Shown here one piece after another: positions 1 through 64,000 of a stretch of DNA of 64,000 nt (positions within the stretch are counted from its first letter, which is position 1; every line of letters begins with the position of its first letter). The stretch lies in NCBI GenBank assembly GCA_000004985.1, contig GG738876.1; one strand, given 5' to 3'. The position numbers were made by a program, and so were the translations under genes. The notes beneath the pieces were generated by a model. The model saw nothing but the letters and a program-made list of their open reading frames with translations, had not been told where the DNA came from and did no database searches. This DNA comes from Naegleria gruberi. Taxonomy: Eukaryota.

Positions 1-138
1 CTCTTTCCTCTCAATAATTTAAAGTCATTATTAAATAAATAATCTAGTTTGTATATATTTACTGTTGTTGTTAATATGAAAGAAGCGTTTCTGTGGCGAA
101 ATTCAACATCTTCAACTGGATTCACTGAGGTTTGATCA

Positions 139-1590
139 TTGTCACTTTTCAATATCTTCCTGAAAAGGGCACAAACTAAAGTTGAAAAAAACAAAATGAC
201 CAATGCCAGTTCTTCCACAACACGAACAACAAGTGCAAGCTACAGACAGCAAAAATTGAAAAGTAAACAAATAGATAATCAACTGTACGGAAATTTATCA
301 GCACAACTTGTCTCCACCAACAACAATCAGCTCCAACTTGAACAATTACAAAAAACAACGAGACCTCTTCGAATATTATTGATGGGACCAAGAAATTGCG
401 GAATTAAAACCTTTCTAATGAATGCTCTTGATATGGAAGCTGATGATTTCATGATTCGAACCATGTTATCAATGTCTCATAGAGTGAATCAAATTTCGAA
501 TAGTAATCTTGCTGGACTTGATGATACAGAACTTACACGTCCATTGACTTTTCAACAAAAGGCAGAGGGTCTCTTTTCAGAGAAGAATAGAAATCTGACG
601 CTCAATGTGTACATGTATATTTGTAGAGGAATCAAAGTTTTTGTAAAATGGGAATGGAAATATTTTGAAAGATTGAAGAGGAAAATTCATGAAAATTATG
701 AACATCATCATTATCATGAGGAACATTTTGATTTGGTTTATAATTGGGAAGGTGACGAAGATGGTAAATTATTGGATGAGTTGATAAATGATTGTCGAGA
801 GCAGAAACAATTGAATTCCAAAATTATTTCAATTTATTCCAAAATTGTGAATTATGGAAAAAAGGAAGTAATGAACGAATTTTACAATTCATTATTAAGA
901 TCGACAAATATTAGATATTTGGATAATATTCAATAGTATGTTTGTCATAAGTTCAAATTTCATTCAAAAAATTTCAGTTTTTTCACACTTGATGCTTTCA
1001 ATAGAATTACTTCCAATGATTACAAGCCACTCAACCAAGATTTGCTCAAATCTCATCATCCAGACGATAAGGGAATTATTTCAATTCGGAGGGATGAGTT
1101 TGAATTTATTGACATTACAGGTCAATTGAATGAAAGAAGAAAGTGGATTCATCAATTTTCCAACTCTATTGATGTTATAATGTTCTTCATTCCAATTTCA
1201 GATTACAATCTAATCAATCCACTGACTGGAATGAATAGACTTGATGAGGCTTTTCATTTATACAATGAAATTCAAACAACGAAACTTTTTGAGAGAGCTG
1301 ACATTTCAATCATGTTAACAAAAATGGATTTGTTTAAAAAGAAACTAGTTTTGGATCCAATTTCGAATTATTTTGAAAAGTTTCAAGCGTCGAATGGAAA
1401 TTTAAAAGAAACTATGGAAGTGATGAGAGGAATATTTAGTCAAAATTTTGGGGAAGATTCGAATTATAGGAGACTGTTTGTGCATCAGGTTGATTTGACT
1501 GATGTGAATGATTTTAAAGTGGTTTATAGAGGAATTTCCAGTTCTCTTCGATTGGGAACTTTCATTTCAATTTTTGCTAGAAGGAGATGA
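139..1590 (+). CDS. Divergent heterotrimeric G-protein alpha-subunit-like protein, two exons (139-935, 978-1590). Intron 936-977 has a GTATGT donor and a TTTCAG acceptor.
   Basis: Exon 2 aligns to the G-alpha switch and G-box region. FFTLDAFNRITSNDYKPLNQDLL matches the conserved stretch before switch I. DITGQLNERRKWIHQF matches the DVGGQRSERKKWIHCF G3 box. LTKMDLF stands in place of the NKKDLF G4 box. VDLTDVNDFKVV matches the G5 TCATDTxNVxFVF. Exon 1 has the LRILLMGPRNCGIKTF P-loop position but with degenerate residues. Splicing restores the frame between the two ORFs in the track. Confidence 0.6.
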
Positions 1591-1613
1591 AACCTTTCGA
1601 ATAATTTACAATT

Positions 1614-3056
1614 TTATTGAGAATTTTGATGTTTCATAACCAAACCATGAATCTTTTTAACTCTCATTTCCTTGAGGAATTCCATCGAAAGTTTGAACCT
1701 GTAATGAGAATCCAACATTACAATTTCAATTTCCTTCTCCAAGAAATCAAACAAATCGTCTGGAAGCGACGAAATTTGACGATTCTTATACAATTCAATT
1801 TGAAACAAAACATCATGTGTGGACTTCTTATCAATATTTACAGATTTAGGGCCATTAACATTCAGGAATTCTTCATATATTTCCTGAGCTAATTGGAATT
1901 TCTTTGCTTCAACAACTTCTAATTCAGTTTCGAGTTCTTGAGTAGTTGAAAGATTTTTCTTTCTCTTGGTTGTTGGTTGACCAACACTGAGAGAAGTATT
2001 GGATTTGGAAGACTGATCAACAACAGAGATGGTGGAAGGAGTTGCGTTATTGGAAACTTCAGATAATTCGAAAGAAACGCTACCTAAACTATTAGAACTT
2101 TCAGTTTCTTCACTCAATGTTTGAACCAATTCAATTTGATATTCACACAATCGCTTGTACTGCTGAACTTTTTCAAGGAATTCAAAGTTTTCAGAGTTAA
2201 ATTCCTTCTTACAATGATTCTTAAAGAGATTTCTCAATCTGTCATTATTCATGGTGTGTGAAATGTCAACTGCTAGTGCTTCTCTTAATTTTTGAACATT
2301 GTTGGAGTCTGATCTAATAGCCAACCCAAAAACAAAGATAATGACTGGAACTGTAACTACAACTGCCAAGCAAATAATTGATAATGAAGTTATGGACATA
2401 GCATTAGTGATTTTTGACACTTGTTCTTGAGAAGCAAGTACATAATCAAGTACAACATCTTGTGCAGTTCTAAAAGTGTTTCTTCTTGCGATATAAGTGG
2501 CGGAAGTAAGCAATCGAACAGCTTCCGTAAAGTTTCCATCTCTAATATTCGAAACAGCTTGAGAATCAGTATCAGTCAAATAATTAACAATTCCCTGCAA
2601 ATTATTTCTATACTGCTGCGAAATACTCTGAGGTATCTTTTGAAGCATATTTTCAGTCAACTCATCATTCACTTTCGAATAATTATTATAATAAGCCAAA
2701 TATCCCTCATTTCCCGAATAGGCAGCCACCAACGTATAAGCTTGAATATAGGCAGTATACGTAGATACCTTCGCTCTAGTAGCCAACAAATCAATATCCT
2801 CATTCATCTGACTATTTTCACTATAAATCAGCAAACCAAGGAGAATGAGGAAAGTAATGGTATTGAGGACCATGGCAACCATTGCAAAGATTTTAATGAA
2901 ATTCAATTCGAGTTTGAAGAAACAGCAGTGGACTGTGAAGGTTTTTGGCTGTTTTTGATGTTTACGAAAGGAATCGTCGAGAGAGGATTGCTGGCGTTTG
3001 AGAGGAGGTGAAGATTCAATGCTTGTTTCGATTGGTTTCTTTGTTTCGTTTTCCAT
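1614..3056 (-). CDS. RGS-domain protein with an N-terminal two-transmembrane sensor-like region
   Basis: The C-terminal half matches the RGS fold. [18 protein letters not shown] matches [41 protein letters not shown] matches [44 protein letters not shown] matches [24 protein letters not shown]. Two hydrophobic helices ([20 protein letters not shown] and [26 protein letters not shown]) flank a predicted extracytoplasmic domain of about 150 aa. Confidence 0.65.
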   Translation of the reverse strand: [480 protein letters not shown]

Positions 3057-3980
3057 TGTGTAAGGTGAGAAGAGATGAATTTGGAGAGAAGTAATGCAAA
3101 TGTGTTGCTTAATTTGTTATTGTTGTTGTGGAGGAGGAGTGAATTTGTTTTTTTCAATGTGGAAATTAATTTTTTAACTTTTTAACATGGAGGTATTAAT
3201 AATATGGTGAGAATGAGGATGAGGATTGTAATTTTGGATTTTATATAATCCGAGGGTCTTTCAACTTACATTCTGGTAATACTTCTCGATATCCTGATAA
3301 AAATCAAAAGATTTAAAAAGTTGACCCCGAGTATCTCTCACACGTATGGAGTCAACTAAGGACTTTCCCAAAATGGATATCAATAACGATGAAAAATTAT
3401 TATACATTCCACATTTGAAAATTGTTGAATTTTATCAGTCTGTTCATTCAGCACGTTTCTTTTATTGTGAAATCCGTTTGTTGACTTTTGGCAGCCAGTT
3501 CTGTAACCAGTATACTTGAGGAGCAGATCATGCACACATAACCATCAAGAATGCAATCTTCGTAGCCGGTGATTATATCCTCAATATTAATAAATGTCAA
3601 GTGCCAATCACAATTTCCAATTCAAGAAAATTACGACAACTAACTTATTTCAAGTATAGAACATGAACATATGGACAGTAAAGTATTGGAGGTAGAATAC
3701 CATACTGTTTAATTTGTACAGCTTTTCATATTAGGACACCTAATTGCTTTTAGTGTAAAACCACATACAATTTCATATCCATAAGTTTCCAACACTTTCA
3801 ACTGTAAATCTTTCAAAAACACATTTGTAAACTGTTTTTTTTACCATCATTCTCCTCTGTTGATTAGTCAAAATCAACTTCACCACATTCACCAATTTCA
3901 TGACAAGTTCCAATCATCACCAACACTCATTGTAATGATGATGAACTATTCTAAAATTTTACAATAATTCAAAAAAAAAA
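3057..3980. promoter_or_regulatory. Divergent intergenic region between the RGS gene (-) and the CTD-heptad protein gene (+). It probably carries a bidirectional promoter.
   Basis: No ORF over 60 aa is present. The region is AT-rich and has an A10 tract immediately upstream of the ATG at 3981. Confidence 0.3.
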
Positions 3981-4970
3981 ATGCAAAATCATACTTCACA
4001 AGTACAGGGTGATTCTTTCTCATTGCCACCTTCTTCATCACCACCACCACCACCACAAGAAGTCTCTACACAACAGCAAACATCGTACTATTCATGGAGT
4101 CCAACTAGTCTTTCAGAAGCTGCCAAACAACAGCAAACAGAGTATTACAGTGGAGGTTCTCCAAGCTATTCACCAACTTCACCGAGCTATTCACCAACTA
4201 CACCCGTCTATGCTCCAACTTCACCAGCATATTCACCAACTTATACTCCAACCTCTCCTTGTTATTCTTATACCTCTCCATATTATAGTACGATTTTTTA
4301 TCTTCCGAGAGAGACAGTGCTGAGTTTTGATTTGGATCAAAGTGTATTGGAAAGGATTGAGAAGGAAACAAGAAATTGGGGAGTGTTGAGGTGGAGAAAT
4401 CCAGAGTTGGGTGAAAGATTTTGGGGACATGTTTATATGAGTGTTGATTCAAAGATTGTGGAAATTATTAGAGAACATTATGGACCGAAGGGATTAATTA
4501 CTAAAGTTAGGGAATTGTTGGGAGAGGTAGGAGAATCGCACTCTACGGTTGAGTATAATGCATTCTTGTTGCCAACACATTTTACTGTAATTGGGAGTAA
4601 GGAGTGGCAACAGGCATTCTTGGGATTGGAGAAGGAGGTTGAGTATTTTACAGTTAAAAATCCTGCAGAAAATGTATTCGAAAGTTCAATTGAGTTTGTG
4701 AATAGTCCATATAAGAGTTATTCAAAATTGTTTAAGGAAGAGAAAATTCAGGAATTGTGCAATTTTACCTATTTTACAAGATCTGGATTTGCAAATTCAC
4801 TTCCCAACGAAATTGTATCCCACATTAAACAATTTCTAATCATTGATCTGAAAGAAAGTGGACGAAAGGTTAAATTCTCAATCACTGGCCAAATTAGTTT
4901 AGTTCCAAGACAGTTTGGAGAAAAGCTTGGTTTCATTCTCCATGTCGATTGTCCAGAAATGAATAATTGA
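3981..4970 (+). CDS. Hypothetical protein with an N-terminal poly-Pro segment and 4-5 degenerate RNA-Pol-II-CTD-like heptads ([31 protein letters not shown])
   Basis: This is a long ORF. The heptad repeats are read directly from the translation. The C-terminal 200 aa are non-repetitive and have no family I recognise. Confidence 0.45.
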
Positions 4971-5238
4971 GAGAGAATACGGATTCCAAAGTATGGACTA
5001 TTCCATTCCTTTAGGACTTGATTGGCGTGATTACAAGTATCCTCAATTACCAAAAAAGGTAGTTATTAAGAATTTTTCAAAGAAGAGAACTCGTGACACA
5101 TTTGAAGAATGCAATATTAAATAAAATCTAAAAGCTTTTTAATAATCCATTTTGGTGGAAAACAAAGCAGTATTATTGGAAACTATTTAGAATATTGATG
5201 ATAAATAACACTTGAATAGCAATTTGTAATATTTGAGT

Positions 5239-6048
5239 TTATTCGAAATTTAGATCATCATAACATTCCACAAATTCATCAGAATACCAAAGTGCTCTGA
5301 GAAGAATCTTTCTTGGAAGATTCATCATTTCAGCTTCTTTCAACATTTCCTCAACAATTTGATTCAATTCCAATAGAAATTCTCCCATTCTGTCATAGAG
5401 TGAAGAATTGACTGATAACTCCTCAAGATGATTGGATGCTCTGTTCCAAGCAACTACAGCCTTGTTGAATAATTCATCTTCTTCTCCTACTAAACTGGAA
5501 TAGGTCTGAATAACTTCACTATATTTGTCAAGAACTGATCTTTTGGCCAACTTGAAACTTCCTTTTCTGTTGATGGAATCAATTAATTGGACCAGTTTAG
5601 TTCTGTTTTGTTGAGAATGTTCTGCTGGAGAGTTCAAAACACATTCACAATAATCAATCATAAGTTGGTCAACTGGAAATTCTGGAAGTGGATGCTCTAC
5701 AAAATTGTTGATTTGTTTGTAAACTTGATTTTGTAAAGTGATGAGGGAATAATCTTTTGGAAATAGCTCTTCACTCAAGTCATTTAACATGATGAAATTC
5801 TTTCTCTTCTTTCTACTACTTTCGAATGGTTTAAAAGAAACCTTTGCATTTGGAAAGAGTAATCTAAATGCAAAAGAAATGCTTCCACACACGAAAGGAT
5901 GAGATTCAGGAGAGTGAATCAAATTAATCTGATTAATCTTGGATGGAATCTCCTGCAATGCATATTTAGCAATGTGAAATAATTTGAAACAACTTTCAGA
6001 AATGGTCAACTCTTCACAATTTGGAAACATTTTAGCAATTTGCTTCAT
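5239..6048 (-). CDS. Hypothetical protein. It may be the C-terminal part of the upstream F-box/LRR gene, separated by a frameshift.
   Basis: The 269-aa ORF starts 4 nt before the stop of ORF 6045-6905 in another frame. The overlap of only 4 nt leaves no room for an intron. Confidence 0.35.
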   Translation of the reverse strand: MKQIAKMFPNCEELTISESCFKLFHIAKYALQEIPSKINQINLIHSPESHPFVCGSISFAFRLLFPNAKVSFKPFESSRKKRKNFIMLNDLSEELFPKDYSLITLQNQVYKQINNFVEHPLPEFPVDQLMIDYCECVLNSPAEHSQQNRTKLVQLIDSINRKGSFKLAKRSVLDKYSEVIQTYSSLVGEEDELFNKAVVAWNRASNHLEELSVNSSLYDRMGEFLLELNQIVEEMLKEAEMMNLPRKILLRALWYSDEFVECYDDLNFE

Positions 6049-6905
6049 TCTAACCCCTTGTCCTTGAAATCAAAATCAAAGTCACCAACTGACAATTTCT
6101 TGACACTTGGCAGTATCTTGTCAACTGAACCAAGGTAATCAACTTTCAAGGTACATGGATTGGAATGTACATGTTCAATAGATGGTACACTGATACTTTC
6201 CATATTTTTGGCACAAGGTGGTACTTTGAAATTTTGTTTTTGGTTGAGGAATTTGACATTTCTGAGATTTCCAATACTTGCTTGAACTAATTTACAATCT
6301 TCTTCAGAAATTGGAGAGTTAAAGACGAGTTTTCTATATTGGGATGATTTCATATCCAAGAATTGAACGATCGAATTGAATGGATTGTGTTCTCTTTGGT
6401 AAACATTCTTAAATGAGATGGATGATAAGGTTGGGGTAATTCTGACAGGTTGTCTCTTTGGCAGTTGACTTGTGTCACATTGGCTATTGCTGAAATGCAA
6501 TTTTCTTAAATTGCAATCATGTGGATTGAGAATGGAGAGTAAAATTCTTGGATTAATTTCACATCCTTCAAATTCGAGTTCTGTAAAACGATTGATAAGT
6601 GACACATGCTTTTCCTTCAGCTGATCAACACCTGACAGTATCAGCTTGGCATCCATTGCAAATTTCTTCAATCCCAAATAATTTCCAACACATTCAATAT
6701 CTTTAACTGTACAACAAGTCAATTCTTCCCTTTCTCTCAACATTTTCCTAATATAGGATTGTTGAGAAGTAATTCCATCACATGCTCGATGACACAAACC
6801 AACCATTCTTCTCAACATGATCAAAATTGCATCATTTGGAATGAAACTCAATATTTGACATGCAATTTCTGGAACGAATAGAATAGAATAATTAATAGAA
6901 TGCAT
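6045..6905 (-). CDS. F-box protein with leucine-rich repeats
   Basis: N-terminal EIACQILSFIPNDAILIMLRRM resembles an F-box. Downstream periodicity is LRR-like (LNPHDCNLRKLHFSNSQCD...). Confidence 0.4.
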   Translation of the reverse strand: MHSINYSILFVPEIACQILSFIPNDAILIMLRRMVGLCHRACDGITSQQSYIRKMLREREELTCCTVKDIECVGNYLGLKKFAMDAKLILSGVDQLKEKHVSLINRFTELEFEGCEINPRILLSILNPHDCNLRKLHFSNSQCDTSQLPKRQPVRITPTLSSISFKNVYQREHNPFNSIVQFLDMKSSQYRKLVFNSPISEEDCKLVQASIGNLRNVKFLNQKQNFKVPPCAKNMESISVPSIEHVHSNPCTLKVDYLGSVDKILPSVKKLSVGDFDFDFKDKGLE

Positions 6906-7426
6906 TCTTTTCTAATATTAATAATATATTAATAAATAGCAGTAGATATATTAATAAAGCAGATCACTGATTGTCTGTTTTTTTTGTGATTTGAAAATCG
7001 AGAAAGTTTGCTTGAGCAAGGTATTTAAAAGGATTTTCATTATTTGTTGTGAATTCAAACGTGATGACGCCAATTTATTTTCGGAAGAGCAAATGTTCAC
7101 GTGAACAAAGCAAAACAAGCAAGAGTGGGAAACGTGTGAATTGGCAATGTTTGAAAAACGAGATGGAAATTAGGAATACATATCAATAGAGCTTTCAAAA
7201 ATATTCATTTCTATCAATATTTGACTTTGAAATGAATCATTGGAAGGTACTGTTGATAGTTTTGTTCAAAAAAGAGCAAATTTCAAAAGAAGAAACTTTT
7301 AAGAACTTGGAACTATTTAATGTTACAAGCAGTGAATTCATTGAAAGTAATCTTAAGATTGCCACACGAGATTGTCACCCTAGATACGCCATTTGGCAAT
7401 AAAAAAGAACAAGGAACATTTCCCAT

Positions 7427-8068
7427 ATGAATAAATACCACTTTCGAATAACATTCTTCAACACAACAACAATCAAAAAAAAAATGTACAATCCAATCAT
7501 GCATATCATTCTCAATAAACCAAACACGAATCAAATCTGGACCACCACAAAACTCTACGATCCTCTCTTATTAAAATCCTTGGAATCTTTCAGAGAATTG
7601 ATAATTGCGGAATTTTATAGAGAACAATTTTTACAAGAATCATCATTGAAAGAGTTTGAGATTCTTGTGGTGAAGGTAAAGATGGAAGATGGCAATTACA
7701 AGACATTGAATGATGAATTGGAATGGGAACAATTTGTTCAACAAATTGTAAAGATGGGTCAAACTTTACAATTTCAAGTAAAATTAAAACCTGCTAGAAA
7801 AGTTTACAAAAAGCAATTGAGGGAAATTGAGCAACGTTTGAAGGAATTGGAACATGAAACTCAACTATTGAAATTGAAAAAGAAGATTATAGAGTTGAGT
7901 AAGATTAAATCTGAAGAGAAACCTCAAGATCCAAGAGATACACTATTGGAAAGTATTAGAAATGGAAAGAAACTCAAGAAAACTCCAACTAGCACCAAAA
8001 TTATAACAAATCCAAGAGATTTGTTGATGAATAGCATCAAGCAGCGTTCCAATAATTCTGAAAATTGA
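7427..8068 (+). CDS. WH2-domain, actin-monomer-binding protein with a coiled-coil region
   Basis: C-terminal RDTLLESIRNGKKLKKT matches the WH2 consensus (LLxxIxxGxxLKK). A second weaker WH2 follows (RDLLMNSIKQRS). The central region has a K/E-rich heptad pattern. The true start is probably the internal Met near 7486. Confidence 0.5.
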   Translation: MNKYHFRITFFNTTTIKKKMYNPIMHIILNKPNTNQIWTTTKLYDPLLLKSLESFRELIIAEFYREQFLQESSLKEFEILVVKVKMEDGNYKTLNDELEWEQFVQQIVKMGQTLQFQVKLKPARKVYKKQLREIEQRLKELEHETQLLKLKKKIIELSKIKSEEKPQDPRDTLLESIRNGKKLKKTPTSTKIITNPRDLLMNSIKQRSNNSEN

Positions 8069-8235
8069 AATTTCCATTCATTTTCCTCATTGTAAATATG
8101 TAAATATAAATTCTTTATTATTCGAATCATTGATTTGCAGAAATGTTTCACAAGTTGTGGAGTGTGTGCACATTATCTTATTGAGATACCTTTTTGGTCA
8201 GTTTGTGATTATAATCATCTTGTCGAAAGTCATCA

Positions 8236-9946
8236 ATGTTTAAAAAAATGAAAAAACAAGTTTCGTCCACTTTCTTACTGGTTATTTATTGTATTTTCGC
8301 TGCTTGTTTCTTGCTCAGTTCTGCTGAAGGATTAGTTCCATCCACACAACCATACTTTTTATGGCCTAATCCACAAACAGGAGAAGCAACAGTTTATTTT
8401 AAAAACGGAGGTTCGAAACCAGTCGAAACTTTGTGGGTTGGTTATGCTGCTTGGAAAGATGCCCCACAAGTTAAAAGCAAAATTTCCAATTTGATTTCAA
8501 GAGGAATTGTTCCATTCATGTAGGTTTTGATTAACTTATTTTATTGGAAATATTATTGGAAAGTCAATCTTATCATTTTGGAGATAATGGACTCAGAGGA
8601 CAATTCGAATTAGCTCTTGCTTTTGATAGAGAAATTGCTAGTGCTATTGGAAACTCTTTTGCCATTGTAAATTTGGAACCAGAATGGGATGTTGATGTTG
8701 TTTTGAATTTATTCAAATCTTCTCAAGGAACTCAATCATTATTGAATAGAATTCAAACATTTAAGAGTCTGGCTCCAAATTCAGTGGTTGTGAGTACTCC
8801 AGGATTGTGGAAATCAGCTCAGGACTATTCATTCTTTAGCTCTGTAGATTCCAAATTGAATGCTCGTGCCATGTTGATGCATGTTGTGAATTCTGGAGAT
8901 GCATCATGTGCTAAGAAACAAGATGGATCATTGTGGCCATATGGTGTAAAATCTTTGAGTGAGGGAATTTCAATGGTCAAGAGTAAGATTGATGAAAATT
9001 TGAACAAGATGACACAAGCTTGGGGTGGTTCTTTACCATTTGAGTGGATTTTGAGTGATGTTGGTGTTACTAGTTGTGGATGGGGAGCTGATGGACAAGC
9101 TGCTATTGTTAATGAATTGATTAAGGTGAGTAATTTTTTATATAACAATGAATATTCGAATTATTGAAATATTGTGGAATTATTTATAATATCAGAATTT
9201 GGATTGTTTATATGCTAGTGGATTCCGTGGATTTAATTTGAGAAATTCAGGTCCATCTGATTTATGGGAAAGAGCTATGGGTATCAACAATGAAGGAATG
9301 TTCACATTCACCACAAGTGCAGCAACCATGAATGTTATTAAAACTGGATTGACCAAGGTTAATGCATTCCTTGTCAATGGCCAAAAACCTTCATGCTCTT
9401 CAAATAATGGTGGATCAAATTCTGGTTCAACTTCCTCATACAAGGTCAATGTCATTAGTGGAAGTAATGATTGGTGGACTCAAATTGAAGTTTTGCCAAC
9501 TTCATCTGTTCAAACAGTTGTCTTGAAATGTGGATCTGCATCAACTTCATTGGAAAGACCAGCTTGGTCCCAAACTCAATTTGTCAAAGGACTTTCCGCA
9601 CAATGCCCAATGGGATCAGATATTCAAGTTATTGTCAACTCAAAATATACCTATCCTATCAAGTATACTGTTGGAGCTAGCTCTGCAAATACTCTCAGCG
9701 ATATGCCACCTCTATTCCAAAATTCTCCAACCAAATANNNNNNNNNNNNNNNNNNNNNNNNNNNNNNNNNNNNNNNNNNNNNNNNNNAGTTTGAAGCAAA
9801 TTAGTGAAAATACTTGGGAAGGTGAAATGCAAAATGGTTTTTGCCCAATTGGTGCCAATGTTCAATTGTTTGTAGTGTTGAGAAATGGACATGTTGAAAG
9901 ATATGATATTATTTATGGTTATGATAATGTTGCCAGATTGTATTAA
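8236..9946 (+). CDS. Secreted multi-exon protein, TIM-barrel-hydrolase-like, with a putative C-terminal carbohydrate-binding beta-domain. Exons are 8236-8519, 8564-9125 and 9196 to beyond 9737, then a gap, then up to 9946.
   Basis: A signal peptide is present (MFKKMKKQVSSTFLLVIYCIFAACFLLSSAEG). Intron 8520-8563 has a GTAGGT donor and a GAAAG acceptor. Intron 9126-9196 has a GTGAGT donor and an ATCAG acceptor. Both restore the frame across the track ORFs. An NLEPEW motif is reminiscent of a clan GH-A acid/base residue. The C-terminal W- and G-rich region (DWWTQIEVLPTSS...VVLKCGS) looks like a binding module. The frame across the 9738-9787 N-gap is arbitrary. Confidence 0.4.
9738..9787. other. 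Assembly gap (50 N)
   Basis: A run of N is present in the sequence. Confidence 0.99.
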
Positions 9947-9991
9947 TAAATATCATTAGATTTTTCAATATTCCTTTGATTTGCCAAGTCT

Positions 9992-11323
9992 CTATTGGTA
10001 TGTCTCATCAATTGGTGAAATGCATGTTTCATGTTTCTTCCCAAACAAAAAACCAATTGTTTCAAAGACAGTCGCAAGAGTAACAGGTGCAAATGTGAAA
10101 TAAGAACAATGACCACAACCAAGTATTGCCAAACTGACACCTAAAGCAAAACGAGACAGTCCAAAAAAACCTACTTTAAGTTTCTCCTTAATATATAGGG
10201 CATTCACTTCCCAACTATCGGCCAATAGTGTGACTGCTATTGGAAGAGCACTCAAACATCCACCTCCCAATTTATAACACGACACTCCCAAGAATAGGGA
10301 TATTATATAATTTGATAGTAAGCTTTGGATAGTAACTGTTGGTGGCACAATCATTTTGAAAATCTTTTTCAACTCACTGATGCTTACAACTCCCAAATAA
10401 ATCCAAATTGGGAAGGAAAGATAATAATTGATCGTATTTACAAGTATATGGGAATAGCTCATCTCAATTCCAAGTATACTATACAGTAATGACTTTACAG
10501 AATACATTCCATATCCATTAAATAGTAGAATGAGTCCAGCAAATACAGGTATTGCCAAATTGGCAACGAATAAATTGACATCCTTATGAAATTTAGTGGT
10601 AAATCTATGAATATTCAATTTTCTCAATATTCCAATCCCTCTTAATAGTGAAAATGCTGTAAATCCACACCAAACACCTCCCAATAGAGTTTGCACGACG
10701 GCAAAGCAATACGGAATCCACCAAAACACTCCATTCCAATCTTTTTCACCAACCTGGTTACTGGAATACTGTCCAACACAAACCTGAGCAGCAATACTCA
10801 TCAATGTGAGTATCACACCAAACAGTACAGTTGGATCTCTCTTTGCCACACGTGCAATCAGCTCCTGAACTTTTCTATCAAAAGCAGAAAATTTAACATC
10901 CATTCTAGCAAAATAAAAAGCATTCACCAATTTCTCCTTTGAATTCAGTGCCATTCTACATTCCTCTCTCTTCTCCTCCTCACTTTTAATTTGCCTCTCT
11001 ATTATGGTGGCAGTGGAGGAGGAGGCGGTCCAGTAATCTCTCACCAAATCATAGATGGTTCCAAATGGTCGTTTTATCAATTTTTCAAATAAGAAACCCC
11101 TTCTCAAGTATTCACTTGTTTCAATCTTGATCATCTCGAATAGATTTATCGATTGATCATCATTTGTACTACTATTACTTGTATTGGAGAGAGAATTTTC
11201 AACAAGTTTTTCAAATCTCCGACAAGTATGAGATAATATGATTAAATCTCTTGGATTCCGAGAGGTAAAATTCAATATGGTGAGGAGCATTTCATCAGGC
11301 AATTCGAGTAGTGGTTGCTTCAT
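9992..11323 (-). CDS. F-box protein fused to a polytopic, roughly 8-TM, membrane domain
   Basis: N-terminal PDEMLLTILNFTSRNPRDLIILSHTCRRFEKLV is a clear F-box. The C-terminal 270 aa contain many hydrophobic helices (VLFGVILTLMSIAAQVCVG, WIPYCFAVVQTLLGGVWCGFTAF, LAIPVFAGLILLFNGYG and others). Confidence 0.55.
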   Translation of the reverse strand: MKQPLLELPDEMLLTILNFTSRNPRDLIILSHTCRRFEKLVENSLSNTSNSSTNDDQSINLFEMIKIETSEYLRRGFLFEKLIKRPFGTIYDLVRDYWTASSSTATIIERQIKSEEEKREECRMALNSKEKLVNAFYFARMDVKFSAFDRKVQELIARVAKRDPTVLFGVILTLMSIAAQVCVGQYSSNQVGEKDWNGVFWWIPYCFAVVQTLLGGVWCGFTAFSLLRGIGILRKLNIHRFTTKFHKDVNLFVANLAIPVFAGLILLFNGYGMYSVKSLLYSILGIEMSYSHILVNTINYYLSFPIWIYLGVVSISELKKIFKMIVPPTVTIQSLLSNYIISLFLGVSCYKLGGGCLSALPIAVTLLADSWEVNALYIKEKLKVGFFGLSRFALGVSLAILGCGHCSYFTFAPVTLATVFETIGFLFGKKHETCISPIDETYQ

Positions 11324-11444
11324 TTTTTTTTGCTATTGTATGAACTTGTAAAGTTTACAATATTTTAAATATTTATTAAATATAATTAAATTCAATTATC
11401 CATATTAATACAAAAGAAATAATTTTTTAAATTAAAAAAAAAAA

Positions 11445-12275
11445 ATGGCCACACGTTCCGTGATGAAAATATTCATGAAGAGTTATATGCAATTTGCAAA
11501 TCGATACTATGTACCTTTCATGTTCAGGTTTGCATTGAAAAAGGCTTTGAAATTTGATCCGAATGTGATGAGTGGTCGACAATTATTGAAAGATATCAAG
11601 GATGAACAGGATATTTTGCTCCGATCACAAACTACAAGGAGTTTCATGGAGAAGGAAGCTCGTGAGAGGAATATGACTGATGATAGTTGGTTGCCTTTGG
11701 TTTGTCAATATATTGCATCGAATAAGGTGTTGGCTAGGGGGTTATTTGAAGGTGATGAAGCAAAAGCCATGTTGTATATTAATGATAGAGCTATTTCACC
11801 TCCTGTGGAAAGAATGATGCAATTGGTTTTGGGAAAAAAGAATCAGAAAGGTTTACTAGGTGGAATGTTATTTAGAAAGGATGAACAGAATGAAAATTCG
11901 GATGTTTTGGGAAATATGTGGACATTGATGTGTGTTACAAATGAAATGTTGCAATGTTGGATATTATCTCACGAAATTTATAATGAAATTTCTGAGCAGG
12001 ATGGTCATGTACATAGGGTATCTTCAATTAAGGTTCACGACTGTATGCTCAATAGATTTTTCAGAGAGCATGAGGCAACTCATTTGATGCCAGTAATTTG
12101 CTCTTTTGACTCTGTGTGGGCTAGGAATGCTTTTGAGAATACTGGATACAAATACAGAAGAAATCAAACACTCAGCTTGGGAGGAAATCATTGTGCGTTT
12201 GATTTTTCGAAAGGTTTCGAAGAGAATGAGAAGGATGTAGTATTGGATGAATTGGAAAAAATAAGAAAACAATAA
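11445..12275 (+). CDS. Hypothetical protein
   Basis: A 276-aa ORF with coding-like composition and no family I recognise. Confidence 0.35.
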   Translation: MATRSVMKIFMKSYMQFANRYYVPFMFRFALKKALKFDPNVMSGRQLLKDIKDEQDILLRSQTTRSFMEKEARERNMTDDSWLPLVCQYIASNKVLARGLFEGDEAKAMLYINDRAISPPVERMMQLVLGKKNQKGLLGGMLFRKDEQNENSDVLGNMWTLMCVTNEMLQCWILSHEIYNEISEQDGHVHRVSSIKVHDCMLNRFFREHEATHLMPVICSFDSVWARNAFENTGYKYRRNQTLSLGGNHCAFDFSKGFEENEKDVVLDELEKIRKQ

Positions 12276-12287
12276 TGAAAATGACAA

Positions 12288-15200
12288 TTAATTTAATTTG
12301 TTCTTTTCCATTTCACTTTTAAGGATATTGGCCAACTTGTAAATATCAGGAAGTTGGAGATTTTGCTGTATCTCTTGAGGTATGTTTAGGGAGTAGTTGT
12401 CCTCGTGATTGTAAGAGTTGTTAAATAAATTATTTGGGTGTGACTGAAATTGAATACTTTCAAATAATTGGTTAGATCTTCTTTGCTTGAACAGTTCCAT
12501 TCTTTCAATAAGATAGGCATACTTATCATTTCCGTATCTATCTTTCCATGTATTTAGCGCATTAATATCCAAATCTATCATATCCAAGAGTTGCTGCTCG
12601 AATTGTGATATAACTTGTTTGTGAGCTAATGGATTTTGAATATCTTGTGCACTGAAAGTTGAACCAAAGTAATTTGAAAGCTCCAAAGTTTCTACAATGG
12701 AAGCAAATGGAAGTTGTGAAATTTCTGAAAGTGCCTCCAACAATTCTAAATGAACCTCAGCCGCACTCGCAACTGAATTCATCAAGTTTGGTTTCAACAA
12801 TTCAAAATTCTCAATAGTGGTACATTTTGTAACAACATTGGAGAGTTTTAAAATTTCAGAATTGAGAAAATGTAAAACTCCCTTATTTGTCATTGTGGAA
12901 TTAGGGGAGGAGTTCTTTTGGGTTGCTTTGGTCTTTCTGTATACTTCCTTAACAAGGAATAACTTGGTACCAAAGACAAACAAGTTGAAAATACACAAGG
13001 CCAATGGTAGCTGTAAATCATTGAATTTTCTTCTCTTTTCATGTTCTCTGTAAATCTTGGAGAGGTTATCGATTATTTCCATGTATGAGGATAGATTGTC
13101 TAGGGTTGGTTGTACCTCTGTTAACATGTGAAGTACATGCTTAGGGATTCTGCCTGTGATATATAAATGCATATCAGCCAAAATTTTACAAAAGTAAGAA
13201 CTGAAAGAATATCTCTTGAAATTGGATGAGTCCATCTTTACAAGTCCATCAGAGAGATGAAAAGTACCCTCTGGACTGACTTTACCCAACAGTGACAAGT
13301 CATTTGATGTTTCTGGTGATTTGATAGCAAATGGTGGATCGATACGTAACATGACAGGATATTGATCCTTGCCACATGCATCAAGAGTAATTCCACACAA
13401 AATTCTAAATTTGAGCAATTTAAAATCAGCCTCCTTTGGAAGTCTCTCATAAATGTGACGAGTAGGTGATGATTGAGTATTTCGAAGTAAGAGCTCAGTT
13501 GAATTAATTCCCAAATTTTGCATAATATTCTTAATATTAGGATCGTCAGCATGTTTGGTCATTAAATCCCTCAAAGAATTATCATTTGAATCTATTACAT
13601 ATTCTTCCAGTCTATCAAAGTCAATCTTGTGTCTATTTCCAAAGTAAAAATCAACAAAGTTCAAATAAAATTTTGCTGTATCAGAATCTCCCTTGCTTGC
13701 GCAATAAACAGACAAATGACAATATGTAGTAGCAACCAAAATATTTGACCAAGAATCAAAGAAATTAGCAAGGCAATTCTTTGCCTTTTGGAATGATAAA
13801 AATCCCTGTTGATCGTGTCCCAATGCCTGACAAGTTACAGCATGAATAGAGTATAACAGAGAAAGAATTTCAGGAGAGTAGTTTGAATTACTGTCAATAC
13901 TTTCGCTCTCAAATAAAGCTTGCTCTATTAAATTAATGTCTACAAGTGAATATCCTAGAGAAATTACTCCTTCATAAAGTTCAATAGTTTTCTTCCTATA
14001 AGCAGCAATATTCAATTTTTCAGCAATTTGATTTTGGAAAAATGGTAATTGTGAAGTGTTTGATAGCATTTCAGTCCAGTTAATTCCATGTTGATCCAAA
14101 TTATTTGAAAATCCCATTTGTGAGGCAAGAATTCGTTTAAGCTCATCTGTAAACTCTAAATGAACATCATTATTCTTACTTGTTTGTGGATATGGTTGAT
14201 ATCTAGAGTTATTGCTGTTGTTTGTAGTTGCTACCACTGTTGTTGATGAACTAGCTTTGGCTGATTTAGTATTTGATTGATTATTATGTCTTCCCTTCTT
14301 TTTTGGTGACCTGTAAAGACAATCAACACCTCTTTTTGTGCATTGCGAACAAGAAGGCCACATTTTATCACACTTTAAAGTAATAAATATTAATTTGTTG
14401 TTAAATTGTTATTCACTTACCTTTTTGTGCCTACTTCTGCAGTTAACACAAGCAATTGGGAAATACATCTTCTCAGGATCTTGATTCAACTCGAGTGAAC
14501 CAGGATGTGGCACGTGTTCATCTTGATTATTATCCATAGGCTTTTCTGTCAAACTTCCATTACTGCTGCTTGTAATCATTTGGTTATCATTTAAATTGGT
14601 AACATCCAAACTAGGGTTTTGGTTATTATTATTAAACATATTGGATGAATTAGATGTCGTTACTGTTGTTGGTTGAAGAGTGTTAATGATTTGTTGTAGT
14701 ATCTCATCGTTTGAATTATTCATATTTACTGTTGATACATTGTCGTTCGGTTTCATATAATTATTTACATCAGAAAGTAATAATTGTGTCATATTATCCA
14801 TATTATTGTTGTTATTCATATTATTGTAATTGTTATTATTATTATTAGAAGGGAAATATTGATTTGTTGATTGTAACAATTGGTTTAAATCGAGATTATT
14901 CAATAAATTATTATTAGTGGAGGGGTTTGGTTGATTAATGGCTTTAGGAGTTTGTAATCCCATCATTAAATTTTGAACAATACTTGATGAATCCATAGTA
15001 CGAGAATTTAATTGACCATTTGATGTTGATGATGGAATTAAGTTATTGTTACTACTTGAATATTCTCCACCATTTTGCTGTTGTTGTTGTTGAGAGAATA
15101 ACAAATTGATGAGCATATCCTGTTGATTGTTTGTTGTATTCATCATTGATTGTCCTCCAACAGTGTTATTATTATTGCTTTGATTTGTTTTAAAGGAGGA

Positions 15201-15623
15201 AGGAGTATTGCCGATGATGTTTTCCAATGATAATGCTCTATTCATAGAAGAGGAGGTTGCTGTTGGATTGTTTAGTTGTGTGGATGGAGATAGAAATTGT
15301 TGGTGTACACTCGACGATAGATTCAAAGTATTGGTGAGTTGGCTGTTCAATCCATGTGGTGGACTATTTTGGGTGTTCGTAAATTGTTGACTATTAATTA
15401 GGTTTTGGAGTTGCTGTTCGAGCAATAAATTTTTATTATTGTTATTACTCAAAGATCCATTATTATTATTATTCAACAGTGTCGTTGTTGTTGATATGGA
15501 CGAATTGTTTGTCGTGAGCATCTGTGATGATGAGGAATGCTGCAGCGATTGTTGCTGTTGTTGTCCAGAGTTTGATGGTTGTTGGTTTGTCCTCATTTTT
15601 TTTTGATGATGTGAAACAATCAT
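12288..15623 (-). CDS. Zn(II)2Cys6 (Gal4-type) transcription factor of about 1095 aa. Exons are 14421-15623 and 12288-14372. Intron 14373-14420 is 48 nt with a GTAAGT donor and an AAAG acceptor.
   Basis: The spliced product contains ACVNCRSRHKK|CDKMWPSCSQCTKRGVDC, which is C-x2-C-x6-C-x6-C-x2-C-x6-C. The intron splits the zinc cluster after the third Cys. The N-terminal 400 aa are N/Q/S-rich. The C-terminal region resembles a fungal TF middle-homology region. Exon lengths are multiples of 3 with phase 0. Confidence 0.65.
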
Positions 15624-15805
15624 GGAAAGGATAAACGTATTTTTGTGGCCAAATTTTCCAGTTTCTATTTTTTTCCTAGAACATATTGGGCATTACATAC
15701 TATTTGAAAACAAGTGGACACATAAAGAAAGTAAGGAACAAAGTTTGGTAAGGATCCTTCTGTGTAATGGAAGAAGAACTAAGCTGGTTGGCCCACTCTA
15801 TGTTA

Positions 15806-18000
15806 CTAACGAGTATGTAAAAATCTGTGAGGATGATTTCTCTTGGTTTCTTCATAAACTTCCAAACAAAATCCAACATGCATTTGAAGGTGAAGATATC
15901 TTCTGTGTAAAAGTGGTGACCTCTCTGTCATTTGTTTGAGGTTTCTCAGGTCTTGATAGAGATATTGAGCGAGCTCTTCTACGTAATCATACAATAAATT
16001 AATGCTTGGATCATTTAGTAGATTGGATAACACATCATAGTGAATCTTGGCAGCAACTTCAACTGAGTAAATAACAGGGAGTTGGCAATACTTGAAAAAT
16101 GGTAATTGGGTTACCTTGGTAATTTCATTGGCGGCAGAGGTTATATCTGCCGAAGAAGATATTCTGTACTTGTGTTGTTTGAATAGAATCAAAGCTTTAA
16201 CTCCAAGACAAACAACAAGGAATGTGTAGGTACGATCAGAATTCATACTTGAAAATACCTTCACAATCATGTCCAATTTTGTCATTATTTGTTGAACTGG
16301 TTCTTCCAAGCTGAAAAGTTGTGGCCTTCCAGAGTGGGACATAATAGATGACCTAAGTTGGTTGAATGTAGGACTGCTCACAGCAGTATTGAGACACGCA
16401 ATGTGCTTCTCAACAACAAATTTAGAATACTCATCAAAATCTAAAATGTCACCAAATGTCAAATTGTTGACAATTTTCTTATTAATTGCATCAATCTCAC
16501 TTTCCACAACATCTGTTAGTGAGGATAATTAGAAAATTAATAACCAAAATTTAACAACATACCACTCAAATAGAATAATTCTGAAACACATAGACCTTGT
16601 CTAATAAAACTACAATGTTCATCCATGTCCTTTTCTCTTTCTTTCAAATACCATGTGCAAATAGAATAGAAATATTTGGATCTTGCCACACAATCCAAAT
16701 AACATTTAGAGTTGGCTGCTTTTGAACATGCTGTGGCTGAAGAACATTTGGATGGACTTTTGCATTCAGCACTCAATAGATAGTATGCCATCAACGTGTA
16801 CGTATAAATGACAGAACTGTCATTGGTTTGATCGAAACACTTGGAAATGTGATCTCTTCCCTTCTCGAAAAATATTTTAGCAAATCCCATATTACCAATC
16901 CTGAAGAATGAAATAGCATGCATTAAAAACAAGAATGCCAGCTTGGAGTTTCCTAGGGGCTCTCTAGGGTCAATCTTGTCTTCCAGCTCGCTCTCTAGGT
17001 CAGTTTTTCCTGTAATAGAAACACTGAGCCAATACATTAATTCATCTCTGTTGGATGGTGGGACCATAGAATAGGAAAGACTCTTATACACATCTAATGA
17101 AATATTGTCAAAATATTTTCTATCAAGCTCAATTTGTCGTAAGTTATTGAGATAGGCTCTTTCATTGATATACCTTGATTCTCTTTTCACTGGAATTGGA
17201 ACTGATGGAGGTGATTCCTTCCTTTTGGATATTGTTTTGCTCTTTCTCTCAGTAATTACAGATGAGTCATCAACAAATTGATACTCTACAACACCTGTCA
17301 ATGAATTATTCGAATTTAGTATGGTTTTTGGACCTCTTTTTCTTGCTTGAGCATAAACACATTGCTTTTGTGAACGTAGACAATTGGAGCAACCAGGATA
17401 AGCCACACGGTCACACTTTTTGTGATTCAACTTGCAAAAGATACAAGCATTATTCATCAATACAACATCTACATTTGTTGATTGAGCTGTTATTGAATCT
17501 ATATTTGAAGGACTTGTTTTATCACATGAATTAGAGGCTTTAGAAGATGCTGTAAATGTTGATGAACTCTCGGATGAGTTGTGTACAAGTAAACCTGTAT
17601 TCAGCATTGTGAATGGAGTATTTACCTGTGTAAGATTGAAGAAGTGATCAGTTGTATTGTTGGTAGTGTTTGTTGGTAATGTTGGAGTCTTCTTCTTCGT
17701 ACTTACAAAGGCTGGATTGAAATTGTTTTCCATTTGATTATTACTCCTCATCACATCACTTGATGAAGTGGCTGATGAGGTTGCATGATGATTAGATTGT
17801 TGCGCCATCATTTGTGTGATGTTATTGTTGGAGAACATGTTTTGTGAATTAAATAAGAGGTTTGAGCCAACATTAGGAAGAGTCACCCTTTCGCTCTGAC
17901 CAGTCCAGGAATTTGTCTGTTGGCATGTTGACGAAGAAGGCTGCTGATGCAAGTTCAAATTAAATTGCTGATGTTGTTGTTGATGATGTTGCATTATCAA
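15806..18000 (-). CDS. Second Zn(II)2Cys6 transcription factor. Exons are 16563-18000 and roughly 15806-16512. Intron 16513-16562 has a GTATGT donor and an AACAG acceptor.
   Basis: ACIFCKLNHKKCDRVAYPGCSNCLRSQKQCVY is a complete six-Cys cluster. The N-terminus is polyQ/N-rich. Splicing joins ...ELFYLS to DVVESEIDAINKK... in frame with phase 1. The 3' end may contain a further small intron near 15940. Confidence 0.6.
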
Positions 18001-18557
18001 AGGCTTCCGAAATGTGTGTTGATAACGATGAAAAATCTAATGGTGAACACCTCCTAAAAGATATATTAACAAATCGCAAGATGCAGCTGTATGCAGATTC
18101 GCTTTTTTAGAGAGAGGTACAGCTGATGAGAGCAAGAGAGCTTGGAACTTGTATTTTTTTGTTGGAAATCGCCGTTACTCTCGTGGCCAGCAACTCCATG
18201 CTTTGTGTCAGATTGTATCTGAAAATTTCACTATTTTGGAGTTTGAAAGGTGAGATTCAATTTTTTTAAGAGATAAAACAGACGCTTCGTTAGGTTGAAA
18301 TACAATACTAAAAAAGATCTTTTTTTTTTATATAAAACAAAAACTTGGTGAACCGAGTTTTTGAATTATCGACAATTGTATTCAATGTTTGAATAGGAAT
18401 TAACTTTAACGTGAGATATTCCATATTGGAATCAAAGTTATGTTATTATTGGTGATCAAGCTCATTATGAAAAGAATTCTTAATTAGCAACCATTCCAAG
18501 CTAATAAGTTGCCAAGTTGTGATCGAAATTTAGGAGTTTATTGATTTTCGATATGAA

Positions 18558-18932
18558 TTACTTGTCAACTGACTTGGACATCTTTTTGAGAGTTTTCTTG
18601 AATGCTTTTGATGATTCATCCAAACATTGATTTGCTTTCTTTTCAGTTTCTGCATGAAGAATGCATTGTGCCATTGGTAAACTCAAAGCTGATTTACAAT
18701 AATCCAAACAGCTCTGTTGCCATTTCTTCATGGAATCTCCCGATTGTTCTTGAATGGCTTGATGAGATGATTTTTTAATATTTAAAATCTCCTCTCTGAG
18801 TGTTACTTGTTTGTTCTTATCATAGAGAAGGGGAACGAGATGAGAACAAACTGTTTCGCATTGATCTTGGTTGGTTCCTGTTCTTCTCAATTGCTCCTTC
18901 ACTTCTTTGGTGTTCTTTTTGTCTTTGCCCAT
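18558..18932 (-). CDS. Small K-rich hypothetical protein with two CX3C pairs
   Basis: A 124-aa ORF containing CETVC and CLDYC. The spacing between the pairs is too long for a canonical small Tim. Confidence 0.3.
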   Translation of the reverse strand: MGKDKKNTKEVKEQLRRTGTNQDQCETVCSHLVPLLYDKNKQVTLREEILNIKKSSHQAIQEQSGDSMKKWQQSCLDYCKSALSLPMAQCILHAETEKKANQCLDESSKAFKKTLKKMSKSVDK

Positions 18933-19077
18933 TTTTTTTTTGAAAAGATTGTTGTTTGAAGGGATCGTCCATTTTGGGTTTAACTTGATTTGTGTGTTTC
19001 GTATTTGTTGATTTACTTAATGAATTAAAAACCTTACATAGCATTTTCCAACAAGTATAAAGCTAAAAAATTACAAC

Positions 19078-19150
19078 CGCCCCACGTGGGGCTCGAACCC
19101 ACGACCGTTGGATTAAAAGTCCAACGCTCTACCGACTGAGCTAGCGGGGC
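19078..19150 (-). tRNA. tRNA-Lys (anticodon UUU)
   Basis: The reverse complement is GCCCCGCTAGCTCAGTCGGTAGAGCGTTGGACTTTTAATCCAACGGTCGTGGGTTCGAGCCCCACGTGGGGCG. It folds as a cloverleaf with a 7-bp acceptor stem, a GTTCGAG T-loop, and anticodon loop CTTTTAA. Confidence 0.85.
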
Positions 19151-19292
19151 TGCTCATGAGTAATGAAAATTAATGTTTCTTGAGGCTAATAACGAAACTA
19201 ACTCTGAATTATTACGTTGCAATTGGTTTGTTATGTCTGAAATTACAAATTATTGCTATTTGGTATCTTCATATGAATAATAGTTTGAAAAA

Positions 19293-19847
19293 ATGATGCG
19301 TAAAGCCACCGTGGAAACGGAACAACCTCTTCATGTACAAACTTTTGATAAAATAATAGAAGATGTGATGAGCAAGGAAGAAATTACTCTCCCAATCGGA
19401 TTGTGTATTGAAGATTTGGAAATTTTGTGTGAGGCAATTAGTAATGTTTCTACTCTCCGAAAATTGACCTTCATCGGAGAACTTTCTGGCATACAACAAC
19501 AAGAATCTAGTTTTGTTGATGAGGAACAATTTGAATTAATTTCAAAATCAATTTTAGGAGGAGCCAGTAGCTTGCAATCCATCGGGTTCTTGGCAATGCA
19601 CTTGAGAGATGATCATTTAAATTTCTTCTTGAATATTGCTAAAAGTTTGTCAGAAACTAGCTTGCCTGTTTCTTCATTGGAATCGATTGTTTTTTGTGGA
19701 AATGAATTTACTGCTGAAATGACAACAACAGCCACTTTGCAAATTAAAGAAATCTTTAAGAATGTTAAGGAAATACATATGGATGAAACAACAAGAGTGG
19801 ATGAATCTGCCTCTATTTCTCAACAAGTTTCAAACTTGGAGCTCTAA
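19293..19847 (+). CDS. Hypothetical protein, possibly a degenerate LRR protein
   Basis: A 184-aa ORF with L-rich periodicity. Confidence 0.3.
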   Translation: MMRKATVETEQPLHVQTFDKIIEDVMSKEEITLPIGLCIEDLEILCEAISNVSTLRKLTFIGELSGIQQQESSFVDEEQFELISKSILGGASSLQSIGFLAMHLRDDHLNFFLNIAKSLSETSLPVSSLESIVFCGNEFTAEMTTTATLQIKEIFKNVKEIHMDETTRVDESASISQQVSNLEL

Positions 19848-20324
19848 TACATTTATATTCTTTAGTTCAAATTATAATACATGTTTCAAAAATTATGCAG
19901 ATTCTATTCCAACATGTTATGGAAATAACTCTTATTCTTGCTTCCTATCTATCTCTTTTCAAGGAGCTGGAAAGTTTTCATCTTTTGGATTACGATACAA
20001 CTCAAAGTTTAATCCATTCTAATTGGAATAATTCTAATCCTCACCAATAATCTGTAAAGACATTTTAAAGTGGTGTAAATAATTATTTGAAAAACTGATA
20101 ATACAATCACTTTCCAAAAACATCCTTACAATTCTTCCTTCCTTTCATGGCTTTCTTTTTAAATTACGAATGTTGACAACAGCAAACCCAAAAAAAACAA
20201 TCGTTCATTACGACGACAATTAATCATCTGTTTTCGTTCTGTGGAAGTGACATTGTTTTCCATCTTACCACACAATCCATTATTCAACAATTGTGTTCGA
20301 GGTGTCAACCACAAGTGTTGTTAG

Positions 20325-23300
20325 TTGACCATCATCATCAAAAGCATGGGCAACAAGGCCACAAAATTCGAACCAACTCCTAACAACAATCATCATGAGG
20401 AAACTCCACTATCTTCCCTAAGAAAATCCTCCACTACTACTAATAACAACAACAACTCAACCCGATCCTTTCGTTCCAACTTATCGAGAGCAAACACCAA
20501 TTCACTCTCAAGACCAGGAGGACTCACTTCAAGTCGTTCTCAGCCTACATTGGTTCGTTTCAGAGAGAATACTACTGATGATGAAGATAGCAGTGATGAG
20601 GATGAAGACAAAAACCGCCAAAATTCTGAAACTCTAAAAAGAAAAACACCAACAGGTTCATCGCCAGCGGCTGTTACTGATAATTCTTCTTCCTCTTCAC
20701 CATCAAGATCTTCCGTGTCTTCGCCAGCAGCTAGGAACAAACGACGTTCAATTTTATTGTTTTTAGGAAGGAATAATGAAGATGAACAACAACAGGAACA
20801 ACAACAAAATGGGATGCAATATTTGGGGAATGATATAGTGATGAGTGATAAGGTGATGGATAGGAGTACGGAATTGAATGAATCGTTTCTGAGGCAAATG
20901 AAGAGAAGAACATTGAATTTGGGTTCTGCATTGTTTAATAGAAAATTAGTTTCTAATAACTCACCATCTTCGAGCAGTGGTAGGTTACAATCACCTCTCA
21001 CAGCATTGAATAGTTCTACCGTTAGTGTGCTTGCACAAATGCCACTTTCGGATGATGATTCGGATATGGAGGAAGAAACTCCAAAAACACCAACAAATAA
21101 CAGATTATCACTTGTGATAGAGAATGTTCCTACAGTTTCAAGCCCAAATTCTTCTCCTACAACAAATACAATGAATTACAGTGGTGAACAATCAGTCATT
21201 TCCTCTCCTCTTAGTGGTCCAAATAACAAACAACTCAATTCACCTGGTAACAGAAAGAGTCAACTCTTACTCAACCTAGTTATGATGGGCAGAAAGAATG
21301 TGAAAAATGTGGAATCAGCATCTGAAAGTAGTGGAAATTTGAATCAGAAAACAGTTGTGGAGCTAATTCAAATGGAAAATGAAAACCTGTCAAGGACTCC
21401 ACCTTCTCCTTCTGGATCTTCAACAAATTCATCCACATCAATGAACTCTATCCAGATGACATTTAGTCAAGCACAATCGAACAACAAACTTCCATCTCCC
21501 ACTCCTTTGCATGCTACAACATCTAGCTCAAACCTTACAAGACAACATTCCCAGTTGTCCTCTCGAAGAAAGAGTATTGGTGCTTTTGTTTTTGAGCCAT
21601 TAAGATTCAACAAAATTTCCAATCATTCTATATCACCAAATACCAACAGTATCACTTCCTCTCCTAATATTAATAACAGTAATTCTAAAACTACAATTAC
21701 AAATGATGTATCCACTACTAACAGTCCTTTTAGTAATTCTTTACATACCTTACCAACAAGTACTACTCGTAACACTAGTCCTTCAACCTCTACATCTATC
21801 ATTTCTTCACCTAACATTGTCAAGAATACAAGTGCTAACAATCTATTGACAATCAATTTTCCAAGTCATGCAACATTGACACCTACAACATCTCAAAACT
21901 CTATTTCACCTTTATCTCCTAGGTCACCAAGATCACCAATCGATAGAACTCTTGGTGAATCAAGAATAGAGCTTAGAAAGAAAGTCTTCTCAGTTCGTCT
22001 TGAAAATAAGGAAGGATCCAATAATTCTCTCGTTTCACTTGCATTCAATGGAAAGGCAATAGACGAAACCAACCATTCGCATCATCATGAAGGTGTATCA
22101 GATCAGGAGGCTGCAGAAATTGATCATGCCAACCTGATAGATTACAAGTTCCACTTTTTATTTTCAATGAGTACAACTGAAGGACTAATTGATAAACAGT
22201 TGGACTTGGAGGATTTGGAAAATTCATCACTCTCTGGAACTATAGAGACCGACTCACACCGATTGAATCAGAGTATGATATTTCTCTCATCTGCCAGTAA
22301 CTTCCACGATAGGAATAGTAGAAAGGCCTCATACATCAAGGGATTGCAAACCATATTCGAGAAATTATACAAAACCCAAATGAATTTGAACGAGAGCCAT
22401 GTGGAAGATTATGAAATTCACCAACAAGACAGAGATACATTCAAGATGACTCTCATGTTAGGTATTCCTCACCTTGCCGACAAGATGATCAAATCAGAAT
22501 TGGATCAAGTTCTTCAATTTAATGGAGAATATGAAACCTATGTGGAGAAAAAGAGAAAGGAGAAGAGAGACCTAACTATTGCTTTACAAAAAATGGTGCC
22601 CAACACAACAGAATACGAGTTTACAAAGGGTAAAATTGATAACTTTTTAATTTTGAAGAGGGAAGAATTTTTCCTTGCTGGAAGTGATGTTGAATCTTCC
22701 AAGGTTTCTTCAAAAGACAACTCATCCAACAACTTACTAATTGACACTTCAAATGTTTTCAGAATTGATAGAATCGATTCGACATCTAACTTTATTTCTG
22801 AGAAGGAACGAGTTTTAATTGAGCAAGACCAAATCAAGCTCAAACATCCAATCAAATTATTTATCCTCTTTACAACTAACAATAACCAAATTACAAATGC
22901 TCCTAATGTTCCAGGAACATTTGTAAATTCTAAATTTTTCATCAAGTTGTTATCCAAGATTGGTAAGATTACTGGTCTTTTGCCACAGTTTGGATTTTTG
23001 CACATGTCTTTGATAGTATCATCAATGAGATTTGATTGGCTAGATAGTGAGCTGTGTGTTCCAAAGACCAAACTCAAGTCCATGAGGGCTATTGCTTGTG
23101 TGGAGGTTGGATCTGTTGACAACTTTTCAGATTTAAAGAAGGTGACCAAAATTATGGGCAGCAAAATTAGTTTCTGGAATAGAAATATTCACTATTGCAG
23201 AGGAATTGGATATCACTATAACACTAGTACAGTGGAAGAGAAGGCCAATCATCAAGGTAGTTGTCATCAATTTGTATTTGATCTGTTGGATTCTCTCAGT

Positions 23301-24251
23301 TCTGATATTACACTAGTATCAGAAAAACCATCTATTATTGGTATGCACGATTTGTTGAAAGACGATTTGCTGCTGGGAAAGAAAGGATGTATTGGGTCAT
23401 ATCTCGATTGGTGTGCCAATAATCTGGTTAGAGATTCACCTCAACCAGACAATTCAGAATGGTGCAGAATAGAATTGGGTGAAGCAAGGAGAAAGCAATT
23501 TGCCCCTCTACTTAGAAACAAGATTAACCAACTCTCCTCTCAGATGATTATTGATGAAGAGGAAGATGATTCTAGAGAAATCCAACTCACGAGCTATAAC
23601 AAGACTCTCAACTTGATTCTATTTGGTAATTCGTTTATTTCCAGTCAAAAGAGGAGAAAATCCAGAGCTCTTTCGATTGGCATAGTTAGATCTCCAACCT
23701 CCTCTCCATCAACACCATTATCTGAGGATTCTCCACGTAAAAAGAAGAAGAGTGATTCTGTTTCGAGTGGAACTGTTGTTATTTGTTTCCCAACTCATTC
23801 CTCTTTGGATGAATTTGTACGGGATATGGTTGAAGTTTCCAAAGATGAGCAAAAACCATTCAGTATTACTCCAGAATTTTACTTGTTGAAGAGTTTTGAT
23901 AGAGCTCTTTGGTTGAGAAATAATTTTGACAAGAATAAGATTTGTAGAGATTTGGACAATTCTAAACTCCCAACTCATGAATTTCTTGTTGGTGACAATA
24001 GAAAACGAATCATTCAAGGCAAAGACCCTCTTACCTCTCTAGATTATTTAGATGAATTATTGTACAATGATGAGGAAGATTCTGCTCTGGAATTGATTAA
24101 ATCACTCAAGAATGAACCAGCTAAAATCAGAATTTCAAATTCCAAGAACAATGGAAAGGCCAGTTTACCGACTATGAAATGTTTGTGCCCATTCGGTGAC
24201 CCTAGAAGAGAACTTCCCTTCATAGAAAATGCCACAATTCCAACTGATTAA
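20325..24251 (+). CDS. Large hypothetical protein of 1308 aa with an S/T/N-rich low-complexity N-terminal half
   Basis: An uninterrupted ORF of 3.9 kb. The C-terminal 700 aa are non-repetitive and have no motif I can assign. Confidence 0.5.
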   Translation: MTIIIKSMGNKATKFEPTPNNNHHEETPLSSLRKSSTTTNNNNNSTRSFRSNLSRANTNSLSRPGGLTSSRSQPTLVRFRENTTDDEDSSDEDEDKNRQNSETLKRKTPTGSSPAAVTDNSSSSSPSRSSVSSPAARNKRRSILLFLGRNNEDEQQQEQQQNGMQYLGNDIVMSDKVMDRSTELNESFLRQMKRRTLNLGSALFNRKLVSNNSPSSSSGRLQSPLTALNSSTVSVLAQMPLSDDDSDMEEETPKTPTNNRLSLVIENVPTVSSPNSSPTTNTMNYSGEQSVISSPLSGPNNKQLNSPGNRKSQLLLNLVMMGRKNVKNVESASESSGNLNQKTVVELIQMENENLSRTPPSPSGSSTNSSTSMNSIQMTFSQAQSNNKLPSPTPLHATTSSSNLTRQHSQLSSRRKSIGAFVFEPLRFNKISNHSISPNTNSITSSPNINNSNSKTTITNDVSTTNSPFSNSLHTLPTSTTRNTSPSTSTSIISSPNIVKNTSANNLLTINFPSHATLTPTTSQNSISPLSPRSPRSPIDRTLGESRIELRKKVFSVRLENKEGSNNSLVSLAFNGKAIDETNHSHHHEGVSDQEAAEIDHANLIDYKFHFLFSMSTTEGLIDKQLDLEDLENSSLSGTIETDSHRLNQSMIFLSSASNFHDRNSRKASYIKGLQTIFEKLYKTQMNLNESHVEDYEIHQQDRDTFKMTLMLGIPHLADKMIKSELDQVLQFNGEYETYVEKKRKEKRDLTIALQKMVPNTTEYEFTKGKIDNFLILKREEFFLAGSDVESSKVSSKDNSSNNLLIDTSNVFRIDRIDSTSNFISEKERVLIEQDQIKLKHPIKLFILFTTNNNQITNAPNVPGTFVNSKFFIKLLSKIGKITGLLPQFGFLHMSLIVSSMRFDWLDSELCVPKTKLKSMRAIACVEVGSVDNFSDLKKVTKIMGSKISFWNRNIHYCRGIGYHYNTSTVEEKANHQGSCHQFVFDLLDSLSSDITLVSEKPSIIGMHDLLKDDLLLGKKGCIGSYLDWCANNLVRDSPQPDNSEWCRIELGEARRKQFAPLLRNKINQLSSQMIIDEEEDDSREIQLTSYNKTLNLILFGNSFISSQKRRKSRALSIGIVRSPTSSPSTPLSEDSPRKKKKSDSVSSGTVVICFPTHSSLDEFVRDMVEVSKDEQKPFSITPEFYLLKSFDRALWLRNNFDKNKICRDLDNSKLPTHEFLVGDNRKRIIQGKDPLTSLDYLDELLYNDEEDSALELIKSLKNEPAKIRISNSKNNGKASLPTMKCLCPFGDPRRELPFIENATIPTD

Positions 24252-24306
24252 TAATTTAGTCTAAAATTTACAAGTAATGATCCAATAAAATAGAAAGCTC
24301 TAAAAT

Positions 24307-25611
24307 TTATACTCTACTAAGCCAAATATCACTCTTACCAACTCCATTGATAATAAATCTGGCTATTTGATCGTAGGTTGGATTGATAAAGGTTTGGGAA
24401 GGAGCTCTCTTAACGAAAAATCCCCAAACATAACGAGGCTCTTCCAAAACTGTTATTTTGTTAAAACCTGCTTTCATCAAAGCTCCCAAAACATTCAAAG
24501 TATATCTGGTAATTTCCACAACAGTATTATCAACGAGTGGGAGTAATTGTTTACCACCTTCAATCACAGATCCTTCATTTCCTTCAACATCAATTTTAAG
24601 AATTGTAATTCTCTTCTGTTTTTTAATGTGCTCACTGAATGCATCATCCAAGGATACTGATAATATTTGATCATTTGAAACTGTAGTACTCTCAAATGCA
24701 TAGGCAGATCCCTTATTTTGATCATCTCCATATCCAAATGAGAATGATTTACCAGAAACCTATATTACATCCAAAATTTAATTTCCACATTGCAAAATGT
24801 TAAATAATTGTGAATAAATAGATGAATTATTGCTAAAACTTACACTAGTTACAGCATTATTATGGACTTGAATATTCTTAAATCCATTAATTGTAGCAGA
24901 AGCTTTAATTCTCTCAACCATTTCAGGTTGAACTTCAAAAGTAGAAACTTGACATCCATAAGCTGCACTCAACAAGGAGAAGAATCCTAAATTTCCACCC
25001 ACATCAATCATATTACACTCAACATTTGGTTTCTTGAATACGTCATCCAACACTTCCTCAAATGTTTTTTCAATAGCACTTTCCCACCATCCTCTACGAA
25101 CTAATTGATTAGAAATCCAAACATCACTCTTCGGAGATAGTGTCAAAATCAAGAATGAAGGATTTGTATTCGTCTTGACCAAATACAAACTCTCCTTATT
25201 CTTATTAGCATAGACTGGACCTGCCATCTCTACGGCCCAATCAGGTCCATTATACACATAAATAAACCATCTCAATATGAACAAAATTATAAAAACAATT
25301 AATAGGAGAATGAATAATCCCTTTCGAGTACAGAGCAAACTTCTCAACATGCCTCCAATCCTACGCGGAAGTGTTGATGTTTTAATTTGATCGTATTGTC
25401 TTGTTGATGATGATGATACTGATGAAAAACTCTCGGAACGTTGTGTTGATGATGACGGCATATTCTTTTCAATATCGAAAAGTTCATCACCGACATGTTG
25501 TTGTTGTTGTTTGGAGTGATTCTCATCATCCGTATTGGTGTAATTATTCTGATGAGGAGGGTTGTTGTTGGATGATGATGGGGTGATGGTAGAGTTTCGT
25601 TGTTGCAACAT
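24307..25611 (-). CDS. FkbM-family methyltransferase, type II membrane protein. Exons are 24834-25611 and 24307-24749. Intron 24750-24833 is 84 nt with a GTAAGT donor and a TAG acceptor.
   Basis: The FkbM hallmark motifs are present: IDVGGNLGFFSLLSA (SAM-binding) and ILKIDVEGNEGSVIEGG. An N-terminal cytoplasmic N-rich tail is followed by a single TM (LFILLLIVFIILFILRWFIYVY). Splicing joins ...NNAVTSV to VSGKSFSFGYG... in phase 0. Confidence 0.6.
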
Positions 25612-25746
25612 TTTTTTGTCTTTTGAAATGTTGGTGGATTACAAAATTGATCAGTGATTTGAAAAAGAAAAGAATGTTTTAAATCAGGATAGGTTGATCA
25701 GTTTTCATAAAATTGGTTTAAGGGAGATAAGTGAAAAAACAATGTT

Positions 25747-25819
25747 TGGAGATGCGGGGTATCGATCCCCGTACCTCTTCCATGCTAAAGAAGCGCTCTA
25801 CCATGTGAGCTACATCCCC
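25747..25819 (-). tRNA. tRNA-Ala (anticodon AGC)
   Basis: The reverse complement is GGGGATGTAGCTCACATGGTAGAGCGCTTCTTTAGCATGGAAGAGGTACGGGGATCGATACCCCGCATCTCCA. The acceptor stem has a G3:U70 wobble pair, which is the alanine identity element. The anticodon loop is CTTAGCA. Confidence 0.85.
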
Positions 25820-25887
25820 TTACATTCATTTTGCAAAAAAAGAACAAAATAGACTTGTTGCCTTAATAAATTACCTTTTGTTTTTTA

Positions 25888-26987
25888 TTAATATACACTG
25901 ATGGAGTTGATAATTTCAATGATTAGATTCTCAATTTTATAACCTAGTTGAGAAATGTCAGATGAGCTGCTCAATCTCTTTCTATATTCAATAATACACA
26001 TTCTATTACTCTTTCTTGGATCAATTCTGAATGAAGCCATTGAAATAAACATGTGCAAACCTTCTCTAGAGGTGAATGTCCACTTATCAATTGTACTTCT
26101 ATCAGAGAGACACTCATTCGATATCTGACTCTGAATATCTTTAGAGCGAGCAATGTTTTTGCAAGATCCATTCGAATCCTCATCCATTTCTCTTTTCAAT
26201 TCAACCACTTTACTATCTTCATTCACAATCATGATATTGAAAATGTCATACTCCAATGAGGCATCTTTCTTTGAGATAACCTCAAATGTGTTGGAGCATC
26301 CAGATGCTGTTGCACAATGTTCCAACATGTGAAAATTGGAAGGAAGCATAAAGTTGTATCCACTAATGGCATGCATTTCCATGGATGCTTGGTTTCTCTT
26401 TCGAAGTGATTTAGTTGGAGCTGATGTTTCATTGAGTGAGAGAGTGAAATGTACTTGGCATGCATTCAATGGTGCTGATGTTGATGCTTTCCTATTACAT
26501 GATGTAGATGGAGTGAGACCTAATAATTGGTCAAGAACAATTCCCTTATCACTTGATGCAGATGGAAATAAATCATTCATGGAGAATGTCATCATTCCCT
26601 CAAACATGTTCTCATTCTAATGCATCATCAAATTTTGAAACGAATTAACACATGTGAAAAACTATTTTTGAAATAACTACTTACTTTTTTGATAAACATT
26701 TTGGTGCATTCCTTGTAAAGTGCAATTGATATGGAATGTGAATGATTTCCTTTGAGAAAGACTTGATATTTAGTCTGAATAGGAACCTTCTCTTCATGAA
26801 CAGGCGAATTGACCAAGTTCATCTTTCCAAACTGTTCCAACGAATAGTTCCACACATGAATCGAGTCCACACAAATCTCCAACTGATACGGTTTCATATC
26901 AAAACTCCAATTCCTACCCTTGAACATTCTCTTATCCATGAATTGCAACACCAATGAATGAACATTAATATTCAACATGTTGTTCAA
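25888..26987 (-). CDS. Hypothetical protein with two exons (about 26628-26987 and 25888-26607)
   Basis: Two adjacent same-strand ORFs are separated by about 20 nt, which is consistent with a short intron. No family is recognised. Confidence 0.3.
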
Positions 26988-27194
26988 TTATTATTCAGTT
27001 GTTGCTTTCTTTTTTTTTGAAAAGATAACTGAATGAATGGAATGCACATGTGTTCCAATGGATAACACATTTTGCTAGCATGGGAATACATCATTTTGGC
27101 AGATTGTCCAAATGTGGAAGTTGCATTTTTCAATACAATGACCAAATATTCACAGACATGGACAAATGGTGGCGTTGAGAGATACTGCTTCCAT

Positions 27195-28130
27195 TCATGG
27201 AAATTTGAATTTCTTCAAGTGAATTTTCAAGCCATGGATGCATGTTACATCAATATCTTCTTCCTTAAACTCCTCTTCTTTCTGTATTAAGGTTTCATGT
27301 TGTTTTGTTTTCTCCTCCGCATTGCCATCCCTATTACTCACATGATGTTGTAATTGATGATGTTCATGATGATGAGTATTCACCATTGGATTGATAGAGT
27401 ATTTTCTCCTATGAAAATCAATGCTATTACTTGTAAATATGTTAGTGGATTGAAAGTTGACATAACTTGCATGCAATAAACCTTCCTCTGATGCTGATAT
27501 GAATGGTAAAGATGAGGAAGGTATCTCCTCTCGTACTGGTTCTTGTACAGTAGAAGCAGCAGTTGCAGTAGCTGAAGATGCCTCAACATCCTCTGTACTA
27601 CTACAGGAGTATAGCAGAGGAGAGGATCCATCATACTGACTCTCACTGAGTGTATTGGTGGAAGAGTATTTGCTGTTTGATGTGGAGGATGAGGTCTTGG
27701 TGGCTATAGATGCATCCTCTATGGAAATAGATTCGGATGATGTCTGAACATGTGGTTCATTCACAACTTGGACTCCAGGAGATGCACTATGAAACCCTAG
27801 GACCATTTGTTTCTTGGAAGAGGATGCTTGTTCAACATTCTCTAAAGTAGCATTCATCTCGTAATGATTAGTGGAATCATCATCTTGTTGGTCTGTAATG
27901 TCTTTTTGAATAACATTCTCTTGATGTTCAGGAGTATTAATTGATGCAATTGTTTCAAACATAAGGAAGGATGAGAATCGACTGACCACTTGTCTGCCGA
28001 AACTCGATAAACCAAACACCAAGAGCAGCATGATTGAGCAAACTCCCTTAATAAACCTCTCTATCCAAACTATCATGTAAATATGTAAAAAATTGATGTG
28101 ATGATTGTTATAAGTGAAGATATTGAACAA
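27195..28130 (-). CDS. Hypothetical S-rich protein with an N-terminal TM or signal-anchor
   Basis: A 311-aa ORF with a His-rich C-terminus. Confidence 0.3.
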   Translation of the reverse strand: MFNIFTYNNHHINFLHIYMIVWIERFIKGVCSIMLLLVFGLSSFGRQVVSRFSSFLMFETIASINTPEHQENVIQKDITDQQDDDSTNHYEMNATLENVEQASSSKKQMVLGFHSASPGVQVVNEPHVQTSSESISIEDASIATKTSSSTSNSKYSSTNTLSESQYDGSSPLLYSCSSTEDVEASSATATAASTVQEPVREEIPSSSLPFISASEEGLLHASYVNFQSTNIFTSNSIDFHRRKYSINPMVNTHHHEHHQLQHHVSNRDGNAEEKTKQHETLIQKEEEFKEEDIDVTCIHGLKIHLKKFKFP

Positions 28131-28966
28131 TCAAGTTGAAGAAAAGAGAGAGTGCGTTGATACTTTTTTAAATACACACTTGTGTGTGAAACAGAATATT
28201 GCGTGTCGTTGTTGATAATCTCGTTTTGTGTCTGTGTGTTGTGGTGTGAGAATTTAACAACCAACAACAACAACCAACTGTTTATGTACAATATGAGACT
28301 GTAAATGCATCATCTTATCAGCATCACACGAAATGGAGACCTTTGAGGGATTATTTGTTAATCATCCTCAAAGTGAAAATACGAATGGCGAAAGCATGAA
28401 TTAATTGGATTCAAAGAAAACATGCAGGGATCATGGCAAGTATATTTGGCAAGTCAAACGCCTTAAAATGTATAAAACAACTTTCCAAAAAAGCATCCCC
28501 TTACTTGCCTTAATAAATTATCTGACCTATCTAACACACTCGGGCTAATAAATTGTATCACCCTTCGCATTCCAATTTGTTATAGCATACATGAAATCCA
28601 TATTGAAACAACAAGCTTATATTTGATGACGAGATTCGGTCATTCGTTTACTTTATACTTTATAGGCGGGTGTTTGATTTTGGATCATGAAATTATCTAA
28701 TAAAGGTTGAATAATTTCCCAATTCATCAATTCATTCATTTCAATAATTATTTGTAGACCTGAAGAAGAATCTACAGCAAGAGAGTGTGATCTTTGACAT
28801 TTTCACATGTAGAGCAATTGGTATTCCTTAAATTTTCTCACATTTGTGAAATTAGAAGAAGAAGATTAACCTATTTCTTTAATCAATTCTATCAATTTAA
28901 TCAGTAATAATCTCAAAGATTATCAATTTCAAATTTTCTAAATTTTGATTAAAGTGTTTAAAAAAA

Positions 28967-30418
28967 ATGGAAATTGCTCATCAAGAAGCGCTCAATGTTG
29001 CTAATTTTCTCGTCATTGATGATATTATTTATGAGGTAATGACCTTTTTACATTCGGAATTTATCATTCGGAATTGTTTGATGGTTTCTAGGCAGTGGTA
29101 TGGTGTGGTGAGGAGAGTTTCTTTAGAATTGAATATTAAAAATTCTGATCAATTAAATTTATTAATTGATGGCTATGATGATGGACTGAATCCAAGAATG
29201 GGTCGATTAAATATTCTGCCACAAGTGAATAGGTTTATTTATGAGTATTATTCAAAACTTGGAAAGGATTTGGTGAGGAAAATAACAAATTCGATGAAGA
29301 ATTTGAGAGAATTGGTACTTGTTGGAGTTGAGTTAGAAATTGATGATGTTAAATGCTTGGTAAATAGTCAATTGACCAGTTTGGATGTTTGCGACAATAG
29401 TATTGGAGATGAAGGGGTTACTCTAATAGCTAATTCATTAAAGCAATTAACAAAATTAGGAATTGGACAAGTAGGAGTTGGAGATGAAGGTGTTAGACAG
29501 TTAGAAAAATTAACTCAACTTACAGAACTCGATGCTAGTTGTAACGATTTCACAATATCTGTTCTTGTACAGGTTATAGATAACTCTCTGAAGCAATTGA
29601 AAACACTTTCAGTTTATTCATGTAACATAGAAGATGAGCATATGAAAGATATTACCACTCTCTCCCAGTTGACATCCCTCTCGGTCGGTATCAATAGAAT
29701 AACCGGAAATTCATTGAAACTTATAGGATATTCAATGAAGGACTTAACATATTTGGAAGTTGCAAATAATGAAATTGGAGATGCAGGTACTGAATACCTT
29801 TGTAATTTGAAAAAATTGAAGGAGCTCAGTATTTCCTCAAACAAGATTAGCCAGTTAGGATTTGAACATATAAAATCCATGGACCAGTTGAGAATACTTC
29901 AATGCAATAACACCAACATAATGAACCAAGTATCTACAATGTCTCATTTGGAAACACTAGTCGTTATTAGCGATTGCAAAATTAATATTGAAATATTTGA
30001 AAGCATGAGCAAGAATATGAAAAGCTTGACGAAATTAAATCTATACAAAAATGCTATCAATGACATGGACTTTGTGAGGTTTATTGCTTCTATTCAGCAT
30101 TTACGTGAGCTGCACCTCGAAAGCTGTTCTATTAACGATAATTCAGTAGAAATTATTAGCTCAATCCAAAATTTAAGAGGTTTATTTGTCCCTTCAAATG
30201 ACATTACAGATGGCGGTGTAAAGCATTTAACAAAATTGACCAGTCTCAGAGAGCTGGACATTTACTGTAATCCTATTGGCCTTGAAGGTGTGAAAATTAT
30301 TAGTTCAGGATTAAAAGGATTGACCTCACTAACCATTAGCAAGAAAGATATTGGAGAAAGGGGACAATATTTGATTCGTTTAATGAATTTGGATACACTT
30401 ACTTATGTGGATAAATGA
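28967..30418 (+). CDS. F-box and RNI-type leucine-rich-repeat protein
   Basis: An F-box-like N-terminus is present (IYEVMTFLHSEFIIRNCLMVSRQWYGVV). Repeated 24-28-aa LRRs follow, of the form LTxLDVCDNSIGDEGVTLIANSLKQLTKL, the ribonuclease-inhibitor type. Confidence 0.55.
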   Translation: MEIAHQEALNVANFLVIDDIIYEVMTFLHSEFIIRNCLMVSRQWYGVVRRVSLELNIKNSDQLNLLIDGYDDGLNPRMGRLNILPQVNRFIYEYYSKLGKDLVRKITNSMKNLRELVLVGVELEIDDVKCLVNSQLTSLDVCDNSIGDEGVTLIANSLKQLTKLGIGQVGVGDEGVRQLEKLTQLTELDASCNDFTISVLVQVIDNSLKQLKTLSVYSCNIEDEHMKDITTLSQLTSLSVGINRITGNSLKLIGYSMKDLTYLEVANNEIGDAGTEYLCNLKKLKELSISSNKISQLGFEHIKSMDQLRILQCNNTNIMNQVSTMSHLETLVVISDCKINIEIFESMSKNMKSLTKLNLYKNAINDMDFVRFIASIQHLRELHLESCSINDNSVEIISSIQNLRGLFVPSNDITDGGVKHLTKLTSLRELDIYCNPIGLEGVKIISSGLKGLTSLTISKKDIGERGQYLIRLMNLDTLTYVDK

Positions 30419-31440
30419 AAAACAAATTGTAAGATGTAGTTTAATGAGCTGGACTAGTGGCAAAACTATTTATTTTGGAAACATTTCACAAAAAATGGGA
30501 AACAATTCTCAAATCTTGAAGTGAGGTATAGCAAACATTTTGATGAATCAGATGATGATTATGAAACCTCTCTTAAATATTAGTAAGAACCAACTTTTAA
30601 TTTTCCTTGCCATTGGTGAATAGAAAGTTCTTGAAGATTCTTCTAACTTTCTTTGAAACATAGTAAATAGTTGAATTGGTAGCATGTTTTATCCAATACA
30701 GCATTCTCTTAATGTTGCACTTTTCTGCAATGGTAGCATACAGCATGAGATTGTGGCATAGCTCATTTGTGCAAGGAGATTCATCCATGATTTTAAGGTC
30801 TGCCCTTCATTGAATCTTCCCAAATCTATGCCAGCAAAATGACACAAATAGTCCAACATGAATGTTTTGACATTATTTTCAACTCAAAGTTTGGCGAAAC
30901 ATTTGTCGAATAATTTTTGAAAGATGTATGTTTTAATTCGGAAAATTTTAAATCTACATGTGTCCAGTTTACAAAAGATTTCAAGTACCAACTCTATAAA
31001 TTTCACTACTCATCAATTTCTTCCGCTGTTTTGCTTTCTTTTCCTGCAAATCTTCAGCAAATTCAAAAAAATCGGAACGAGTGCAAATAATTAGCAAATC
31101 AGAAAATTTCCCAAATTTGAAATTTTCTTCTTCCTCTTCTTGAACTTGCTGAAATAATTTGGTTTTAAATTGAAATTTGGAGTACATTTCCAACATTTCG
31201 GTGAAATAAATTGGTGCACTTCCTATGCAAATATGAACAATTGGTCTCATTTTTTTTTAATATTTAATTAAATTAAATATTTAAGTAGTATAATTTTGTT
31301 GTAAAGTATTGCTGCTTCAATTTAGCTCAACACATGTCCAAGCGCGTATTAATTCATTTTCATAAAATTCTATTACAATAAAATAATTAATACGTACTTC
31401 AAATTCTTAAAATGTAAGATCAACAACATTTCAAAAAAAA

Positions 31441-32610
31441 ATGAAAGCACAAGTCATTAATGATTATCTACAACCTTCTGAATTTAAATCTGATTGGGAA
31501 TTGCCAACATTCGATCCAAAGAGTGACCAAGTGATGGTTCGAATGAAATCATCTTCCATGAATCGTGGCGATTACACAATTAGAAGTGGAGCAGTCAAGA
31601 CTTTTGTTTCCTTAAAGTTTCCATATATTTTGGGAAAGGAAGGCAGTGGTATTGTGGAGAGAGTTGGAGAGAAGGTAAAATCAATTCAGATTGGTGAGCA
31701 AGTTGCTGGAATTTTTGGTGAGGTCACTAAAAATGGAACATTTGCAGAGTTTGCAGTTTTTAAAGAGAAGGAATTGGTTAGAAAACCTGATTGTCTGGAT
31801 TTTGATCAAGCTTCGATAATGCCTGCTATTGGAATGGCTATTGTGGAAATGTGTCGATCACATGATTGGATTTTACCAATTATTGAAAGAGAGGCAGATA
31901 GAATTGCCAATGGTCAAGGGCTGACACCAGAATATGATGAATCTGAAAAGAAATCCATGACCATTGTTGTGATTGGAGCTAGTTCAGGAACTGGATGTAT
32001 GGCAGTCTTGTTTGCCAAGAACTTTTTAACTAGATATTTTCATATCAAAGTAATTGCAGTGTGCTCTGAGAGGAATGTATCAGTTGTGAAACAACTTGGT
32101 GCAGATGGAGTAATTGACTACACCAAGACAAGTGCAGCATTGGGAAATAATACCTATCACTCAGGAGATGAAAAATTGAGTATTTTCCAAACTCTTAAAA
32201 AGGATTTCAATATTGATTTTGTAGATATGATTATGGACTGTGTTGGAGGATACTATTACTATGACGATTTAACTAGACACTTGAAATGTCTGAGTGATGA
32301 TGGACGCAGAACATATCATGTAGCAATAGCTCCACCAGGACCTCTAGAAGTTACATTCTCAAGCATTCCTTCCATTCTGTGGTATATTGTCAAGAATAAG
32401 GCAAAGAGTTGGTGGTCAGCTCAGAATCCGTATTATTTCTTCTTTTCCACCAGTCCAGATAATCCAAGAATATTGAAATTTCTCTCAAGTGAACAAGTGT
32501 GTCCAATCTTTACAAAGATTCCAATCACTAAATTTACATTAGAAGATATCCAGGTAAGTAATACTAGTAGAATACACAGTTTTGTTACAAATACTATAAT
32601 AGAGAGCTGA
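31441..32610 (+). CDS. MDR-superfamily (zinc-type alcohol dehydrogenase or quinone oxidoreductase-like) NAD(P)-dependent oxidoreductase
   Basis: A GroES-like N-terminal domain is present (VMVRMKSSSMNRGDYTIRSGA...GKEGSGIVERVGEKV). The Rossmann GxxGxxG region is VVIGASSGTGCMAVLFAK. The protein is paralogous to 61583-62761. Confidence 0.6.
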   Translation: MKAQVINDYLQPSEFKSDWELPTFDPKSDQVMVRMKSSSMNRGDYTIRSGAVKTFVSLKFPYILGKEGSGIVERVGEKVKSIQIGEQVAGIFGEVTKNGTFAEFAVFKEKELVRKPDCLDFDQASIMPAIGMAIVEMCRSHDWILPIIEREADRIANGQGLTPEYDESEKKSMTIVVIGASSGTGCMAVLFAKNFLTRYFHIKVIAVCSERNVSVVKQLGADGVIDYTKTSAALGNNTYHSGDEKLSIFQTLKKDFNIDFVDMIMDCVGGYYYYDDLTRHLKCLSDDGRRTYHVAIAPPGPLEVTFSSIPSILWYIVKNKAKSWWSAQNPYYFFFSTSPDNPRILKFLSSEQVCPIFTKIPITKFTLEDIQVSNTSRIHSFVTNTIIES

Positions 32611-32824
32611 TGAGTTGATGGAATCACAACGAACAGTTGGTAAAATTGTTATAAACATGTAGTATTTCGACCCATCCTGATAAAATCAATTCAAATCTTG
32701 ATGATTGAAATCTATGTATTTTGATTCACATTTGTTATCTTCCTCTTTCCTGATGATACAAAGCTTGGTGTGCACAATTTATTGCTTTTCAAATGAAATT
32801 GACAACCTTATTGGAGTAGCATGA

Positions 32825-33882
32825 TTACAAGTTATGCTTCTTGAAAGCTTCATATCCCTCAACGAATGCTTGAATTGCATCTTGTTTTCTTTGTTGATAT
32901 GTGGTTTCGTCTTCATTATGTCCCTTCATTGGAATGTAACTGAAATCGGAAAATGAATACATGTACATTTCGTGCCCTGTTTTGAAAGCATATCTTCCAA
33001 GTATTGGTTGGGCACAAACCTTTCTAAAGAATTCCTCACCCTTTGAAATTATTTCACACATTGCATACAAGCCTGAATCGTCTGAAATATTTCATATTCA
33101 TAATTAGGAACAAATATAAACAATAACATACCCTCAAAATAGATCCCAAAAGCATCCTTTCCACTTACGTATAATTTGTGCTGAGCGTTTCTAAATTGAC
33201 TTGCAATCTTATCAATTTGGTCAAGCAAACAATTCTCCACAATTATTTCAAAGACCTTATCTTCATCTGTATTAGATGCCTCAACAATCCACCAGAACAA
33301 TCTCTCCTCATGTCTAGTTATAAACCTCCTCCTCAACAACTTGATCTTCAAGCCATAAAACTCATTCAAATACTCTAATCTCTTGGTGTAGATTGGAAAC
33401 TCCTCTCTCATAGCCTTCTCATACCTTCTATCCTCCACTGATAATAGATAGCACTTCTTGGAGACTAATTGACTTCTTTGCAATGACTCTACATCAAGGA
33501 AATCGAATATGAGTGAAAGCAACTCATCCGGACACTCTACACCATTCAATTGAATCATTCCTATATGTGGCTCCTTTACCAATGATGATGACAATGTAGT
33601 AGAAGAAGAATCTGAATTTGGTTGCTCTTTTACAAGCTTTCCCTTCGACAAAGCCTCATCCAACAAGGCTACAAGTTTCATTTGTTCTTGATCGAGCTTG
33701 GGACGTTTAGCTTGCTTTGATTTTGAGCTTTCTTTTCTTTTCATTTTTTTTGACTTTTTGAGGATGTTTGTACCATGGTTGAAATTTAGGCTTTGGGTTG
33801 AATGAAAACAAAGGCTTTGAATGTCAACAATCAAGTTTTGAAAAAATTGAGAGTGCTTTGTAATACATTTTTGTATGAACAT
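32825..33882 (-). CDS. F-box protein. Exons are 33131-33882 and 32825-33080. Intron 33081-33130 is 50 nt with a GTATGT donor and a TTTCAG acceptor.
   Basis: F-box motif CPDELLSLIFDFLDVESLQRSQLVSKKCYLLS is present. Splicing in phase 1 joins ...GIYFEG to DDSGLYAMCEIISKGEEFF... in the frame of the downstream ORF. Confidence 0.5.
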
Positions 33883-33974
33883 TGTTCACAAGTAGTGGAA
33901 CTTAGTGCCATTCATTGTCTTTTCAAAATTGCTTACTCTCCAATCTTTAATATTTCTCATCCAACTCTTTTCCA

Positions 33975-35102
33975 ATGAAAAAAATGCAAAATGAATCTTC
34001 TCTTCCTATAAGTGGTGATGATGAACAACTAGAATATTTGGACGAGGGGATGATAATTATGGAGGCCAATTTGGAGAAGGATGTTAAATGTTCTCTGATT
34101 AAAGATTGGTCATTGAATGAAAATATTCTCATTGGAAGAGGACAAGTTATTGGATTTCGGGAAAATCAAGAAGATTTTGAGAAGATCTTGATAGGAAAAG
34201 AGACAATTTTGTGTGGAGTATTTGATGGACATTGTGGTGATGCTTGTGCTCGATTCATCTCATCTAAATGTTTAGATGAAATTTCACAAAATATTAAATT
34301 ATTAAATAATAATATTAGTACTAATACAACAATTAATAGTGATAACAGCAATCAAAATCAAATATTAAATATTAATGAACAAGTATTAGAAGAAACATTT
34401 GCAAAATTGCAATCCGACTATATTCAATTCAGAGAAGAAATTAATTCCACCACTACCACTAATTCATCAAATAACAATAATAATACTCTAACACCAGAAA
34501 CAACAGCCTTACCACCCGAGAATAGCACTTCAACTAACCGTGAGGAAGACATTATTTCCCTAGAGTGTGGCACTACAGCAAATATAATCCTTCTCTCCTC
34601 ACATAATCCCTCAACAATCTACAGTATCAATTGTGGTGATTCACGAGCTATTTACTTTAATGGTACCAAGACGATAATGTTAAGTAGAGATCATAAACCT
34701 AATGATTTGGATGAAAATAGCAGAATTAAAAAGCTTGGTGGACATATTGATGAAGAAAGTGGAAGAATTGATGGTTTTCTTTCTTATTCTAGGTCATTTG
34801 GCGATTTAGATTACCAACCAATTGTTTCCTATTCGCCAGAATTAAAAATCATGGAGAGACAAGAAAAGAAATCTGGAGCTGAATTTATTTTAATCGCCAC
34901 AGATGGTTTATTCGAAGGGTTTAAATCTAATGAGGAGTGTACTCATTACATTACTGAATTTTTACAATCACACAATTATAATGCCGAGAATGCAACCATT
35001 GTAATTAGTGAGCTTATTGGTTCCATGTTGGATTATTGTGTGAATGAGCTCGAATCGATGGACAATGTAACACTGCAATTAGTCATGTTCATGCATAAAT
35101 AA
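33975..35102 (+). CDS. PP2C-family Ser/Thr protein phosphatase
   Basis: PP2C motifs are present: LCGVFDGHCGDACARF, TANIILLSSHNPSTIYSINCGDSRAIYF, LSRDHKPNDLDENSRIKKLGG, GFLSYSRSFGDLDYQ and IATDGLFEGFKSNEE. An N-rich insertion lies between the motifs. Confidence 0.75.
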   Translation: MKKMQNESSLPISGDDEQLEYLDEGMIIMEANLEKDVKCSLIKDWSLNENILIGRGQVIGFRENQEDFEKILIGKETILCGVFDGHCGDACARFISSKCLDEISQNIKLLNNNISTNTTINSDNSNQNQILNINEQVLEETFAKLQSDYIQFREEINSTTTTNSSNNNNNTLTPETTALPPENSTSTNREEDIISLECGTTANIILLSSHNPSTIYSINCGDSRAIYFNGTKTIMLSRDHKPNDLDENSRIKKLGGHIDEESGRIDGFLSYSRSFGDLDYQPIVSYSPELKIMERQEKKSGAEFILIATDGLFEGFKSNEECTHYITEFLQSHNYNAENATIVISELIGSMLDYCVNELESMDNVTLQLVMFMHK

Positions 35103-36073
35103 GTGACCAATCAATGTTGAGAAATAACACCATTTTTACATCTTGATGTATAGCCTAGTTAGTTTGGTTTTCATTTTCACCAGATTTGGGTCGGTAGTCA
35201 TCTAGGTTTGATTTAACGTTGATATGAAAGAGATGTCATCTCTCTTGACAGTTTCCTCTTGTTTCGAATTTATCATTCACGTGATACATTTTTGAATCTA
35301 ACTTTTGAAATAAAGATATTACATATTGGTATATTGAATTCAAATTAGGCCAGTTCTACTTTCGGCAGGTCGAAAAACATGGTTCAACAGATGTTGTAAA
35401 AACTACATCATATTGTCTCTGTTTTGCCTATCTCTAAGGAATTTTAAATCTCGTATTGATGGCAGATTGTTGTATTCAATTCAATGACAAACTATTACAT
35501 TATGTTGTTTAAATACTGTTAATGTTCTACAACACTAACAAAGCAAATGAAGACTTCCAAACAAGTAATTGTTACATTCCTAATACAATTGTTGAGCCAA
35601 TCTTAAATAACAATCTCAAAAACAGTATTTTCAACAAACGTCAGAAACGACTTCATGCTCCGTAACCGAGGAAGAGTTTTGACCTCTTTTGTGAACACAT
35701 CATTAAAAAGCTAAAAATCTCGTTGAATGAGATCATCTCAAATTTGCTATCTCGCCACTTTTGGCAATTTTTAACCCATCGTTGTTGCTTGTATTTTTCA
35801 CTGTGCTGACCAACAGCAATTAATTTCTCTCGTGAAAGGCTTTAAATTCACTTCGATAATTTCCAAGCAGCGCTCAACACAAAAAAATCAATCAACACAT
35901 TAAAAGCAAATTGCCTTGCTGAAAAAGAGAAGAATTAGCCTCCTCTCTCTACCTTGCGCATTATTATCTAGAATTAATTCATAGCCAATCTACCAATACA
36001 AAGCATCGACCTCTACTGCTTTCAAATATTAGCATATTCTCTTTTAGCATATTCACAATATACGGTTAACCAA

Positions 36074-36994
36074 ATGCCAACTGCACAACATCCTATTATT
36101 CAACACTCTGACTATGATGATCATCATTTGTCTTCAGATGAAATAACAACATTTAATTGTCAATCAGATAAGAAGATTTCAAGCAGATATACACAATTGC
36201 GAAAGCAGTTGAGATCCTGTGAACATTTCAAAGAAAATTACTTTGTTCTCGAAGTGAACAAGCCTAACAAAGCATCTCAGGATAACAATACCTTAGAAAA
36301 GAAGAAGAGAAAGAAGAGACAAACAGCTGCCGAGGACCATCCACATCCAGACGAAAGTCTTTCGAATGATGACGGCTCAGAAGAAATGAAAAAAAAGAAG
36401 AGAAAGTCATCCAAAACAACAAGTACTCAACCAGCAGCTGCTCAAACAATAGAAGACAAAGTTGCCATTCATACCTCTCCAACCAATAATATCAATGCCA
36501 CTACCATTTCATCTAACAACTCCTCAACCACCATGCAAATTACCACTTCCACTACTTGTGTAAATAATGAACAACAAACACCAACCTCTAATACAGAAAC
36601 AGGCAACCAACAAGTGTCACCTCAATTGAATGATGGATTGGTTCTCCAATTAATGGGTTTGCTTCAAAATAATAATGCTTCCAATCCAACTTGCAATAGT
36701 AATCAAATGACACTAGAAGGTTTAGAATTGCAAATCAAATTGTTGCAGAGATTGCAAGAGACAATTAACTTACTTAAAGGATCGAGTCAACTACAAATGA
36801 TAGTGCCATCTCAGGAAAGTATGCCAACAATGAATTCAAATAGCTCAATGCCATCGATATCATCATCCGAAGATATATTTCAAATACTAGACTATGGAGA
36901 CTGCCCAGATAACAATAATCAAAGTTTTCCAGTTGAAATGACTGGTTTTGCCAGTTGTGAAGATTTTGCTGAATTGTTGAACGGTTTCATCTAA
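36074..36994 (+). CDS. Hypothetical low-complexity protein, K/E-rich and T/N-rich
   Basis: A 306-aa ORF. Confidence 0.3.
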   Translation: MPTAQHPIIQHSDYDDHHLSSDEITTFNCQSDKKISSRYTQLRKQLRSCEHFKENYFVLEVNKPNKASQDNNTLEKKKRKKRQTAAEDHPHPDESLSNDDGSEEMKKKKRKSSKTTSTQPAAAQTIEDKVAIHTSPTNNINATTISSNNSSTTMQITTSTTCVNNEQQTPTSNTETGNQQVSPQLNDGLVLQLMGLLQNNNASNPTCNSNQMTLEGLELQIKLLQRLQETINLLKGSSQLQMIVPSQESMPTMNSNSSMPSISSSEDIFQILDYGDCPDNNNQSFPVEMTGFASCEDFAELLNGFI

Positions 36995-37158
36995 TCTGCT
37001 TATGTACTAATAAAAACACTGTAAATTGCTACTAATTAAGAAAGATCCTAAATAGTTGAATTCTAAATTTCACTTGAAACGTTTGCCACTTTTCCAAATA
37101 TATTCCATCGCCCATTTAGTAAATATTGAGGTAAGTTGTGAAATTAGACAAAATGAGT

Positions 37159-38418
37159 TTATTGGAGATGTTTGTTAAGTTTGCTAAATGGAGTAACATC
37201 AAGGACCAGATTTGGTAGATCAGACTTTTCACATATTGCCACGTTTAACTCTGGACTAAAGACCTGAATAAGTTCCTTGGTTGAAACCTCAAGAATGTGA
37301 TGAAAATCTGAATCGAGTTCGAGAGGAACATGGTCCTTCTCATCAAGAGTAAATAAATGTATCTTCTTGGTCATACCCTCGAACTTTGGATGGAGCAGTT
37401 CAGTTGCTACCTTCAGCAGAGGAATGATTGCAGATTTTTCCACTTGTTCTTCAGAACTCTTTGTTACAAATTGTTTAAAGTTTCTCTTAATGTCAGTAGT
37501 GTTGCCAATGTATACAATTTTTGTCTTTTCAGAATTTGAGACCGTGATGGCATAGAGTGTGACACATCTATTGATATCCAGAACATGTCTATATAATTCA
37601 GAGAAGAGTAAATAGTATTGTTTTAAAACTGCATTGTAAGGTGTTGTGTCAACGTGAAGACTATGATTTGGAGAGAGATTTTGATGTTCTATAAAGCTTT
37701 CCACAGAGAGTGCACCTTCTCTTTGCCATTGTTCCAATCTTTCCTTGGTTTGAGTATTTACATAATTTTTCAAAAGAGAAATCATTTCTTCCTTTTCACT
37801 AATTTGCCCAATATCTGTTTTAAAGGAATTGTACTTTAAATGAGCGTGAGGATGGTGACTAATCACATTTTCAATCTCCTCTCTTTCTTCATTACCTTGC
37901 TCCAAAAGACTCAGTAATTGAGATTTGTAATTTTCTGCTGAGAGTAATACTCTGTGCAAATCATCGAGAACATCAATCAATCTGGTCTTATCACCAATTG
38001 AAGGTAATTTAGTTTCATATTTTTCACGTAATTCTTCCAACTTTTGCAAGAGTTTTTCAAAATGTTTAACTCTATCCAAAGTAGTTGCACTTGTTGATTT
38101 GTCTTCATCATCACCAATACAAACCGAGTGTTCAATTGCCCACTGATCTTCTTCAATATTATCCTTAAATTGAACTAATTTTTCCTTTACAATTTGATAA
38201 AGTTTTAATTGTTCCTCAACCAAGGCTTGTTCATAATAATAAACACAATCATAGACAAGCTTTGAAAATTCCTCTCCGTACACATTATTCATACAATCGG
38301 ATAAGATATTGATAGAGTTTTGAAGTGATGAGAATCGATGCAAGACTTCCGGTTGAATCATTTCATACAAATGAATGGAAGTCAAATGACGTGGAATTAC
38401 TACTTGTTGTTGAGACAT
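37159..38418 (-). CDS. Hypothetical coiled-coil protein
   Basis: A 419-aa ORF with coding-like composition and no family assignment. Confidence 0.35.
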   Translation of the reverse strand: MSQQQVVIPRHLTSIHLYEMIQPEVLHRFSSLQNSINILSDCMNNVYGEEFSKLVYDCVYYYEQALVEEQLKLYQIVKEKLVQFKDNIEEDQWAIEHSVCIGDDEDKSTSATTLDRVKHFEKLLQKLEELREKYETKLPSIGDKTRLIDVLDDLHRVLLSAENYKSQLLSLLEQGNEEREEIENVISHHPHAHLKYNSFKTDIGQISEKEEMISLLKNYVNTQTKERLEQWQREGALSVESFIEHQNLSPNHSLHVDTTPYNAVLKQYYLLFSELYRHVLDINRCVTLYAITVSNSEKTKIVYIGNTTDIKRNFKQFVTKSSEEQVEKSAIIPLLKVATELLHPKFEGMTKKIHLFTLDEKDHVPLELDSDFHHILEVSTKELIQVFSPELNVAICEKSDLPNLVLDVTPFSKLNKHLQ

Positions 38419-39067
38419 TTTTTTTGCTTAGAGTTTTGAGAACACTTTTAGATGGTTTCTTATTTGGAAATATTAGGCTTGTTGTTTTGGTCAATTATGA
38501 AAATTTGTTCTATTTGATGTAATTTGATGAGATTTTATTAATAATGGAATGTTTATTATAATTTAATATTAACAATAAATTAGCAAGTAAATTTAATATT
38601 CATTGTATTAAATTAATAAATTGATCCTGATCAAAAATGTATACAATTCCGATCATATTCCCTCTGTCAAAACCCTTATCATTTTGATATTAATAATTTC
38701 GCCTTTTCATTCCTCATGATCAACTTGATCTTTCAAAATATGAGGCAATTCTACCTTACCTTACAATATCAATCCATTTTTTCCTCATTATTATCAACCA
38801 AACCCTTCAACTACCAAATTCAGTCCTATTGCAAATATTTCCAAAAAGGACTTTGTAAAGCAAAGCGAAAAGCCACAACAACCTTCCTCACTACTGTAAA
38901 TTTTCATTCCGTTGCTGTTGTTCTTAAGCGCTTATTGCTGATAATATCTAGGGCTTGATCAGATTGATGCTTGCATACAAAGAGAGCTCTCTGATGACGA
39001 GTTTCAAGTGTGATAAAAGTAATGATAATTCACCATCAAATCGAAAAGAAAAACAAAATCTGAAAAA

Positions 39068-39901
39068 ATGAACAAAATCGTTTCTTCATCGACACTCACT
39101 GCCACTAACCAAATTGTTCAATCTGGTGTTGTTGCTTCTAGATTGTTCAAATCTACTAGATTTTTACGTCAAGCAGCTGCTTCTTCTACAACTAGTTCTG
39201 ATTTGCCAGTTTTTACTAAAGGTGTCTTGTTAGTTGGTAGACCAGGTGCCGGAAAGGGTACTTATGCATCAAGAGCTGCTGAAAAGCTTGGTATTCCTCA
39301 TATTGCTGCTGGTGATATTATCAGAGAAGAAATCAAGGCTGGTAGTGAATTTGGTAAGAAGGTCAAGGAATATACATCAAAGGGTGAATTGGTTCCTGAT
39401 GAATTAGTTATGGAATTGTTGGTTGATAGAATTTCAAAGATTCGTCAAGCCAATGCCGGAAGAGGTTTCTTCTTGGATGGTTTCCCTCGTACTCTCAATC
39501 AAGCTGTTGCTCTTGATGCCATCAGTGACAAGATCAAACTTGATCTCGTTATTAACTTGCATCAAGATGAAGATATTATCATTGCCAAGACTGTTAATAG
39601 AAGAATTTGTTCTAAGTGTGGTACTGGATACAATTATGCTCACATCAAGAGAGATGGTCTCGATATGCCACCACTCGTTCCAAAGGTTGAAGGTGTCTGT
39701 GATACATGTGGTGCTAAGGACTCTTTGATTCAAAGAGATGACGATAAGGAAGAAGTTATTGTCAAGAGATTGGCTGAATATGAAAAATTAACTTCACCAT
39801 TGTTGTCTTTCTATGAAAAGAAGGGTTTGTTGAAGAATTTCATTGTTAATGGTGGTGCTAAGGCCTTGTTACCATCTTTCCTCAAGCTTTTGCAAGATTA
39901 A
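39068..39901 (+). CDS. Adenylate kinase with a 4-Cys zinc-binding LID and an N-terminal extension of about 55 aa that looks like an organellar presequence
   Basis: The P-loop is VGRPGAGKGTYASRAAEKLGIPHIAAGDIIR. The AMP-binding region is GFFLDGFPRTLNQAVALD. The LID carries CSKCGTGYN...CDTCGA. The N-terminus is R/S/T-rich with no acidic residues. Confidence 0.75.
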   Translation: MNKIVSSSTLTATNQIVQSGVVASRLFKSTRFLRQAAASSTTSSDLPVFTKGVLLVGRPGAGKGTYASRAAEKLGIPHIAAGDIIREEIKAGSEFGKKVKEYTSKGELVPDELVMELLVDRISKIRQANAGRGFFLDGFPRTLNQAVALDAISDKIKLDLVINLHQDEDIIIAKTVNRRICSKCGTGYNYAHIKRDGLDMPPLVPKVEGVCDTCGAKDSLIQRDDDKEEVIVKRLAEYEKLTSPLLSFYEKKGLLKNFIVNGGAKALLPSFLKLLQD

Positions 39902-40150
39902 TTTTGTACACTCGGAATTTGTAAAATATAATTTTTGTATTAATTTGTGTTTGGATTGCATATATTATTAATAATGGGTTGTTGTATGCATTTGTGGAAT
40001 TGCTTGCAGTTCTGAAATCGATTTGAGGAATTTTTCACATAATGTGAAATAATATGATTGTGAAATCTAATAAATGGTATTTCGCAATGATATTATTTCA
40101 CAAAAGGAAAGTTTATTACCACCACTTGATTTGAACAGTAGATGATGAAT

Positions 40151-41362
40151 TTATTGAATTTCACTGTACTTTTTGTTTCTTCTCAAACAACAAATCATTG
40201 CAACAATAGTAATAATTCCAACCACTATCAACAATGCTCCAAAAGCAGATGCAGTCACTGCAACTATAATTGTACTCTCATCAACAGGAATCTTTCCAGA
40301 ACTTTGGTGTGGTGTTGATGAACTGATTGTCTTAATGGTCTTGACCATAATGGTGACAGATTTTACATCATTTCCAATAGTATCATCACATGTGAGTGTT
40401 CCTTCCTTGAGATTGACTTTGGATCGACCATTATCTACATAACTATTAGTTCTCTCCTTTTGGTAACCACAAGCAAGAGTTTCAATTTGCAAAGTTTCAT
40501 TAAATTGTTTCGAATAATAATCTAATAACTTGTCTGCATCAAAGTAGAATACATAATTTCTCAAACCATATCCATTATAATCTAATTTTTGATTCTCTGA
40601 TCCAATTACATTGAACTTGTAAAGTGAAATATAGGAAGGATTAGGATAATTAATTTGATCAGTGACAGCAACCATCTTGTATCTTAATGGATTTCCTATT
40701 GGAATGGATCCATAAAAATTGTAATAATACACATCAAGTGTTTGATTCAAAGAAGTGTCCATTTCATAGTTGACCACTTGAGGATATGAAATGTTGACAT
40801 AGGTGTTCATTTCTGATTTTTGAGTAATAAACTTGCCGAAAGTTCCCATGTAGAGAATGTTATTTTGGAGGGTATTTTGATAATCTCTAAATGTTGCGTT
40901 TACTGTCTTGACGAATATTCTTTCTCTAATTTCGTTCGGCATTGGTACGAAACTATTCGAATTATCTAACAATAATAAATTCAAATAATCAGGAACTGCA
41001 TTAAAGACACCCATAAAGTAGGACAGGTACAAGAAGAACGTATCATCCTCTCCATACCATGCATTAGTCAAATTCAATGAATAAACCCCAAATAAAGTCA
41101 ACTCATCTGCAGACGAAACATTTACAATCGGATACTTTTTGAAACTATTCATTTCTTCATCACTGTATTGATGCATAACCAAGGAGCCACCAATTCCATC
41201 TCCAATAAACTTCATCCCAATTGCAGCAAGTGATTCTGTTGAGAATAATAAATTGGACGAATTGAGTGGAAAACTTTCATCAAATTGTTGAGCGTTAACA
41301 GTGAAGAGCAATAAACAGAGTACTAGAAAAAGTAATATTTGGCAACTGTGTGTTGATTTCAT
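40151..41362 (-). CDS. Type I membrane glycoprotein with a signal peptide, many N-glycosylation sequons and a C-terminal TM
   Basis: Signal peptide MKSTHSCQILLFLVLCLLLFTVNA is present. The C-terminal TM is IIVAVTASAFGALLIVVGIITIVAMICC, followed by a short basic tail. Confidence 0.45.
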   Translation of the reverse strand: MKSTHSCQILLFLVLCLLLFTVNAQQFDESFPLNSSNLLFSTESLAAIGMKFIGDGIGGSLVMHQYSDEEMNSFKKYPIVNVSSADELTLFGVYSLNLTNAWYGEDDTFFLYLSYFMGVFNAVPDYLNLLLLDNSNSFVPMPNEIRERIFVKTVNATFRDYQNTLQNNILYMGTFGKFITQKSEMNTYVNISYPQVVNYEMDTSLNQTLDVYYYNFYGSIPIGNPLRYKMVAVTDQINYPNPSYISLYKFNVIGSENQKLDYNGYGLRNYVFYFDADKLLDYYSKQFNETLQIETLACGYQKERTNSYVDNGRSKVNLKEGTLTCDDTIGNDVKSVTIMVKTIKTISSSTPHQSSGKIPVDESTIIVAVTASAFGALLIVVGIITIVAMICCLRRNKKYSEIQ

Positions 41363-41580
41363 TTTTTAATTTCACAATTTCACTTTGTCTGTCGAAGTTT
41401 GTTTTTATTTCGAATGTTCTAATATCAAAACACCACCTTGAACTCCTTACGAGGTGTCTGCTTTTCACTTCTTCTACCCGTACTGGAAAGTTGGTTGTAT
41501 CCATTGAAAACTGAAAGGTCAAGTCTTGGAACTTATGTTGAGTTCTGTAAATAATGTTTAGAATGAAATTAACCCACAGT

Positions 41581-44262
41581 TTATTCTACCAAGTTTGGTA
41601 GATGAATAATCTTTCTGATCAATTTAGGAGCATGTTTGATGCTCAAACGTGATGATTCGGTGCAGTTATTAATTCTAGTAAATGTCAAGCTTCGTAAGTT
41701 AGGGGCTACAATATTGAAATCCACTGCAACTGTATGAACTGAATCAATATAAATATGTTGAATGGCATGATGTGTTTCATCTCCTAATTCCAATCTCAAA
41801 GTGTCTCTTATCTTGGAGAGTTCTAGTTTTTTAAGTGATGGCAAAGAATGCAAATTCAAGGCTAAATTAGTGAAAATTGAATCAGTAAGTTGCAGATTTT
41901 TCAAGTTTTGTAAATTGAAACCATCATGCAATGCTGGAATGGCAAAAGACATTTTAATGTCCTCTATGGAGCGACTTGTCTTGCTATCCAGTATTATCCT
42001 CTTTTCAGTGGATGGCTGTGGTGTATACTTGTTTGCACTGGTGCAATGCACTTGTTTTAGGGAAGTGCAATTATTGATAGCAGTCAGACCTCCCAATTCA
42101 TCTGTTTCTACCCTCATTTCCCTGAGATACTGATTTGAGATACTTCTGTTATTGTTTATATCTCGAGCAACATAGGTTTTAACATTGAAAAAGTTGAAGA
42201 CACTCAAGTCCTCAACATTGGTTGTGTACCCTTTGAGTCCAGTTTTCAACCATTCAAAGTTAACAGAGAGGGCATCCACTCTATGGAATCGATGAATGCT
42301 CTCTGATAAACCATCGACAACACTTGGTGGAATCTGATCTTGGAAGAATAGCTTGATTTGTTGGAGTGAAAGTTCTGAGGCATTTCTTGGTATGTATGGA
42401 GAAATATCGTGCTCTGGAACATGGGCCAAGTTCAAATTAAAGTAAACATGCATTTGGTCTAATTTACCAATTGTTGCATTGAAACTAACGGTAGAGACGG
42501 CAACTTTGGATTCCATCTTGACAACAAGAAGGTCAACCTTTTCCAAGTCAATGTGGTAGGTTCTCAACTCGTGGGGTATTTTACCTTCATTAGGATAGCT
42601 AAATGTTAGTTTCTTTACATAATTTCCCTTCAAGACTAGAGAGTTTGGAATTCCAATAATGGTTGTATGTTGTGGAGCTCTATCAATTTGAATATCAGTC
42701 TTACTGCATGCAATTTTCAGCTTCTTCATTGATGGATGATTCTTGATGATAAGCTTGCTTGAAGATTTTTCATTATCATCCCAATCATATGAGTAGGAAA
42801 AGTTTAACAGACTCGAATGCTTTTCCATCCAGAAATCAATTAGATCGCTCTCATTATTATCTCTCTTCTCTGGGAAGTATTCAAATGTTTCGAGAATTGG
42901 AAATGGCTTTTGGTTAGAAGTAATGGAGAGTTGCAACTTGTAAACATGGAAATAAGTAAGGAACGGTAGGAAGGAACCATCAAGAATGGCATGAACTGGC
43001 ACATCAACAAAGTTATTCAAACCCAAATGTCTGAGACTTCTTGGGAGAGGAACTTGAGATGGAGAAAAGGTAAGTGTATTGGCTTCATTATCTTCCTCAC
43101 CAGAGTAAATGTACAATGTTAGTTTTTTCAGGCAAGTTAGTGAGGAACAAAGAGTTTTCCATGTATCACTCATTAAAGTTTGAATACTGATTTCTAGATT
43201 TAGTCTAGTCAATCTATTGGAAAGGGTTTGAATATTGTTGTAAATGATTGGTGAAGAAATATCTAAACCTCCTTCCAGTTCAATTCCTCTCAGTTGTTGG
43301 CTCGTAGAAAGTATCTGAGATATTTTACCTAGATCCTCCTTCTTTGATTGAACGAGTGAGGAGAGTGCTGACAAGTGTTCAATCTCTGAAGAGTGAGTTT
43401 GAATGAAATTCTCAAATGCAAAGACAGTACTGCTAATTTTCAAATCTCGTAACGTTTCGAAACGATTAAATATTTGGTCTGTAGTTGGTTTTCCATAGTA
43501 ATTCATATCTTCTATATAGTTGGTCAAGTCTTTTGGTGAAGCATTCTCAACACTTTCTCTAGCTGTCAGAAAAGTAACATTATTAACTTTTGGGAAATGA
43601 TTAGCCCATGTTAACATTCTACCTTGAAGATTTGTATTGTTGGAAAGAAGAGGAATTGGAATTACTAGGTTTTGAATCATGCTGACATCACAAAGAGTTT
43701 CAATAAATGAAACGAATTGATTAGTCAACTCTGATTCACTCGAGAAGTAAAAAGATGAATTTCCATCATATCTTTTCACCACTAAATCTATATTTCTAAA
43801 CTTTTCATCACACAACACTGCAAAGCAAGTAGTACTATAATTATCTGGCATGAATGACTTGACAAAATGATGAAGATCAGCAATTTTATCATACCAAATA
43901 AACCAATTGAAGTAAATCTTTTCTCTGAGTGTCTTATTTACATGAAGCAGAGGAATAATAACAGAAGCCATCGAGCTACTAAATTTATCCTCCACAAGGT
44001 ATTTACATATAAGTGCCAAGACTTCGTGTGGCAAATCCGAAAGATTTTCAAAGTATGACGTTTGTACAGAAGAGTAATCCTGATGAGGACAAGAATAATC
44101 GATCAACAAGTGAGCATTCTCTCCTAAAAGGTGAGATGTCAGTGTTGTTGTTTCTTCTTGTTGAATTACTTCCAAGGAGCCTAAAGACATGATGATGTTA
44201 TTATTGTACAGTAATGTATTAGATATTCTCCAAAATAGTTTCGGAGTGTTATCAGACGACAC
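41581..44262 (-). CDS. Large F-box/LRR protein of 893 aa
   Basis: F-box PHEVLALICKYLVED...LLHVNKTLREKIYFNWF is present. The rest has extensive L-rich repeat periodicity. Confidence 0.5.
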   Translation of the reverse strand: MSSDNTPKLFWRISNTLLYNNNIIMSLGSLEVIQQEETTTLTSHLLGENAHLLIDYSCPHQDYSSVQTSYFENLSDLPHEVLALICKYLVEDKFSSSMASVIIPLLHVNKTLREKIYFNWFIWYDKIADLHHFVKSFMPDNYSTTCFAVLCDEKFRNIDLVVKRYDGNSSFYFSSESELTNQFVSFIETLCDVSMIQNLVIPIPLLSNNTNLQGRMLTWANHFPKVNNVTFLTARESVENASPKDLTNYIEDMNYYGKPTTDQIFNRFETLRDLKISSTVFAFENFIQTHSSEIEHLSALSSLVQSKKEDLGKISQILSTSQQLRGIELEGGLDISSPIIYNNIQTLSNRLTRLNLEISIQTLMSDTWKTLCSSLTCLKKLTLYIYSGEEDNEANTLTFSPSQVPLPRSLRHLGLNNFVDVPVHAILDGSFLPFLTYFHVYKLQLSITSNQKPFPILETFEYFPEKRDNNESDLIDFWMEKHSSLLNFSYSYDWDDNEKSSSKLIIKNHPSMKKLKIACSKTDIQIDRAPQHTTIIGIPNSLVLKGNYVKKLTFSYPNEGKIPHELRTYHIDLEKVDLLVVKMESKVAVSTVSFNATIGKLDQMHVYFNLNLAHVPEHDISPYIPRNASELSLQQIKLFFQDQIPPSVVDGLSESIHRFHRVDALSVNFEWLKTGLKGYTTNVEDLSVFNFFNVKTYVARDINNNRSISNQYLREMRVETDELGGLTAINNCTSLKQVHCTSANKYTPQPSTEKRIILDSKTSRSIEDIKMSFAIPALHDGFNLQNLKNLQLTDSIFTNLALNLHSLPSLKKLELSKIRDTLRLELGDETHHAIQHIYIDSVHTVAVDFNIVAPNLRSLTFTRINNCTESSRLSIKHAPKLIRKIIHLPNLVE

Positions 44263-45485
44263 TTTAATCTAATTGACAATGCGCACAACCACCACAAGCA
44301 ATCAATGATTGTTAAACAAGTCTCCTCGAGTGTTGTTCAACTATATTGTTCTAGAACGTGTGTTGTTCTTTTTTTACTTTTTATTTCAAGCTGGAGAAAT
44401 TTCATGGGAAGACGCAAAGAGATGCGGAAGGTTTTTTTGGTTTGGAAAAATCTACGAAAACTTCCAAGGTTTTGTTGTCGGGTTGGAAATATTTTTCCAG
44501 ATTTTTCAAGGGAGTGGATTGGATTGAGGAGAAACATTGTTTAGAGTTTCGCCTATTCCAAGGGAAAGATATATTGATTGTAGATTTGCATGTCCCTTAG
44601 TGTAGATGATCTTGAAATGAAAAAAGAAACATTTTGGGATTGTGTTGTTTGAGGATTTGTTGTAAACTCATATAGTATTGAGAATCGTATAAAAATAATA
44701 TCATTTCAATCAATTTACTAATTTACTGTAGATCAATAGTTTAAAAATGTGATGGAAGGATCAGGTCAATTTTTTTCACAGCGATCCAAATCTCATTCTT
44801 CCAGTCTTCTGCCACTTCTAAGAGCGAATGTTTTGTTGCTGAATAGATTGCTGAATAATTCCAAACTATTGACATGTTAAAAGGTGTTATTCTTGAAGGA
44901 GGAACGAGATCTCATTATTCTTTTATTTAGTAGTATTCTTGCTTGTTTGCTTTCCAAATTGAACTTGCAATAAAAATCAAATATGAAGAAAATAAATAAA
45001 TATTTAAAAAAAAATGGTGCAACATCAATGAAGGATGTGTATTCACCCTCTTGATGATAATTTCCAGCAACAGAACATAAATCCCAACAATTAGTAGATC
45101 AAGAATATCTGAATAAGAATATCGGAAAGTGTTTTTGAAAATAATAAGAGCTTTGGAAAATATTTTGTGAAATCTCTGCGTATTGGTGATTCACCATAGA
45201 TCTATTGATCTGATACCGTTCATATGAAAGATTTGGAACCAGAAATATCACACAAAATTGGAAAATAGTTTTGGAAAGTAATTTTGAACACTTTCAAGTT
45301 GTTTCCAAAGTTGAAATGAGCCTCGAATTTTCCAATTACCACTAATCTTTAAACACCAACAATGGAAAGTTTATATTTTTAGAATTTAAAATATTTCCCT
45401 AATTGGTGTTTGTTAGTTATTGTAACAATACAAATTTAAAATCAATAGGTAACTATTAGAAAGAGAGGAAAAAAACGAAAAGAAA

Positions 45486-46235
45486 ATGCCAACCCCATCC
45501 GTCGGTACAACTAGACACACCACACCTCAAAGACACCATGTCTCGAGATTATTGAATAATAATAAGAAACTGTTGGATCAAAGTCAAGGTGTTGGAGTTA
45601 AATCCAAAATTCCAACTGCAGAACTTGAAAATAGATTTTCAAAACTGACTCATTTACTTTATGATACGAACGTTAAATTCAAAGATTTGAATGAGCATGT
45701 TTATCCTTTGATTCATGAGGATATTACATTTACAGATCCTTGGCAAACCATCACTGGAAAATCTCAATTTGTGGCCCAATTGAAAGGTTTTCATAGTGCC
45801 ATATTCTTTACTTATGATACTTTACAATTATCAGTTCAAGTAAATGAGAATGAAGAAAGTGGAAGGGTTATTGTTGATGGTTGGATGTATTTGAATCAAG
45901 TCAAGTACATTACAGGAACAATTCCATTGAGAACTGTACTGGTTTATGATTTTGTTTTCAATGGAGATGGTGACACTTTTCTCATCACTGATTTGGAAGA
46001 AATGTGGAGTTTGGGCGATTTAATTGAAAAAATTCCAATCATTGGATGGTTTTACAATTTATTTAGATTTGGTGCTGGATTTTTCTTTACCATCTTCTTC
46101 CTTATTTGCACTTTTATTGCACTACGTTTACCCTTTTCAAATGTGAGTGGTCAACCAAGTGGTAAGAATACTTCTAGTGGTGGCAAGAAGAGTTCCATTT
46201 GTAGCTCGTTGAATCCTCTCAATTTTGCAAAATAA
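45486..46235 (+). CDS. Hypothetical protein with a possible NTF2/SnoaL-like fold and a C-terminal TM
   Basis: A 249-aa ORF. The C-terminal hydrophobic segment is GFFFTIFFLICTFIALRL. Confidence 0.3.
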   Translation: MPTPSVGTTRHTTPQRHHVSRLLNNNKKLLDQSQGVGVKSKIPTAELENRFSKLTHLLYDTNVKFKDLNEHVYPLIHEDITFTDPWQTITGKSQFVAQLKGFHSAIFFTYDTLQLSVQVNENEESGRVIVDGWMYLNQVKYITGTIPLRTVLVYDFVFNGDGDTFLITDLEEMWSLGDLIEKIPIIGWFYNLFRFGAGFFFTIFFLICTFIALRLPFSNVSGQPSGKNTSSGGKKSSICSSLNPLNFAK

Positions 46236-46451
46236 ATAGTTGTGATAATAGTATTGAATCTTATGATTAGTTTCCAAATTTATTAAAAACACCTTTCGTA
46301 GCGAAAATCACCACTCAGCACATGTGGTGATTCCACCAAAAAACAAACTTAAAGTCTTTTTATAGAACTCAAACTAAATTACTAAAAATGATTTCAAAAC
46401 ATTTGGCATCCGTTAAAATATGCCCTATTAACAATCACCAAAAAAAAAGAG

Positions 46452-48209
46452 ATGAGTGCTACAACTACTCCCACAACTACTGCAGTGGCTAATAACAGTT
46501 CAAATTCTGCTACTTCACCAACAGTAGCTGTCAAGAGCACTAATGGTTCGAATACATCATCAAATAATGCCAATAATTCAGCTTCGGATTATTATGTATC
46601 ATCAAAGAAGGGACTGGCAAATAATAGGGTGGAATCATCTAGTAGTGGAGAAAGATGGAATTCAATAGAGTTGAGTGATGTTGCTGCTAGTGGCAATACT
46701 TCAACTATTCCAGCATCGTTATCGATGGAAAATGAGCAACACAGTGATGATCATCATAGTGACAGTACAATAGAACCTCATCCACTTGATGCACATACTC
46801 ATACTATTGGAAACTATGCACAATTGGATCAGGAAAGTTCAAAACCGAAACTTGCAAGAAATCCATACATTTCACTTCTATTTCATAATAAGAGATTTTT
46901 AATTATTTGGATGGCAGGTGTCTTGTCAGGAATGGGAAATTATTTTTCAGAAATTGGTATTGTTTATGAAGTGGAAGAACGTACAACTGTTGGATTTGTT
47001 ACGAGTGGTGTTTTTATTTCAATCTTTTTACCTTCATGTGTTGCTACTCCATTTGCTGGTGTAGTTTCTGATATTTTCGATAGACGAAAGGTCTTGATTG
47101 TGTGTAATTTTTTGAGAGCTATTTTGGCTTTCGTTTTGGTGGCTGGTCCATTCATTACCAATACGAATGCACTCTTTGGTTTTTACTATACTATACTTGC
47201 TATGATTTTCTTTATTAATGCATTTTACGATGCTTCGAGAGGATGCATGATGCCACTCTGTGTCGATCACAATGATTTGGTTGCATGTAATGCATTGGAT
47301 AGTTTGACATGGTTGTTTTGCTCGTATACAGGTGGTGCCATTGGTGGAGCTGTGAGAGTTGCATTTGGATTGATTACTTGTTATGTATTGAATGGCATCT
47401 TGTTTATTGGTGCCTTAATGTTGTCCATCTGGTTGTTGTGGTTCCCTGATTTGAATCCACCGAAACCAGCCGACTTCCCAACTAAACCAATACCAATGAT
47501 GAAACACTCTCTGAAGGAATTAATTGCTGGATTCAAATTATTATTCAGTGGAAAGGGTTACTTGTTGAGTTTTGTTGTTATGAAATTATTGGGATCATCA
47601 GTTTGGGCCAGTATTGAATTTATCAATGTCAAATTATCGGAACTTCCAATGTTGAGCTTATTCAACAATGGTGAGCAAGGTATTCAAATGACCAACACTA
47701 TTGCCTACTGCTTGTTTGGTATTGGTTCAGGTTTAGCACCAATGCTTTTCGAATTATTCTTTGGAAATAGAATTAGAAGATCATTGAGGAGTGCATTCTG
47801 GACTCGTGTTGTAATTTTGGCTTCATTCTTTGCAATTTCTATGGGTTTCTTATTAATGTGCTTTACCTATCATGCCTCAATGTTCATTATTGCCAATTGT
47901 ATTCTTGGCTCAGCAGGAGGTGTCATGTGGGTTTACTCAATGTCAGCAATCGAACATTTAACGCCTAATCATTATTTGGGAAGAATTACTGCCTTTGATA
48001 TTTGTTTTGGATTTGGATTGGGACAAGCCATTGGTGTCATGATTCCTTCTCCATTACTCTATGATATTATAGGTATTAAGGTTCCTCACATCTTTGCCAT
48101 TGTCATGTTTGTTCTCTCTTGGATGTTGTTCTGTTTAACAATTGTCTGGTTCTATTTTACAAGAAAGATTCACCAACATTTTGTTGTGCATGATGATGAT
48201 CACCACTAG
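46452..48209 (+). CDS. MFS-like polytopic transporter
   Basis: About 12 predicted TM helices follow an S/N-rich N-terminal tail. The protein is paralogous to the partial ORF at 63650-63991. Confidence 0.5.
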   Translation: MSATTTPTTTAVANNSSNSATSPTVAVKSTNGSNTSSNNANNSASDYYVSSKKGLANNRVESSSSGERWNSIELSDVAASGNTSTIPASLSMENEQHSDDHHSDSTIEPHPLDAHTHTIGNYAQLDQESSKPKLARNPYISLLFHNKRFLIIWMAGVLSGMGNYFSEIGIVYEVEERTTVGFVTSGVFISIFLPSCVATPFAGVVSDIFDRRKVLIVCNFLRAILAFVLVAGPFITNTNALFGFYYTILAMIFFINAFYDASRGCMMPLCVDHNDLVACNALDSLTWLFCSYTGGAIGGAVRVAFGLITCYVLNGILFIGALMLSIWLLWFPDLNPPKPADFPTKPIPMMKHSLKELIAGFKLLFSGKGYLLSFVVMKLLGSSVWASIEFINVKLSELPMLSLFNNGEQGIQMTNTIAYCLFGIGSGLAPMLFELFFGNRIRRSLRSAFWTRVVILASFFAISMGFLLMCFTYHASMFIIANCILGSAGGVMWVYSMSAIEHLTPNHYLGRITAFDICFGFGLGQAIGVMIPSPLLYDIIGIKVPHIFAIVMFVLSWMLFCLTIVWFYFTRKIHQHFVVHDDDHH

Positions 48210-48915
48210 AGAGTTAGTTAACATTTTGTAAATAAATTCTTGAATCGACATTTTACGGAAATCATAATTGAGTACAGAGAAATTTTCCTTTCACCCTACC
48301 CAGCCCTGAATCAATGTAAATCTTTCCAATTGTTTAAAACAGTAAACAAATAGCATTGTTGTAATGGTGTCGCCATCTTCCCCGAATATAATACTTTACA
48401 ATTCAGTTTTGGAGAGCATTGCACAAAAACCATCCAACTTTTCACCTGTATTCCATCCACATCAATACCTCGAATCAAAACGTCTTTTTAGATTCTTTCC
48501 TTTCAGTGCATTCCATCATGTCAACCATCCAACATTCTTAAAGAAAAACACAAAAAAACAACAACACTATCACAATCCCATTGTGTTATAATAACATCAT
48601 CAGCTTCGTGTTCTGCTCAGAGTCGTGGTTATTATTTTGCTCTGCATTTCATAGTTCCACTCTAATTAGTTGTGCAGGTGTACTATTCCCTTTTTCTACT
48701 CCGCTTCCTGTTGTAATTTTGTTGTTTCCAAGAGGAGCGAGAGGTTCTTTACCATTTATTCAACTCCAACATCACATCTATTTGGAACCACATACAGATT
48801 TAAAAAATAGAACACTGTATTGTGTTGGATTTGGTATCTTCATCATCATTTCTTAATAGTTCATCAACACAAAACAAATTTCTTTATCTGTACTTCTATT
48901 AAAATTCATTAAGAA

Positions 48916-51339
48916 ATGAGTCAGACATTAGCATCAACCATCTATCACAACAATACCATCGGTCTGCTTAACTATACCGATTCACAGACATTGCTGACGG
49001 AATTTGTTCGATTCAGTGCTTTTAAATTATATGGTAATGTCTTTCATTATACCTACGTAGATGATCACTTCTATTCGGTAGGCTTCATTCTCGGCATGAT
49101 ATCATTGGGAATTTTTATCGTCTTTGTGTTACCTTGCCAATTGGCTGTAAATATTCTGTATGGAATTCGGGCGCGAAAAATATTGAAAAAAAACAGAAAC
49201 AACTCATCGATAGAGACTCCACCCTCATCGGCTTCCTCTGGTGATGCTAGTGTAAATAAGGAAGAAAAGAAGAATAATACTGATAAATATACCTTTAGAG
49301 AAACACTGAAGAAAGCATGGTATGAATATGTTTTACTTGAGGGTGTGGCGAGGGCTACTCCTTCCTTTGTGATGGTCGTTTTTATTTGCTTAGTGATTTG
49401 GTTAACGAGTGCCTTTTCAAAGATACATTTTGCTGGAGCTGCAGTCTTGATGGCAATTACAATGACAATGTGGTTGATTCAGTGGGTATTGTTTGATTTA
49501 GGAACATTTACGTATGAAGTACTGAGGAGTTTTTCAACAAGATTTGGAAAGAGCAAAACATCGGAAGTAACTAAGGATCAAGAATTGAAAAATGTAGATG
49601 TGACAACATCAACCACATCAACCATGAATATTAATCAGAGCACAACAGCAATTGTTCCACCTTCGAATGATAGTTCATCTCATCATCATCACTCTGAACA
49701 TCGTTTCGGTGGATTAGTTAAGGATATTTCATTTGGATATGTTAAATCTTTGGCCAATCCTCTATTTAGAAGACATCCCTTATTAGGTGTACTTATAGTA
49801 TTCATCTTCTTCTTTGTTACTTTTCTGATATTTTTGGTTGTCAATGGTGTAACAGCAGACTTTTGTGTTGCCTACGATCCGATTGAAATCAGTACACTGG
49901 CCACTAGAGCTGGTGATTCTACTAGGTGTAAATCGGGCACTATCTGTTTTACTTACATGACGATTTCAGCAGATATTTCATCGGAAATGATTGTCAATTT
50001 TCAAATAGATGCAAAACAGCTCAACAGCTCTTTTGTTTATTATGGAACATTTGACCCTAATGCCGAGTTTCAATTCGATTCTAAGACAGCCTTAAAGGCT
50101 AATGCAAATTGCTTCAAAATGACTGTCATTGAAATTGATAGATGGCAATGTTATGTTAATTTGAGAGGATTGCAGTCTTCATCATCCTACTATGTCAAGA
50201 GTGCATTTACAGGAAAAGATTATACTGCCACTAGTGTCACTTTTGAGGATAGCAATGTATACAAGTTTAGAACAGCACCAAGTGCCTCTTCTCCTGATAG
50301 AATTGTTTCCTTCTTGAATGGAGGTGATTTAGCTTGGGGAACCAATTTCTTGTCCTTAGTTAAACTGATTCCTCCAACAGGAAAGAACATTTCAACAGCT
50401 CCCTATTTCTTTATGGTGGGTGGCGATGTTGCATACGATAATGGATGTGCCTACTGTTATATGAGATGGGAGAGTTGGTTCTCAAATTGGGCCAAATATA
50501 TGGTCGTTCCTCTTCAACACACCTCCTCAGTGTCACACACCTATACTCTGCCTCTAGCCTCTTGCGTTGGTAATCATGAGGCTGGAAATTTCAAAAGACC
50601 AAGATCTGACGATGCCTTCTATATCAGATATTTCCCTCATGAATTGGAGGGAGATTCTTCTAATTTGATTGTTTCTGACCCTCAATATACCAGAAAGTTA
50701 CAACACGTCCACTATCTCTCTTCCCACACATTGCTAATGGTGTTGGACTCTTGGGTTCACGAATCTCCAGAGCAACAAGTCTCATACATTGTCAATTACT
50801 TCAATGCTTTAGATCCATCAAAGTACAAGAACAGAATGGTTACGATTCACGAGGGAATTTATGCCTCCTCTTCTGAATTGAGCCCAATGACTGCAGCAAT
50901 GAGAGAACAATGGGAGGCCCTCTTCTTGAAGTATAACATTACACTAGTCTTGGAGAATCACGTTCACACCTACAAGCAAACCTATCCTCTCAGATTTGGT
51001 AAGGTGATGGATACTAAGGCTGATCCTTTAAATTCAAGAGCTGGAGCCGATAATGATTATTATTATGAAAGAAATATTTATAATGGATTAGGAAAGGAAG
51101 AAGAAAAGGGAATTATCTATGTTGGAGATGGAAGCTTGGGTGCACATTTTTATGGTGACAAGCTCTTGTTTGGAGATCCAATGTTCAGACAATTAGGAAT
51201 AATAACTCATTTCCACCATATCATTACTCATGATACAAATAGCGTTCCAACTATTGAGTTGACAGCTTATGGATATGATTCATCAACCGGAGACTCTTAC
51301 AGAGTTAGTGGTTCTGGTTTGACAATTAAAACTTTCTAA
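48916..51339 (+). CDS. Purple-acid-phosphatase-like metallophosphoesterase fused to an N-terminal polytopic membrane domain
   Basis: Metallophosphatase motifs are present: GGDVAYDNG (GDxxY), SCVGNHEAG (GNHE) and LVLENHVHTYKQ (GHxH-type). At least four N-terminal TM helices occur in the first 300 aa. Confidence 0.55.
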   Translation: MSQTLASTIYHNNTIGLLNYTDSQTLLTEFVRFSAFKLYGNVFHYTYVDDHFYSVGFILGMISLGIFIVFVLPCQLAVNILYGIRARKILKKNRNNSSIETPPSSASSGDASVNKEEKKNNTDKYTFRETLKKAWYEYVLLEGVARATPSFVMVVFICLVIWLTSAFSKIHFAGAAVLMAITMTMWLIQWVLFDLGTFTYEVLRSFSTRFGKSKTSEVTKDQELKNVDVTTSTTSTMNINQSTTAIVPPSNDSSSHHHHSEHRFGGLVKDISFGYVKSLANPLFRRHPLLGVLIVFIFFFVTFLIFLVVNGVTADFCVAYDPIEISTLATRAGDSTRCKSGTICFTYMTISADISSEMIVNFQIDAKQLNSSFVYYGTFDPNAEFQFDSKTALKANANCFKMTVIEIDRWQCYVNLRGLQSSSSYYVKSAFTGKDYTATSVTFEDSNVYKFRTAPSASSPDRIVSFLNGGDLAWGTNFLSLVKLIPPTGKNISTAPYFFMVGGDVAYDNGCAYCYMRWESWFSNWAKYMVVPLQHTSSVSHTYTLPLASCVGNHEAGNFKRPRSDDAFYIRYFPHELEGDSSNLIVSDPQYTRKLQHVHYLSSHTLLMVLDSWVHESPEQQVSYIVNYFNALDPSKYKNRMVTIHEGIYASSSELSPMTAAMREQWEALFLKYNITLVLENHVHTYKQTYPLRFGKVMDTKADPLNSRAGADNDYYYERNIYNGLGKEEEKGIIYVGDGSLGAHFYGDKLLFGDPMFRQLGIITHFHHIITHDTNSVPTIELTAYGYDSSTGDSYRVSGSGLTIKTF

Positions 51340-51506
51340 TATTTTTACTTAACACCCAATGAATTTGAGGAATTGCTCTATTAAATTGATTTTTCAGAAT
51401 GATCTCCGTAGTTAACTTATCTTTTTGTTCGCTTGAATTATTAATGATTTTATTTGAAAATTACCACTATTCAATATTTTCATGCTATTTAATTATATTT
51501 TAAATT

Positions 51507-53372
51507 CTAATGATTAATCTTGTCACCTTTAACGTTATCTTTGAGATCACTTCTTGGTTTGAGTGAAATCTTCAAATTTCCAGGTCTGACAGTAATTCCA
51601 GGAATGTCTGTAACTTTATCCAATGGATCTTGTTCATTATTCAATAGTTCCAATTCGTAGAATTGTAAAATTCTACACAAGATTGAAAATGCTTCAATTT
51701 CTGCAAATTTATAACCCTATTAAATTTCAATAAAAATATTCTAAACTAAACTTACAATCTATTTCAATAAATTAGGACAAATAGTTTTAAAATTCGAATA
51801 CTTACACACTTTCTATTTCCCATAGAGAATGGAACCCATGTAAAATCATGTTGAATCTTTGATTGTTCCTCAGCATTCATTGGAAACCTTTCTGGAATAA
51901 ACTCATTAGGTTTCTCCCAATATTTTTCATTTCTATTCGTACTGAAAATATTAATCATCACTGTACTTCCCTTTGGAATAGTAAACTCTCCAATAGTAGT
52001 CGTTTTCTTTGCAATTCTAAAAACATTGACAACTGGTGGATGCAATCTCAAAGCTTCCATCACAATTGCATTCAAATAATGCATTTGATTGTAATCTTCA
52101 TAGGTAGGAGCTCTATTTCCAATCAATCTATCAATTTCTTCTCTTGCTTTCTTTTGAATTTCAGGTCTTTTTGCTAGCTCATAACAAACATAGGCAGAAC
52201 TTGAAGCTGTCGTCTATAGTTTCGTATATAATATGAATTGATGAATAATAGAAAGTCCAATAAATACGAACCTCATGTCTATTATAATAAATTAGGACAA
52301 ATAGTTTTAAAATTCGAATACAAACCCTGCAAGCGCGAAGATAAATGAATCTGCTTTGAGTTCAGAACGTGAAAGTAAGCCATTTTGAAGAACGTTGGCC
52401 TCTACTAACATACTCAATAAATCTCTTCTCTTATTAGATTCAGTTTCGTCTGTAGTTTGGAGATTAGTTTCGTATTCTTTGATACGTTCTTCAATGATTC
52501 GATCTAAAGTAGAAGAAACAATTTCCTCTGCTTCATTGACTTTAAAGTATTTTCTAGCCATTTTGGCAAAAATTGAACTTCCCAGGAATCGTCTAATAAT
52601 CAAACCTTTGGATAAAGTAGTTTCCATTGATTTTCTAAATACTTTTCCTTCAGGATTTGGATTATCACTTTCGAATATAGAAAAGTCCAATCCAAATAAA
52701 TGCTGCCTTTCCCAAAACATCTGTTCATTCCATTAATTTAATCACACAATTCCATTATAAATTTAAATTCGAAACTATAAACTCACCCAAAGTAATATCA
52801 CTAAAATCAGCAGTCGAATCAATCAACACACCAGCACCAACACTTCCACTCTTAATTTCCTTATCCCATTTCGTTCTTCTCATCAAATCAACACTCTCAC
52901 TCGCAACCAAAGCAACAAATTCCAAATTTTTAGGTGAAAATGCAGAATTTGCAACTCTGTGATGATTTTTCCAAGTTTCAGAGTTTGCATCCAAAGCAGA
53001 CAAAATATTAACTCCAAAAAGGTTGAATGGATCGTACATATCAGGTTCCTTGACAAAGTTGTGTCCTTTGGCTACGAGCAGTTCTTTGAGAAGATCACGA
53101 TCACAAATGGAGATGAGATTAGTTTTGAGCATTGAGACACGAACTGTTTTGGTTTTGGAATCTCCCTTCTCTTGGGTGAGTTGATACATGGAATGATGAG
53201 AGCCAAGGAAGAAGTGAGAGGCAATGATTGGAACTCTCTTGACAAAATTCATTAATTGCCATGATCCTGGAATGTTTTTGACTTTCGAATAGTTTTGATA
53301 GAGACGAAAGGATAAACTGATCAGTGCAGTTAGCAAGATGGCTAATAGCGTGTACGCAACAAGTGCAAACAT
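51507..53372 (-). CDS. Cytochrome P450, multi-exon gene, possibly a pseudogene because of a 4-nt frameshift near 52694-52701
   Basis: The heme-binding loop is PFSMGNRKC|I|GYKFAEIEAF. The ExxR motif is EALRLHP. The I-helix is FALAG|HE|TTASS. The DVLGKAAFG-like motif is present. Intron 1 at 52720-52786 has a GTGAGT donor. Two 47-nt near-identical introns lie beside micro-exons. The final exon was recovered by reading the reverse complement of 51507-51745. Confidence 0.6.
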
Positions 53373-53542
53373 TTTTTTTAGTATGAGAAAGCAAGTGGAT
53401 GATCAATTCGTTCTGACATGATTGCTGCACTTTCATGAGAAGTTGGATCAATTCTCCGAAAGAAACCGAAAGGGTAAATTATTCACAATTTTGTACCATT
53501 TCATACCCTTTTGTAAACCTTCTACAAATTGCAATTAACACT

Positions 53543-54415
53543 TCATAAAAAACTATAATCTCTAAATAAACAATTCCCCTTAATTTTGACATCAACTGAC
53601 AGTAATTGTTCCAAATCACTCAAATATTCGAGTCCTTGAATACTAATCTCATTCTCACTTATATCGAGTTTAGTCAATTGTATCAATTTGTTAATGTGTT
53701 TACATCCCTCATCCCCAATATAATTACTGGCAATATTAAGGTTAGTTAATTGAGTCAATTTACCAATGTATTTGGTTCCCAAAGCAGTAATATTATTCTC
53801 AGAAATGTCAAGATATGTTAAATGCTTCAATTGACTGACTTGTTTAGCTCCCTCATCACCAATTTCATTCTGACTAATATCAAGTTTAGTCAATTGATTC
53901 ATCTCACCAATGTATATAGCACCTTCAACACCAATATTGTTGCAACCTATTTTAAGATTTTTCAATTTTTTCATAATTCCACTAATGATCTTTGCTCCTT
54001 CCACTCCAACATTATTATTTCTAATATTGAGATGAGTCAATCGATTCATCTCTTGCAACTTTTTACAATCAAATACCACATCAGAAGGAACATCAACATT
54101 GTATTCCAGCTTGAGACGTGTAATATTAGGTAAGAATTGGCTTCCAACTTGGAATTTTGAATTACTTTTACATGAAAGGGAAAGAGTTGATCGTTCGGAG
54201 GTGATGATTTTCAACCACTGCTTTGAAACCAATGAACAACTCAGCACGAGAAAGGTAAAATCTCGAGGGAGAAAGGATAAGATTTCACCCAGTACATCAT
54301 CAGAGAATATAGAATCAGGATCTTGTGAGAGTTTCTTCCGTTTTGTTTGGTCGTCTTTAATGTTTGAAATATGGTAAGATTGGTGATCATCAAATTCTCT
54401 TACTCTCTTTATCAT
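53543..54415 (-). CDS. F-box and RNI-type LRR protein
   Basis: F-box DVLGEILSFLPRDFTFLVLSCSLVSKQWLKII is present. LRRs are of the form LTKLDISQNEIGDEGAKQVSQLKHLTYLDISENNI. Confidence 0.55.
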   Translation of the reverse strand: MIKRVREFDDHQSYHISNIKDDQTKRKKLSQDPDSIFSDDVLGEILSFLPRDFTFLVLSCSLVSKQWLKIITSERSTLSLSCKSNSKFQVGSQFLPNITRLKLEYNVDVPSDVVFDCKKLQEMNRLTHLNIRNNNVGVEGAKIISGIMKKLKNLKIGCNNIGVEGAIYIGEMNQLTKLDISQNEIGDEGAKQVSQLKHLTYLDISENNITALGTKYIGKLTQLTNLNIASNYIGDEGCKHINKLIQLTKLDISENEISIQGLEYLSDLEQLLSVDVKIKGNCLFRDYSFL

Positions 54416-54592
54416 TTTTTTTAAATAAACTTGAAATTGAGAGAGTATTACAATTCACTCACTACTTCTTGCCAACTTTCTAAATTCTTCTCATATTCAT
54501 TATCATGAAGGCTTTGAAATTAAATTCAACAAATCTTCATCATCAAAGGCTTCATCAAAAAATTTGACAAATAAAATATTAGGAAGAACAAT

Positions 54593-55753
54593 ATGAGCGA
54601 TTTCAAAAGTATCAAGAATAAACTCTCATCCCTGAGAGCCAAGATTAAATCGGAAAGCACTGCTACAACTACCACTAGTACTTCATCAGCCACAACAAAA
54701 ACAACACCATCACCTGTTGCTGCTGCTACAAGTACTGAAAAGAAGATAAAGGCTACTGAACCTGTTGCCACACCATCAACAACAACTCCAGCAACAACCA
54801 AAACTGAACAAGCAACATCAGCTACAACAACAACAACACCAGCAGCTGATAAGAAGAAGAATAACAACAAGAAGGCTAAACAACAAAAGCCAAAGGCTAA
54901 TAAGAAGGCTGCTTCAACAACAACTCCATCCGAGGATAAGAAGGCTACTGAATCTGTCACTACCACACCAACAACAAATTCAGAAGAATCATCATCCACA
55001 ACAACAACAGAAAAGCCAAAGCCTGCTATTAAAAAGTCATCAGCCAAACAAAACAAGGAAAAGAAACAAGGAGTGAAGAGAAAACAAGAAGATGGCTCTG
55101 AAGAATCATCAGAAACAAAGGAAGCAAAGAAGACTGATAAGAAGAAGAATAAGAATAAGAAATCAAAGAAGGCTATCAAGGCTGCAATTAAAACTTTTGT
55201 CTTGAAATTGGAAATTGATAATACCTTAATTAATGAAGAGAAGATTAAGGAATGCTTCCCTGAACAAAATGCAATTATTAGAATGGGACCTAGAATGATT
55301 CTGATTCAATTCCCTACTGAAGAAGTTGCATTGAAATATTTAACATCTGCAAGTGGACAAGTTGAAAAGAATAATAGAACTGTGATTAATGGAGAAAAAT
55401 TCAAGATTACCAAACATACTGTTAAGGAAATTTTCAATCCTCGTTGGTATGATGTTAAACCACGTGTTACTGAAGGTGTTTCACTTGGTTTGGAACCAGG
55501 TCAAAAAGTCAATGGAAAGTTTGGAGCATATTTGGAATTGCATTTGAAGGAAAAACTTGGAAATGATGTCAATACTTCAATTTCTGATATGGAAAAGGGA
55601 GTCACTGTTTTCTTTGATGATAAAACAACAGAACAAAAATTCAAATCAATGCTTCATAATGGTGAATTCAAGGTTCCAGCTGAATATATCAATGATAAAA
55701 AGAAGAAGGGTACTTCTTCTAAAGGACCAGCTAAGAAGAAGTTCAAGAAATAA
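54593..55753 (+). CDS. Highly charged K/T/A-rich protein with a C-terminal globular domain. It may be nucleolar or chromatin-associated.
   Basis: A 386-aa ORF. The antisense ORF at 54526-55179 is an artefact of low complexity. Confidence 0.4.
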   Translation: MSDFKSIKNKLSSLRAKIKSESTATTTTSTSSATTKTTPSPVAAATSTEKKIKATEPVATPSTTTPATTKTEQATSATTTTTPAADKKKNNNKKAKQQKPKANKKAASTTTPSEDKKATESVTTTPTTNSEESSSTTTTEKPKPAIKKSSAKQNKEKKQGVKRKQEDGSEESSETKEAKKTDKKKNKNKKSKKAIKAAIKTFVLKLEIDNTLINEEKIKECFPEQNAIIRMGPRMILIQFPTEEVALKYLTSASGQVEKNNRTVINGEKFKITKHTVKEIFNPRWYDVKPRVTEGVSLGLEPGQKVNGKFGAYLELHLKEKLGNDVNTSISDMEKGVTVFFDDKTTEQKFKSMLHNGEFKVPAEYINDKKKKGTSSKGPAKKKFKK

Positions 55754-55995
55754 ACAATTTGTGAATTGTTTATCAAAGATGTTGAGAGAAGGTTTGTTGA
55801 ACCAAGTCAGTTTTATTCTAATTACAAATAATCTCTGTACTTTCCAAAACAAACCATTTAGCACCTTTCAACATCAATGTCTACAATATGGATCTTGACA
55901 TGTCTAAGGTAGAAGACAAATTTCACACGTCAACATTGACAACAAATTCAAGAAACAAAGAGTAACTTGAAGAAAAAAAATTCCAGTCTCCAGTA

Positions 55996-58900
55996 ATGAG
56001 AATTGTTACTCAAAAGCAAAGAAGATGGGGTAAACAAACTTCCCATCAACTACAGTCATTGTTAAAAACAGCACTCGTGGTGATAACACTGTTAGTATTG
56101 ACCCTTCAAAACTTATTCGAAACTGTACAGGGTGAACAACAAGTTTCCTTCACATTAGATTCTAACAAACTCATCTGTTCGGATTCTTCAAGCTACAACA
56201 GCACAATCTTTTTAAATTCATGCCAAGAAGTGCTTGGTTCAGCCTTCACTAGTAAATTATCCAGCACAACCATTGACAATCCTTCGTCCTATTCTTCCCT
56301 AGTGAGTTGTTACTTTAATTCGGATAAAAAACTTGTGGCAGAGCTTGGCTATGGCTATGAAATTCAAGATATTTTCAAAGGAGAAACTTACTACGATGCC
56401 TTTGGAAGGAAAATAGCGATTATCATCGTTTCACAATTGAAATGTAGTTTTCAAATTTCAAAGCTACAGTACATGTACTTGATTAATGTAGTAGATTGTG
56501 GAAGTAATGTTGCCAAAATTACCTACTCTCTCACTCACGCAAATGCTGATTTACCCAAATATTCAACATTTTCACATCCAATGATGGCTATTCCCTTTTC
56601 AAATAATTATATTAACAATGGTAGACCGGATGTTACTTTTAATCTTGCTACCCAAGCACTCACATATAGTACTTCAAAAGCAAGTGACCAAACCTCAGTT
56701 ACTACTGGTGGTGTTATTGAGTATGGAACTACTACTTTGGTTGGAAATCAAGGATATACACAATTTTTTCTGAATGAAAGCTCAATTGACTCATACACAA
56801 CAACATTTGAACAACCTACTCCTAAAACATTGTATAATTATCTATTAATCAAACAGAATAGAGATGTTGTGGATGTAACAACCTTTGCATCTGGGTATAA
56901 TTACAAATTCTCCTCATCATCAGGTTATTCGAAAACAATATATACTTCATTTTCATACAAGTCAGATTGTTACTACTTGTCAGGAGGTGATAAAACTCAT
57001 CACAAAACACAGGATTTAACAATTAGTATACAGTCAACTGATTTGGAAAGATGTCCATTATATGCTTTACAATACATTTTTGATGGGAATGCTAAAACTA
57101 AAACGAGTAGCACGACATATGCTGCATCTTCACTAACAGATGGTTCAGAAAAGACTGTTACAGTAACTTTGGTTCAACCAACTGGTGGATACGTTGGTGC
57201 GTTCAGAACAACTGTGAGAATTGGAATTTTCCCTGCCATGATGAGACCAGTTTATTTCCCTATTGCACAAACAACTGGACAAAAGCTAACACTTCAATCC
57301 ATTATCGACATTCCTAATCTCACGACCTCTTTAATTTCATGTCAATTGATTGTTGCAACAGGAACTAATGAATATACTTCAAATTCAATTACCTATGATT
57401 ATACTCCAAATTCAATTCAAGTTCAAAATTACAAAACCTATTCGATTATATCGGTTTCAATTACTGTTGGAAATCCTGGAACTTCTTACAAGATTAGAGT
57501 CAATTATAATGGAGATACAAAACATTACAATGATTTCCAAATTTCTCCACAATCAAAACCAAACCTATTGGGTATTTGTAAAGTATCCACAGTTGAATCG
57601 AACCCAATAGCCTACGAGACATTTTTTGGTATTTATTGTGAAAATTATGCAGATTTTGACTTTAGATCAATGAAAATTCAAGTATTGAACGATCAATCAC
57701 AATCAATTTTGACCTTATCCAATACCAAGTACACTCGTATTTTTGCGAGATTACCAAAATCAGCAACAGGTAAATCAAATACTGTCTTGTTTACATTGAC
57801 AGATAGCACAGGAGCTGTATTTGAGTTTAAGGATACCTATAAAGCTTCCATGTGGAGCGACACTAATTTGATTAGTACAGTAGATTTCTACATCAAGTCC
57901 AAGCAAGTGAGAAACTATCAAACAGCCAATAATATTGCAATTTTGTTGGACATTCTTGCAGATTATTGTAAGAGGAATACATTATCTTCTTCTGAGATGG
58001 TTACTGTGAAGGGAATTGTTCGTTATGCCATAAATGAAACATTTAACATTAGAGATACTTTCCATCCTAATGTTTATCCTGAGGCTACTGAATTATTGTT
58101 TGGATTATTTAGAGAATCAACTAATTTGGCGAATTATCTAGGATTTTCAGAGTTTAATGACAAATTGAAGGAAATTCTCTCATTTATGACAAGTTATGTA
58201 AGAAAATCATCCTTTTCCAGCACTGATTATAATTTCTTGATAGATTACATGTCAAGACTTGTGGATAATGGAAATCAAACAACTACTGATCCATCTGCTG
58301 TTTCAACTTTGAAGAAAAACATTGATGGATTGACTAATATCGCCAGCAAGAATTCTCCATTCAAGAGTGATTATTTTTCATATCAATCTCAGACCTTCTA
58401 CTCATCAGATGAAATTGCTTCAAATCAAGTGAATTTGGAAAATAGTTGGGTTAGAGTGTTGTTTGGATCTGAGGTGGCCAATTTGGTAAAATCTCAATCA
58501 CAATACGATTTGGAAACAAGTTTATACAAGAAGTATATTGTGGAAAATAATGTTACACTCCCAGTTATTGCCTCTATCAGTTTGAAGAGACAAGATAGCT
58601 CTGTGGTTAATGTTACTGGATTACAGACACCAGTATTAATATATTTCAACATGGATCTAATTAATTCAACAATGGCAAATCAATATAGAAACTATCAATC
58701 GAGAATTTCATGTTATTACTTGAATGAGTTGACAAGCAAGTGGGCCAATGATGGTCTAACAACAGAGATTATCACTGAAAATGGTCAAACTGTTGTCAAG
58801 TGTTCTTCCACTCACCTTACTTCATTCACAATATTCTCAGACTTGTTCAATACTACAGGTAGTAACACAAATACCCCATCAACAGATAGAAATGGACTAG

Positions 58901-60032
58901 ATGTTGGGGCAAGGGTAGCCATTGGCGTTTCAATTTCAGTATTCTTCCTCATTTTGATAATTGTGATTGTAATTATTATCATTGTAATTATATGTTGTCG
59001 TGTGAAAAAAGGCAAAAATAGTCAGAGCAATGTTTCTGATTCTGTCCAGGAAACCAATCCAATCACCAAGAGTTATGTAGAATTGAATCCAGTCTCCAAC
59101 TCTGATTCTGGTCCATCATTGTTTATTAGTGATTACAAGTCAGTGAGAGAGCCTTCATCCTCGAAACAATACGATACTACCAGTGGAAGTTCATTTACCT
59201 CAGAGCCAACCAGCTCACTCATGACTTCAACAAGTGGAAACTCTGTTATTGGAAAGAAGTATGAAATTTTGGAAAAGATTGGCCAAGGAGCATTCGGGGC
59301 TGTATTTAGAGCTAAAAATCTAGCCTATACTGGAAGATCTGGAGAATATCAATATGTTGCCATTAAAAAGATTCAGCTTTCTGGCCTCTCTGAAATGAAT
59401 GACAAATTCAAAGAGGCGGTCAACATGTTCAAGATTAGAAATGAGCATTTAGTTTGTTTGGAGGATGCTGTGGTGGACGAAACGACCATGTCACTCTACT
59501 TGGTCATGCAATATTATTCTCAAGGAGATTTGGACAAGTTTATCAAAAGCAAGCAACTCTTATCTGAGAGCATTCTGAAACAAATTATTGAACAAGTATG
59601 TGAAGGATTGAAATATTTGGAAGAGGAACGTAACATGCTCCACAGAGATATCAAACCTTCCAATATTTTCCTATCCAGCTATGATGGAAACAATATCAAG
59701 ACAGTGCTCAGTGATTTTGGATTGGCTAAGGAAAATAACATGATGTCAAGTGTTTCATTCGCTGGAACTCCATACTACATGTCTCCACAGGCCTTAATTG
59801 GAACCAAGTATAGCTTTAATGCAGATATCTTTAGTTTGGGATGTACCATTTTCATTCTCATCACTCATGACATGTCTCAATCCATAGCTCAATTATATTT
59901 CCAACATCAGGGCAATTTCTCTGAGGTTTATTCCTTCATTACCAACTCTATCCGTCAACATTCGAATGAACAATTCCAATACAGTGATGAATTCGTTCAG
60001 CTCTTATTTGCATTGATGGAATTTGATCCCAA
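55996..60032 (+). CDS. Single-pass receptor Ser/Thr protein kinase with a large extracellular domain ending in a GPS/GAIN autoproteolysis motif. The 3' end is truncated by an assembly gap.
   Basis: A signal or anchor sequence is present. The extracellular region of about 950 aa is followed by CYYLNELTSKWANDGLTTEIITENGQTVVKCSSTHLTSFTIF, which matches the GPS consensus C..W....G......C.C.HLT.F. The TM is VAIGVSISVFFLILIIVIVIIIIVIICC. The kinase domain has GQGAFGAVFRAK, VAIKKI, HRDIKPSNIFL, DFGLAK and GTPYYMSPQ. Confidence 0.65.
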
Positions 60033-60181
60033 NNNNNNNNNNNNNNNNNNNNNNNNNNNNNNNNNNNNNNNNNNNNNNNNNNNNNNNNNNNNNNNNNNNN
60101 NNNNNNNNNNNNNNNNNNNNNNNNNNNNNNNNNNNNNNNNNNNNNNNNNNNNNNNNNNNNNNNNNNNNNNNNNNNNNNNNN
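60033..60181. other. Assembly gap (149 N)
   Basis: A run of N is present in the sequence. Confidence 0.99.
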
Positions 60182-61545
60182 TAACAATGTTGTGGATTGA
60201 AAAGGTTGGTGCAGTTGGAGGACAACTTGTTGCTGGATTTCAACCCGAATGTATGATTTGCAGAGAAACAATCAACAATGGAGAGGTTTGTATTGGCATG
60301 AGGAAGGTTCATGATTTGGCTATTCACTTTCCCTATCATCCGAGAAGATTTCTCGAAGAAGAGGAAAGGCTTCGTTCCGATGATCATCCATTCAATGAAA
60401 ATTATTTTGATGATTGCAAACAGGACAATGATTATGTACATACTGATTGTTATCCGTACCAATTGGTGAGGCCGTATGCTTGTATGTTTGATGATTCATC
60501 ATCGAATGCTTCTCATGCAGAACAAAAGCAAATTCATAAGTTGATTTCTGATTGGCAATATGGCTATAGAACATTGAATGCCAAGACAAAGAAGAGAAAA
60601 GCAGATAATGGTGATGAAAGTGAGAAGAAAACAAAGACTTCAAAGAGTACTGCAACAAAAAGGAAGAGAAAGACAAAGAAGGAATCAACAGACAGTGCAT
60701 CATCATCAACTAGTACCCCTGGAGGAAGTAGTAGTGGTACTACTGATTACAGTTGGATGAATGCTATTGATTGCACTAATGTGGATTCACCTTACTTGTT
60801 TGGACTCTCAGATGATGCTTGGTATGAAATTCTATCCTATCTACCTCATTATTCAATTGTGAAGGCCTCACAATCATGTAAGGCATTGTACCTTTATTCG
60901 AATAGGAGTATTCTTTGGGAGAATTTGGCAAGCAAAACTATTTGTCCTAATGCAAAACAAGTCCAACAGGAATACTTTCCAACTCTTACTGATGACTTTA
61001 AAAAGGTTTTCAGATTATTGTACAATAATTGTTGTGTAATTTGTGGAGATTATATCAGAAAAGGTGAAGACCTAGATAATAGAAAGAGTTTGTACAGATC
61101 AAAAGGTGGTATTATTGTAGAATCTAATCCATTTTATTATAATTTTATGATTGATCAGTGTCATTGCTCAACATGTTCAGAATCACCACTCATCAATACC
61201 TTTACAAGAACAAATGCCAAGACGCTTTATAGGGTTACAGATACTGAACTAGGGTGTACTAGAAATTTTGCAAAGCCTAACCCTTATTCTCCATCTGTTG
61301 CTATGGGAATATTCCTAGAGTTACAAGTTAAAATATTTCATTTACAGAAAGTGGAAGAAGAATTGAGGAAAAATTTCAAAAAATCAAAAACACATCCAAA
61401 ATCAGATTATTTAAAAATTATTGACAAGGCAAAACGAGGAGATTATGGAAAGGATTGTAAATTATATATTTTCTTAAATGATTCGAATAAGAAGATTTGT
61501 AAAGATAAGGCTATTTATACTTATATTGATGAATTGAGTCCATAA
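60182..61545 (+). CDS. Cys-rich F-box-like protein. It is either the C-terminal part of the kinase gene or, more likely, a separate gene whose 5' end is lost in the gap.
   Basis: An F-box-like motif is present (DAWYEILSYLPHYSIVKASQSCKALYLYSNRSILWENL). Cys/His clusters are present (CMICRETINNGEVC, CCVICGDY, CHCSTCSES). Frame continuity with the kinase across the N run is not informative. Confidence 0.35.
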
Positions 61546-61582
61546 GTCAAAAAAAAGATTTGAGATTCTATCATGGTATTTA

Positions 61583-62761
61583 TTAAATATTTACAACAAT
61601 TTTTCCAACAGTTTTCTTTGATTTCATCATTTGCATTGCTTGTGTCGCTTCATCCAATTGGAAAACATTTAAATTCATCAAGCTGAAATTATTATCAGGT
61701 GTCAAAATGTTATGCATAAGGAAGGCAAATTCCTTTGGCTTTTTACCAAAGAAATTAACTAGACCATATTTAGGCGAACCTTTTGAGATTAAGGCAGAAC
61801 AAATGGTTGTTATCATATAATAAGCAGTGGAACAAATGGTTGAAAAATTGAGGGCAGCAGCACCTGGTGGAACTAGACAAGCATACACTACTTGATCCTC
61901 TGCTTTTCTACAATCCAAATGTTGCTTGACATCATCATAGAAATAGTAACCTCCAACACAATCTATAACCATATCGACATACTCTTCACCAAAGTCTCTT
62001 CTCAATACTTGGCAGACACTTGGTAACCCAGAAGTACTCGATGAGTGATATTCATTATTTCCATCCTTTGCACTTGTTTTGGTATAGTCAATTATTTCAT
62101 CAGCTCCCAAAGATTTAACATATTCAATATTCTTTTCTGAACACACAGCATAAATTGTCAAATCCAAAATCCTTTTCAAGAATTTACTGGCCATCAATAC
62201 AGCCATACTTCCGCAACCACCAGCTGCTCCAATAATCAACAATTTGAATTGTTTCTTTGGCTTTTCACTTGAATTAAGCAATTCTGGCTTTTCCATACAT
62301 TCCTTAATCAGAGCATCAATCTTTGGATGATGTGTATAGGCAGTAAATATAGTTCCACCAATTGTAGGAAATGCAGCAGCTTGCAAATCAGTCATTTCCT
62401 TTGGTTTCAAAATCAAATCATCCTCCTCAAATTTACAAAACTCTGCCAAGGTTCCAGTTTTGGCACCAGGTAATGAACCAACCACTTCATCACCAACTTG
62501 AAATTTCGTCACCAATGAACCAACCTTTTCAACAATTCCACTTCCGTCCAATCCCAAAATTAATGGAAACTCCTTCGGAAAGAGCAATTTTACAGCTCCA
62601 CTCGACATGTGGCCATCACCAGCATTCAAACTAGCAGCCTTGATCCTAACTAACACTTCCCTCTCCTTCAAATCTTGATCATTCAATTCAAAATCATTTC
62701 TTGATACAAATTCAGGTGATTCGGAATAACCTTCCAAAATTTGAGCTCTCATCTTGGTCAT
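61583..62761 (-). CDS. MDR-superfamily NAD(P)-dependent oxidoreductase, paralog of 31441-32610
   Basis: Motifs are shared with the paralog: LIIGAAGGCGSMAVLMASKF, IDYTKTSA and VIDCVGGYYFYDDV, compared with MDCVGGYYYYDDL in the other copy. Confidence 0.6.
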   Translation of the reverse strand: MTKMRAQILEGYSESPEFVSRNDFELNDQDLKEREVLVRIKAASLNAGDGHMSSGAVKLLFPKEFPLILGLDGSGIVEKVGSLVTKFQVGDEVVGSLPGAKTGTLAEFCKFEEDDLILKPKEMTDLQAAAFPTIGGTIFTAYTHHPKIDALIKECMEKPELLNSSEKPKKQFKLLIIGAAGGCGSMAVLMASKFLKRILDLTIYAVCSEKNIEYVKSLGADEIIDYTKTSAKDGNNEYHSSSTSGLPSVCQVLRRDFGEEYVDMVIDCVGGYYFYDDVKQHLDCRKAEDQVVYACLVPPGAAALNFSTICSTAYYMITTICSALISKGSPKYGLVNFFGKKPKEFAFLMHNILTPDNNFSLMNLNVFQLDEATQAMQMMKSKKTVGKIVVNI

Positions 62762-63649
62762 TTTGTTATTTCAACTAAAATATTATTATATTGTTATTAT
62801 TATGTACTATTGCTTTAGGGACAAAATCTAATGATCAAGTAAAACTTGTTATTTGATGTTTGCGTATTTTTTTTTCTTACTTTTGAATGAAATATTCATC
62901 AGCGCACTATTTAAGGTTTTTGGCGGGAAATAATTGTCCTGCATTAAATGAAACACGTGTTTCACATAAATTCAATCAATTGATACTTGACTAATTGGAA
63001 AGTGAGATGTGAATGAGAAAGAATGTGGAAGAAACACGTAAACCACATCAAAAAACATGTGTTTCTTCTATTTGGTTTTTCACTGGGATGTAAATTTGAA
63101 ATTGATTACAAAAATAAATTACAAAATTGTTGTAAGTTTCAATTTTTGAGCATGTATTAATTTTATAAACCACAATTTGCTATTCATTCCAATAGAGATC
63201 AATTCTACTACCTCGAAAACTATGATTATTTAATTGGGAATTACATTAGTTTCTTATAAAAAGATGCTTAGACCTAATTGTCAACCTTTCTGTCGTTTGT
63301 GAGCACAATCGTGTTCAACAAAGATGGCTGGGTTTCAATTAAGGTAATGTGGTGGTGTGAAATGTTGTCATGCCGATTGATGAACTGCTGTAATTCTTTT
63401 AACTGTTTGCTGAATTTTAATGTTTTTTACTGAAACACTATTAAAGTTGATTTCTCTAATTCTGAGCAGGTTGAAACAGCATCTTCTTGTGAAGAAACAT
63501 TGGAACAAAGTTAAAGGAAATGGATCGAATGTAACTACATTTTTTTGCTTAAGTAATATTCTAAACAGAAACCTTTCCCTTATTTCCTTTCTTGTAAATT
63601 TTTTGAAAACATTAATTTTATTTACAATTTGATAATTCATTGTAATAAT

Positions 63650-63991
63650 TCAATGCGACATTACTTCTTCATGATGCTCTTCAACAGTGTGATGTTGGTG
63701 AATATTCTTTGCCAAATAAAACCAAACAATAAATAGGCAGAAAATCAACCAAGAAAATACAAACATTACCAAACATAGTAATTGTGGTGTTAAAATTCCA
63801 AAAATATCATACAAGAAAGGAGAAGGAATCAAAACACCAATGGCTTGACCTATTCCATATCCAAAACAAATATCAAAAGCTGTAATTCTTCCCAAATAAT
63901 GATTAGGTGTCAAATGTTCGATTGATGACATGGAATAAACCCACATGACACCTCCTGCTGATCCAATAAAGAATTCAGCAATAATAAACAT
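63650..63991 (-). CDS. C-terminal fragment of an MFS-like transporter, paralog of 46452-48209. The gene continues beyond the window end.
   Basis: GSAGGVMWVYSMSSIEHLTPNHYLGRITAFDICFGYGIGQAIGVLIPSP is nearly identical to the C-terminus of the 46452-48209 protein. Confidence 0.5.
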   Translation of the reverse strand: MFIIAEFFIGSAGGVMWVYSMSSIEHLTPNHYLGRITAFDICFGYGIGQAIGVLIPSPFLYDIFGILTPQLLCLVMFVFSWLIFCLFIVWFYLAKNIHQHHTVEEHHEEVMSH

Positions 63992-64000
63992 ACTGGCATG

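Follow-up and report, generated by a model that had tools for sequence, protein, structure and literature searches.

The G-protein families of Naegleria are expanded, with about 44 G-alpha genes in Naegleria gruberi (PMC8584482), and 108 RGS-domain genes and 28 7TM-RGS proteins in Naegleria fowleri (PMC9283941). The G-alpha proteins of N. fowleri are self-activating and come under the control of membrane RGS proteins, and variation at the P-loop, which reads TAQ in Nf G-alpha-1, alters both cycling and RGS engagement (PMC9283941). RGS proteins fused to transmembrane (TM) helices are widespread (PMC3971589). Deviant catalytic motifs and missing lipidation sites were already noted for some Naegleria G-alphas, and the plant protein XLG2 was reported to bind the membrane RGS protein AtRGS1 whatever the nucleotide state (PMC8584482). 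As classes, both degenerate G-alphas of Naegleria and RGS proteins with TM helices have been described before.

Here, a convergent pair of a G-alpha-like gene and an RGS gene was analyzed in a 64-kb window, which is the whole stretch of 64,000 nucleotides from the N. gruberi contig GG738876.1. The two genes are probably independent, lineage-specific members of expanded N. gruberi G-protein families, lying tail-to-tail most likely by chance.

Identification of the G-alpha-like gene

An earlier note on this DNA placed a G-alpha homolog in an open reading frame (ORF) at 139-1590. The gene itself stands, while its start and its continuous frame were revised. Position 139 is a TTG codon, the first ATG is located at 196, and an intron of 42 nt is to be excised. 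Another in-frame ATG at 76 meets a stop codon at 133-135. Two exons on the plus strand, 196-935 and 978-1590, are spliced in frame to encode a product of 450 aa. Read-through of the intron was ruled out by an in-frame TAG at 934-936.

196..935, plus strand, exon 1: N-terminal helix, degenerate P-loop, and helical domain with insertions; aligns across the exon junction
936..977, plus strand, intron of 42 nt (GTATGT...TTTCAG), whose excision restores the frame and the G-alpha alignment
978..1590, plus strand, exon 2: switch I to the C-terminus, with the stop codon TGA at 1588-1590

The profile search places the product of 196-1590 in the G-alpha family, as the earlier note had proposed. The spliced product matches Pfam PF00503 with the e-value 1.4e-41 (143.2 bits; cut-off 48.8) at residues 127-433, corresponding to the profile positions 49-329 of 333, and the match covers the helical domain inserted into the Ras-like fold. 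The solved G-alpha chains of the i/o/t/q types agree with this assignment (e-values about 1e-19 to 1e-21), as does the tblastn alignment of G-alpha-i1 onto exon 2 (e-value 2e-19). No lipidation site was found in the N-terminus MTNASSSTTRTT, which contains neither Gly2 nor Cys. An upstream exon giving a Gly2 start was rejected, as the N-terminal helix already aligns at the canonical length.

A two-transmembrane RGS protein

The neighboring gene on the opposite strand encodes an RGS protein with the following features.

1614..3056, minus strand, intronless RGS gene NAEGRDRAFT_69095, 480 aa, 100% identical to XP_002675802.1
2820..2888, minus strand, TM1, residues about 57-79, hydropathy peak 2.52
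2394..2819, minus strand, extracytoplasmic domain, residues 80-221, predicted four-helix bundle
2679-2738, minus strand, conserved Tyr-rich motif at the membrane-distal end of the ectodomain, residues 107-126
2319..2393, minus strand, TM2, residues about 222-246, hydropathy peak 3.05, with a basic flank after it on the cytoplasmic side
2106..2258, minus strand, N-terminal half of the RGS domain, residues about 267-317, holding E289 and N290 (equivalent to RGS4 E87 and N88)
1950..2105, minus strand, Ser/Thr-rich insertion splitting the RGS domain, residues 318-369, predicted to be disordered (pLDDT <50)
1662..1949, minus strand, C-terminal half of the RGS domain, residues about 370-465, from HMMER alignments to RGS5, RGS1, and RGS8

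Exactly two hydrophobic segments are present, with a loop of 142 aa between them. This bears out the earlier description of an RGS protein that is not 7TM and is arranged as TM1, an extracytoplasmic domain (then put at roughly 150 aa), TM2, and a cytoplasmic RGS domain. A basic juxtamembrane stretch with the invariant Cys45 precedes TM1. The basic flanks of both TM helices are cytoplasmic, and the protein has an N-in/C-in two-pass topology. The paralogue NAEGRDRAFT_57445 and a metagenomic homologue also have two TM helices and not seven.

The ectodomain was modeled with AF2 from three sequences. The model contains four helices, shows the architecture of TM1, antiparallel four-helix bundle, and TM2, and resembles most the bacterial periplasmic four-helix-bundle sensor domains. 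The similarity to solved sensor domains was indicated by Foldseek with e-values of 0.015 or weaker, and the sequence identity of the ectodomain to these structural matches is 6-14%. None of the Pfam sensor families, 4HB_MCP and TarH included, matched the ectodomain even at the e-value 5.

The C-terminal part belongs to the Pfam RGS family PF00615 with the e-value 2.1e-8 (35.0 bits; cut-off 23.9). The match extends over 194 residues against a profile of 117 positions; Ser and Thr make up 38% of the insertion. Both halves of the domain align to RGS5, RGS1, RGS8, and RGS4 with HMMER. In the C-terminal half, N407 corresponds to RGS4 N128, and D449 and R453 to RGS4 D163 and R167. These G-alpha contact residues, together with E289 and N290, are invariant in three family members. 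The residues for acting on canonical G-alphas are all kept, and the domain is predicted to be GAP-competent and of the R4-like type. In the AF2 model of the full-length protein (pLDDT 56 overall), the RGS region is helical with pLDDT 27-71.

NAEGRDRAFT_69095 is thus a putative receptor-type GAP. A ligand or partner would bind the conserved aromatic end of the bundle and alter the availability or activity of the RGS domain. This would tune GTP hydrolysis by the conventional G-alphas of Naegleria, of which many are self-activating. The logic would be the same as that of the 7TM-RGS proteins with a different sensor. The Ser/Thr-rich insertion is a likely site of phospho-regulation.

Convergent arrangement of the two genes

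1591..1613, no strand, spacer of 23 nt separating the stop codons of the convergent pair

The 3' ends are close together as noted earlier, with a stop-to-stop distance of 23 nt (1591-1613) instead of 24 nt. From this proximity, a co-regulated signaling module had been suggested, and conservation of the pairing in related genomes had been named as a check. The module is not supported by the following observations. Gaps of 12-37 nt are seen in three of the 10 convergent pairs in the window, and the other two (12 and 37 nt) separate unrelated genes. The convergent orientation leaves no shared promoter, since the promoters are located at the opposite ends, about 3 kb apart. The 23-nt gap would mean overlapping 3' ends and, if anything, antisense interference. 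From about 44 G-alpha genes in N. gruberi and the RGS gene count of N. fowleri, chance alone would yield about 0.6-0.8 cases of a G-alpha gene next to an RGS gene. The rest of the 64-kb window contains neither a G-alpha nor an RGS gene, and the neighboring genes are unrelated; a wider G-protein signaling cluster was thereby ruled out.

The pairing is kept only in a contig of a second strain of the same species (L004, 99.5% DNA identity), and in none of the five related loci from other organisms, a comparison based on short metagenomic contigs with uncertain orthology. The metagenomic RGS homologue (L001) has an F-box/LRR gene as its convergent neighbor, with no G-alpha gene alongside. No RGS gene was found in the flanks of the closest G-alpha homologue (L002, with only 343 nt downstream of the gene) or of three further divergent G-alpha loci (L003, L005 from N. 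lovaniensis, and L006). As far as these loci show, synteny is not conserved, one of the outcomes that the earlier note had named as speaking against the module. The routine tight spacing, the expected number of chance pairs, and the lack of a related locus with the pair all point to a chance pairing. It is likely that two independent genes have come to lie tail-to-tail in a gene-dense genome.

The alternative is a true functional module, in which the adjacent receptor-RGS has the G-alpha-like protein as its partner, decoy, or regulator, independently of nucleotide. In the manner proposed for plant XLG2 and AtRGS1, the G-alpha might also retain the RGS domain at the membrane or vie with canonical G-alphas for it, with the linkage keeping both genes co-inherited. 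Besides the immediate adjacency, the two genes are similarly lineage-restricted, and their closest homologues (42-44% identity) come from one metagenomic sample; in that very sample, however, the homologues are not adjacent. The binding of nucleotide-free XLG2 to AtRGS1 is a plant precedent (PMC8584482).

The motifs of the G-alpha-like protein were compared with those of human G-alpha-i1 and canonical relatives by MAFFT, and with Gt/Gi chimeras in an HMMER alignment. Two regions bear on the module.

1045..1077, plus strand, switch I LKSHHPDDKGI, against LRTRVKTTGI (HMMER and MAFFT alignments)
1111..1158, plus strand, G3 and switch II DITGQLNERRKWIHQF, in which DxxGQ and the switch II surface are kept

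Aligned against DVGGQRSERKKWIHCF, switch II is near-canonical, and this is a major surface for contact with RGS and G-beta-gamma. Switch I, in contrast, is rewritten to DDKGI, and the Thr that the RGS contact residues normally grip is gone. In the RGS4/G-alpha-i1 complex (PDB 1AGR), the Thr182-equivalent of switch I inserts into the RGS pocket. A functional module is therefore unlikely, and the chance arrangement of two independent genes is preferred.

Nucleotide-binding and catalytic motifs of the G-alpha-like protein

385..411, plus strand, P-loop GPRNCGIKT (residues 64-72), canonical GAGESGKST (MAFFT and HMMER alignments)
1318..1329, plus strand, G4 TKMD, canonical NKxD (NKKD in G-alpha-i1), from the alignment
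1489..1503, plus strand, G5 VDLTD, canonical TCATD, from the alignment

The degenerate P-loop and G4 reported earlier were both confirmed by the MAFFT alignment. The Walker A motif GxxxxGK[ST] is broken, with Ile and Lys at the positions of Lys46 and Ser47 of G-alpha-i1, while the canonical relatives all have a GxGxSGK[ST]T P-loop. In switch I, RxxTTGI is not conserved: His stands in place of the arginine finger, and no Mg-binding threonine is left. NKxD and TCA[TS] are likewise lost at G4 and G5, with the substitution of Asp-Leu for Cys-Ala at G5. The G3 had also been called degenerate. It does depart from DVGGQ, but DITGQ still fits the general GTPase motif DxxGQ and retains the catalytic Gln. 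For the 150 closest representatives, DVGGQ is found in 131 domains, NKxD in nearly all, and TCATD is the commonest G5. Because canonical motifs predominate there, the deviations are real outliers. TKxD is the functional G4 of Rac1 and other Rac-type GTPases, and on its own might be tolerable for guanine-base recognition.

Judged from the motifs alone, namely the loss of Walker A, the arginine finger, the Mg-binding threonine, and G5, the G-alpha-like protein is probably a pseudo-GTPase, which would bind guanine nucleotide poorly or not at all and would not hydrolyze GTP. It would work without nucleotide cycling, as an adaptor or a sequestering subunit, through the switch II/G-beta-gamma-type surface and the subfamily-specific C-terminal tail. 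Such a mode would be comparable to that of the plant extra-large G proteins.

It is distinctly unlikely that the protein still binds and cycles guanine nucleotide in an atypical manner, with the neighboring or another RGS protein supplying catalytic help. For example, with TKMD and DxxGQ still intact, the phosphates might be within reach of the displaced Lys of GIKT. The retained catalytic Gln, the working TKxD of Rac-type GTPases, and the Lys-Thr pair left in the P-loop are consistent with this, and a related N. lovaniensis protein has GKKT in its P-loop. In N. fowleri, P-loop variation tunes G-alpha kinetics without abolishing them (PMC9283941). The losses here are cumulative, however, and affect the geometry of Walker A, two residues of switch I (the arginine finger and the Mg-binding threonine), and Cys-Ala in G5. 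Moreover, RGS domains stabilize the switch regions and supply no catalytic residue, so that RGS cannot stand in for the missing arginine. The pseudo-GTPase remains the preferred reading.

Homologues and maintenance of the G-alpha-like gene

The phmmer search against 1.8 billion representatives, with exon 2 alone as the query, revealed 3916 G-alpha matches. No close orthologue from N. fowleri or N. lovaniensis was found among these representatives with this query. The closest homologue, P0005, is encoded by an intact ORF at the metagenomic locus L002 from another organism and shows 44% identity. It shares TKxD (TKLD in P0005), xLTD, DI[ST]GQ, and an unusual C-terminal tail with the G-alpha-like protein. 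Thus, the deviant motifs are old, and the ORF has been maintained since. The G5 varies among relatives, as VNLTD in P0005, VDLTD in P0010, and VNLCD in P0053. Metagenomes were scanned twice, with the alignments of G-alpha and of RGS, and no match was confirmed.

The G-alpha-like protein was not found in the annotated N. gruberi proteome, which includes the neighboring RGS protein. The word-index protein search with the full spliced G-alpha returned zero matches, probably due to low-complexity words dominating the candidate list; the same search with exon 2 gave a sole match, an ENA fragment with 99% identity. The gene appears to lack annotation, rather than the family being missing.

This missing annotation and the eroded motifs could be explained by a pseudogene that is silent or decaying. 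The loss of several catalytic motifs would fit this, and three of the five nucleotide differences from the second strain (L004) are non-synonymous, although five differences are too few for an estimate of selection. A stop-free run of 450 codons has a chance of ~2e-15 at the local base composition, the intron is identical in the second strain, its splice signals are canonical with the frame kept, and the deviant motifs and C-terminal tail are common to the intact homologue with 44% identity. A pseudogene is very unlikely in the light of these observations; the intact ORF, the splice signals, and the homologue suggest a maintained gene and not debris.

A bolder reading, in which NAEGRDRAFT_69095 and its two relatives form an uncharacterized eukaryotic class of receptor-GAP, with a chemoreceptor-like two-TM four-helix-bundle sensor of possibly bacterial origin directly controlling RGS, and the adjacent pseudo-GTPase G-alpha is a dedicated nucleotide-independent partner that scaffolds or gates this ligand-regulated GAP, both making up a compact signaling unit of two genes, is highly improbable.

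Significance of the two genes

As two independent genes, the pair offers the practical gain of an apparently unannotated G-alpha-like gene for the N. gruberi catalogue. It is a clear case, at the sequence level, of a G-alpha pseudo-GTPase, useful for studying GTP-free roles of G-alpha scaffolds. NAEGRDRAFT_69095 represents a small RGS family with a two-TM layout and a predicted four-helix-bundle ectodomain, which would extend the logic of a regulated GAP rather than a regulated GEF, known from Naegleria and plants, to a non-7TM sensor. If the module were true, it would be the second independent case, after plant XLG/AtRGS1, of a nucleotide-free G-alpha with a membrane RGS, and gene linkage would mark signaling partners in a protist; the present evidence argues against it.

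Comparison with known systems

The predicted layout of TM1, antiparallel four-helix bundle, and TM2 is the same as in the bacterial sensors Tar/Tsr, PcaY_PP, MCP2201, Vc1313, NarQ, and HK9, and in the model the first and last helices likewise run on into the membrane. The output of NAEGRDRAFT_69095 differs, being a eukaryotic RGS domain; HAMP, kinase, and MCP signaling domains are absent, and the ectodomain has no detectable sequence relationship to these sensors. Four-helix bundles arise easily, and thus common ancestry with the bacterial sensors is not demonstrated.

The plant XLG1-3 proteins are atypical G-alpha subunits that are largely independent of nucleotide. Like the G-alpha-like protein, they have a G-alpha fold in which the motifs for nucleotide binding and catalysis are degraded. 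Nucleotide-free action via binding to G-beta-gamma and partners would be expected in both. The G-alpha-like protein, known from sequence alone, has lost other residues, does not have the long Cys-rich N-terminal extension with an NLS, and originates from an expansion specific to a heterolobosean lineage.

The Naegleria G-alpha expansion (about 44 in N. gruberi and 13 in N. fowleri) represents the same genus and family as the G-alpha-like protein. In the characterized N. fowleri G-alphas, the Lys of Walker A, the arginine finger, and the Trp of switch II are all still present, whereas the N. gruberi copy is far more degenerate.

The 7TM-RGS proteins, such as Arabidopsis AtRGS1, are membrane-embedded like NAEGRDRAFT_69095, with a C-terminal cytoplasmic RGS domain carrying the canonical GAP contact residues. 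Extracellular input presumably controls GTP hydrolysis on self-activating G-alphas in both (PMC9283941). In contrast to the 7TM-RGS proteins, the RGS domain of NAEGRDRAFT_69095 is interrupted by about 50 inserted residues predicted to be disordered, and the protein has two TM helices, with a 142-aa ectodomain, predicted to be a four-helix bundle, as the sensor in place of a heptahelical one.

Gene model and motifs of the G-alpha-like protein

The exact match of its RGS gene (below) identifies the window as N. gruberi nuclear DNA. It is gene-dense, with a base composition of ~33% GC. An earlier note had started a G-alpha-like gene at position 139; this reading frame opens with TTG, and the first ATG is found at 196. 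The unspliced frame is ended by a TAG at 934-936, which straddles a GTATGT donor. Excision of an intron at 936-977, with TTTCAG at its end, joins the frame to 978-1590, and the junction LDNIQ-Y-FFTLDAFNRI aligns in register with the canonical NDSAAYYLNDLDRI.

196-935 and 978-1590, plus strand: G-alpha-like gene, first ATG at 196, 450 codons after splicing

The spliced product matched the Pfam G-alpha profile with 143 bits (E-value 1.4e-41; cut-off 48.8 bits), with the helical domain within the match, and this profile search bears out the proposed placement in the G-alpha family. The e-values against the solved Gi, Go, Gt and Gq chains were 1e-19 to 1e-21.

For a comparison of the motifs, the protein was aligned to canonical relatives and human G-alpha-i1, and motifs were extracted by HMM anchoring from the 150 nearest representatives.

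Motifs of the G-alpha-like protein and their canonical forms
G1 (P-loop): GPRNCGIKT; canonical GAGESGKST; Walker A Lys replaced by Ile, Mg-binding Ser replaced by Lys
Switch I: LKSHHPDDKGI; canonical LRTRVKTTGI; arginine finger replaced by His, Mg-binding Thr gone
G3: DITGQ; canonical DVGGQ, present in 131 of the domains compared (150 nearest representatives)
G4: TKMD; canonical NKxD
G5: VDLTD; canonical TCATD

TKxD is a working G4 in Rac-type GTPases. The description of the nucleotide-binding boxes as degenerate holds for the P-loop. The deviation of TKMD from NKxD is real but may be tolerated, and G3 is not fully degenerate, as DITGQ retains the universal DxxGQ including the catalytic Gln. 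The truly disabling changes thus affect G5, switch I and the P-loop. Switch II, just after G3 (LNERRKWIHQF), is near-canonical. The N-terminus (MTNASSS...) has neither Gly2 nor Cys for a lipid anchor.

Relatives of the G-alpha-like protein

A HMMER scan of 1.8 billion protein representatives revealed thousands of G-alphas, and only two close relatives of the window protein. One of them, P0004, is a fragment with 99% identity from another N. gruberi-like strain, and its contig shows 99.5% DNA identity to the window and includes the same gene pair. The other, P0005, originates from the ENA sample ERZ27315067 and shows 44% identity. P0005 has the same motif types (DISGQ, TKLD and VNLTD in its own forms), the same block MFFIPISDYNL, and an unusual C-terminal tail (LKLGNLYTMFAKQRQ in the window protein vs LRLGTFISIFARRR in P0005). 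These shared deviant motifs and tail indicate an old degeneracy and an ORF that has stayed intact from then on. The probability of a stop-free run of 450 codons is ~2e-15 at the base composition of the window. The gene is a maintained one; the five differences between the strains, three non-synonymous and two synonymous, are too few for measuring selection. A word-index search of the protein collection found no annotated N. gruberi counterpart, only the 99%-identical ENA metagenome fragment, though the neighbouring RGS protein is present there, and thus the gene appears to be unannotated in N. gruberi.

G4 and G5 variants resembling those of the window protein were recognized in three more representatives, P0010 and P0071 (sample ERZ27315067) and P0053 (N. 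lovaniensis C9374_010133). They have an unaltered P-loop or one with partial changes (GMHGSGKTT, GSSGSGKTS and GSANSGKKT), and the pairwise scores gave no clear grouping with the window protein. Divergent G-alpha-like genes are located as follows.

L003, 792-1804: ERZ27315067
L006, 2512-3636: ERZ27315067
L005, 8001-9032: N. lovaniensis C9374_010133

The proteins from these three loci have a T[KYH]xD G4, a V[DN]L[TC]D-type G5 and an intact or near-intact P-loop, without the switch I arginine finger. These variants suggest that G-alphas with impaired GTPase function form a broader group in Heterolobosea.

The RGS protein

1614-3056, minus strand: RGS gene NAEGRDRAFT_69095, 100% identical to XP_002675802.1, on a 397-kb scaffold
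2679-2738, minus strand: Tyr-rich motif, residues 107-126 of the RGS protein, with the invariant columns Y107..AAYS.N..YL.YY..Y126

The NAEGRDRAFT_69095 product (480 aa) matched the Pfam RGS profile above the gathering score (E-value 2.1e-8). The match is stretched to 194 residues because a Ser/Thr-rich segment (residues 318-369), predicted to be disordered, splits the domain; it is plausible that this insertion is a phospho-regulatory loop. Both halves of the domain can be aligned to R4-type RGS proteins. The residues E289/N290, N407 and D449/R453 correspond to E87/N88, N128 and D163/R167 of RGS4, with which RGS4 grips G-alpha-i1 in the complex of the two proteins (PDB 1AGR). No variation at these positions was seen in the three-member family, composed of the window gene, its N. 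gruberi paralogue NAEGRDRAFT_57445 (47% identity) and a single homologue from a metagenome (42%).

Hydropathy indicated exactly two membrane segments, at residues ~57-79 and ~222-246. The flanks N-terminal of the first and C-terminal of the second are basic, and the loop opens with an acidic stretch; these charges point to an N-in/C-in orientation with an external domain of 142 aa. No Pfam family matched this ectodomain. The AlphaFold2 model of residues 40-262 (pLDDT 76 overall, 82-95 in the core) shows four helices in an up-down-up-down bundle, and the first and the fourth of them enter the membrane segments. In the Foldseek search against PDB, chemoreceptor ligand-binding domains (MCP2201, PcaY_PP, Vc1313 and Tsr) were the best matches, with weak e-values of at least 0.015. 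The "bacterial-sensor-like" topology described in the earlier note is thus a fair term as far as fold and topology are concerned; homology is unsupported. In the model, the invariant residues, including those of the Tyr-rich motif and G174 and N175 (in the 174-185 region), cluster where the bundle is farthest from the membrane, which is a candidate site for ligand binding or dimerisation.

Adjacency of the two genes

The two genes had been proposed to constitute a co-regulated signalling module. It is quite improbable that they are a real unit of a pseudo-G-alpha and a receptor GAP, and the proposed module is unsupported; the following observations argue against it. The orientation is convergent, with the promoters at opposite ends ~3 kb apart, and the stop-to-stop gap of 23 nt means overlapping 3' ends, which does not imply shared control. 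Such overlapping 3' ends seem routine in the N. gruberi genome: among ORFs of at least 200 aa within the 64-kb window, three of the ten convergent pairs have gaps of only 12, 23 and 37 nt, and tight spacing is thus a property of the genome. The 12-nt and 37-nt spacers are at 12276-12287 and 61546-61582.

The genome is said to contain ~15,700 genes, a number attributed to Fritz-Laylin et al. in 2010. N. gruberi is credited with ~44 G-alphas (PMC8584482), and the RGS set of N. fowleri includes 28 7TM-RGS, 79 other RGS and one RGS-RhoGEF (PMC9283941). With the RGS count taken from N. fowleri, these numbers give a chance expectation of 0.6-0.8 adjacent G-alpha/RGS pairs, and one or more such pairs would arise with a probability of ~45-57%.

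The only other organism with close homologues of both genes is that of ERZ27315067. There, the convergent neighbour of the RGS homologue (L001) is an F-box/LRR gene, with no G-alpha found at this locus with tblastn, and the ORF that comes after the closest G-alpha homologue (L002) is unrelated and lies on the same strand. No RGS gene was found with tblastn near the divergent G-alphas at L003, L006 and L005 (8-kb flanks in N. lovaniensis). Conservation of the pairing, suggested as a check in the earlier note, was thus seen at none of these loci, in a comparison of short contigs with uncertain orthology; metagenome scans added nothing further on pairing. Within the 64-kb window, there is no other G-alpha or RGS gene, and the neighbouring genes are unrelated (WH2, F-box, ATC-hydrolase-like and Zn2Cys6 domains). 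Finally, the RGS domain looks built for canonical G-alphas, whereas the window G-alpha lacks the switch I threonine bound by RGS domains and has no arginine finger to stabilise.

Other genes in the window

3981-4970, plus strand: ORF of 329 aa, whose N-terminal third is composed of RNA polymerase II C-terminal-domain-like heptads; no Pfam match; could be a CTD mimic or decoy
7427-8065, plus strand: ORF of 213 aa with a WH2 actin-binding motif (Pfam E-value 3.5e-8)
16540-18000, minus strand: ORF with a "fungal" Zn(2)-Cys(6) binuclear cluster DNA-binding domain (Pfam E-value 6.5e-7), here in a heterolobosean amoeba

Possible functions and comparison with known systems

That some Naegleria G-alphas deviate in their catalytic motifs and lack lipidation sites was already noted (PMC8584482, citing Anantharaman et al. 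2011), and proteins that combine an RGS domain with at least one TM helix are reported from most lineages of eukaryotes (PMC3971589). Both genes thus belong to known kinds, and neither gene identifier was found in the searchable literature. The most distinctive element is the predicted four-helix-bundle sensor on the RGS protein, although the model behind it draws on three sequences.

The two membrane segments, the bundle model and the intact GAP residues suggest that NAEGRDRAFT_69095 would be a receptor-type GAP, whose external bundle may sense a ligand or partner and which may modulate GTP hydrolysis on conventional G-alphas. Such a role would fit published results on Naegleria, where several G-alphas activate themselves and membrane RGS proteins control them at the hydrolysis step (PMC9283941). 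For the window G-alpha, its place in the family, the lost motifs and a switch II that is conserved suggest a pseudo-GTPase, either nucleotide-free or locked, which may signal or scaffold through its switch II/G-beta-gamma-type surface and the subfamily-specific C-terminal tail. This mode would be analogous in principle to that of the plant XLG proteins (PMC8584482).

What the first reader, a model, noticed from the sequence alone, without database searches (positions are those of the whole stretch)
3981..4970. RNA-polymerase-II CTD-like YSPTSPS heptad array in a non-RPB1 protein
The segment [32 protein letters not shown] reproduces the CTD heptad consensus. It lies in an otherwise unrelated protein, preceded by a PPPPP tract. 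It could be a CTD mimic that competes for CTD kinases, phosphatases or binding factors.
Basis: seen in the sequence. Interest (0 to 1): 0.5.

Follow-up and report, generated by a model that had tools for sequence, protein, structure and literature searches.

The report
CTD-like heptad tail on 2H-fold protein
A Naegleria gruberi gene of unknown function really does start with six or seven copies of the RNA polymerase II tail repeat (YSPTSPS), and the same repeat-plus-domain design recurs in a small family found only in Naegleria and Willaertia amoebae, so the repeats look selected rather than accidental, although what they do is untested.

Summary
ORF 3981..4970 (+) is 329 aa and identical to N. 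gruberi XP_002675725.1 (NAEGRDRAFT_69096). It encodes six full heptads, one 4-residue partial unit and a junction unit (aa 56-108). Their order beats all 20,000 composition-preserving shuffles. The protein is not RPB1.

An exhaustive HMMER search finds relatives only in Vahlkampfiid amoebae: an N. gruberi paralogue, N. lovaniensis, N. fowleri, 3-4 Willaertia magna genes and environmental contigs. All but one lineage carry 1-8 heptads (family consensus Y-S-P-T-S-P-x) directly N-terminal to the same ~230-aa domain.

The window copy also loses its conserved C-terminal 49 codons, including an NLS-like KKRTRD patch, through two 1-nt deletions at 4965-4977. These may be sequencing errors or real.

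Best reading: a conserved CTD-type docking or regulatory tail on a nuclear, probably non-catalytic 2H-like module. Function is inferred, not shown.

The parts
3981..4970 (+). Annotated ORF, 329 aa, identical to N. gruberi XP_002675725.1 / NAEGRDRAFT_69096 ('predicted protein')
4041..4055 (+). PPPPP tract (aa 21-25) inside a (CAC)6 microsatellite; specific to this copy
   Evidence: absent from P0002
4058..4147 (+). Two copies of a duplication spaced 57 nt apart (76% identical). It makes two QQQT.YYS..SP units, that is, degenerate heptads upstream of the array
4146..4283 (+). CTD-type heptad array, aa 56-101: six 7-residue units and one 4-residue partial unit, with a 21-nt DNA period
4284..4304 (+). 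Junction unit YSTIFYL. The last Y-anchored unit runs straight into the first strand region of the folded domain, with no linker
4293..4967 (+). In-frame part of the conserved family domain (aa 105-329), a probable divergent 2H-SAK-like phosphoesterase fold
4422..4439 (+). WGHVYM motif. W and G are present in every member that covers the column. The His is lost only in the heptad-less Willaertia paralogues
4572..4592 (+). PTHFTVI, the first HxT/S motif of the 2H fold; conserved in every member that covers this region
   Evidence: P0066 IPSHISVI aligns to Pfam PF22547 positions 24-50
4935..4952 (+). ILHVDC strand with a family-conserved His. It aligns with the start of the PF22547 85-120 segment
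4965..4977 (+). Frame-disruption site. Two 1-nt deletions (in a T run and an A run) relative to the family create the TGA at 4968-4970. Adding both bases back restores PEMNNLREKYGF
4975..5124 (+). Out-of-frame but still open 49-codon tail plus stop, homologous to the paralogue's C-terminus. It holds the position of the second 2H motif (YSIPLG, nt 4999-5016, which lacks both H and T) and a basic NLS-like patch KKRTRD (nt 5080-5097)

Best explanation
The ORF is a real N. gruberi gene. It belongs to a small family restricted to Vahlkampfiid amoebae (Naegleria, Willaertia). The family architecture has three parts: an N-terminal disordered tail of 1-8 Pol II CTD-type heptads (consensus Y-S-P-T-S-P-x), a ~230-aa divergent 2H-SAK-like phosphoesterase-fold domain, and a variable C-terminal tail with a basic NLS-like patch. 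These points are shown: the array exists, it is non-random, and it grows and shrinks by 21-nt slippage. The heptad-domain fusion is retained across genera. The domain most resembles 2H phosphoesterases. These points are inferred. The tail acts as an array of short linear motifs read and written by the proline-directed CTD machinery (CDK7/9-type kinases, Fcp1/Ssu72-type phosphatases, CID, WW or capping-enzyme readers). Through it the 2H-like module would be brought to, or regulated together with, nuclear transcription and RNA-processing complexes. The closest functional analogy is the CTD-mimicking Nrd1-interacting motifs of yeast Trf4 and Sen1, but here the tail uses authentic tandem heptads. 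In the Naegleria members, including this one, the second catalytic HxT motif is missing, so the module is more likely a binding or scaffolding pseudo-enzyme than an active phosphodiesterase. This particular copy also has a frame-disrupted 3' end. If that disruption is real, the protein lacks the last core strand and the NLS-like patch.
Confidence: 0.45

Rival explanations
1. The tail is a generic low-complexity tail. An S/P/T/Y-rich disordered N-terminus arose and is kept expanding and contracting by 21-nt replication slippage. It serves at most as a flexible spacer or a generic proline-directed phosphorylation region. Its likeness to the CTD is convergent and has no link to Pol II machinery.
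For: The array is a DNA-level tandem repeat (80% match; 21-nt spacing). A further 57-nt duplication lies just upstream. Copy number ranges from 0 to 8 among relatives. Unrelated non-RPB1 proteins with YSPTSPS-like arrays turn up in public data: P0023, P0041, P0053, P0054, P0057, P0058. So such arrays arise repeatedly.
Against: The motif, not merely the composition, is retained across two genera. P3, S/T5 and P6 are at least 91% conserved while position 7 drifts. The order beats composition-matched shuffles. The array always sits at the same place, abutting the domain. The one lineage without heptads has also lost two conserved histidines.
Confidence: 0.28
2. The tail is an intramolecular phospho-switch. 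Once phosphorylated on Ser, Thr or Tyr, the heptads fold back into the phosphate-binding groove of the adjacent 2H-like domain (HxT motif plus conserved histidines). They would act as a pseudo-substrate that gates ligand or RNA-end binding.
For: The last heptad merges with the first strand region of the domain without a linker. 2H folds bind phosphate esters through HxT/S motifs (established knowledge of the superfamily). Loss of the heptads and loss of two conserved His coincide in P0066/68. YSP-type motifs also occur in the C-terminal tails of several members.
Against: This is purely inferential. No 2H protein is known to me to bind phosphopeptides. The AF2 models give no confident contact because the tail is modelled as disordered.
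Confidence: 0.1
3. The protein is a decoy or competitor. It titrates CTD kinases, phosphatases or readers away from Pol II.
For: The heptads are close to consensus. An NLS-like patch is present in the family.
Against: Six or seven heptads, and only one or two in relatives, would compete poorly with a Pol II tail unless the protein were very abundant. The obligate linkage to one conserved domain suggests that the domain is the cargo. Nothing here bears on abundance.
Confidence: 0.07
4. This particular copy is a decaying duplicate. The heptad expansion and the 3' frame disruption are neutral events in a gene on its way to pseudogenisation.
For: Two 1-nt deletions truncate the conserved C-terminus. 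This copy has a specific N-terminal extension with microsatellite and duplication. Related environmental contigs carry in-frame stops.
Against: The 225-aa in-frame domain is 78% identical to the paralogue with no internal stop. The shifted 49-codon tail is still open (chance about 0.025) and ends where the paralogue ends. So the lesion is very recent or an assembly error. This reading does not explain why heptads are conserved in the family.
Confidence: 0.1

Closest known systems
RNA polymerase II RPB1 C-terminal domain (Pfam PF05001 repeat)
   Same: Tandem heptads with the same consensus and the same hierarchy of constraint: Y1, P3, S5 and P6 are kept and position 7 is free. They are predicted to be disordered and are encoded by a slippage-prone 21-nt repeat.
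   Different: The array is N-terminal, not C-terminal. It has 1-8 units rather than tens. It is attached to a ~230-aa 2H-like domain with no polymerase domains. PF05001 does not score on the window protein.
CTD-mimicking Nrd1-interacting motifs (NIM) of yeast Trf4 and Sen1 (PMC4186968, PMC7110113)
   Same: A non-polymerase RNA-metabolism factor carries a CTD-like peptide that lets it use a CTD reader. This is the closest functional analogy for what I propose.
   Different: A NIM is a single short acidic-aromatic motif that only imitates the bound conformation of a phospho-CTD. Here the sequence is authentic tandem YSPTSPx. No binding partner is known, the lineage is different and the attached domain is different.
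Spt5 C-terminal repeat region (CTR) (PMC4066402, PMC4787787)
   Same: A second, non-RPB1 tandem-repeat platform that is phosphorylated by CTD-type kinases and read by capping enzyme.
   Different: The repeat unit and consensus differ (for example nonapeptides in fission yeast). The CTR is part of a universal elongation factor, not a lineage-specific 2H-like protein.
2H phosphoesterase superfamily, specifically Pfam PF22547 '2H-SAK' (also LigT/ThpR, CPDase, Usb1, Acb1, viral 2'-5' PDEs)
Scattered uncharacterised non-RPB1 proteins with YSPTSPS arrays in public data (e.g. P0023, P0041, P0053; P0054 with Slu7 PF11708; P0057 with synaptobrevin PF00957; P0058 with a RING finger; Mytilus 'USP7' P0032)
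   Same: CTD-type heptads occur outside RPB1.
   Different: These have different partner domains, are single sequences and are mostly metagenomic gene models of unknown reliability. None shows the cross-genus conservation of the fusion seen here.

Membership tests
RPB1 C-terminal domain | Tandem heptads matching Y1S2P3T4S5P6S7 | tested here: met
   Six full units: one perfect and five matching 5 of 7 positions. The order beats 20,000 shuffles. tblastn with (YSPTSPS)6 gives E 2.5e-18.
RPB1 C-terminal domain | Located at the C-terminus of a protein with RNA_pol_Rpb1 domains 1-7 | tested here: not met
   There is no Pfam domain in the 329-aa protein. The array is N-terminal. Full-length relatives are all proteins of about 290-350 aa.
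RPB1 C-terminal domain | Pfam PF05001 repeat model at or above its gathering score | tested here: not met
   No hit on the window protein or on the isolated array at E <= 10. Relative P0063 reaches 19.1 bits against a cut-off of 20.3.
RPB1 C-terminal domain | Phosphorylated by CTD kinases and bound by CTD readers | not testable with these tools
   This needs biochemistry.
2H phosphoesterase superfamily / Pfam PF22547 2H-SAK | Sequence match to the family model at or above the gathering score | tested here: inconclusive
   W. magna P0065 scores 30.4 bits against a cut-off of 27 (E 5e-7). P0069 scores 23.7, P0066 17.8, P0064 16.4 and P0002 13.5. The repaired window protein scores 14.2 bits. The raw 329-aa ORF has no hit.
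2H phosphoesterase superfamily / Pfam PF22547 2H-SAK | First H-x-T/S-x motif | tested here: met
   PTHFTVI at aa 198-204. It is conserved as H[FIV][TS]V in every member that covers the region. P0066 IPSHISVI aligns to profile positions 24-50.
2H phosphoesterase superfamily / Pfam PF22547 2H-SAK | Second H-x-T/S-x motif | tested here: not met
   At the position aligned to the profile C-terminus, W. magna P0065/P0069 have FHYTIG. N. gruberi has FSIPLG or YSIPLG, N. lovaniensis FVLCVG and N. fowleri YVVVLG. In the window copy this segment is also out of frame.
2H phosphoesterase superfamily / Pfam PF22547 2H-SAK | 2H fold (two pseudo-symmetric lobes with a central beta-sheet) | tested here: inconclusive
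2H phosphoesterase superfamily / Pfam PF22547 2H-SAK | Cyclic or 2'-5' phosphodiesterase activity | not testable with these tools
   This needs enzymology.
CTD mimics (Trf4/Sen1 NIM type) | Binds a CTD-interaction domain in competition with, or in place of, phospho-CTD | not testable with these tools
   There is only an analogy from PMC4186968 and PMC7110113. No partner has been identified.

The most novel reading that the evidence does not exclude
Vahlkampfiid amoebae have evolved a 'portable CTD'. A lineage-specific family of nuclear 2H-fold proteins carries authentic Pol II-type heptads so that a non-polymerase RNA-end-binding or processing module is written and read by the CTD code machinery. 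If the published statement is right that N. gruberi RPB1 itself lacks a regular heptad array (PMC3646058), these proteins would carry the most canonical CTD repeats in the organism. That would imply that CTD readers have clients other than Pol II.
Probability: 0.25. Interest if true: 0.75.

Novelty: new variant of a known kind. Interest (0 to 1): 0.55.

Why it matters
CTD heptads are normally treated as a signature unique to RNA polymerase II. Known mimics are single, loosely similar motifs. A family in which authentic tandem heptads have been kept on a different domain across genera is a natural experiment on how portable the CTD code is. It would show which readers and writers act on heptads away from the polymerase, and how few repeats suffice, since members range from one to eight. 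The family includes the pathogen N. fowleri and is absent from other eukaryotes in the databases searched. It also adds a eukaryotic, probably partly pseudo-enzymatic, branch to the 2H-SAK phosphoesterases. If the tail proves to be inert low complexity, the result is still a useful caution about reading function into CTD-like strings.

Tried and rejected
- Pfam on the raw ORF found nothing.
- NCBIfam on the family gave only noise.
- A profile search of the family against PDB sequences gave only a spurious EF-hand kinase hit at E 0.96.
- AF2 on a 3-sequence alignment was unusable, with pLDDT 33.
- Foldseek against PDB had no significant hit. afdb50 was not available.
- hhalign of the family against a LigT/ThpR alignment harvested from PDB hits gave probability 0.4%. 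So the 2H link rests on the SAK model and on fold ranks, not on LigT similarity. My by-eye match of ITFELP and WGHVY to LigT strand 1 and motif 1 is not supported and was dropped in favour of the Pfam-based mapping.
- Scans of JGI metagenome contigs and of IMG/VR viral contigs for relatives found none. There is therefore no sign of a viral origin, despite a Yasminevirus protein being the top BFVD fold hit.
- The DNA of paralogue P0002 is not on record, so no dN/dS could be computed.
- The loci are not syntenic. The N. lovaniensis and W. magna neighbours differ from the window's. The neighbour gene in the environmental contigs has no match in the window.
- An intron explanation for the 3' frame change was rejected. 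There is no GT...AG and no room between 4960 and 4975.
- The N. gruberi RPB1 sequence could not be retrieved with the capped searches. Literature gave only one sentence on it. Yang & Stiller 2014 is not held.
- No paper in the library mentions 2H-SAK.

Full report
**Observation.** Window 3981..4970 (+) is one uninterrupted ORF of 329 codons. Residues 56-108 parse, in the Y1 register, as YSGGSPS / YSPTSPS / YSPTTPV / YAPTSPA / YSPT / YTPTSPC / YSYTSPY / YSTIFYL (nt 4146-4304). That is one perfect Pol II consensus heptad, five units with 5 of 7 matches, one 4-residue partial unit, and a last unit that runs into the folded domain.

The PPPPP tract is real (aa 21-25, nt 4041-4055, a (CAC)6 microsatellite). 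It lies about 30 residues upstream and is absent from the paralogue.

The array is not a by-product of composition. Its in-register consensus score is 11. The maximum is 5 in 20,000 shuffles of the N-terminal 110 residues, and 6 when only the S/P/T/Y-rich 50 residues are shuffled. At DNA level it is a 21-nt tandem repeat of 3.8 copies at 80% match, with spacing of 21, 21, 21, 12, 21. Just upstream, a 57-nt duplication has made two further degenerate units, QQQT(S/E)YYS..SP. No other heptad array and no second family member occur in the 64-kb window.

**What the sequence is.** The window is Naegleria gruberi nuclear DNA. It has 33% GC and dense, largely intron-free ORFs including an RGS-domain membrane protein, a kinase, an MFS transporter and an F-box protein. 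It also has eukaryote-type tRNAs. The ORF is 100% identical over its full length to XP_002675725.1 / NAEGRDRAFT_69096, a 'predicted protein'. It has no RPB1 domains. In a word-indexed search of 5.8 billion proteins, every hit other than itself and one paralogue matches the heptads only. Most of these are RPB1 fragments and a few are non-RPB1 proteins.

**The fusion is conserved.** A profile of the non-repeat part (aa 105-329 plus the paralogue) was run exhaustively against 1.84 billion cluster representatives. It found only seven proteins. Together with two follow-up searches the family comprises:
- N. gruberi, two members: this gene and XP_002668973.1 (P0002).
- N. lovaniensis XP_044555082.1.
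- N. fowleri FDP41_013157.
- Willaertia magna KAL9656493, KAL9652861 and the near-identical pair KAL9656908 / KAL9656807.
- Two environmental lineages.

Nothing was found outside Vahlkampfiid amoebae, in JGI metagenome contigs or in viral contigs.

The N-termini of family members read as follows:

| Member | N-terminal sequence |
|---|---|
| P0067 / L004 | [49 protein letters not shown] |
| P0063 | YSPTFPY YSPTSPR YTPTSPN |
| N. lovaniensis | YSPTTPY YLPSSPP |
| N. fowleri | YSPTSPY |
| W. magna P0065 | [14 protein letters not shown] |
| W. magna P0069 | YEPTSPI .. YTPVSPS |
| N. gruberi paralogue | YSPSSPA YAPS |
| W. magna P0066 / 68 | none |

In every case the array abuts the start of the domain. 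Over 23 full heptads, P3 is 91%, S/T5 96%, P6 96%, S2 61% and T4 61%, while position 7 is essentially free. This is the same hierarchy of constraint as in the Pol II CTD (established knowledge).

The orthologous genes are single continuous ORFs on long contigs. In no member except P0063 is there an in-frame ATG between the array and the conserved domain start, and in P0063 the only one lies inside the first strand. So the heptads must be translated if the domain is. No transcript data were available.

The heptad-less W. magna pair has also lost two histidines that all other members keep (WGH to WGN, LH to LP).

**The attached domain.** With ten sequences, AF2 gives a usable model of the paralogue's domain, with pLDDT 70.9 and pTM 0.67. 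An earlier three-sequence attempt failed.

Evidence for a 2H phosphoesterase fold:
- Pfam PF22547, described as 'Swiss Army Knife, 2H phosphoesterase domain', matches 6 of 9 members at the same positions. W. magna P0065 scores above the curated cut-off (30.4 against 27 bits, E 5e-7).
- Foldseek against BFVD puts a phage 'Swiss Army Knife 2H phosphoesterase domain-containing protein' second (probability 0.97), after an uncharacterised Yasminevirus protein.

Evidence against:
- Foldseek against PDB found nothing.
- A PDB sequence-profile search found nothing.
- hhalign against a LigT alignment found nothing.

I therefore rate '2H-like fold' at about 0.7.

The Pfam coordinates allow a mapping. 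Profile positions 24-50 correspond to ..IPSHISVI.., the first HxT/S motif. In the window protein this is PTHFTVI, aa 198-204, and it is conserved in all members. Profile positions 85-120 correspond to CIFLHVKSPELENIRKKYGFNSTFEFHYTIG. The second HxT motif is thus FHYTIG. It is canonical only in W. magna P0065 and P0069. N. gruberi has FSIPLG or YSIPLG, N. lovaniensis FVLCVG and N. fowleri YVVVLG. The Naegleria proteins are therefore unlikely to be canonical 2H enzymes. The conserved WGH and LH histidines may define a different binding site.

Most members end with a basic patch: KKRTRD, KKRKL, RKRKL or PKRLKRV. This looks like a monopartite nuclear localisation signal, an inference from pattern only.

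**A defect in this copy.** The annotated stop (TGA 4968-4970) cuts the family's conserved C-terminus. The missing 49 codons are present downstream in another frame (4975-5121, stop 5122-5124). They align to the paralogue's tail: EYGFQSMDYSIPLG...KNFSKKRTRD against KYGFKSMEFSIPLG...KNFSKKRTRD, with tblastn E 9e-12. Inserting one T after 4968 and one A after 4977 restores PEMNNLREKYGFQSMDYS. This fits the family consensus EL..LR..YGF without a gap.

No intron can explain the change. The shifted tail is still open (chance about 0.025) and ends where the paralogue ends. The lesion is therefore either an assembly error or very recent. If it is real, the product lacks the last core strand and the NLS-like patch. 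No independent assembly carries the gene.

**Mechanism.** These points are shown: an authentic heptad array, its slippage-type dynamics, its conservation as a fusion, and the 2H-like nature of the partner domain. The following is inferred.

The tail is a short-linear-motif array used by proline-directed CTD machinery. It would couple a nuclear 2H-like RNA-end or nucleotide-binding module to transcription and RNA-processing complexes, or place it under the same kinase and phosphatase control. The nearest functional precedents are the CTD-mimicking NIMs of Trf4 and Sen1, which dock on the Nrd1 CID (PMC4186968, PMC7110113), and the Spt5 CTR (PMC4066402). I give this 0.45.

Rival readings:
- Inert or generic low-complexity tail: 0.28.
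- Intramolecular phospho-switch on the phosphate-binding groove: 0.10.
- Decaying duplicate, for this copy only: 0.10.

One caveat applies to all 'mimic' readings. One paper states that the N. gruberi RPB1 C-terminal extension is S/P-rich but 'lacks repeat structure' (PMC3646058). My unverified recollection of later work is that Naegleria does have tandem heptads. I could not retrieve the protein to settle this.

**Comparison and novelty.** The array meets the sequence definition of CTD heptads but fails the contextual ones. It has no RPB1 domains, it is N-terminal, and PF05001 does not score. It is CTD-like, not a CTD.

The partner domain resembles 2H-SAK. For this protein it fails the second-motif test and does not reach the Pfam threshold, so I describe it as 2H-like rather than file it as a member.

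I found no description of a 2H protein carrying CTD heptads, nor any paper on this family. Isolated non-RPB1 proteins with YSPTSPS arrays do exist in public data, but these are single, unvalidated gene models.

I classify the finding as a new variant of a known kind: CTD-like or CTD-mimicking motifs on RNA-metabolism proteins. Interest is 0.55. It is a conserved, testable natural case of a transplanted CTD, but all functional statements remain inference.

Noticed in passing
window 4965-5124: The annotated gene model is truncated by two 1-nt deletions. The conserved 49-codon C-terminus, including an NLS-like KKRTRD patch, continues in another frame and is still open. This is either an assembly error in the N. 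gruberi reference or a very recent truncating mutation.
   Followed up: yes
L001 1105-1533 and L004 1105-1959 (ENA metagenome contigs): Two environmental contigs carry the same locus. They are identical up to nt 1383 and then have 24 mismatches. Both have in-frame stop codons inside otherwise conserved family sequence: TAA at a Glu column and TGA at a Gly column in L001, and TGA at a Lys column in L004. They could be pseudogenes, chimeric assemblies or, less likely, read-through. The gene caller also started P0062 at an internal Met, although the ORF begins at the heptad-bearing N-terminus.
   Followed up: partly
window 4058-4147: A duplication spaced 57 nt apart (76% identical) creates two QQQT.YYS..SP units upstream of the main array. 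The N-terminal extension of this copy grew by local duplication.
   Followed up: yes
C-terminal tails of P0063, P0064, P0065, P0070: YSP-type motifs recur after the domain as well: YSYTPSFTP, RYSPC, VYSPRYDP and CYSPYYS. The domain is therefore often flanked on both sides by CTD-like fragments.
   Followed up: no
window 5239-6905 (-): Two long ORFs on the minus strand (6045..6905 and 5239..6048) overlap by 4 nt and have no Pfam match. They may be one gene split by a frameshift or a short intron.
   Followed up: no
window 1614-3056 (-): The divergently oriented neighbour encodes a 480-aa protein with an RGS domain (Pfam E 2e-8) and hydrophobic segments. It has no evident link to the finding.
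   Followed up: no
window 19078-19150 (-) and 25747-25819 (-): tRNA-Lys(TTT) and tRNA-Ala(AGC) genes lie between protein-coding genes.
   Followed up: no
one search hits P0023, P0041, P0053, P0054, P0057, P0058, P0032: Several unrelated non-RPB1 proteins in public data carry long YSPTSPS-type arrays. Their partner domains include Slu7, synaptobrevin, a RING finger and MATH/USP7. Whether these are real fusions or chimeric gene models was not examined.
   Followed up: no
BFVD hit A0A5K0UAJ9: The best viral fold match of the domain model is an uncharacterised Yasminevirus (amoeba giant virus) protein, with E 5e-3, probability 1.0 and TM 0.39/0.50. Sequence scans of viral contigs found no relative.
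   Followed up: partly

What the first reader, a model, noticed from the sequence alone, without database searches (positions are those of the whole stretch)
9992..11323. F-box fused to a polytopic membrane domain
F-box proteins are normally soluble SCF substrate adaptors. Here a canonical F-box is followed by about 8 predicted TM helices. This implies an integral-membrane SCF adaptor, for example for quality control of membrane proteins, or a transporter-like domain recruited to ubiquitin ligase.
Basis: partly seen in the sequence, partly recalled or inferred. Interest (0 to 1): 0.55.

Follow-up and report, generated by a model that had tools for sequence, protein, structure and literature searches.

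The report
F-box protein with eight membrane helices
A Naegleria gruberi gene really does encode, in one reading frame, a ubiquitin-ligase docking motif (F-box) followed by about eight membrane-spanning helices; it belongs to a tiny, uncharacterised family, and its role as a membrane-embedded ligase adaptor is plausible but untested.

Summary
Window 9992-11323 (-) is one uninterrupted 443-codon ORF. It is identical to Naegleria gruberi NAEGRDRAFT_69101 (XP_002675804.1), which is annotated only as "F-box domain-containing protein".

- **F-box:** residues 5-44 pass both Pfam F-box cut-offs.
- **Membrane part:** a 120-residue charged linker is followed by eight hydrophobic segments. The Lys+Arg counts of their loops alternate, which predicts N-in/C-in topology with the F-box in the cytosol.
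- **No split:** no stop or plausible intron separates the two parts.

The membrane domain matches no Pfam family and no solved-structure sequence, and the AlphaFold models were unusable. An exhaustive search of 1.84 billion proteins found only two weak relatives. One is a broken, collinear copy on a metagenome contig.

A second group of environmental eukaryotic genes has the same layout: a related F-box, a basic linker and eight helices. It is under strong purifying selection (omega about 0.05) in both halves. Its membrane domain is not demonstrably homologous to this one.

The best reading is a membrane-embedded SCF substrate receptor, or a Skp1-tethered membrane protein. Only the architecture is shown; the function is inferred. 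I rate it a new variant of a known kind, of moderate interest.

The parts
9992..11323 (-). Complete single-exon gene, 443 aa plus stop. It equals N. gruberi NAEGRDRAFT_69101 / XP_002675804.1 / UniProt D2VJN3.
   Evidence: ORF list. 100% identity over 443 aa.
11192..11311 (-). F-box, aa 5-44: LLELPDEMLLTILNFTSRNPRDLIILSHTCRRFEKLVENS.
   Evidence: Pfam PF12937 28.2 bits and PF00646 21.5 bits, both above their cut-offs. Translation checked. 45% identical to the F-box of the clade B proteins. hhalign probability 94%.
10829..11191 (-). Soluble linker, aa 45-165. It has a Ser/Asn-rich insert followed by a charged, predicted-helical region, with motifs L-R-x-G, RPFxTxY and SKxKLV shared with relatives.
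   Evidence: Alignment with L001 and P0003. Shuffle z = 6 against L001. No Pfam or solved-structure match.
10772..10828 (-). TM1, aa 166-184 (KD 2.22). Predicted signal-anchor with the N-terminus in the cytosol.
10652..10708 (-). TM2, aa 206-224 (KD 1.59), preceded by the conserved WWIPY motif.
10523..10579 (-). TM3, aa 249-267 (KD 2.24).
10379..10435 (-). TM4, aa 297-315 (KD 1.27, weaker).
10283..10339 (-). TM5, aa 329-347 (KD 1.44, weaker). It has no counterpart in L001.
10214..10270 (-). TM6, aa 352-370 (KD 1.42, weaker). Only 4 residues separate it from TM5, suggesting a helical hairpin.
10118..10174 (-). TM7, aa 384-402 (KD 1.71).
10043..10099 (-). TM8, aa 409-427 (KD 1.57), carrying the motif FAPVTLATVFETIG.
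9995..10042 (-). Short C-terminal tail, aa 428-443, predicted cytosolic.
11324..11444 (.). 121-bp AT-rich spacer shared with the divergently transcribed neighbour (11445-12275, +). Presumed bidirectional promoter region. An in-frame stop lies upstream of the ATG.

Best explanation
SHOWN: this is a real, single-exon N. gruberi gene. Its product has a cytosol-facing N-terminal F-box, a roughly 120-residue charged helical linker, and a C-terminal domain of about eight membrane helices of unknown fold (predicted N-in/C-in). It belongs to a very small family restricted to a few eukaryotic lineages. A second group of environmental eukaryotic genes carries a closely related F-box on the same F-box, basic linker and 8-TM layout, and keeps both halves under strong purifying selection.

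INFERRED: the F-box docks Skp1, and through it Cul1-Rbx1, onto a membrane. The polytopic domain acts as anchor and recognition module, so that neighbouring or bound membrane proteins are ubiquitinated on their cytosolic faces. That would make it a membrane-embedded CRL1/SCF substrate receptor, the cullin-RING counterpart of the transmembrane RING ligases. The linker would act as the spacer that soluble F-box proteins have between the F-box and the substrate-binding domain.
For: - **One gene:** a continuous 443-codon ORF (chance about 3e-15), identical to the deposited model.
- **F-box:** above both Pfam cut-offs.
- **Membrane helices and topology:** eight hydrophobic segments with alternating Lys+Arg counts of 27/1/6/1/3/1/3/0/2, and no N-terminal signal peptide, so the F-box is predicted to be cytosolic.
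- **Collinear relative:** a broken copy on metagenome contig L001 (TM z = 16-20, linker z = 6).
- **Second group (clade B):** L002/L003 and P0005 are intact 461- and 483-aa ORFs with an F-box (31 bits), a basic linker and eight strong TM segments showing the same charge alternation. Their F-box is 45% identical to this one (E 5e-8; hhalign 94%).
- **Selection in clade B:** dS 0.21 and dN 0.010, with omega about 0.05 in both the F-box/linker half and the TM half. The F-box is the best conserved part between species: 78%, against 43% for the TM domain.
- **Precedent:** SCF acts at a membrane through a membrane-localised F-box protein in the case of FBXL4 (PMC10308361).
Against: - No experiment or computation here tests Skp1 binding, and the F-box score is only a few bits above threshold.
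- The membrane domain has no recognisable relatives or fold. The structure models were useless (pLDDT 38 and 36).
- Three of the eight helices are only marginally hydrophobic.
- The closest full-length relative (L001) looks like a pseudogene. It has two frame breaks, a degenerate F-box and one helix missing.
- The exhaustive search found no further relative, for example from another sequenced Naegleria species, so the gene may be dispensable.
- Homology of the TM domain to clade B is not statistically supported, so the shared architecture could be convergent.
- F-box proteins can also act without cullin (Rcy1, RAVE, Ctf13; established knowledge).
Confidence: 0.5

Rival explanations
1. Skp1-binding membrane protein that does not work as an SCF ligase. 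In one version the F-box recruits Skp1 alone, as in yeast Rcy1 (endosomal recycling) or the RAVE complex. In another it serves mainly as a built-in instability element, so that the membrane protein's own abundance is set by autoubiquitination. The eight-helix domain would then be the functional part, for example a channel, receptor or scaffold.
For: The F-box is the most conserved part in clade B, while the TM domain evolves quickly. This fits a conserved docking function with a lineage-specific membrane function. No substrate-binding domain of a known kind is present. Non-SCF F-box proteins and autoubiquitination of F-box proteins are established knowledge.
Against: Nothing distinguishes this reading from the SCF-receptor reading with sequence data alone. 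The membrane domain matches no channel or transporter family and has no internal repeat.
Confidence: 0.22
2. Evolutionary oddity with a decaying or non-functional F-box. On this reading it is a young, lineage-specific membrane protein that picked up an F-box exon by shuffling, with little or no ubiquitin-related function in N. gruberi.
For: Only two weak relatives turned up among 1.84 billion representative proteins. The F-box score is marginal. The L001 relative has lost a recognisable F-box and is frame-broken.
Against: The N. gruberi F-box still passes both curated cut-offs. Its relative P0003 scores 38 bits. Clade B keeps the F-box at 78% identity with omega 0.05. The ORF is intact in an AT-rich genome.
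Confidence: 0.15
3. Gene-model or assembly artefact: two separate genes (F-box and membrane protein) wrongly joined.
For: In contig L001 the two parts lie in different frames and were called as separate genes. An assembly gap (N run, 9739-9787) lies nearby.
Against: There is no stop in 443 codons, and the gap lies about 200 bp outside the gene. The linker is conserved. Four independent intact single ORFs have the same layout elsewhere. No plausible intron lies between the parts.
Confidence: 0.03

Closest known systems
Soluble F-box substrate receptors of SCF (Skp2, Fbw7, beta-TrCP; Pfam PF00646/PF12937)
   Same: An N-terminal F-box of about 40 residues with the LP-D/E-E-hLL-I ... L-S-x-x-C-R-R-F pattern, followed by a linker and a C-terminal module that would confer specificity.
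   Different: The C-terminal module is not LRR, WD40, Kelch or FBA. It is a polytopic membrane domain of about 260 residues and eight helices, with no detectable family.
FBXL4, an SCF receptor localised to the mitochondrial outer membrane (PMC10308361)
   Same: An F-box protein that works at a membrane and targets membrane proteins (NIX, BNIP3) there.
   Different: FBXL4 is localised by an N-terminal targeting sequence and recognises substrates with soluble LRRs. Here the F-box is N-terminal and the whole C-terminal half is embedded in the membrane. No sequence relationship was found beyond the F-box.
Lipid-anchored F-box proteins (human FBXL2, yeast Rcy1, Legionella AnkB; from my own knowledge, not tested here)
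   Same: The F-box is held at the cytosolic face of a membrane.
   Different: Those use a C-terminal CaaX prenyl anchor. This protein ends in ...DETYQ, with no CaaX, and is predicted to span the bilayer eight times.
Transmembrane RING E3 ligases (Hrd1, Doa10/MARCH6, MARCH family; review PMC4021871)
   Same: The inferred logic is the same: a polytopic membrane part places a cytosolic ubiquitin-ligase module next to membrane substrates.
   Different: Those carry the catalytic RING themselves. This protein would have to recruit Skp1-Cul1-Rbx1 through its F-box. There is no sequence similarity.
HIV-1 Vpu with beta-TrCP (PMC2170451)
   Same: A membrane protein bridges membrane substrates to SCF.
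   Different: Vpu is a single-pass adaptor that binds a separate soluble F-box protein. Here the adaptor and the F-box would be one polypeptide.

Membership tests
F-box protein superfamily (Pfam PF00646 / PF12937) | Sequence match to the F-box profile above the curated gathering score | tested here: met
   PF12937 28.2 bits against 24.3. PF00646 21.5 bits against 20.5, aa 5-44. Relative P0003 scores 38.0 and 25.5. Clade B scores 31.3.
F-box protein superfamily (Pfam PF00646 / PF12937) | Three-helix F-box fold | tested here: inconclusive
   The AlphaFold2 model predicts helices at 10-19 and 25-47, but pLDDT is below 50 throughout. The only F-box hit among solved-structure sequences is FBXW7, at E = 0.32.
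F-box protein superfamily (Pfam PF00646 / PF12937) | Direct binding to Skp1 | not testable with these tools
   No complex prediction or experiment was available.
SCF (CRL1) substrate receptor | Assembly with Cul1-Rbx1 and substrate ubiquitination | not testable with these tools
   Requires biochemistry. That Naegleria has Skp1 and cullins is assumed from general knowledge and was not verified here (one search was uninformative).
Integral polytopic membrane protein | Several hydrophobic segments of about 19 residues or more with Kyte-Doolittle mean near or above 1.6 | tested here: met
   Five segments at 1.57-2.24 and three at 1.27-1.44. Seven of the segments are conserved in L001.
Integral polytopic membrane protein | Loop charges that follow the positive-inside rule | tested here: met
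   Lys+Arg counts are 27/1/6/1/3/1/3/0/2. Clade B proteins show a similar alternation: 29/0/2/2/4/0/2/0/1 in P0004 and 36/0/2/2/6/1/5/1/0 in P0005.
Any known transporter, channel or receptor family | Profile or sequence match of the membrane domain | tested here: not met
   No Pfam hit at E <= 10. No match to solved-structure sequences with a profile at E <= 10. No internal duplication. Fold comparison was impossible (pLDDT 36).
Prenyl-anchored F-box proteins (FBXL2 / Rcy1 type) | C-terminal CaaX box | tested here: not met
   The C-terminus is ...SPIDETYQ.
Proposed 'F-box-8TM' family including clade B (L002/L003/P0005) | Homology along the full length, not only in the F-box | tested here: inconclusive
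   The F-box match is significant. The TM domain match is not (z 0.4-1.1; hhalign). A motif in the last helix gives z = 3.0 against P0004 but only 1.3 against P0005. Helix number, spacing and topology agree.

The most novel reading that the evidence does not exclude
N. gruberi and at least two other uncultured eukaryotic lineages share an ancient, fast-evolving family of integral-membrane SCF substrate receptors ('F-box-8TM'). These would recognise clients inside the bilayer through the eight-helix domain and hand them to Skp1-Cul1-Rbx1. That would be a cullin-RING route for membrane-protein turnover, parallel to the transmembrane RING ligases and not described in any model organism.
Probability: 0.3. 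Interest if true: 0.7.

Novelty: new variant of a known kind. Interest (0 to 1): 0.5.

Why it matters
F-box proteins are among the best studied ubiquitin-ligase adaptors. The characterised ones I know of are soluble or only peripherally anchored. Membrane-protein ubiquitination is attributed mainly to transmembrane RING ligases.

A polytopic F-box protein would show that cullin-RING ligases can also be built directly into a membrane. It would also give a simple, testable system: one intronless gene, with an obvious L8/P9 mutant.

A phrase search of about 8 million open-access papers found no mention of transmembrane or membrane-spanning F-box proteins. The practical weight is limited, for three reasons. 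The family is tiny. It appears to be missing from other sequenced Naegleria species. Nothing is known about substrates or localisation.

Tried and rejected
1. **Structure prediction.** The full protein modelled alone gave pLDDT 38. The TM domain with its only usable relative gave pLDDT 36. Both models are unusable, so no fold search was run.
2. **More relatives.** The word-index search found only the protein itself. Two profile searches added only clade B. Exhaustive phmmer found two weak hits. Viral contigs gave none.
3. **RGS domain in the linker.** Weak phmmer hits to RGS17 (E 0.16 and 0.55) disappeared with a three-sequence profile, and Pfam showed no RGS match. I rejected this as chance.
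4. **TM-domain homology between N. gruberi/L001 and clade B.** hhalign and shuffle tests do not support it.
5. **Internal 4+4 duplication of the membrane domain.** None was found.
6. **Synteny between the window and clade B contigs.** None beyond the F-box.
7. **Paralogues in the window.** None.
8. **Source organisms of JAESGV01, GCA_041447055.1, ERZ27245887 and 3300061908.** No paper mentions any of them.
9. **Literature on Naegleria SCF components.** Uninformative. The TMEM183A lead (a human 'transmembrane' protein listed among ubiquitin-related genes) could not be tested, because I did not have its sequence.
10. **Hidden intron between the two parts.** The only GT...AG candidate in the Ser/Asn-rich insert is about 10 nt, too short to be an intron. 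I rejected this.

Full report
**Source and gene**

The window is AT-rich eukaryotic DNA, about 34% G+C. The ORF at 9992-11323 on the minus strand is 443 aa. It is 100% identical over its full length to Naegleria gruberi NAEGRDRAFT_69101 (EFC43060.1 / XP_002675804.1 / UniProt D2VJN3), on a 397-kb scaffold, named only 'hypothetical' or 'F-box domain-containing protein'.

An open frame of 443 codons has a chance probability of about 3e-15 at this composition. An in-frame stop lies just upstream of the ATG. A 121-bp AT-rich spacer separates the gene from a divergent neighbour. An assembly gap (N run, 9739-9787) lies about 200 bp beyond the stop codon and does not touch the gene.

**Checking the observation**

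Residues 5-44 (LLELPDEMLLTILNFTSRNPRDLIILSHTCRRFEKLVENS) match Pfam F-box-like at 28.2 bits (cut-off 24.3) and F-box at 21.5 bits (cut-off 20.5). The match is real but not strong. A Ser/Asn-rich insert follows where helix 3 normally continues.

No TM predictor was available, so I used Kyte-Doolittle 19-residue windows. The N-terminal 165 residues are hydrophilic and carry no signal peptide. From residue 166 to 427 there are eight non-overlapping hydrophobic segments:

| Helix | Residues | KD mean |
|---|---|---|
| TM1 | 166-184 | 2.22 |
| TM2 | 206-224 | 1.59 |
| TM3 | 249-267 | 2.24 |
| TM4 | 297-315 | 1.27 |
| TM5 | 329-347 | 1.44 |
| TM6 | 352-370 | 1.42 |
| TM7 | 384-402 | 1.71 |
| TM8 | 409-427 | 1.57 |

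Counting Lys+Arg in the N-tail, the seven loops and the C-tail gives 27/1/6/1/3/1/3/0/2. This is a clean positive-inside alternation. It predicts that both ends, and hence the F-box, face the cytosol.

**Is it one gene?**

There is no stop. Both the F-box frame (validated by Pfam) and the TM frame (validated by protein-level similarity to a relative, see below) are the same frame. The linker between them is itself conserved. The only GT...AG candidate in the low-complexity insert is about 10 nt. The fusion stands.

**Relatives**

The word-indexed search of 5.8 billion proteins found only the protein itself. An exhaustive phmmer scan of 1.84 billion cluster representatives found just two weak hits:

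- **P0002** (E 1.8e-5) aligns to residues 175-418, the membrane domain.
- **P0003** (E 5.7e-5) aligns to residues 3-112, the F-box plus linker.

P0003 is a 150-aa product on a 597-bp contig of assembly GCA_041447055.1. It has a good F-box (38 bits), but the contig ends about where TM1 would begin, so it says nothing about the fusion.

P0002 lies on a 1,580-bp ENA metagenome contig, L001. Immediately upstream of it, on the same strand, is an ORF that aligns collinearly with the N. gruberi F-box and linker. By shuffle tests the TM domains are clearly homologous (z = 16-20), and so are the linkers (z = 6).

The L001 copy looks like a pseudogene or an error-laden assembly, for three reasons:
- It needs two -1 frame corrections, near positions 283 and 700, to read through.
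- Its N-terminus no longer scores as an F-box.
- It lacks the counterpart of TM5.

It still shows that the order F-box, linker, membrane domain predates the split from N. gruberi.

**A second group with the same layout**

A pattern scan of JGI metagenome contigs, followed by a profile search, recovered what I call clade B. It consists of two 95%-identical contigs, L002 and L003 (JAESGV010001452/1125, a 461-aa ORF at 2965-4350), and a 52%-identical orthologue, P0005 (483 aa, JGI 3300061908). P0005, like L002, has a G-alpha gene downstream.

These are intact single ORFs with three parts:
- an F-box (PF12937, 31.3 bits);
- a 150-180-residue Lys/Arg-rich linker;
- eight strongly hydrophobic segments, with a similar alternation of loop charge and similar spacing.

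Their F-box is 45% identical to the N. gruberi one (BLASTP E 5e-8; hhalign probability 94%). It shares the unusual P-x-D-L-I-x-L-S-H-x-C-R core.

Between L002 and L003, dS is 0.21 and dN is 0.010. Omega is about 0.05 in both the F-box/linker half and the membrane half. Between P0004 and P0005 the F-box is the best conserved part: 78% identity, against 59% for the linker and 43% for the membrane domain. In that clade, then, the fused protein is a functional gene and its F-box is under the tightest constraint.

The membrane domains of clade B and of N. gruberi/L001 are not demonstrably homologous. Shuffle z is 0.4-1.1, and hhalign finds nothing beyond the F-box. Two motifs line up at equivalent positions. 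One is W-[WL]-[IL]-P-[YF] after TM1. The other is F-[AT]-P-[VL]-T-L-(S)-A-T-x-F-x-x-I-G in the last helix. The second reaches only z = 3.0 against P0004 and 1.3 against P0005.

I consider common descent with rapid divergence of the membrane part more likely than convergence, because the architecture is so rare. This is inference, not a result. No relatives were found in viral contigs. There is no synteny with the window and no paralogue in the window.

**What the membrane domain is**

It remains unknown. There is no Pfam match at E <= 10 for N. gruberi, L001 or clade B. A profile found no match to solved-structure sequences. There is no internal duplication. Both AlphaFold2 models had pLDDT below 40, so a fold search would be meaningless and was not run.

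A weak resemblance of the linker to RGS17 vanished on profile testing. The 'transporter-like' label has no support.

**How it most likely works**

*Shown:* the architecture, the predicted topology, conservation of the layout, and purifying selection in clade B.

*Inferred from established knowledge of F-box proteins:* the cytosolic F-box binds Skp1 and thereby recruits Cul1-Rbx1-E2 to the membrane in which the eight-helix domain sits. That domain would act as anchor and recognition surface, so that bound or neighbouring membrane proteins are ubiquitinated on their cytosolic parts. The charged helical linker would play the spacer role that linker helices play in Skp2, Fbw7 and beta-TrCP.

Two observations fit a conserved docking module coupled to a fast-evolving specificity module. 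In clade B the F-box is the slowest-evolving part. The membrane part diverges beyond recognition between clades.

*Rivals:*
- a Skp1-binding but cullin-independent role (Rcy1 or RAVE type), or an F-box that mainly sets the protein's own turnover;
- a decaying, functionless F-box on a young orphan membrane protein;
- a gene-model artefact, which is essentially excluded.

Sequence data alone cannot separate the first rival from the main reading.

**Comparison with what is known**

- **Membership:** it is a member of the F-box superfamily by the profile criterion. Skp1 binding and SCF assembly could not be tested.
- **Prenyl-anchored F-box proteins:** it is not one of these, because it has no CaaX.
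- **FBXL4:** it is unrelated beyond the F-box. FBXL4 is the best experimental precedent for an SCF receptor resident on a membrane (PMC10308361).
- **Functional analogues:** it would resemble transmembrane RING ligases (PMC4021871), or a one-polypeptide version of Vpu plus beta-TrCP (PMC2170451).
- **Literature:** a phrase search for 'transmembrane F-box', 'membrane-bound F-box', 'membrane-spanning F-box' and similar found no paper in about 8 million. Surveys of F-box families that I opened do not list such a class.
- **Untested lead:** human TMEM183A appears in ubiquitin-gene lists and may be a distant analogue. I could not test this.

**Verdict**

The architecture recurs and is selected for in a second clade, and I found no characterised protein with it.

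The protein itself is already in the databases with an automatic F-box label. The family is tiny and patchy, and the nearest full-length relative is a pseudogene. Every functional statement is inference.

I rate it a new variant of a known kind (an F-box protein with a novel, membrane-embedded C-terminal module). Interest is 0.5. I put the probability of the stronger reading, an ancient family of integral-membrane SCF receptors, at about 0.3.

Noticed in passing
window 9739-9787: A run of N (scaffold gap) interrupts the plus-strand ORFs 9199-9804 and 9530-9946, about 200 bp 3' of the F-box gene. The downstream neighbour's model is therefore incomplete.
   Followed up: partly
window 8236-9804 (+): Three consecutive plus-strand ORFs (8236-8523, 8544-9167, 9199-9804). 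The first begins with a signal-peptide-like MFKKMKKQVSSTFLLVIYCIFAACFLLSSAEG. They are probably exons of one secreted protein. The two larger ORFs have no significant Pfam family.
   Followed up: no
window 12288-14363 (-): A 691-aa ORF starts in the middle of a fungal-type Zn2Cys6 motif (CSQCTKRGVDCLY). Zn_clus scores 15.2 bits, below the cut-off of 21. An upstream exon is probably missing from the ORF. A Zn-cluster regulator in a heterolobosean may merit a look.
   Followed up: no
window 11445-12275 (+): The divergent neighbour, 276 aa, has an ATC_hydrolase-like C-terminus (PF14196, 42 bits). It shares a 121-bp AT-rich spacer with the F-box gene.
   Followed up: no
L001 134-206 and 254-1508: A tRNA-Lys(UUU) gene lies just upstream of the homologue. 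The homologue needs two -1 frame changes (near 283 and 700) in what appears, from its k141 contig name, to be a short-read MEGAHIT assembly, and it lacks one helix. Pseudogene, assembly error or recoding was not resolved.
   Followed up: partly
L002 4724-5062 (-) and L004 5867-6806 (-): In both clade B species a G-alpha gene lies convergently just downstream of the F-box-8TM gene. This is conserved local synteny of unknown significance. There is no equivalent in the N. gruberi window.
   Followed up: partly
L002 versus L003 (whole loci): Two contigs from the same WGS project carry 95%-identical copies of the same gene neighbourhood (dS 0.21). They could be divergent haplotypes, two strains or a recent duplication of an unidentified eukaryote.
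   Followed up: partly

What the first reader, a model, noticed from the sequence alone, without database searches (positions are those of the whole stretch)
51740..52330. Two near-identical 47-nt introns (introner-like element) in one P450 gene, each next to a micro-exon
On the minus strand the two introns are almost identical. One is gtaagtattcgaattttaaaactatttgtcctaatttattgaaatag at about 51762-51808. The other is gtttgtattcgaattttaaaactatttgtcctaatttattataatag at about 52282-52328. Plus-strand copies of the shared core start at 51768 and 52288, exactly 520 nt apart. The conserved P450 motifs can be restored only by treating each as a complete intron followed by a tiny exon. The first case gives a 3-nt ATT exon, yielding FSMGNRKC-I-GYKFAE with the canonical C-x-G heme loop. 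The second case gives a 7-nt ACATGAG exon, yielding FALAG-HE-TTASS, the canonical AGxETT I-helix. Identical introns at different sites of one gene are the hallmark of recently mobile introner elements or intron duplication. Micro-exons of 3 and 7 nt are unusual.
Basis: seen in the sequence. Interest (0 to 1): 0.78.

Follow-up and report, generated by a model that had tools for sequence, protein, structure and literature searches.

The report
Duplicated 47-nt intron in Naegleria P450
One unannotated cytochrome P450 gene of the amoeba Naegleria gruberi carries two almost identical copies of a 47-base intron, each lying 7 or 3 bases from another intron; this is a rare, clean trace of an intron being copied to a new site, but a known kind of event rather than a new one.

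Summary
Two 47-nt minus-strand segments, 52325-52279 (A) and 51805-51759 (B), are 43/47 identical with a 36-nt exact core. They are the strongest direct repeat in the 64-kb window, and the similarity stops exactly at the GT and the AG.

The window is Naegleria gruberi NEG-M. The host is an unannotated P450 gene (51507-53372, minus; Pfam 3e-88). The conserved AGHETT and RKCIG motifs are recovered only if each copy is spliced out, followed by a 7-nt (ACATGAG) or 3-nt (ATT) micro-exon and a second, unrelated intron.

There is no target-site duplication, terminal inverted repeat, stable fold or exon duplication. I read this as a same-gene intron duplication made by an intron-precise copying process, probably of the reverse-splicing type.

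"Introner family" is untested. Only two copies were seen, metagenome and viral scans gave none, and the N. gruberi genome could not be searched.

Site A is shared with a Willaertia magna paralogue and site A' with N. fowleri. Sites B and B' are unique, so A->B is the likelier direction.

Exon 2 carries a 4-nt tandem duplication that shifts the frame. The gene may be a recent pseudogene, and no transcript evidence was available.

The parts
51507..53372 (-). Unannotated cytochrome P450 gene of Naegleria gruberi, from the ATG at 53372 to the TAG stop at 51509-51507, with 6 exons and 5 introns
   Evidence: Model built. Pfam p450 match at 3.4e-88. The gene is 58-63% identical to N. fowleri and N. 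lovaniensis P450s. No N. gruberi protein matches it.
52787..53372 (-). Exon 1 (ends ...GATATTACTTTG G)
52721..52786 (-). Intron 1, 66 nt, GTGAGT...AACAG, phase 1 in the Asp196 codon
52326..52720 (-). Exon 2 (ends ...GCAGG)
52694..52701 (-). ATTTATTT: a 4-nt tandem duplication inside exon 2. It shifts the frame between DVLGKAAF and GLDFSIF.
   Evidence: The CDS is 1609 nt (3n+1). Homologues read LDVLGKAGFGLDFSIF without a break. Coordinates.
52279..52325 (-). Intron A, 47 nt, copy 1 of the duplicated intron (GTTTGT...CTAAT...ATAATAG), phase 2 in the Gly codon of AGHETT
   Evidence: The same intron position occurs in Willaertia magna P0008.
52272..52278 (-). 7-nt micro-exon ACATGAG, which completes Gly and encodes His-Glu of AGHETT
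52214..52271 (-). Intron A', 58 nt, GTTCGT...CTATAG, phase 0 after Glu. It is unrelated in sequence to A beyond its first 9 nt.
   Evidence: The same position occurs in the N. fowleri gene on L003.
51806..52213 (-). Exon 4 (TTASS...FSMGNRKC)
51759..51805 (-). Intron B, 47 nt, copy 2 of the duplicated intron (GTAAGT...CTAAT...GAAATAG), phase 0 after the heme-ligand Cys
   Evidence: No homologue examined has an intron at this position.
51756..51758 (-). 3-nt micro-exon ATT (the Ile of the C-I-G heme loop)
51717..51755 (-). Intron B', 39 nt, GTAAGT...TTTAATAG, phase 0. Its sequence is unrelated to the 47-nt element.
51507..51716 (-). Exon 6 (GYKFAE... to the stop codon)
52286..52321 (-). 36-nt exact core of copy A (GTATTCGAATTTTAAAACTATTTGTCCTAATTTATT). 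It includes the branch-site-like CTAAT at 52295-52291.
51766..51801 (-). 36-nt exact core of copy B. It includes the branch-site-like CTAAT at 51775-51771.

Best explanation
The two 47-nt segments are two copies, by recent descent, of one ordinary short GT-AG spliceosomal intron inside a single N. gruberi P450 gene. This is a same-gene intron duplication.

The copied unit is exactly the intron: 5' splice site, a CTAAT branch-like motif 13 nt before the end, and a TAG 3' splice site. No exon sequence, target-site duplication or inverted repeat came with it.

The most likely process is intron-precise and RNA-mediated. An excised intron is reverse-spliced into another position of a transcript of the same gene, and reverse transcription and recombination then carry it back into the locus.

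The likelier direction is A (I-helix site, shared with a Willaertia paralogue) to B (heme-loop site, unique).

Because each copy lies 7 or 3 nt upstream of another intron, the mRNA must be assembled through 7-nt and 3-nt micro-exons by sequential removal of adjacent short introns.

What is shown: common descent of the copies, their intron-like anatomy, and the need for the micro-exons to recover the conserved motifs. What is inferred: actual splicing, the copying mechanism and the direction.
For: - Identity is 43/47 with a 36-nt exact core, far beyond chance.
- Similarity ends at the GT and the AG. Exon flanks are at background identity, and at most 1 nt of junction microhomology exists, so there is no TSD (sequence).
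- There is no stable RNA fold.
- Both copies are in the sense orientation of one gene, 520 nt apart.
- Length (47 nt) and the GTNNGT start match other Naegleria and Willaertia introns, which are 37-140 nt and 15/25 GTAAGT.
- Removing both copies and their neighbour introns gives AGHETT and FSMGNRKCIG, motifs conserved across the full-length homologues.
- The 7-mer between A and A' supplies exactly the missing codon parts.
- Site A (GG|A) is also occupied in W. magna P0008, whose annotated model uses a 14-nt micro-exon. Site A' is occupied in N. fowleri. Sites B and B' are found in none of the 11 homologous genes mapped.
- No further copy appears in the window: weak hits lie inside the background given by real AT-rich 47-mers. 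Neither the metagenome scan nor the viral scans yielded a related copy.
- The literature recognises this class. It describes 'same gene duplications', half of them without exon duplication, interpreted as intron transposition within the same transcript (PMC3609843).
Against: - Only 64 kb of a genome I recall as about 41 Mb was searchable, so a dispersed family cannot be excluded.
- There are no transcript data, so splicing of the micro-exons is inferred from conservation only.
- The gene has a frameshifting ATTT duplication in exon 2 and no annotated model. It may be dead in this strain.
- The four differences between the copies are not scattered. They are two dinucleotides, at positions 3-4 and 41-42. 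By my calculation, the chance that four random changes all miss the 36-nt core is about (11/47)^4 = 0.003. That fits a converted or templated core as well as whole-intron copying.
- A (GTTTGT) and its neighbour A' (GTTCGT) share gGTTyGTATT. They are the only two of 25 introns with T at +3. Simple transposition does not predict this.
- The model does not explain why both copies sit within 7 nt of another intron's 5' splice site. Taking three other introns and about 1,600 nt of exon, I estimate roughly 1% per site if placement were random.
Confidence: 0.55

Rival explanations
1. The two copies belong to a dispersed, multi-copy introner family of N. gruberi. This would be a transposon-like element that creates introns on insertion, and the P450 gene simply received two insertions.
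For: The pair meets the loose operational criterion of two or more similar introns in one genome, with blastn E below 1e-5 and similarity not extending into exons (criterion quoted in PMC12768974). The published genome-wide screen required annotated genes, at least 10 flanking exonic nucleotides and at least 4 members (PMC9860276). It would therefore have missed this unannotated, micro-exon-flanked pair. A linker or AT-rich DNA insertion preference could explain the closeness to existing introns.
Against: - There is no third copy in 64 kb. I estimate this bounds a family at fewer than about 2,000 copies.
- There are no TSDs or TIRs.
- At 47 nt the element is very short for a mobile element.
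- Metagenome and viral scans gave no related sequence.
- Two hits in one 1.9-kb gene and none elsewhere is unlikely for a dispersed family.
- Site A is also an intron site in Willaertia.
Confidence: 0.25
2. Both intron positions are old. A short-tract ectopic gene conversion or template switch copied only the roughly 36-nt core of one intron into the other, homogenising two unrelated introns.
For: All four differences lie at the ends, as two dinucleotides around an exact 36-nt core. A keeps a 5' end like its neighbour A' (gGTTyGTATT). Site A is shared with W. magna P0008 and could be ancient.
Against: There is no flanking homology to start a conversion, since the exon flanks are unrelated. Outside the core the two still share GT and AATAG and have exactly the same length of 47 nt, which is unexpected for independent introns. 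Site B exists in no other family member.
Confidence: 0.12
3. The segments are unspliced insertions in a decaying pseudogene, so the 'micro-exons' have no function now.
For: There is a frameshifting ATTT tandem duplication in exon 2. No gene model and no near-identical protein from any source exists. N. gruberi shows no other annotated member of this P450 subfamily.
Against: The frameshift is the only lesion. About 330 codons downstream stay open, with all motifs intact. Both insertions have exact GT...AG ends, a branch-like motif, and positions that restore the frame and conserved residues. Random insertions in a dead gene would not do this.
Confidence: 0.06
4. The repeat is an assembly artefact.
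For: None specific.
Against: Each copy is embedded in unique, collinear coding sequence that aligns to homologues through both junctions.
Confidence: 0.01

Closest known systems
Same-gene intron duplications (SGD) described in fungi, with a few cases in C. elegans (Collemare et al. 2013, PMC3609843)
   Same: These are near-identical introns at two positions of one gene. In about half of the fungal cases the flanking exons are not duplicated, and those cases were interpreted as intron transposition within the same transcript. They are low in copy number and ordinary in intron length.
   Different: The host here is a heterolobosean amoeba, for which my literature searches found no such report. 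Both copies also abut another intron, leaving 7-nt and 3-nt exons.
Fungal introner-like elements (ILEs)
   Same: Both are sense-oriented intron copies without TSDs or TIRs, and reverse splicing or retrohoming has been proposed for both (PMC3609843, PMC9860276).
   Different: [quoted passage not shown] This element has two known copies, is 47 nt long (regular introns here are 37-140 nt), and folds at -0.6 to -1.4 kcal/mol, no better than shuffles.
Introners of algae and other aquatic protists, i.e. DNA-transposon-derived families (Gozashti et al. 2022, PMC9860276)
   Same: They are similar introns in one genome whose similarity ends at the intron borders.
   Different: Most such families show TSDs and/or TIRs, and at least 4 members in different genes are required for the definition. 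Here no TSD or TIR is present and both copies are in the same gene.
Near intron pairs and intron sliding (Lehmann et al. 2010, PMC2891723)
   Same: Old and new intron positions lie less than 32 nt apart in homologous genes. The P450 family here shows 12 of 13 distinct positions packed into three short clusters.
   Different: That work argues that such close introns are very unlikely to coexist in one gene. Here they do coexist, at 7 nt and 3 nt in N. gruberi and at 14 nt in W. magna P0008. In one pair the newer intron's source is identifiable.
Constitutive micro-exons of 15 nt or less, known in plants and animals (PMC8831610, PMC4674806)
   Same: They are very short coding exons that annotation pipelines miss and that carry conserved residues.
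   Different: The 3-nt and 7-nt sizes are at the lower limit reported. PMC4674806 cites 6 nt as the smallest constitutive exon and 3 nt as the smallest alternative exon known before its 1-nt case. Here they look like a by-product of an intron being placed next to an intron.

Membership tests
U2-type GT-AG spliceosomal intron | GT at the 5' end, AG at the 3' end, and an extended 5' splice site like the host's other introns | tested here: met
   A starts GTTTGT and ends TAG. B starts GTAAGT and ends TAG. All 25 compared heterolobosean introns start GTNNGT, and 15 start GTAAGT.
U2-type GT-AG spliceosomal intron | Branch-site motif upstream of the 3' splice site | tested here: inconclusive
   CTAAT lies 13 nt before the 3' end in both copies. 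The Naegleria branch consensus was not established here.
U2-type GT-AG spliceosomal intron | Removal restores the reading frame and conserved residues | tested here: met
   AGHETT and FSMGNRKCIG are recovered.
U2-type GT-AG spliceosomal intron | Observed splicing in transcripts | not testable with these tools
   No N. gruberi transcript data were reachable, and no near-identical protein exists in the databases.
Same-gene intron duplication (SGD, transposition subtype) | Near-identical introns at different positions of one gene | tested here: met
   43/47 identity, 520 nt apart, same gene and strand.
Same-gene intron duplication (SGD, transposition subtype) | Flanking exon sequence not duplicated | tested here: met
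   6/30 and 11/30 identities in the flanks, and the encoded peptides are unrelated.
Same-gene intron duplication (SGD, transposition subtype) | No further copies in unrelated genes | tested here: inconclusive
   None in the 64-kb window. The rest of the genome was not searchable.
Introner family (Gozashti et al. 2022 criteria) | Intron pairs with blast E of 1e-5 or lower, with similarity not extending into exons | tested here: met
   E = 5.5e-16 for the core. Flanks are dissimilar.
Introner family (Gozashti et al. 2022 criteria) | At least 4 member introns, in non-paralogous genes | tested here: inconclusive
   Two members, both in the same gene, in the window. The genome-wide count was not obtainable (criterion).
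Introner family (DNA-transposon type) | Target-site duplications and/or terminal inverted repeats | tested here: not met
   The insertion boundaries are unambiguous to within 1 nt, and neither a TSD nor a TIR is present (sequence).
Fungal introner-like elements | Longer than regular introns | tested here: not met
   47 nt, against 37-140 nt for the 23 other introns.
Fungal introner-like elements | Stable predicted secondary structure | tested here: not met
   Minimum free energy is -0.6 and -1.4 kcal/mol, with z of +1.0 and +0.9 against shuffles.
Fungal introner-like elements | Hundreds of copies per genome | not testable with these tools
Cytochrome P450 (PF00067) | Profile match, heme loop FxxGxRxCxG, and I-helix AGxET | tested here: met
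   Pfam 3.4e-88 over residues 45-515. FSMGNRKCIG and AGHETT are present.
Cytochrome P450 (PF00067) | Uninterrupted reading frame (a functional gene) | tested here: not met
   A 4-nt tandem duplication at 52694-52701 shifts the frame. The CDS is 1609 nt.

The most novel reading that the evidence does not exclude
Naegleria, and perhaps heteroloboseans generally, has an active intron-copying process that places new intron copies within a few nucleotides of existing introns. The N. gruberi P450 gene would be caught at the intermediate stage, with the new and old intron coexisting across a 3-7-nt exon. Later loss of the older intron would then produce the 'jitter' of intron positions seen at three motifs across the family. 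This would be the first introner-like or reverse-splicing-type gain documented in Discoba, and a concrete mechanism for apparent intron sliding.
Probability: 0.15. Interest if true: 0.75.

Novelty: new member of a known kind. Interest (0 to 1): 0.5.

Why it matters
Recent intron gains whose source can be identified are rare, and most documented ones come from multi-copy introner families. Here the source and the copy sit in one gene and nothing but the intron was copied. That pattern is the one predicted by the long-debated reverse-splicing (intron transposition) model.

The case also shows two introns coexisting 3 nt and 7 nt apart, a state that near-intron-pair studies assume hardly ever exists. 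The surrounding gene family shows intron positions scattered within a few nucleotides of each other in related species.

If transcripts confirm the micro-exon splicing, this locus would be a natural test case for two questions: how new introns arise next to old ones, and how small an exon an intron-defining spliceosome can handle.

Practically, the N. gruberi reference lacks this gene model. Micro-exons plus a frameshift defeat annotation pipelines.

Tried and rejected
1. More diverged copies in the window. Gapped local alignments gave weak hits at 9126-9195 (an intron), 46221-46320, 17081-17200, 38541-38640, 30901-31000 and 63121-63220. These exceed mononucleotide shuffles. They fall inside the distribution given by real AT-rich 47-mers from the same window and by cross-species intron pairs, so I rejected them as family members.

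2. TTCGAA as an intron motif. It is over-represented window-wide (45 observed against 16 expected) and is mostly exonic. Rejected.

3. Homology of the element to the neighbour introns A', B' or intron 1. All z-scores are below 2. Only the first 9 nt of A and A' agree.

4. Homology between N. gruberi intron A and the W. magna intron at the same site. None was found, z = -0.5.

5. Similarity between the two N. fowleri introns at the equivalent regions. None was found.

6. Metagenome scan for the core. It gave two hits in GC-rich, unrelated contigs, which I take as chance. Two viral-contig scans gave nothing.

7. Fetching the N. gruberi scaffold through exact-protein look-ups. It is not on record.

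8. Alternative splice paths that avoid the micro-exons or bypass the frameshift:
   - GTATTC...CTATAG (108 nt), giving LAGFTT.
   - A single 89-nt intron that drops the Ile.
   - GTTTCG...GGCAG or GTTTAT...GAAAG, bypassing the ATTT insertion.
   All of these lose conserved residues or use poor splice sites.

9. Rfam scan of 51400-53500. Nothing reached the gathering score.

10. TSD or rotation analysis of the insertion boundaries. No duplication longer than 1 nt was found.
Full report
**Observation**

I read 50800-53800 on the minus strand and searched for repeats. Both confirm two near-identical 47-nt segments:
- A = 52325..52279: GTTTGTATTCGAATTTTAAAACTATTTGTCCTAATTTATTATAATAG
- B = 51805..51759: GTAAGTATTCGAATTTTAAAACTATTTGTCCTAATTTATTGAAATAG

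They match at 43 of 47 positions. The four differences are two dinucleotides, at positions 3-4 and 41-42, around a 36-nt exact core. Start-to-start spacing is 520 nt.

The match is not chance:
- No shuffle produced a match.
- The blastn E-value is 5.5e-16.
- It is the strongest direct repeat in the 64-kb window.
- Among 300 pairwise comparisons of 25 heterolobosean introns it has z=16, while no other pair exceeds 5.3.
- The 30 nt on either side are at background identity, 6/30 and 11/30. The repeated unit is therefore the GT...AG segment itself.

**Host gene and organism**

Three ORFs of the window are exact matches to Naegleria gruberi NEG-M proteins XP_002675725, XP_002675730 and XP_002675736.

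The region 51507-53372 (minus) encodes a cytochrome P450, with Pfam PF00067 at 3.4e-88. Its closest relatives are N. lovaniensis, N. fowleri and Willaertia magna P450s at 46-63% identity. No N. gruberi protein matches it, so the gene is unannotated.

My model has six exons:

| Exon | Coordinates |
|---|---|
| 1 | 53372-52787 |
| 2 | 52720-52326 |
| 3 | 52278-52272 |
| 4 | 52213-51806 |
| 5 | 51758-51756 |
| 6 | 51716-51507 |

It has five introns of 66, 47 (A), 58 (A'), 47 (B) and 39 (B') nt.

In the 12-homologue alignment the I-helix motif AGHETT and the heme-loop motif RKCIG are conserved across the full-length sequences; A325, G326 and H327 are invariant in all 12. In the window they are recovered only through the 7-nt exon ACATGAG (GG|A CAT GAG|ACG) and the 3-nt exon ATT. 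Every alternative path I could construct loses conserved residues or the reading frame.

The CDS is 1609 nt long, which is 3n+1. Exon 2 reads GCA GCA TTT ATTT GGA TTG GAC, where all homologues read ...GKAGFGLDF.... This is a perfect tandem duplication of ATTT at 52694-52701, and it shifts the frame.

It is the only lesion. The roughly 330 codons downstream are open and conserved.

So the gene is one of three things: a very recent pseudogene, one null allele, or a sequence error. I could not decide between them. No transcript-derived or other near-identical protein exists in the searched collections.

**Anatomy of the element**

Each copy has the following features:
- A GTNNGT 5' end, like all 25 compared introns (15 of which start GTAAGT).
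- A CTAAT motif 13 nt before the 3' end.
- A TAG 3' end.
- A length within the local intron range.
- No stable fold.
- No inverted termini.
- Insertion boundaries that are unambiguous to within 1 nt, so there is no target-site duplication.

Both copies are in the sense orientation of the gene. The neighbouring introns A', B' and intron 1 are not related to it, with z below 2.

**Copy number**

Within the window there are only these two copies. Weaker gapped matches exist. They are no better than what real AT-rich 47-mers of the same window find.

One scan of JGI metagenome contigs gave two matches in GC-rich, unrelated contigs, which I take as chance. Two scans of viral contigs gave nothing.

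Whether a dispersed family exists is therefore untested. Finding no third copy in 64 kb only limits such a family to fewer than about 2,000 copies, taking a genome size of about 41 Mb from my own recollection.

**Comparative intron map**

I fetched the genomic loci of 11 homologous genes and mapped their introns.

| Gene | Introns |
|---|---|
| N. lovaniensis P0001 | none |
| N. fowleri P0004 | none |
| N. fowleri gene on L003 | one after GAG of AGHE (same site as A'); one in the Arg codon of the heme loop |
| Metagenomic relative (L001) | one at CATG\|AA |
| W. magna P0006, P0007, P0009 | one each, after the second Thr of AGHETT |
| W. magna P0008 | one at GG\|A (exactly the site of A); a second 14 nt downstream, so its annotated model uses a 14-nt micro-exon |
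| N. lovaniensis P0010 (more distant paralogue) | shares the Arg-codon intron with N. fowleri L003 |

L003 comes from the same sequencing run that yields an exact N. fowleri protein.

No homologue has an intron at site B or site B'.

In a neighbour-joining tree the window gene is sister to all the close N. fowleri and N. lovaniensis paralogues. The W. magna clade comes next.

The simplest reading is that sites A and A' are old and B is the new copy, so the direction is A to B. Intron positions are so crowded here that a coincidental shared site cannot be excluded, so I hold this direction only weakly.

**Mechanism**

- Shown: the two segments share recent common descent, are built like introns, and interrupt conserved codons precisely.
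- Inferred: they are, or until very recently were, spliced, and one was copied from the other.

Four features match the class 'same gene duplication' without exon duplication, described in fungi and attributed to intron transposition within the same transcript (PMC3609843). These are the exact coincidence of the repeat with the intron borders, the absence of a TSD or TIR, the sense orientation, and the location in one transcript. They also match the general reverse-splicing model (PMC4122922, PMC3609843).

The element fails two defining features of fungal ILEs: greater length than regular introns, and a stable fold. It lacks the TSD/TIR signatures of most introner families (PMC9860276). It meets only the loosest operational introner criterion of two or more similar introns (PMC12768974).

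The large introner screen required annotated genes, at least 10 flanking exonic nucleotides and at least 4 members. It could not have detected this pair.

**What remains unexplained**

1. Both copies lie 7 and 3 nt upstream of another intron's 5' splice site. With three other introns in about 1,600 nt of exon, I estimate this at roughly 1% per site by chance.

2. The differences between the copies are confined to the two ends. Copy A's unusual GTTTGT resembles its neighbour's GTTCGT: both read gGTTyGTATT, and they are the only two of 25 introns with T at +3. This leaves room for a templated or converted core rather than whole-intron transposition.

3. Across the family, 12 of 13 distinct intron positions fall into three clusters spanning about 62 nt in total. 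These lie at the DVLGKAGFG, AGHETT and heme-loop motifs. The pattern is that of near intron pairs or intron sliding (PMC2891723). Unlike the cases in that work, the close introns here coexist in one gene in two species.

A process that places new introns next to existing ones, followed by loss of the older intron, would account for all three points. It is speculation at this stage.

**Verdict**

On present evidence this is a same-gene intron duplication in an unannotated, possibly just-inactivated N. gruberi P450.

It is a new example of a known kind of event in a lineage where I found no prior report. The unusual feature is the coexistence of adjacent introns.

The decisive tests are a whole-genome BLASTN, RNA-seq mapping across 51650-52400, and re-sequencing of the ATTT site.

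Noticed in passing
window 60934-60951 (+): An exact 18-nt match to the core of the 47-nt element (AAAACTATTTGTCCTAAT, including the CTAAT motif) lies in frame (KTICPN) inside the long kinase/F-box ORF 55996-61545, just after its F-box. The blastn E-value is 3e-5. Only 5 of 1,500 real AT-rich 47-mers have an exact match of 18 nt or more elsewhere in the window. It could be the source of the intron core or a coincidence.
   Followed up: partly
window 52694-52701 (-): A 4-nt tandem duplication ATTTATTT in exon 2 of the P450 shifts the frame between DVLGKAAF and GLDFSIF. It lies 1 nt from the position where the N. lovaniensis paralogue P0003 has an intron (L007 2611-2672).
   Followed up: partly
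L011 1418-1523 (Willaertia magna P0008 gene): An annotated 14-nt micro-exon (ACACGAAACAACAA) sits between a 42-nt and a 50-nt intron at the I-helix. The first intron is at exactly the same codon position (GG|A) as window intron A. The two introns are not similar to each other or to the N. gruberi element.
   Followed up: yes
loci L001, L003, L007, L010-L014 and window 51717-52786: Intron positions in this heterolobosean P450 family cluster tightly. There are six distinct positions within 23 nt at AGHETT, three within 10 nt at the heme loop, and three within 24 nt at DVLGKAGFG. Close orthologues differ in intron presence: N. fowleri L003 has two introns and N. lovaniensis P0001 has none.
   Followed up: partly
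L014 1734-1774 (N. lovaniensis P0010 gene): The annotated 41-nt 'intron' (GTTACG...CAAG) reads in frame as LRTHPPVVGVAKQ, the conserved ExxR/PPV region. It is probably coding sequence wrongly removed from the model.
   Followed up: no
L004 2854-3000 (N. lovaniensis P0001 gene): Homology to the P450 N-terminus continues about 150 nt upstream of the annotated start, so the deposited 480-aa model looks truncated at its N-terminus.
   Followed up: no
L004 825-1808: A 327-aa gene with a PF12323 (HTH_OrfB_IS605, TnpB/Fanzor-like) hit lies about 1.2 kb upstream of the N. lovaniensis P450.
   Followed up: no
window, whole: The palindrome TTCGAA occurs 45 times against 16 expected from a first-order model. 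ATTCGAAT occurs 12 times against 1.6 expected. Most occurrences are in coding sequence.
   Followed up: partly
window about 55121, 60004, 60163, 63857: Exact repeats of 19-22 nt occur among these positions, in and around the kinase/F-box ORF and its neighbours. They suggest repeated coding modules.
   Followed up: no

What the first reader, a model, noticed from the sequence alone, without database searches (positions are those of the whole stretch)
55996..60032. Receptor Ser/Thr kinase carrying a GPS/GAIN autoproteolysis motif
Immediately before the single TM helix the extracellular domain ends in C-x-W-x-G-...-C-x-S-T-H-L^T-S-F. This is the GPCR-proteolysis-site signature of adhesion GPCRs and polycystin-1. 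Here it is attached to a cytoplasmic HRDIKPSN/GTPYYMSP Ser/Thr kinase domain, not to a 7TM or PKD channel. A GAIN-kinase receptor is an unusual architecture. It would imply autoproteolytic, possibly mechanosensitive, receptor-kinase signalling. The gene is truncated by the 149-N gap, so the C-terminus is unknown.
Basis: partly seen in the sequence, partly recalled or inferred. Interest (0 to 1): 0.78.

Follow-up and report, generated by a model that had tools for sequence, protein, structure and literature searches.

The report
Naegleria receptor kinase with GAIN domain
This Naegleria gruberi gene encodes a single-pass membrane receptor that has the self-cleaving GAIN/GPS module of animal adhesion GPCRs outside the cell and a Ser/Thr kinase inside, a real and conserved domain combination that I did not find described in the literature.

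Summary
ORF 55996-60032 (+) in Naegleria gruberi NEG-M runs 1345 codons up to the 149-N gap. It encodes a signal/anchor, a ~930-aa ectodomain, one TM helix (res 974-1001) and an intact-looking Ser/Thr kinase (res 1089-1345).

The ectodomain ends in C906...W916..G920...C936-S-S-T-H940-L941/T942-S-F944, 31 residues before the TM helix. Pfam GPS scores 22.0 bits, 0.5 below threshold, and Pfam GAIN gives no hit. Deeper tests support GAIN:
- A Naegleria-only profile hits only adhesion-GPCR GAIN domains in the PDB (best E 4.8e-4).
- An 18-sequence profile reaches E 4.7e-12.
- hhalign against canonical GPS sequences gives 98% probability.

The same GAIN-TM-kinase architecture occurs in paralogues or orthologues in N. 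gruberi, N. lovaniensis and N. fowleri. A Protostelium transcript joins GPS and TM to a different, TKL-type kinase.

Homologues end 19-22 residues past the gap edge, so only about 20-25 codons are hidden.

Autoproteolysis and mechanosensing are inferred, not shown. I rate this a new variant of a known kind, of moderate to high interest.

The parts
55996..60032 (+). Partial CDS (1345 codons) of a type-I GAIN-domain receptor Ser/Thr kinase. The 3' end is lost in the assembly gap.
   Evidence: Continuous ORF. Aligns over its full length (33% identity) with N. gruberi NAEGRDRAFT_59090.
55996..56133 (+). N-terminal signal peptide or signal anchor (res 1-46; hydrophobic core res 25-41).
   Evidence: Hydropathy scan. 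The paralogue P0121 has an equivalent N-terminus.
56134..57867 (+). Family-specific N-terminal ectodomain module (res 47-624). It looks beta-rich and has no known domain.
   Evidence: No Pfam hit at E<=5. Alignable at 18-25% identity with four Naegleria homologues.
57868..58350 (+). GAIN subdomain A-like helical bundle (res 625-785; six long helices).
   Evidence: AlphaFold models. Profile alignments to ADGRL3 and ADGRG6 extend into this region.
58381..58842 (+). GAIN subdomain B-like beta-sandwich (res 796-949), including the GPS motif.
58708..58833 (+). GPS motif (res 905-946): C906, W916, G920, C936, H940, L941, T942, F944. Canonical Cys2 and Cys4 are replaced by L921 and S938.
   Evidence: Pfam PF01825 E 2.3e-4, 22.0 bits. 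Translation. Alignment A2.
58813..58821 (+). Putative autoproteolysis site H940-L941 / T942.
   Evidence: Translation. H, L and F are invariant and position +1 is T or S in all 18 aligned homologues. The site lies in the turn between the last two predicted strands.
58915..58998 (+). Single transmembrane helix (res 974-1001), ending in CC and followed by RVKKGK on the cytoplasmic side.
   Evidence: Hydropathy scan. Translation.
58999..59259 (+). Ser/Thr-rich juxtamembrane region (res 1002-1088). It contains the motif LFISDYKS (res 1042-1049, nt 59119-59142), which is conserved among the paralogues.
   Evidence: Sequences.
59260..60030 (+). Ser/Thr protein kinase domain (res 1089-1345), subdomains I to about X. 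All catalytic motifs are present.
   Evidence: Pfam Pkinase E 1.1e-43. Motifs. The closest solved kinases are ULK1/2, NEK2 and CaMK1, at E about 1e-26.
60033..60181 (.). 149-N assembly gap hiding the last ~20-25 codons and the stop codon.
   Evidence: Homologue C-termini.

Best explanation
The gene encodes a type-I, single-pass receptor Ser/Thr kinase of Naegleria gruberi. Its domain order is: signal sequence; a ~580-aa lineage-specific ectodomain module; a divergent GAIN domain (six-helix subdomain A plus beta-sandwich subdomain B, ending in a GPS motif); a 31-residue stalk; one TM helix; a Ser/Thr-rich juxtamembrane segment; and a catalytically competent NEK/ULK-like kinase.

Shown by the analysis: the architecture, the GAIN/GPS homology and its conservation across Naegleria.

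Inferred mechanism:
1. The GAIN domain cleaves itself between L941 and T942 during biosynthesis.
2. The ~900-aa N-terminal fragment stays bound non-covalently, because the last strand (T942-SFTIFS) remains embedded in the sandwich.
3. Ligand, adhesion or pulling force on the large N-terminal fragment changes or releases this complex.
4. There is no 7TM pocket for a tethered agonist. The signal therefore reaches the kinase through a change in oligomeric state or orientation of the single TM helices, leading to trans-autophosphorylation.

My estimates: architecture and GAIN homology about 0.9; actual self-cleavage about 0.55; regulation of the kinase by N-terminal fragment release about 0.3.
For: One protein:
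- The ORF is uninterrupted.
- The same order (ectodomain, C...HL(T/S)xF, TM, kinase) occurs in N. gruberi XP_002672851 (1389 aa), N. lovaniensis C9374_002447 (1329 aa) and C9374_012141, and N. fowleri CAG4715597/FDP41_013523.

GPS/GAIN homology:
- Pfam GPS E 2.3e-4.
- phmmer of the ectodomain against 1.84 billion proteins returns 16 hits that all align on the GPS region. Several of them pass the Pfam GPS threshold, and P0131 also has PF16489 at E 1.4e-14.
- The Naegleria-only profile A3 hits 8 PDB sequences, all aGPCR GAIN domains, best E 4.8e-4.
- The 18-sequence profile A2 hits 18 PDB sequences, all aGPCRs, best E 4.7e-12, with alignments about 230 columns long.
- hhalign of A3 against the canonical GPS profile A4 gives probability 98.1%, E 7.9e-14.

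Fold:
- The AlphaFold model has pLDDT 73.4, six long helices followed by about 13 strands, with HLT in the last beta-turn.
- Foldseek top hits are BAI3 GAIN (E 1e-8) and CD97.

Cleavage competence:
- H, L and F(+3) are invariant, and position +1 is T or S in all 18 homologues.
- This holds although the first Trp and one disulphide have been lost.
- The lost cysteines are exactly the C2-C4 pair of latrophilin (C820-C834, PMC3321182). The C1-C3 pair is kept. This is a coordinated loss.

Topology: one TM helix, with positive charges on the kinase side.

Kinase: G-loop, K1124, HRD, N1223 and DFG are all present.
Against: - Pfam GPS is 0.5 bit under its gathering score, and PF16489 is not hit in this protein.
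- The five-sequence profile A1 reached only E 0.05 against aGPCRs.
- The AlphaFold model has pTM 0.49, and its global TM-scores to GAIN structures are only 0.30-0.33.
- The model is not independent evidence, because its alignment contained canonical GPS sequences and AlphaFold was trained on GAIN structures.
- One of the two disulphides that hold the scissile turn in latrophilin is absent.
- Some animal GAIN domains with a consensus H-L-S/T site, such as BAI3, are not cleaved (PMC3321182). The motif alone therefore does not prove cleavage.
- There are no transcript or protein data.
- The mechanism downstream of cleavage has no precedent and is speculative.
Confidence: 0.55

Rival explanations
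1. The GAIN domain is real but does not cleave. It serves as a rigid membrane-proximal stalk or scaffold, and the receptor works like an ordinary ligand-dimerised receptor kinase.
For: One of the two GPS disulphides (C2-C4) and the first Trp are missing. Uncleaved GAIN domains exist in animals, for example BAI3 (PMC3321182). Pfam GPS is sub-threshold.
Against: H-L-(T/S)-x-F is strictly conserved in all 18 homologues, although the surrounding sequence is only about 20-30% identical. That pattern is hard to explain by a purely structural role.
Confidence: 0.3
2. The GPS-like string is a chance or convergent motif in an unrelated ectodomain, and there is no GAIN domain.
For: Pfam GPS is below its gathering score and there is no PF16489 hit. 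A single-sequence phmmer search of the PDB gave only noise.
Confidence: 0.03
3. The ORF is an artefactual or read-through fusion of two genes, an adhesion protein and a kinase, that are really expressed separately.
For: No transcript data were available. The gene abuts an assembly gap. The protein itself was not found in the protein collections.
Against: There is no stop codon in 4 kb of 34%-GC DNA. The TM helix and juxtamembrane segment join the two halves in frame. The identical architecture is found in at least four other genes in three species, from independent assemblies.
Confidence: 0.03
4. The cytoplasmic domain is a pseudokinase or scaffold, so the protein is an adhesion molecule rather than a signalling kinase.
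For: The APE motif reads SPQ (E to Q) in this protein and in three paralogues. Subdomain XI is not visible because of the gap.
Against: All catalytic residues are present: the G-loop, the VAIK lysine, HRD, the catalytic-loop Asn and DFG. Pfam Pkinase scores 150 bits.
Confidence: 0.05

Closest known systems
Adhesion GPCRs (e.g. latrophilin ADGRL1/3, BAI3/ADGRB3, GPR56/ADGRG1, CD97/ADGRE5)
   Same: - A GAIN domain (helical subdomain A plus beta-sandwich B) ending in a GPS motif with H-L/T-x-F, placed a few tens of residues before the first TM helix.
- A large, variable adhesion-type N-terminal region.
- These are the best sequence-profile and structural matches.
   Different: - One TM helix instead of a class-B2 7TM bundle, so there is no pocket for a tethered agonist.
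- The effector is a fused Ser/Thr kinase rather than G proteins.
- Only the C1-C3 disulphide is kept, and the first Trp is lost.
Polycystin-1 / PKD1-like / sea-urchin REJ proteins
   Same: A GAIN/GPS module in a non-GPCR membrane protein, preceded by a long beta-rich ectodomain.
   Different: There are no PLAT, 11-TM or channel-like parts, and no Pfam REJ or PKD hit in the ectodomain. A kinase is present instead.
Naegleria paralogues and orthologues: N. gruberi NAEGRDRAFT_59090 (XP_002672851), N. lovaniensis C9374_012141 and C9374_002447, N. fowleri FDP41_013523
   Same: The same ectodomain-GAIN-TM-kinase architecture, the same two-cysteine GPS variant, the same juxtamembrane motif and the same kinase type. 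C9374_012141 has an LRR-repeat gene on the minus strand immediately upstream, as this gene does (F-box detected only in the window's copy), so it is probably the orthologue.
   Different: Only 33-46% identical. The N. fowleri protein adds NHL repeats and many teneurin-like EGF repeats. Their sources name them only as kinases or hypothetical proteins, not as GAIN proteins.
Protostelium nocturnum transcript EP01117_P012933 (P0130)
   Same: GPS motif (Pfam 40.9 bits), then one TM helix, then a kinase.
   Different: It has the canonical four-cysteine GPS. Its kinase is TKL/PK_Tyr_Ser-Thr type and only 24% identical to this one. The fusion was probably independent. The transcript is a fragment.
Single-TM isoforms of Drosophila Cirl, and other GAIN-1TM proteins (e.g. 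N. lovaniensis C9374_006032, which UniProt names a 'GAIN-B domain-containing protein')
   Same: A GAIN domain anchored by a single TM helix (PMC13197933).
   Different: These have no catalytic cytoplasmic domain.
GPCR-kinase fusions (Dictyostelium 7TMK1, oomycete and choanoflagellate GPCR-TKL/K)
   Same: A surface receptor module fused directly to a protein kinase in protists (PMC12716839, PMC1420674).
   Different: Those are 7TM receptors, and the papers read here do not report a GAIN domain in them. This protein has a GAIN domain and no 7TM bundle.

Membership tests
GAIN/GPS domain family | Match to the Pfam GPS model PF01825 above its gathering score | tested here: inconclusive
   22.0 bits against a cutoff of 22.5, E 2.3e-4, res 905-946. 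Homologues linked by phmmer score 25-41 bits.
GAIN/GPS domain family | Significant profile-level homology to GAIN domains of known structure | tested here: met
   A3 (Naegleria only): all 8 PDB hits are aGPCRs, best E 4.8e-4. A2: 18 of 18 hits are aGPCRs, best E 4.7e-12. hhalign probability 98.1%.
GAIN/GPS domain family | Cleavage triad His(-2)-Leu(-1)/Thr or Ser(+1), and Phe(+3) | tested here: met
   H940-L941-T942-S-F944. Conserved in all 18 aligned homologues.
GAIN/GPS domain family | Four conserved cysteines (two disulphides, C1-C3 and C2-C4) and two tryptophans | tested here: not met
   Only C906 (C1), C936 (C3) and W916 are present. C2 is L921, C4 is S938 and the first Trp is L909. The pairing is taken from PMC3321182. 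The loss affects exactly one disulphide pair.
GAIN/GPS domain family | Fold: subdomain A with six helices, then a beta-sandwich subdomain B with the scissile bond in the last beta-turn | tested here: met
GAIN/GPS domain family | Match to the Pfam GAIN model PF16489 (subdomain A of animal receptors) | tested here: not met
   No hit at E<=1. The linked homologue P0131 does hit, at E 1.4e-14.
GAIN/GPS domain family | Position directly N-terminal to the first TM helix | tested here: met
   31 residues separate T942 from TM residue 974.
GAIN/GPS domain family | Cis-autoproteolysis with non-covalent association of the N- and C-terminal fragments | not testable with these tools
   Needs protein expression and mutagenesis.
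Adhesion GPCR (class B2) | Seven-transmembrane domain after the GAIN domain | tested here: not met
   There is one hydrophobic segment only and no 7tm_2 Pfam hit. A kinase follows instead.
Polycystin-1 / PKD1-like | REJ module, PLAT domain and 11 TM helices or channel-like region | tested here: not met
   No REJ, PLAT or PKD_channel hits. Single TM helix.
Eukaryotic protein kinase (active Ser/Thr kinase) | GxGxxG loop, VAIK lysine, HRDxKxxN, DFG and the activation segment | tested here: met
   Res 1096-1103, K1124, 1216-1223, 1240-1242. Pkinase 150 bits. APE reads SPQ. Subdomain XI is hidden by the gap.

The most novel reading that the evidence does not exclude
GAIN-kinase receptors may be a distinct, ancient class of autoproteolytic surface receptors, gated by adhesion or force. 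In this class the cleaved GAIN module controls a single-pass Ser/Thr kinase directly, without any 7TM partner. They are present as a small family in Heterolobosea (Discoba). A similar fusion was assembled, probably independently, in Amoebozoa. This would mean that the GAIN domain's signalling role does not depend on the tethered-agonist/7TM mechanism and may predate it. It would also add a third eukaryotic supergroup to Amoebozoa and ciliates as non-animal homes of GAIN.
Probability: 0.25. Interest if true: 0.8.

Novelty: new variant of a known kind. Interest (0 to 1): 0.6.

Why it matters
The GAIN domain is studied almost only as the switch of adhesion GPCRs and polycystin-1. There, cleavage exposes a tethered agonist for a multi-pass membrane domain.

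A conserved family in which the same module sits on a single TM helix and a kinase would have three consequences:
- It shows that evolution has used GAIN as a portable juxtamembrane cassette.
- It gives a simple system for asking what GAIN cleavage or dissociation does when there is no 7TM pocket.
- It extends GAIN to Discoba, which bears on how old the domain is.

It also adds a receptor-kinase type to Naegleria, a genus that includes the pathogen N. fowleri. The N. fowleri homologue carries a teneurin-like NHL/EGF ectodomain.

Tried and rejected
- The word-indexed homologue search with the ectodomain and with profile A1 returned nothing. The exhaustive HMMER search was needed.
- Single-sequence phmmer against the PDB gave only noise: phage gp15 at E 0.14.
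- The single-sequence AlphaFold model was unusable (pLDDT 44), apart from showing six helices.
- Profile A1 (five long sequences, TM helix included) reached only E 0.05-0.19 against aGPCRs. Trimming to subdomain B and adding N. lovaniensis C9374_006032 gave significance.
- Pfam found nothing in the N-terminal 580 aa of the ectodomain, including REJ, PKD and Ig domains.
- No paralogue of the GAIN region exists elsewhere in the window.
- No tandem repeats were found in 53-64 kb.
- The afdb50 fold library was unavailable, so I could not make a structural census of other GAIN-kinases.
- An exact-sequence look-up of the neighbouring 392-aa ORF in contigs failed. The cluster look-up then identified the window as N. 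gruberi.
- The ORF that seems to continue across the gap to 61545 is an artefact. The part after the gap is a separate F-box gene.
- Eight literature searches found no description of a GAIN-1TM-kinase, or of GAIN in Naegleria.
Full report
**What is in the sequence**

The window is from Naegleria gruberi NEG-M. Six neighbouring ORFs are exact matches to N. gruberi RefSeq proteins (XP_002675736, XP_002675737, XP_002675817 and others) on a 396,977-bp scaffold. GC content is about 34% throughout.

ORF 55996..60032 (+) is open for 1345 codons. Its first ATG lies ten codons after an in-frame stop. It runs into a 149-N gap at 60033-60181. The apparent continuation to 61545 in the ORF list is an artefact of translating Ns. 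The sequence after the gap starts with its own ATG at 60187 and encodes an F-box protein.

**Anatomy of the protein**

| Residues | Feature |
|---|---|
| 1-46 | Basic N-terminus with hydrophobic core at 25-41 (signal peptide or anchor) |
| 47-624 | Ectodomain module with no Pfam match even at E<=5; alignable at 18-25% identity with four Naegleria homologues |
| 625-950 | GAIN-like region (discussed below) |
| 951-973 | Thr/Asn-rich stalk |
| 974-1001 | The only internal hydrophobic segment (maximum Kyte-Doolittle score 4.08); ends in CC and is followed by RVKKGK, which places the C-terminus in the cytoplasm |
| 1002-1088 | Ser/Thr-rich juxtamembrane region with the motif LFISDYKS (1042-1049), conserved among paralogues |
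| 1089-1345 | Protein kinase domain (Pfam Pkinase E 1.1e-43) |

The kinase has GQGAFGAV, VAIK (K1124), HRDIKPSN, DFG and GTPYYMSPQ. Its closest solved relatives are ULK1/2, NEK2 and CaMK1, at E about 1e-26. It is therefore a generic 'Other/NEK-like' Ser/Thr kinase, not a TKL-type receptor kinase.

**The GPS motif**

The ectodomain ends in C906-YYLNELTSK-W916-AND-G920-L...C936-SST-H940-L941-T942-S-F944-TIFS. HLT is encoded at 58813-58821.

Pfam GPS (PF01825) matches res 905-946 with E 2.3e-4 and 22.0 bits, half a bit under the gathering score of 22.5. PF16489 (GAIN) is not hit.

The string is not a chance occurrence. The regex C.{20,45}C...HL[ST].F occurs once in all six frames of the 64-kb window and in none of 20,000 shuffles of the protein.

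**Homologues**

Word-indexed searches with the ectodomain failed. An exhaustive HMMER search of 1.84 billion representative proteins gave 16 hits. Sequences are and identities.

Three of them have the full architecture:
- N. gruberi NAEGRDRAFT_59090 (1389 aa, E 3e-33). It aligns from residue 28 to 1344 at 33% identity and is a paralogue in the same genome.
- N. fowleri CAG4715597/FDP41_013523 (2142-2266 aa).
- N. lovaniensis C9374_002447 (1329 aa).

A search with the GPS-TM-kinase part found N. lovaniensis C9374_012141 at 46% identity. At that locus the gene is split by two 1-nt frameshifts, both at A-homopolymers. These are probably long-read assembly errors. An LRR-repeat gene lies on the minus strand directly upstream, as in this window (F-box detected only in the window's copy), so this is probably the orthologue.

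The remaining hits are short proteins with GPS, one TM helix and a short tail, from metagenomes and from N. lovaniensis (C9374_006032, which UniProt names a 'GAIN-B domain-containing protein'). One further hit is a Protostelium nocturnum transcript with a canonical four-cysteine GPS (Pfam 40.9 bits), one TM helix and a TKL-type kinase.

Several of these linked proteins pass the Pfam GPS threshold. P0131 also has Pfam GAIN at E 1.4e-14.

In an 18-sequence alignment, C906, H940, L941 and F944 are invariant, C936 and G920 are nearly so, and position +1 is always T or S.

**Is it a GAIN domain?**

Sequence evidence:
- A profile of six Naegleria sequences only (subdomain B region) finds eight PDB sequences. 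All are adhesion-GPCR GAIN domains, with best E 4.8e-4 for ADGRG1.
- The 18-sequence profile finds 18 PDB sequences, all adhesion GPCRs: ADGRL3 4.7e-12, ADGRG6 9.5e-12, ADGRG1 2.6e-11, plus BAI3 and latrophilin-1. The alignments are about 230 columns long and reach into the helical region.
- hhalign of the Naegleria-only profile against a profile of canonical four-cysteine GPS sequences gives 98.1% probability, E 7.9e-14.

Structural evidence:
- AlphaFold2 with the 18-sequence alignment gives pLDDT 73.4, and 82-91 over the GPS strands.
- The model has six long helices (res 641-785) followed by about 13 strands (res 796-949).
- H940-L941-T942 sits in the turn between the last two strands. This is the GAIN layout described by Arac et al. 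2012 (PMC3321182).
- Foldseek ranks BAI3 GAIN first (E 1e-8) and then CD97.

Caveats:
- pTM is 0.49 and global TM-scores are only about 0.3.
- The helical half also matches unrelated helical-repeat proteins.
- The model is not independent of the sequence homology.

**How it departs from the canon**

The domain departs from the canonical GAIN in a coherent way. Of the two disulphides of latrophilin (C801-C832 and C820-C834; PMC3321182), the C1-C3 pair is kept (C906, C936). Both partners of the C2-C4 pair are replaced (L921, S938). The first Trp is Leu. All five Naegleria kinases share this variant.

**The missing C-terminus**

Three complete homologues end 19-22 residues after the EFD(A/P) point where the gap starts:
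- P0121: ...EFDADTRPNAAKVLEMIENSVEITTV
- P0128: ...EFDADKRPNAKDILEMSFFKDIQ
- N. lovaniensis, in the corrected frame: ...EFDAEKRPNAAQVLAMDFFKNTQ

About 20-25 codons are therefore hidden, which is the end of kinase subdomain XI. No further domain is expected, unless the stated gap size is arbitrary.

**Mechanism**

Shown: the domain order, the topology signals, the GAIN/GPS homology, intact cleavage-site residues under strong conservation, intact kinase catalytic residues, and conservation of the architecture in three Naegleria species.

Inferred: the GAIN domain self-cleaves at L941/T942. The large N-terminal fragment stays attached through the embedded last strand. Binding or force on that fragment alters the complex. 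Because there is no 7TM pocket, the signal must pass through oligomerisation or reorientation of the single TM helix to trans-activate the kinase.

I put the architecture and homology at about 0.9, cleavage at about 0.55, and kinase control by N-terminal fragment release at about 0.3.

The main rival (0.3) is an uncleaved GAIN acting as a stalk in an otherwise conventional receptor kinase. The lost disulphide and the known uncleaved animal GAIN domains favour this rival. The strict conservation of H-L-(T/S)-x-F argues against it.

Three other readings are each unlikely (0.05 or less): a chance motif, an artefactual gene fusion, and a pseudokinase.

**Comparison and novelty**

The protein works like, and is homologous to, the GAIN module of adhesion GPCRs and polycystin-1. 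It is not a member of either family, because it has one TM helix and no 7tm_2, REJ or PLAT domain.

GAIN domains outside animals are known from Dictyostelium and Tetrahymena (PMC3321182), and the domain is held to predate Holozoa (PMC12716839). Single-TM GAIN isoforms are known in Drosophila Cirl (PMC13197933). GPCR-kinase fusions are known in protists (PMC12716839, PMC1420674).

Eight searches of the held library found no description of a GAIN-1TM-kinase receptor, or of GAIN domains in Naegleria or Heterolobosea. A 2023 survey of protist transmembrane kinases mentions neither GPS, GAIN nor Naegleria.

The homologues are in public databases, but they are named only as kinases or hypothetical proteins.

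The Protostelium protein joins GPS to a different kinase class (24% identity, PK_Tyr_Ser-Thr type). This suggests the combination arose more than once.

I rate this a new variant of a known kind, with interest 0.6. It is real, conserved and mechanistically provocative for people who work on adhesion GPCRs. However, it is built from known parts in a lineage where domain shuffling of receptor kinases is common, and its function is untested.

Noticed in passing
L001:9965-9968 and L001:~12390 (N. lovaniensis PYSW02000055): The probable N. lovaniensis orthologue is annotated as two genes plus a truncated kinase. The cause is two 1-nt frameshifts, both at A-homopolymers. In the corrected frame the kinase continues to ...MLEFDAEKRPNAAQVLAMDFFKNTQ*. 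These look like long-read assembly errors rather than a pseudogene.
   Followed up: partly
P0122 / P0137 (N. fowleri CAG4715597, FDP41_013523): The N. fowleri family member (2142-2266 aa) carries NHL repeats and many teneurin-type EGF repeats ahead of the shared module, GAIN domain, TM helix and kinase. It is a teneurin-like ectodomain on a GAIN-kinase in the pathogenic species.
   Followed up: partly
P0126 (N. lovaniensis C9374_006032) and P0123: Naegleria, together with related metagenomic sequences, also has NHL/EGF-GAIN-1TM proteins with only a short cytoplasmic tail. The GAIN-1TM cassette therefore exists with and without the kinase.
   Followed up: no
window 59119-59142 (res 1042-1049): The juxtamembrane motif LFISDYKS is conserved in the paralogues (MFISDYKS, LFISEYRS, LFISEYSS). 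It may be a regulatory or phosphorylation site.
   Followed up: no
window 59782-59790 (res 1263-1265): The kinase APE motif reads SPQ (Glu to Gln) in this protein and in three paralogues. The N. fowleri member keeps SPE.
   Followed up: no
window 55996-60032: This protein was not retrieved from either large protein collection, although its neighbours are present as N. gruberi RefSeq proteins. The gene model may be missing or distorted in the annotation because of the gap.
   Followed up: partly
window 60187-61545 (+): A separate gene starts immediately after the gap. It has an F-box and a weak XPA_C-like match. Its true start may lie inside the gap.
   Followed up: partly
window 53543-54415 (-) and 54593-55753 (+): Upstream neighbours are an F-box/LRR protein and a 386-aa Thr/Lys-rich low-complexity ORF with no Pfam match. 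The long antisense ORFs over the latter are composition artefacts.
   Followed up: no
window 9738-9787; 19078-19150; 25747-25819: There is a second assembly gap of 50 N. There are two tRNA genes on the minus strand, tRNA-Lys(TTT) and tRNA-Ala(AGC).
   Followed up: no
P0130 (Protostelium nocturnum transcript): An amoebozoan transcript fragment combines a canonical four-cysteine GPS, a TM helix and a TKL-type kinase. This suggests GAIN-kinase fusions arose more than once.
   Followed up: partly
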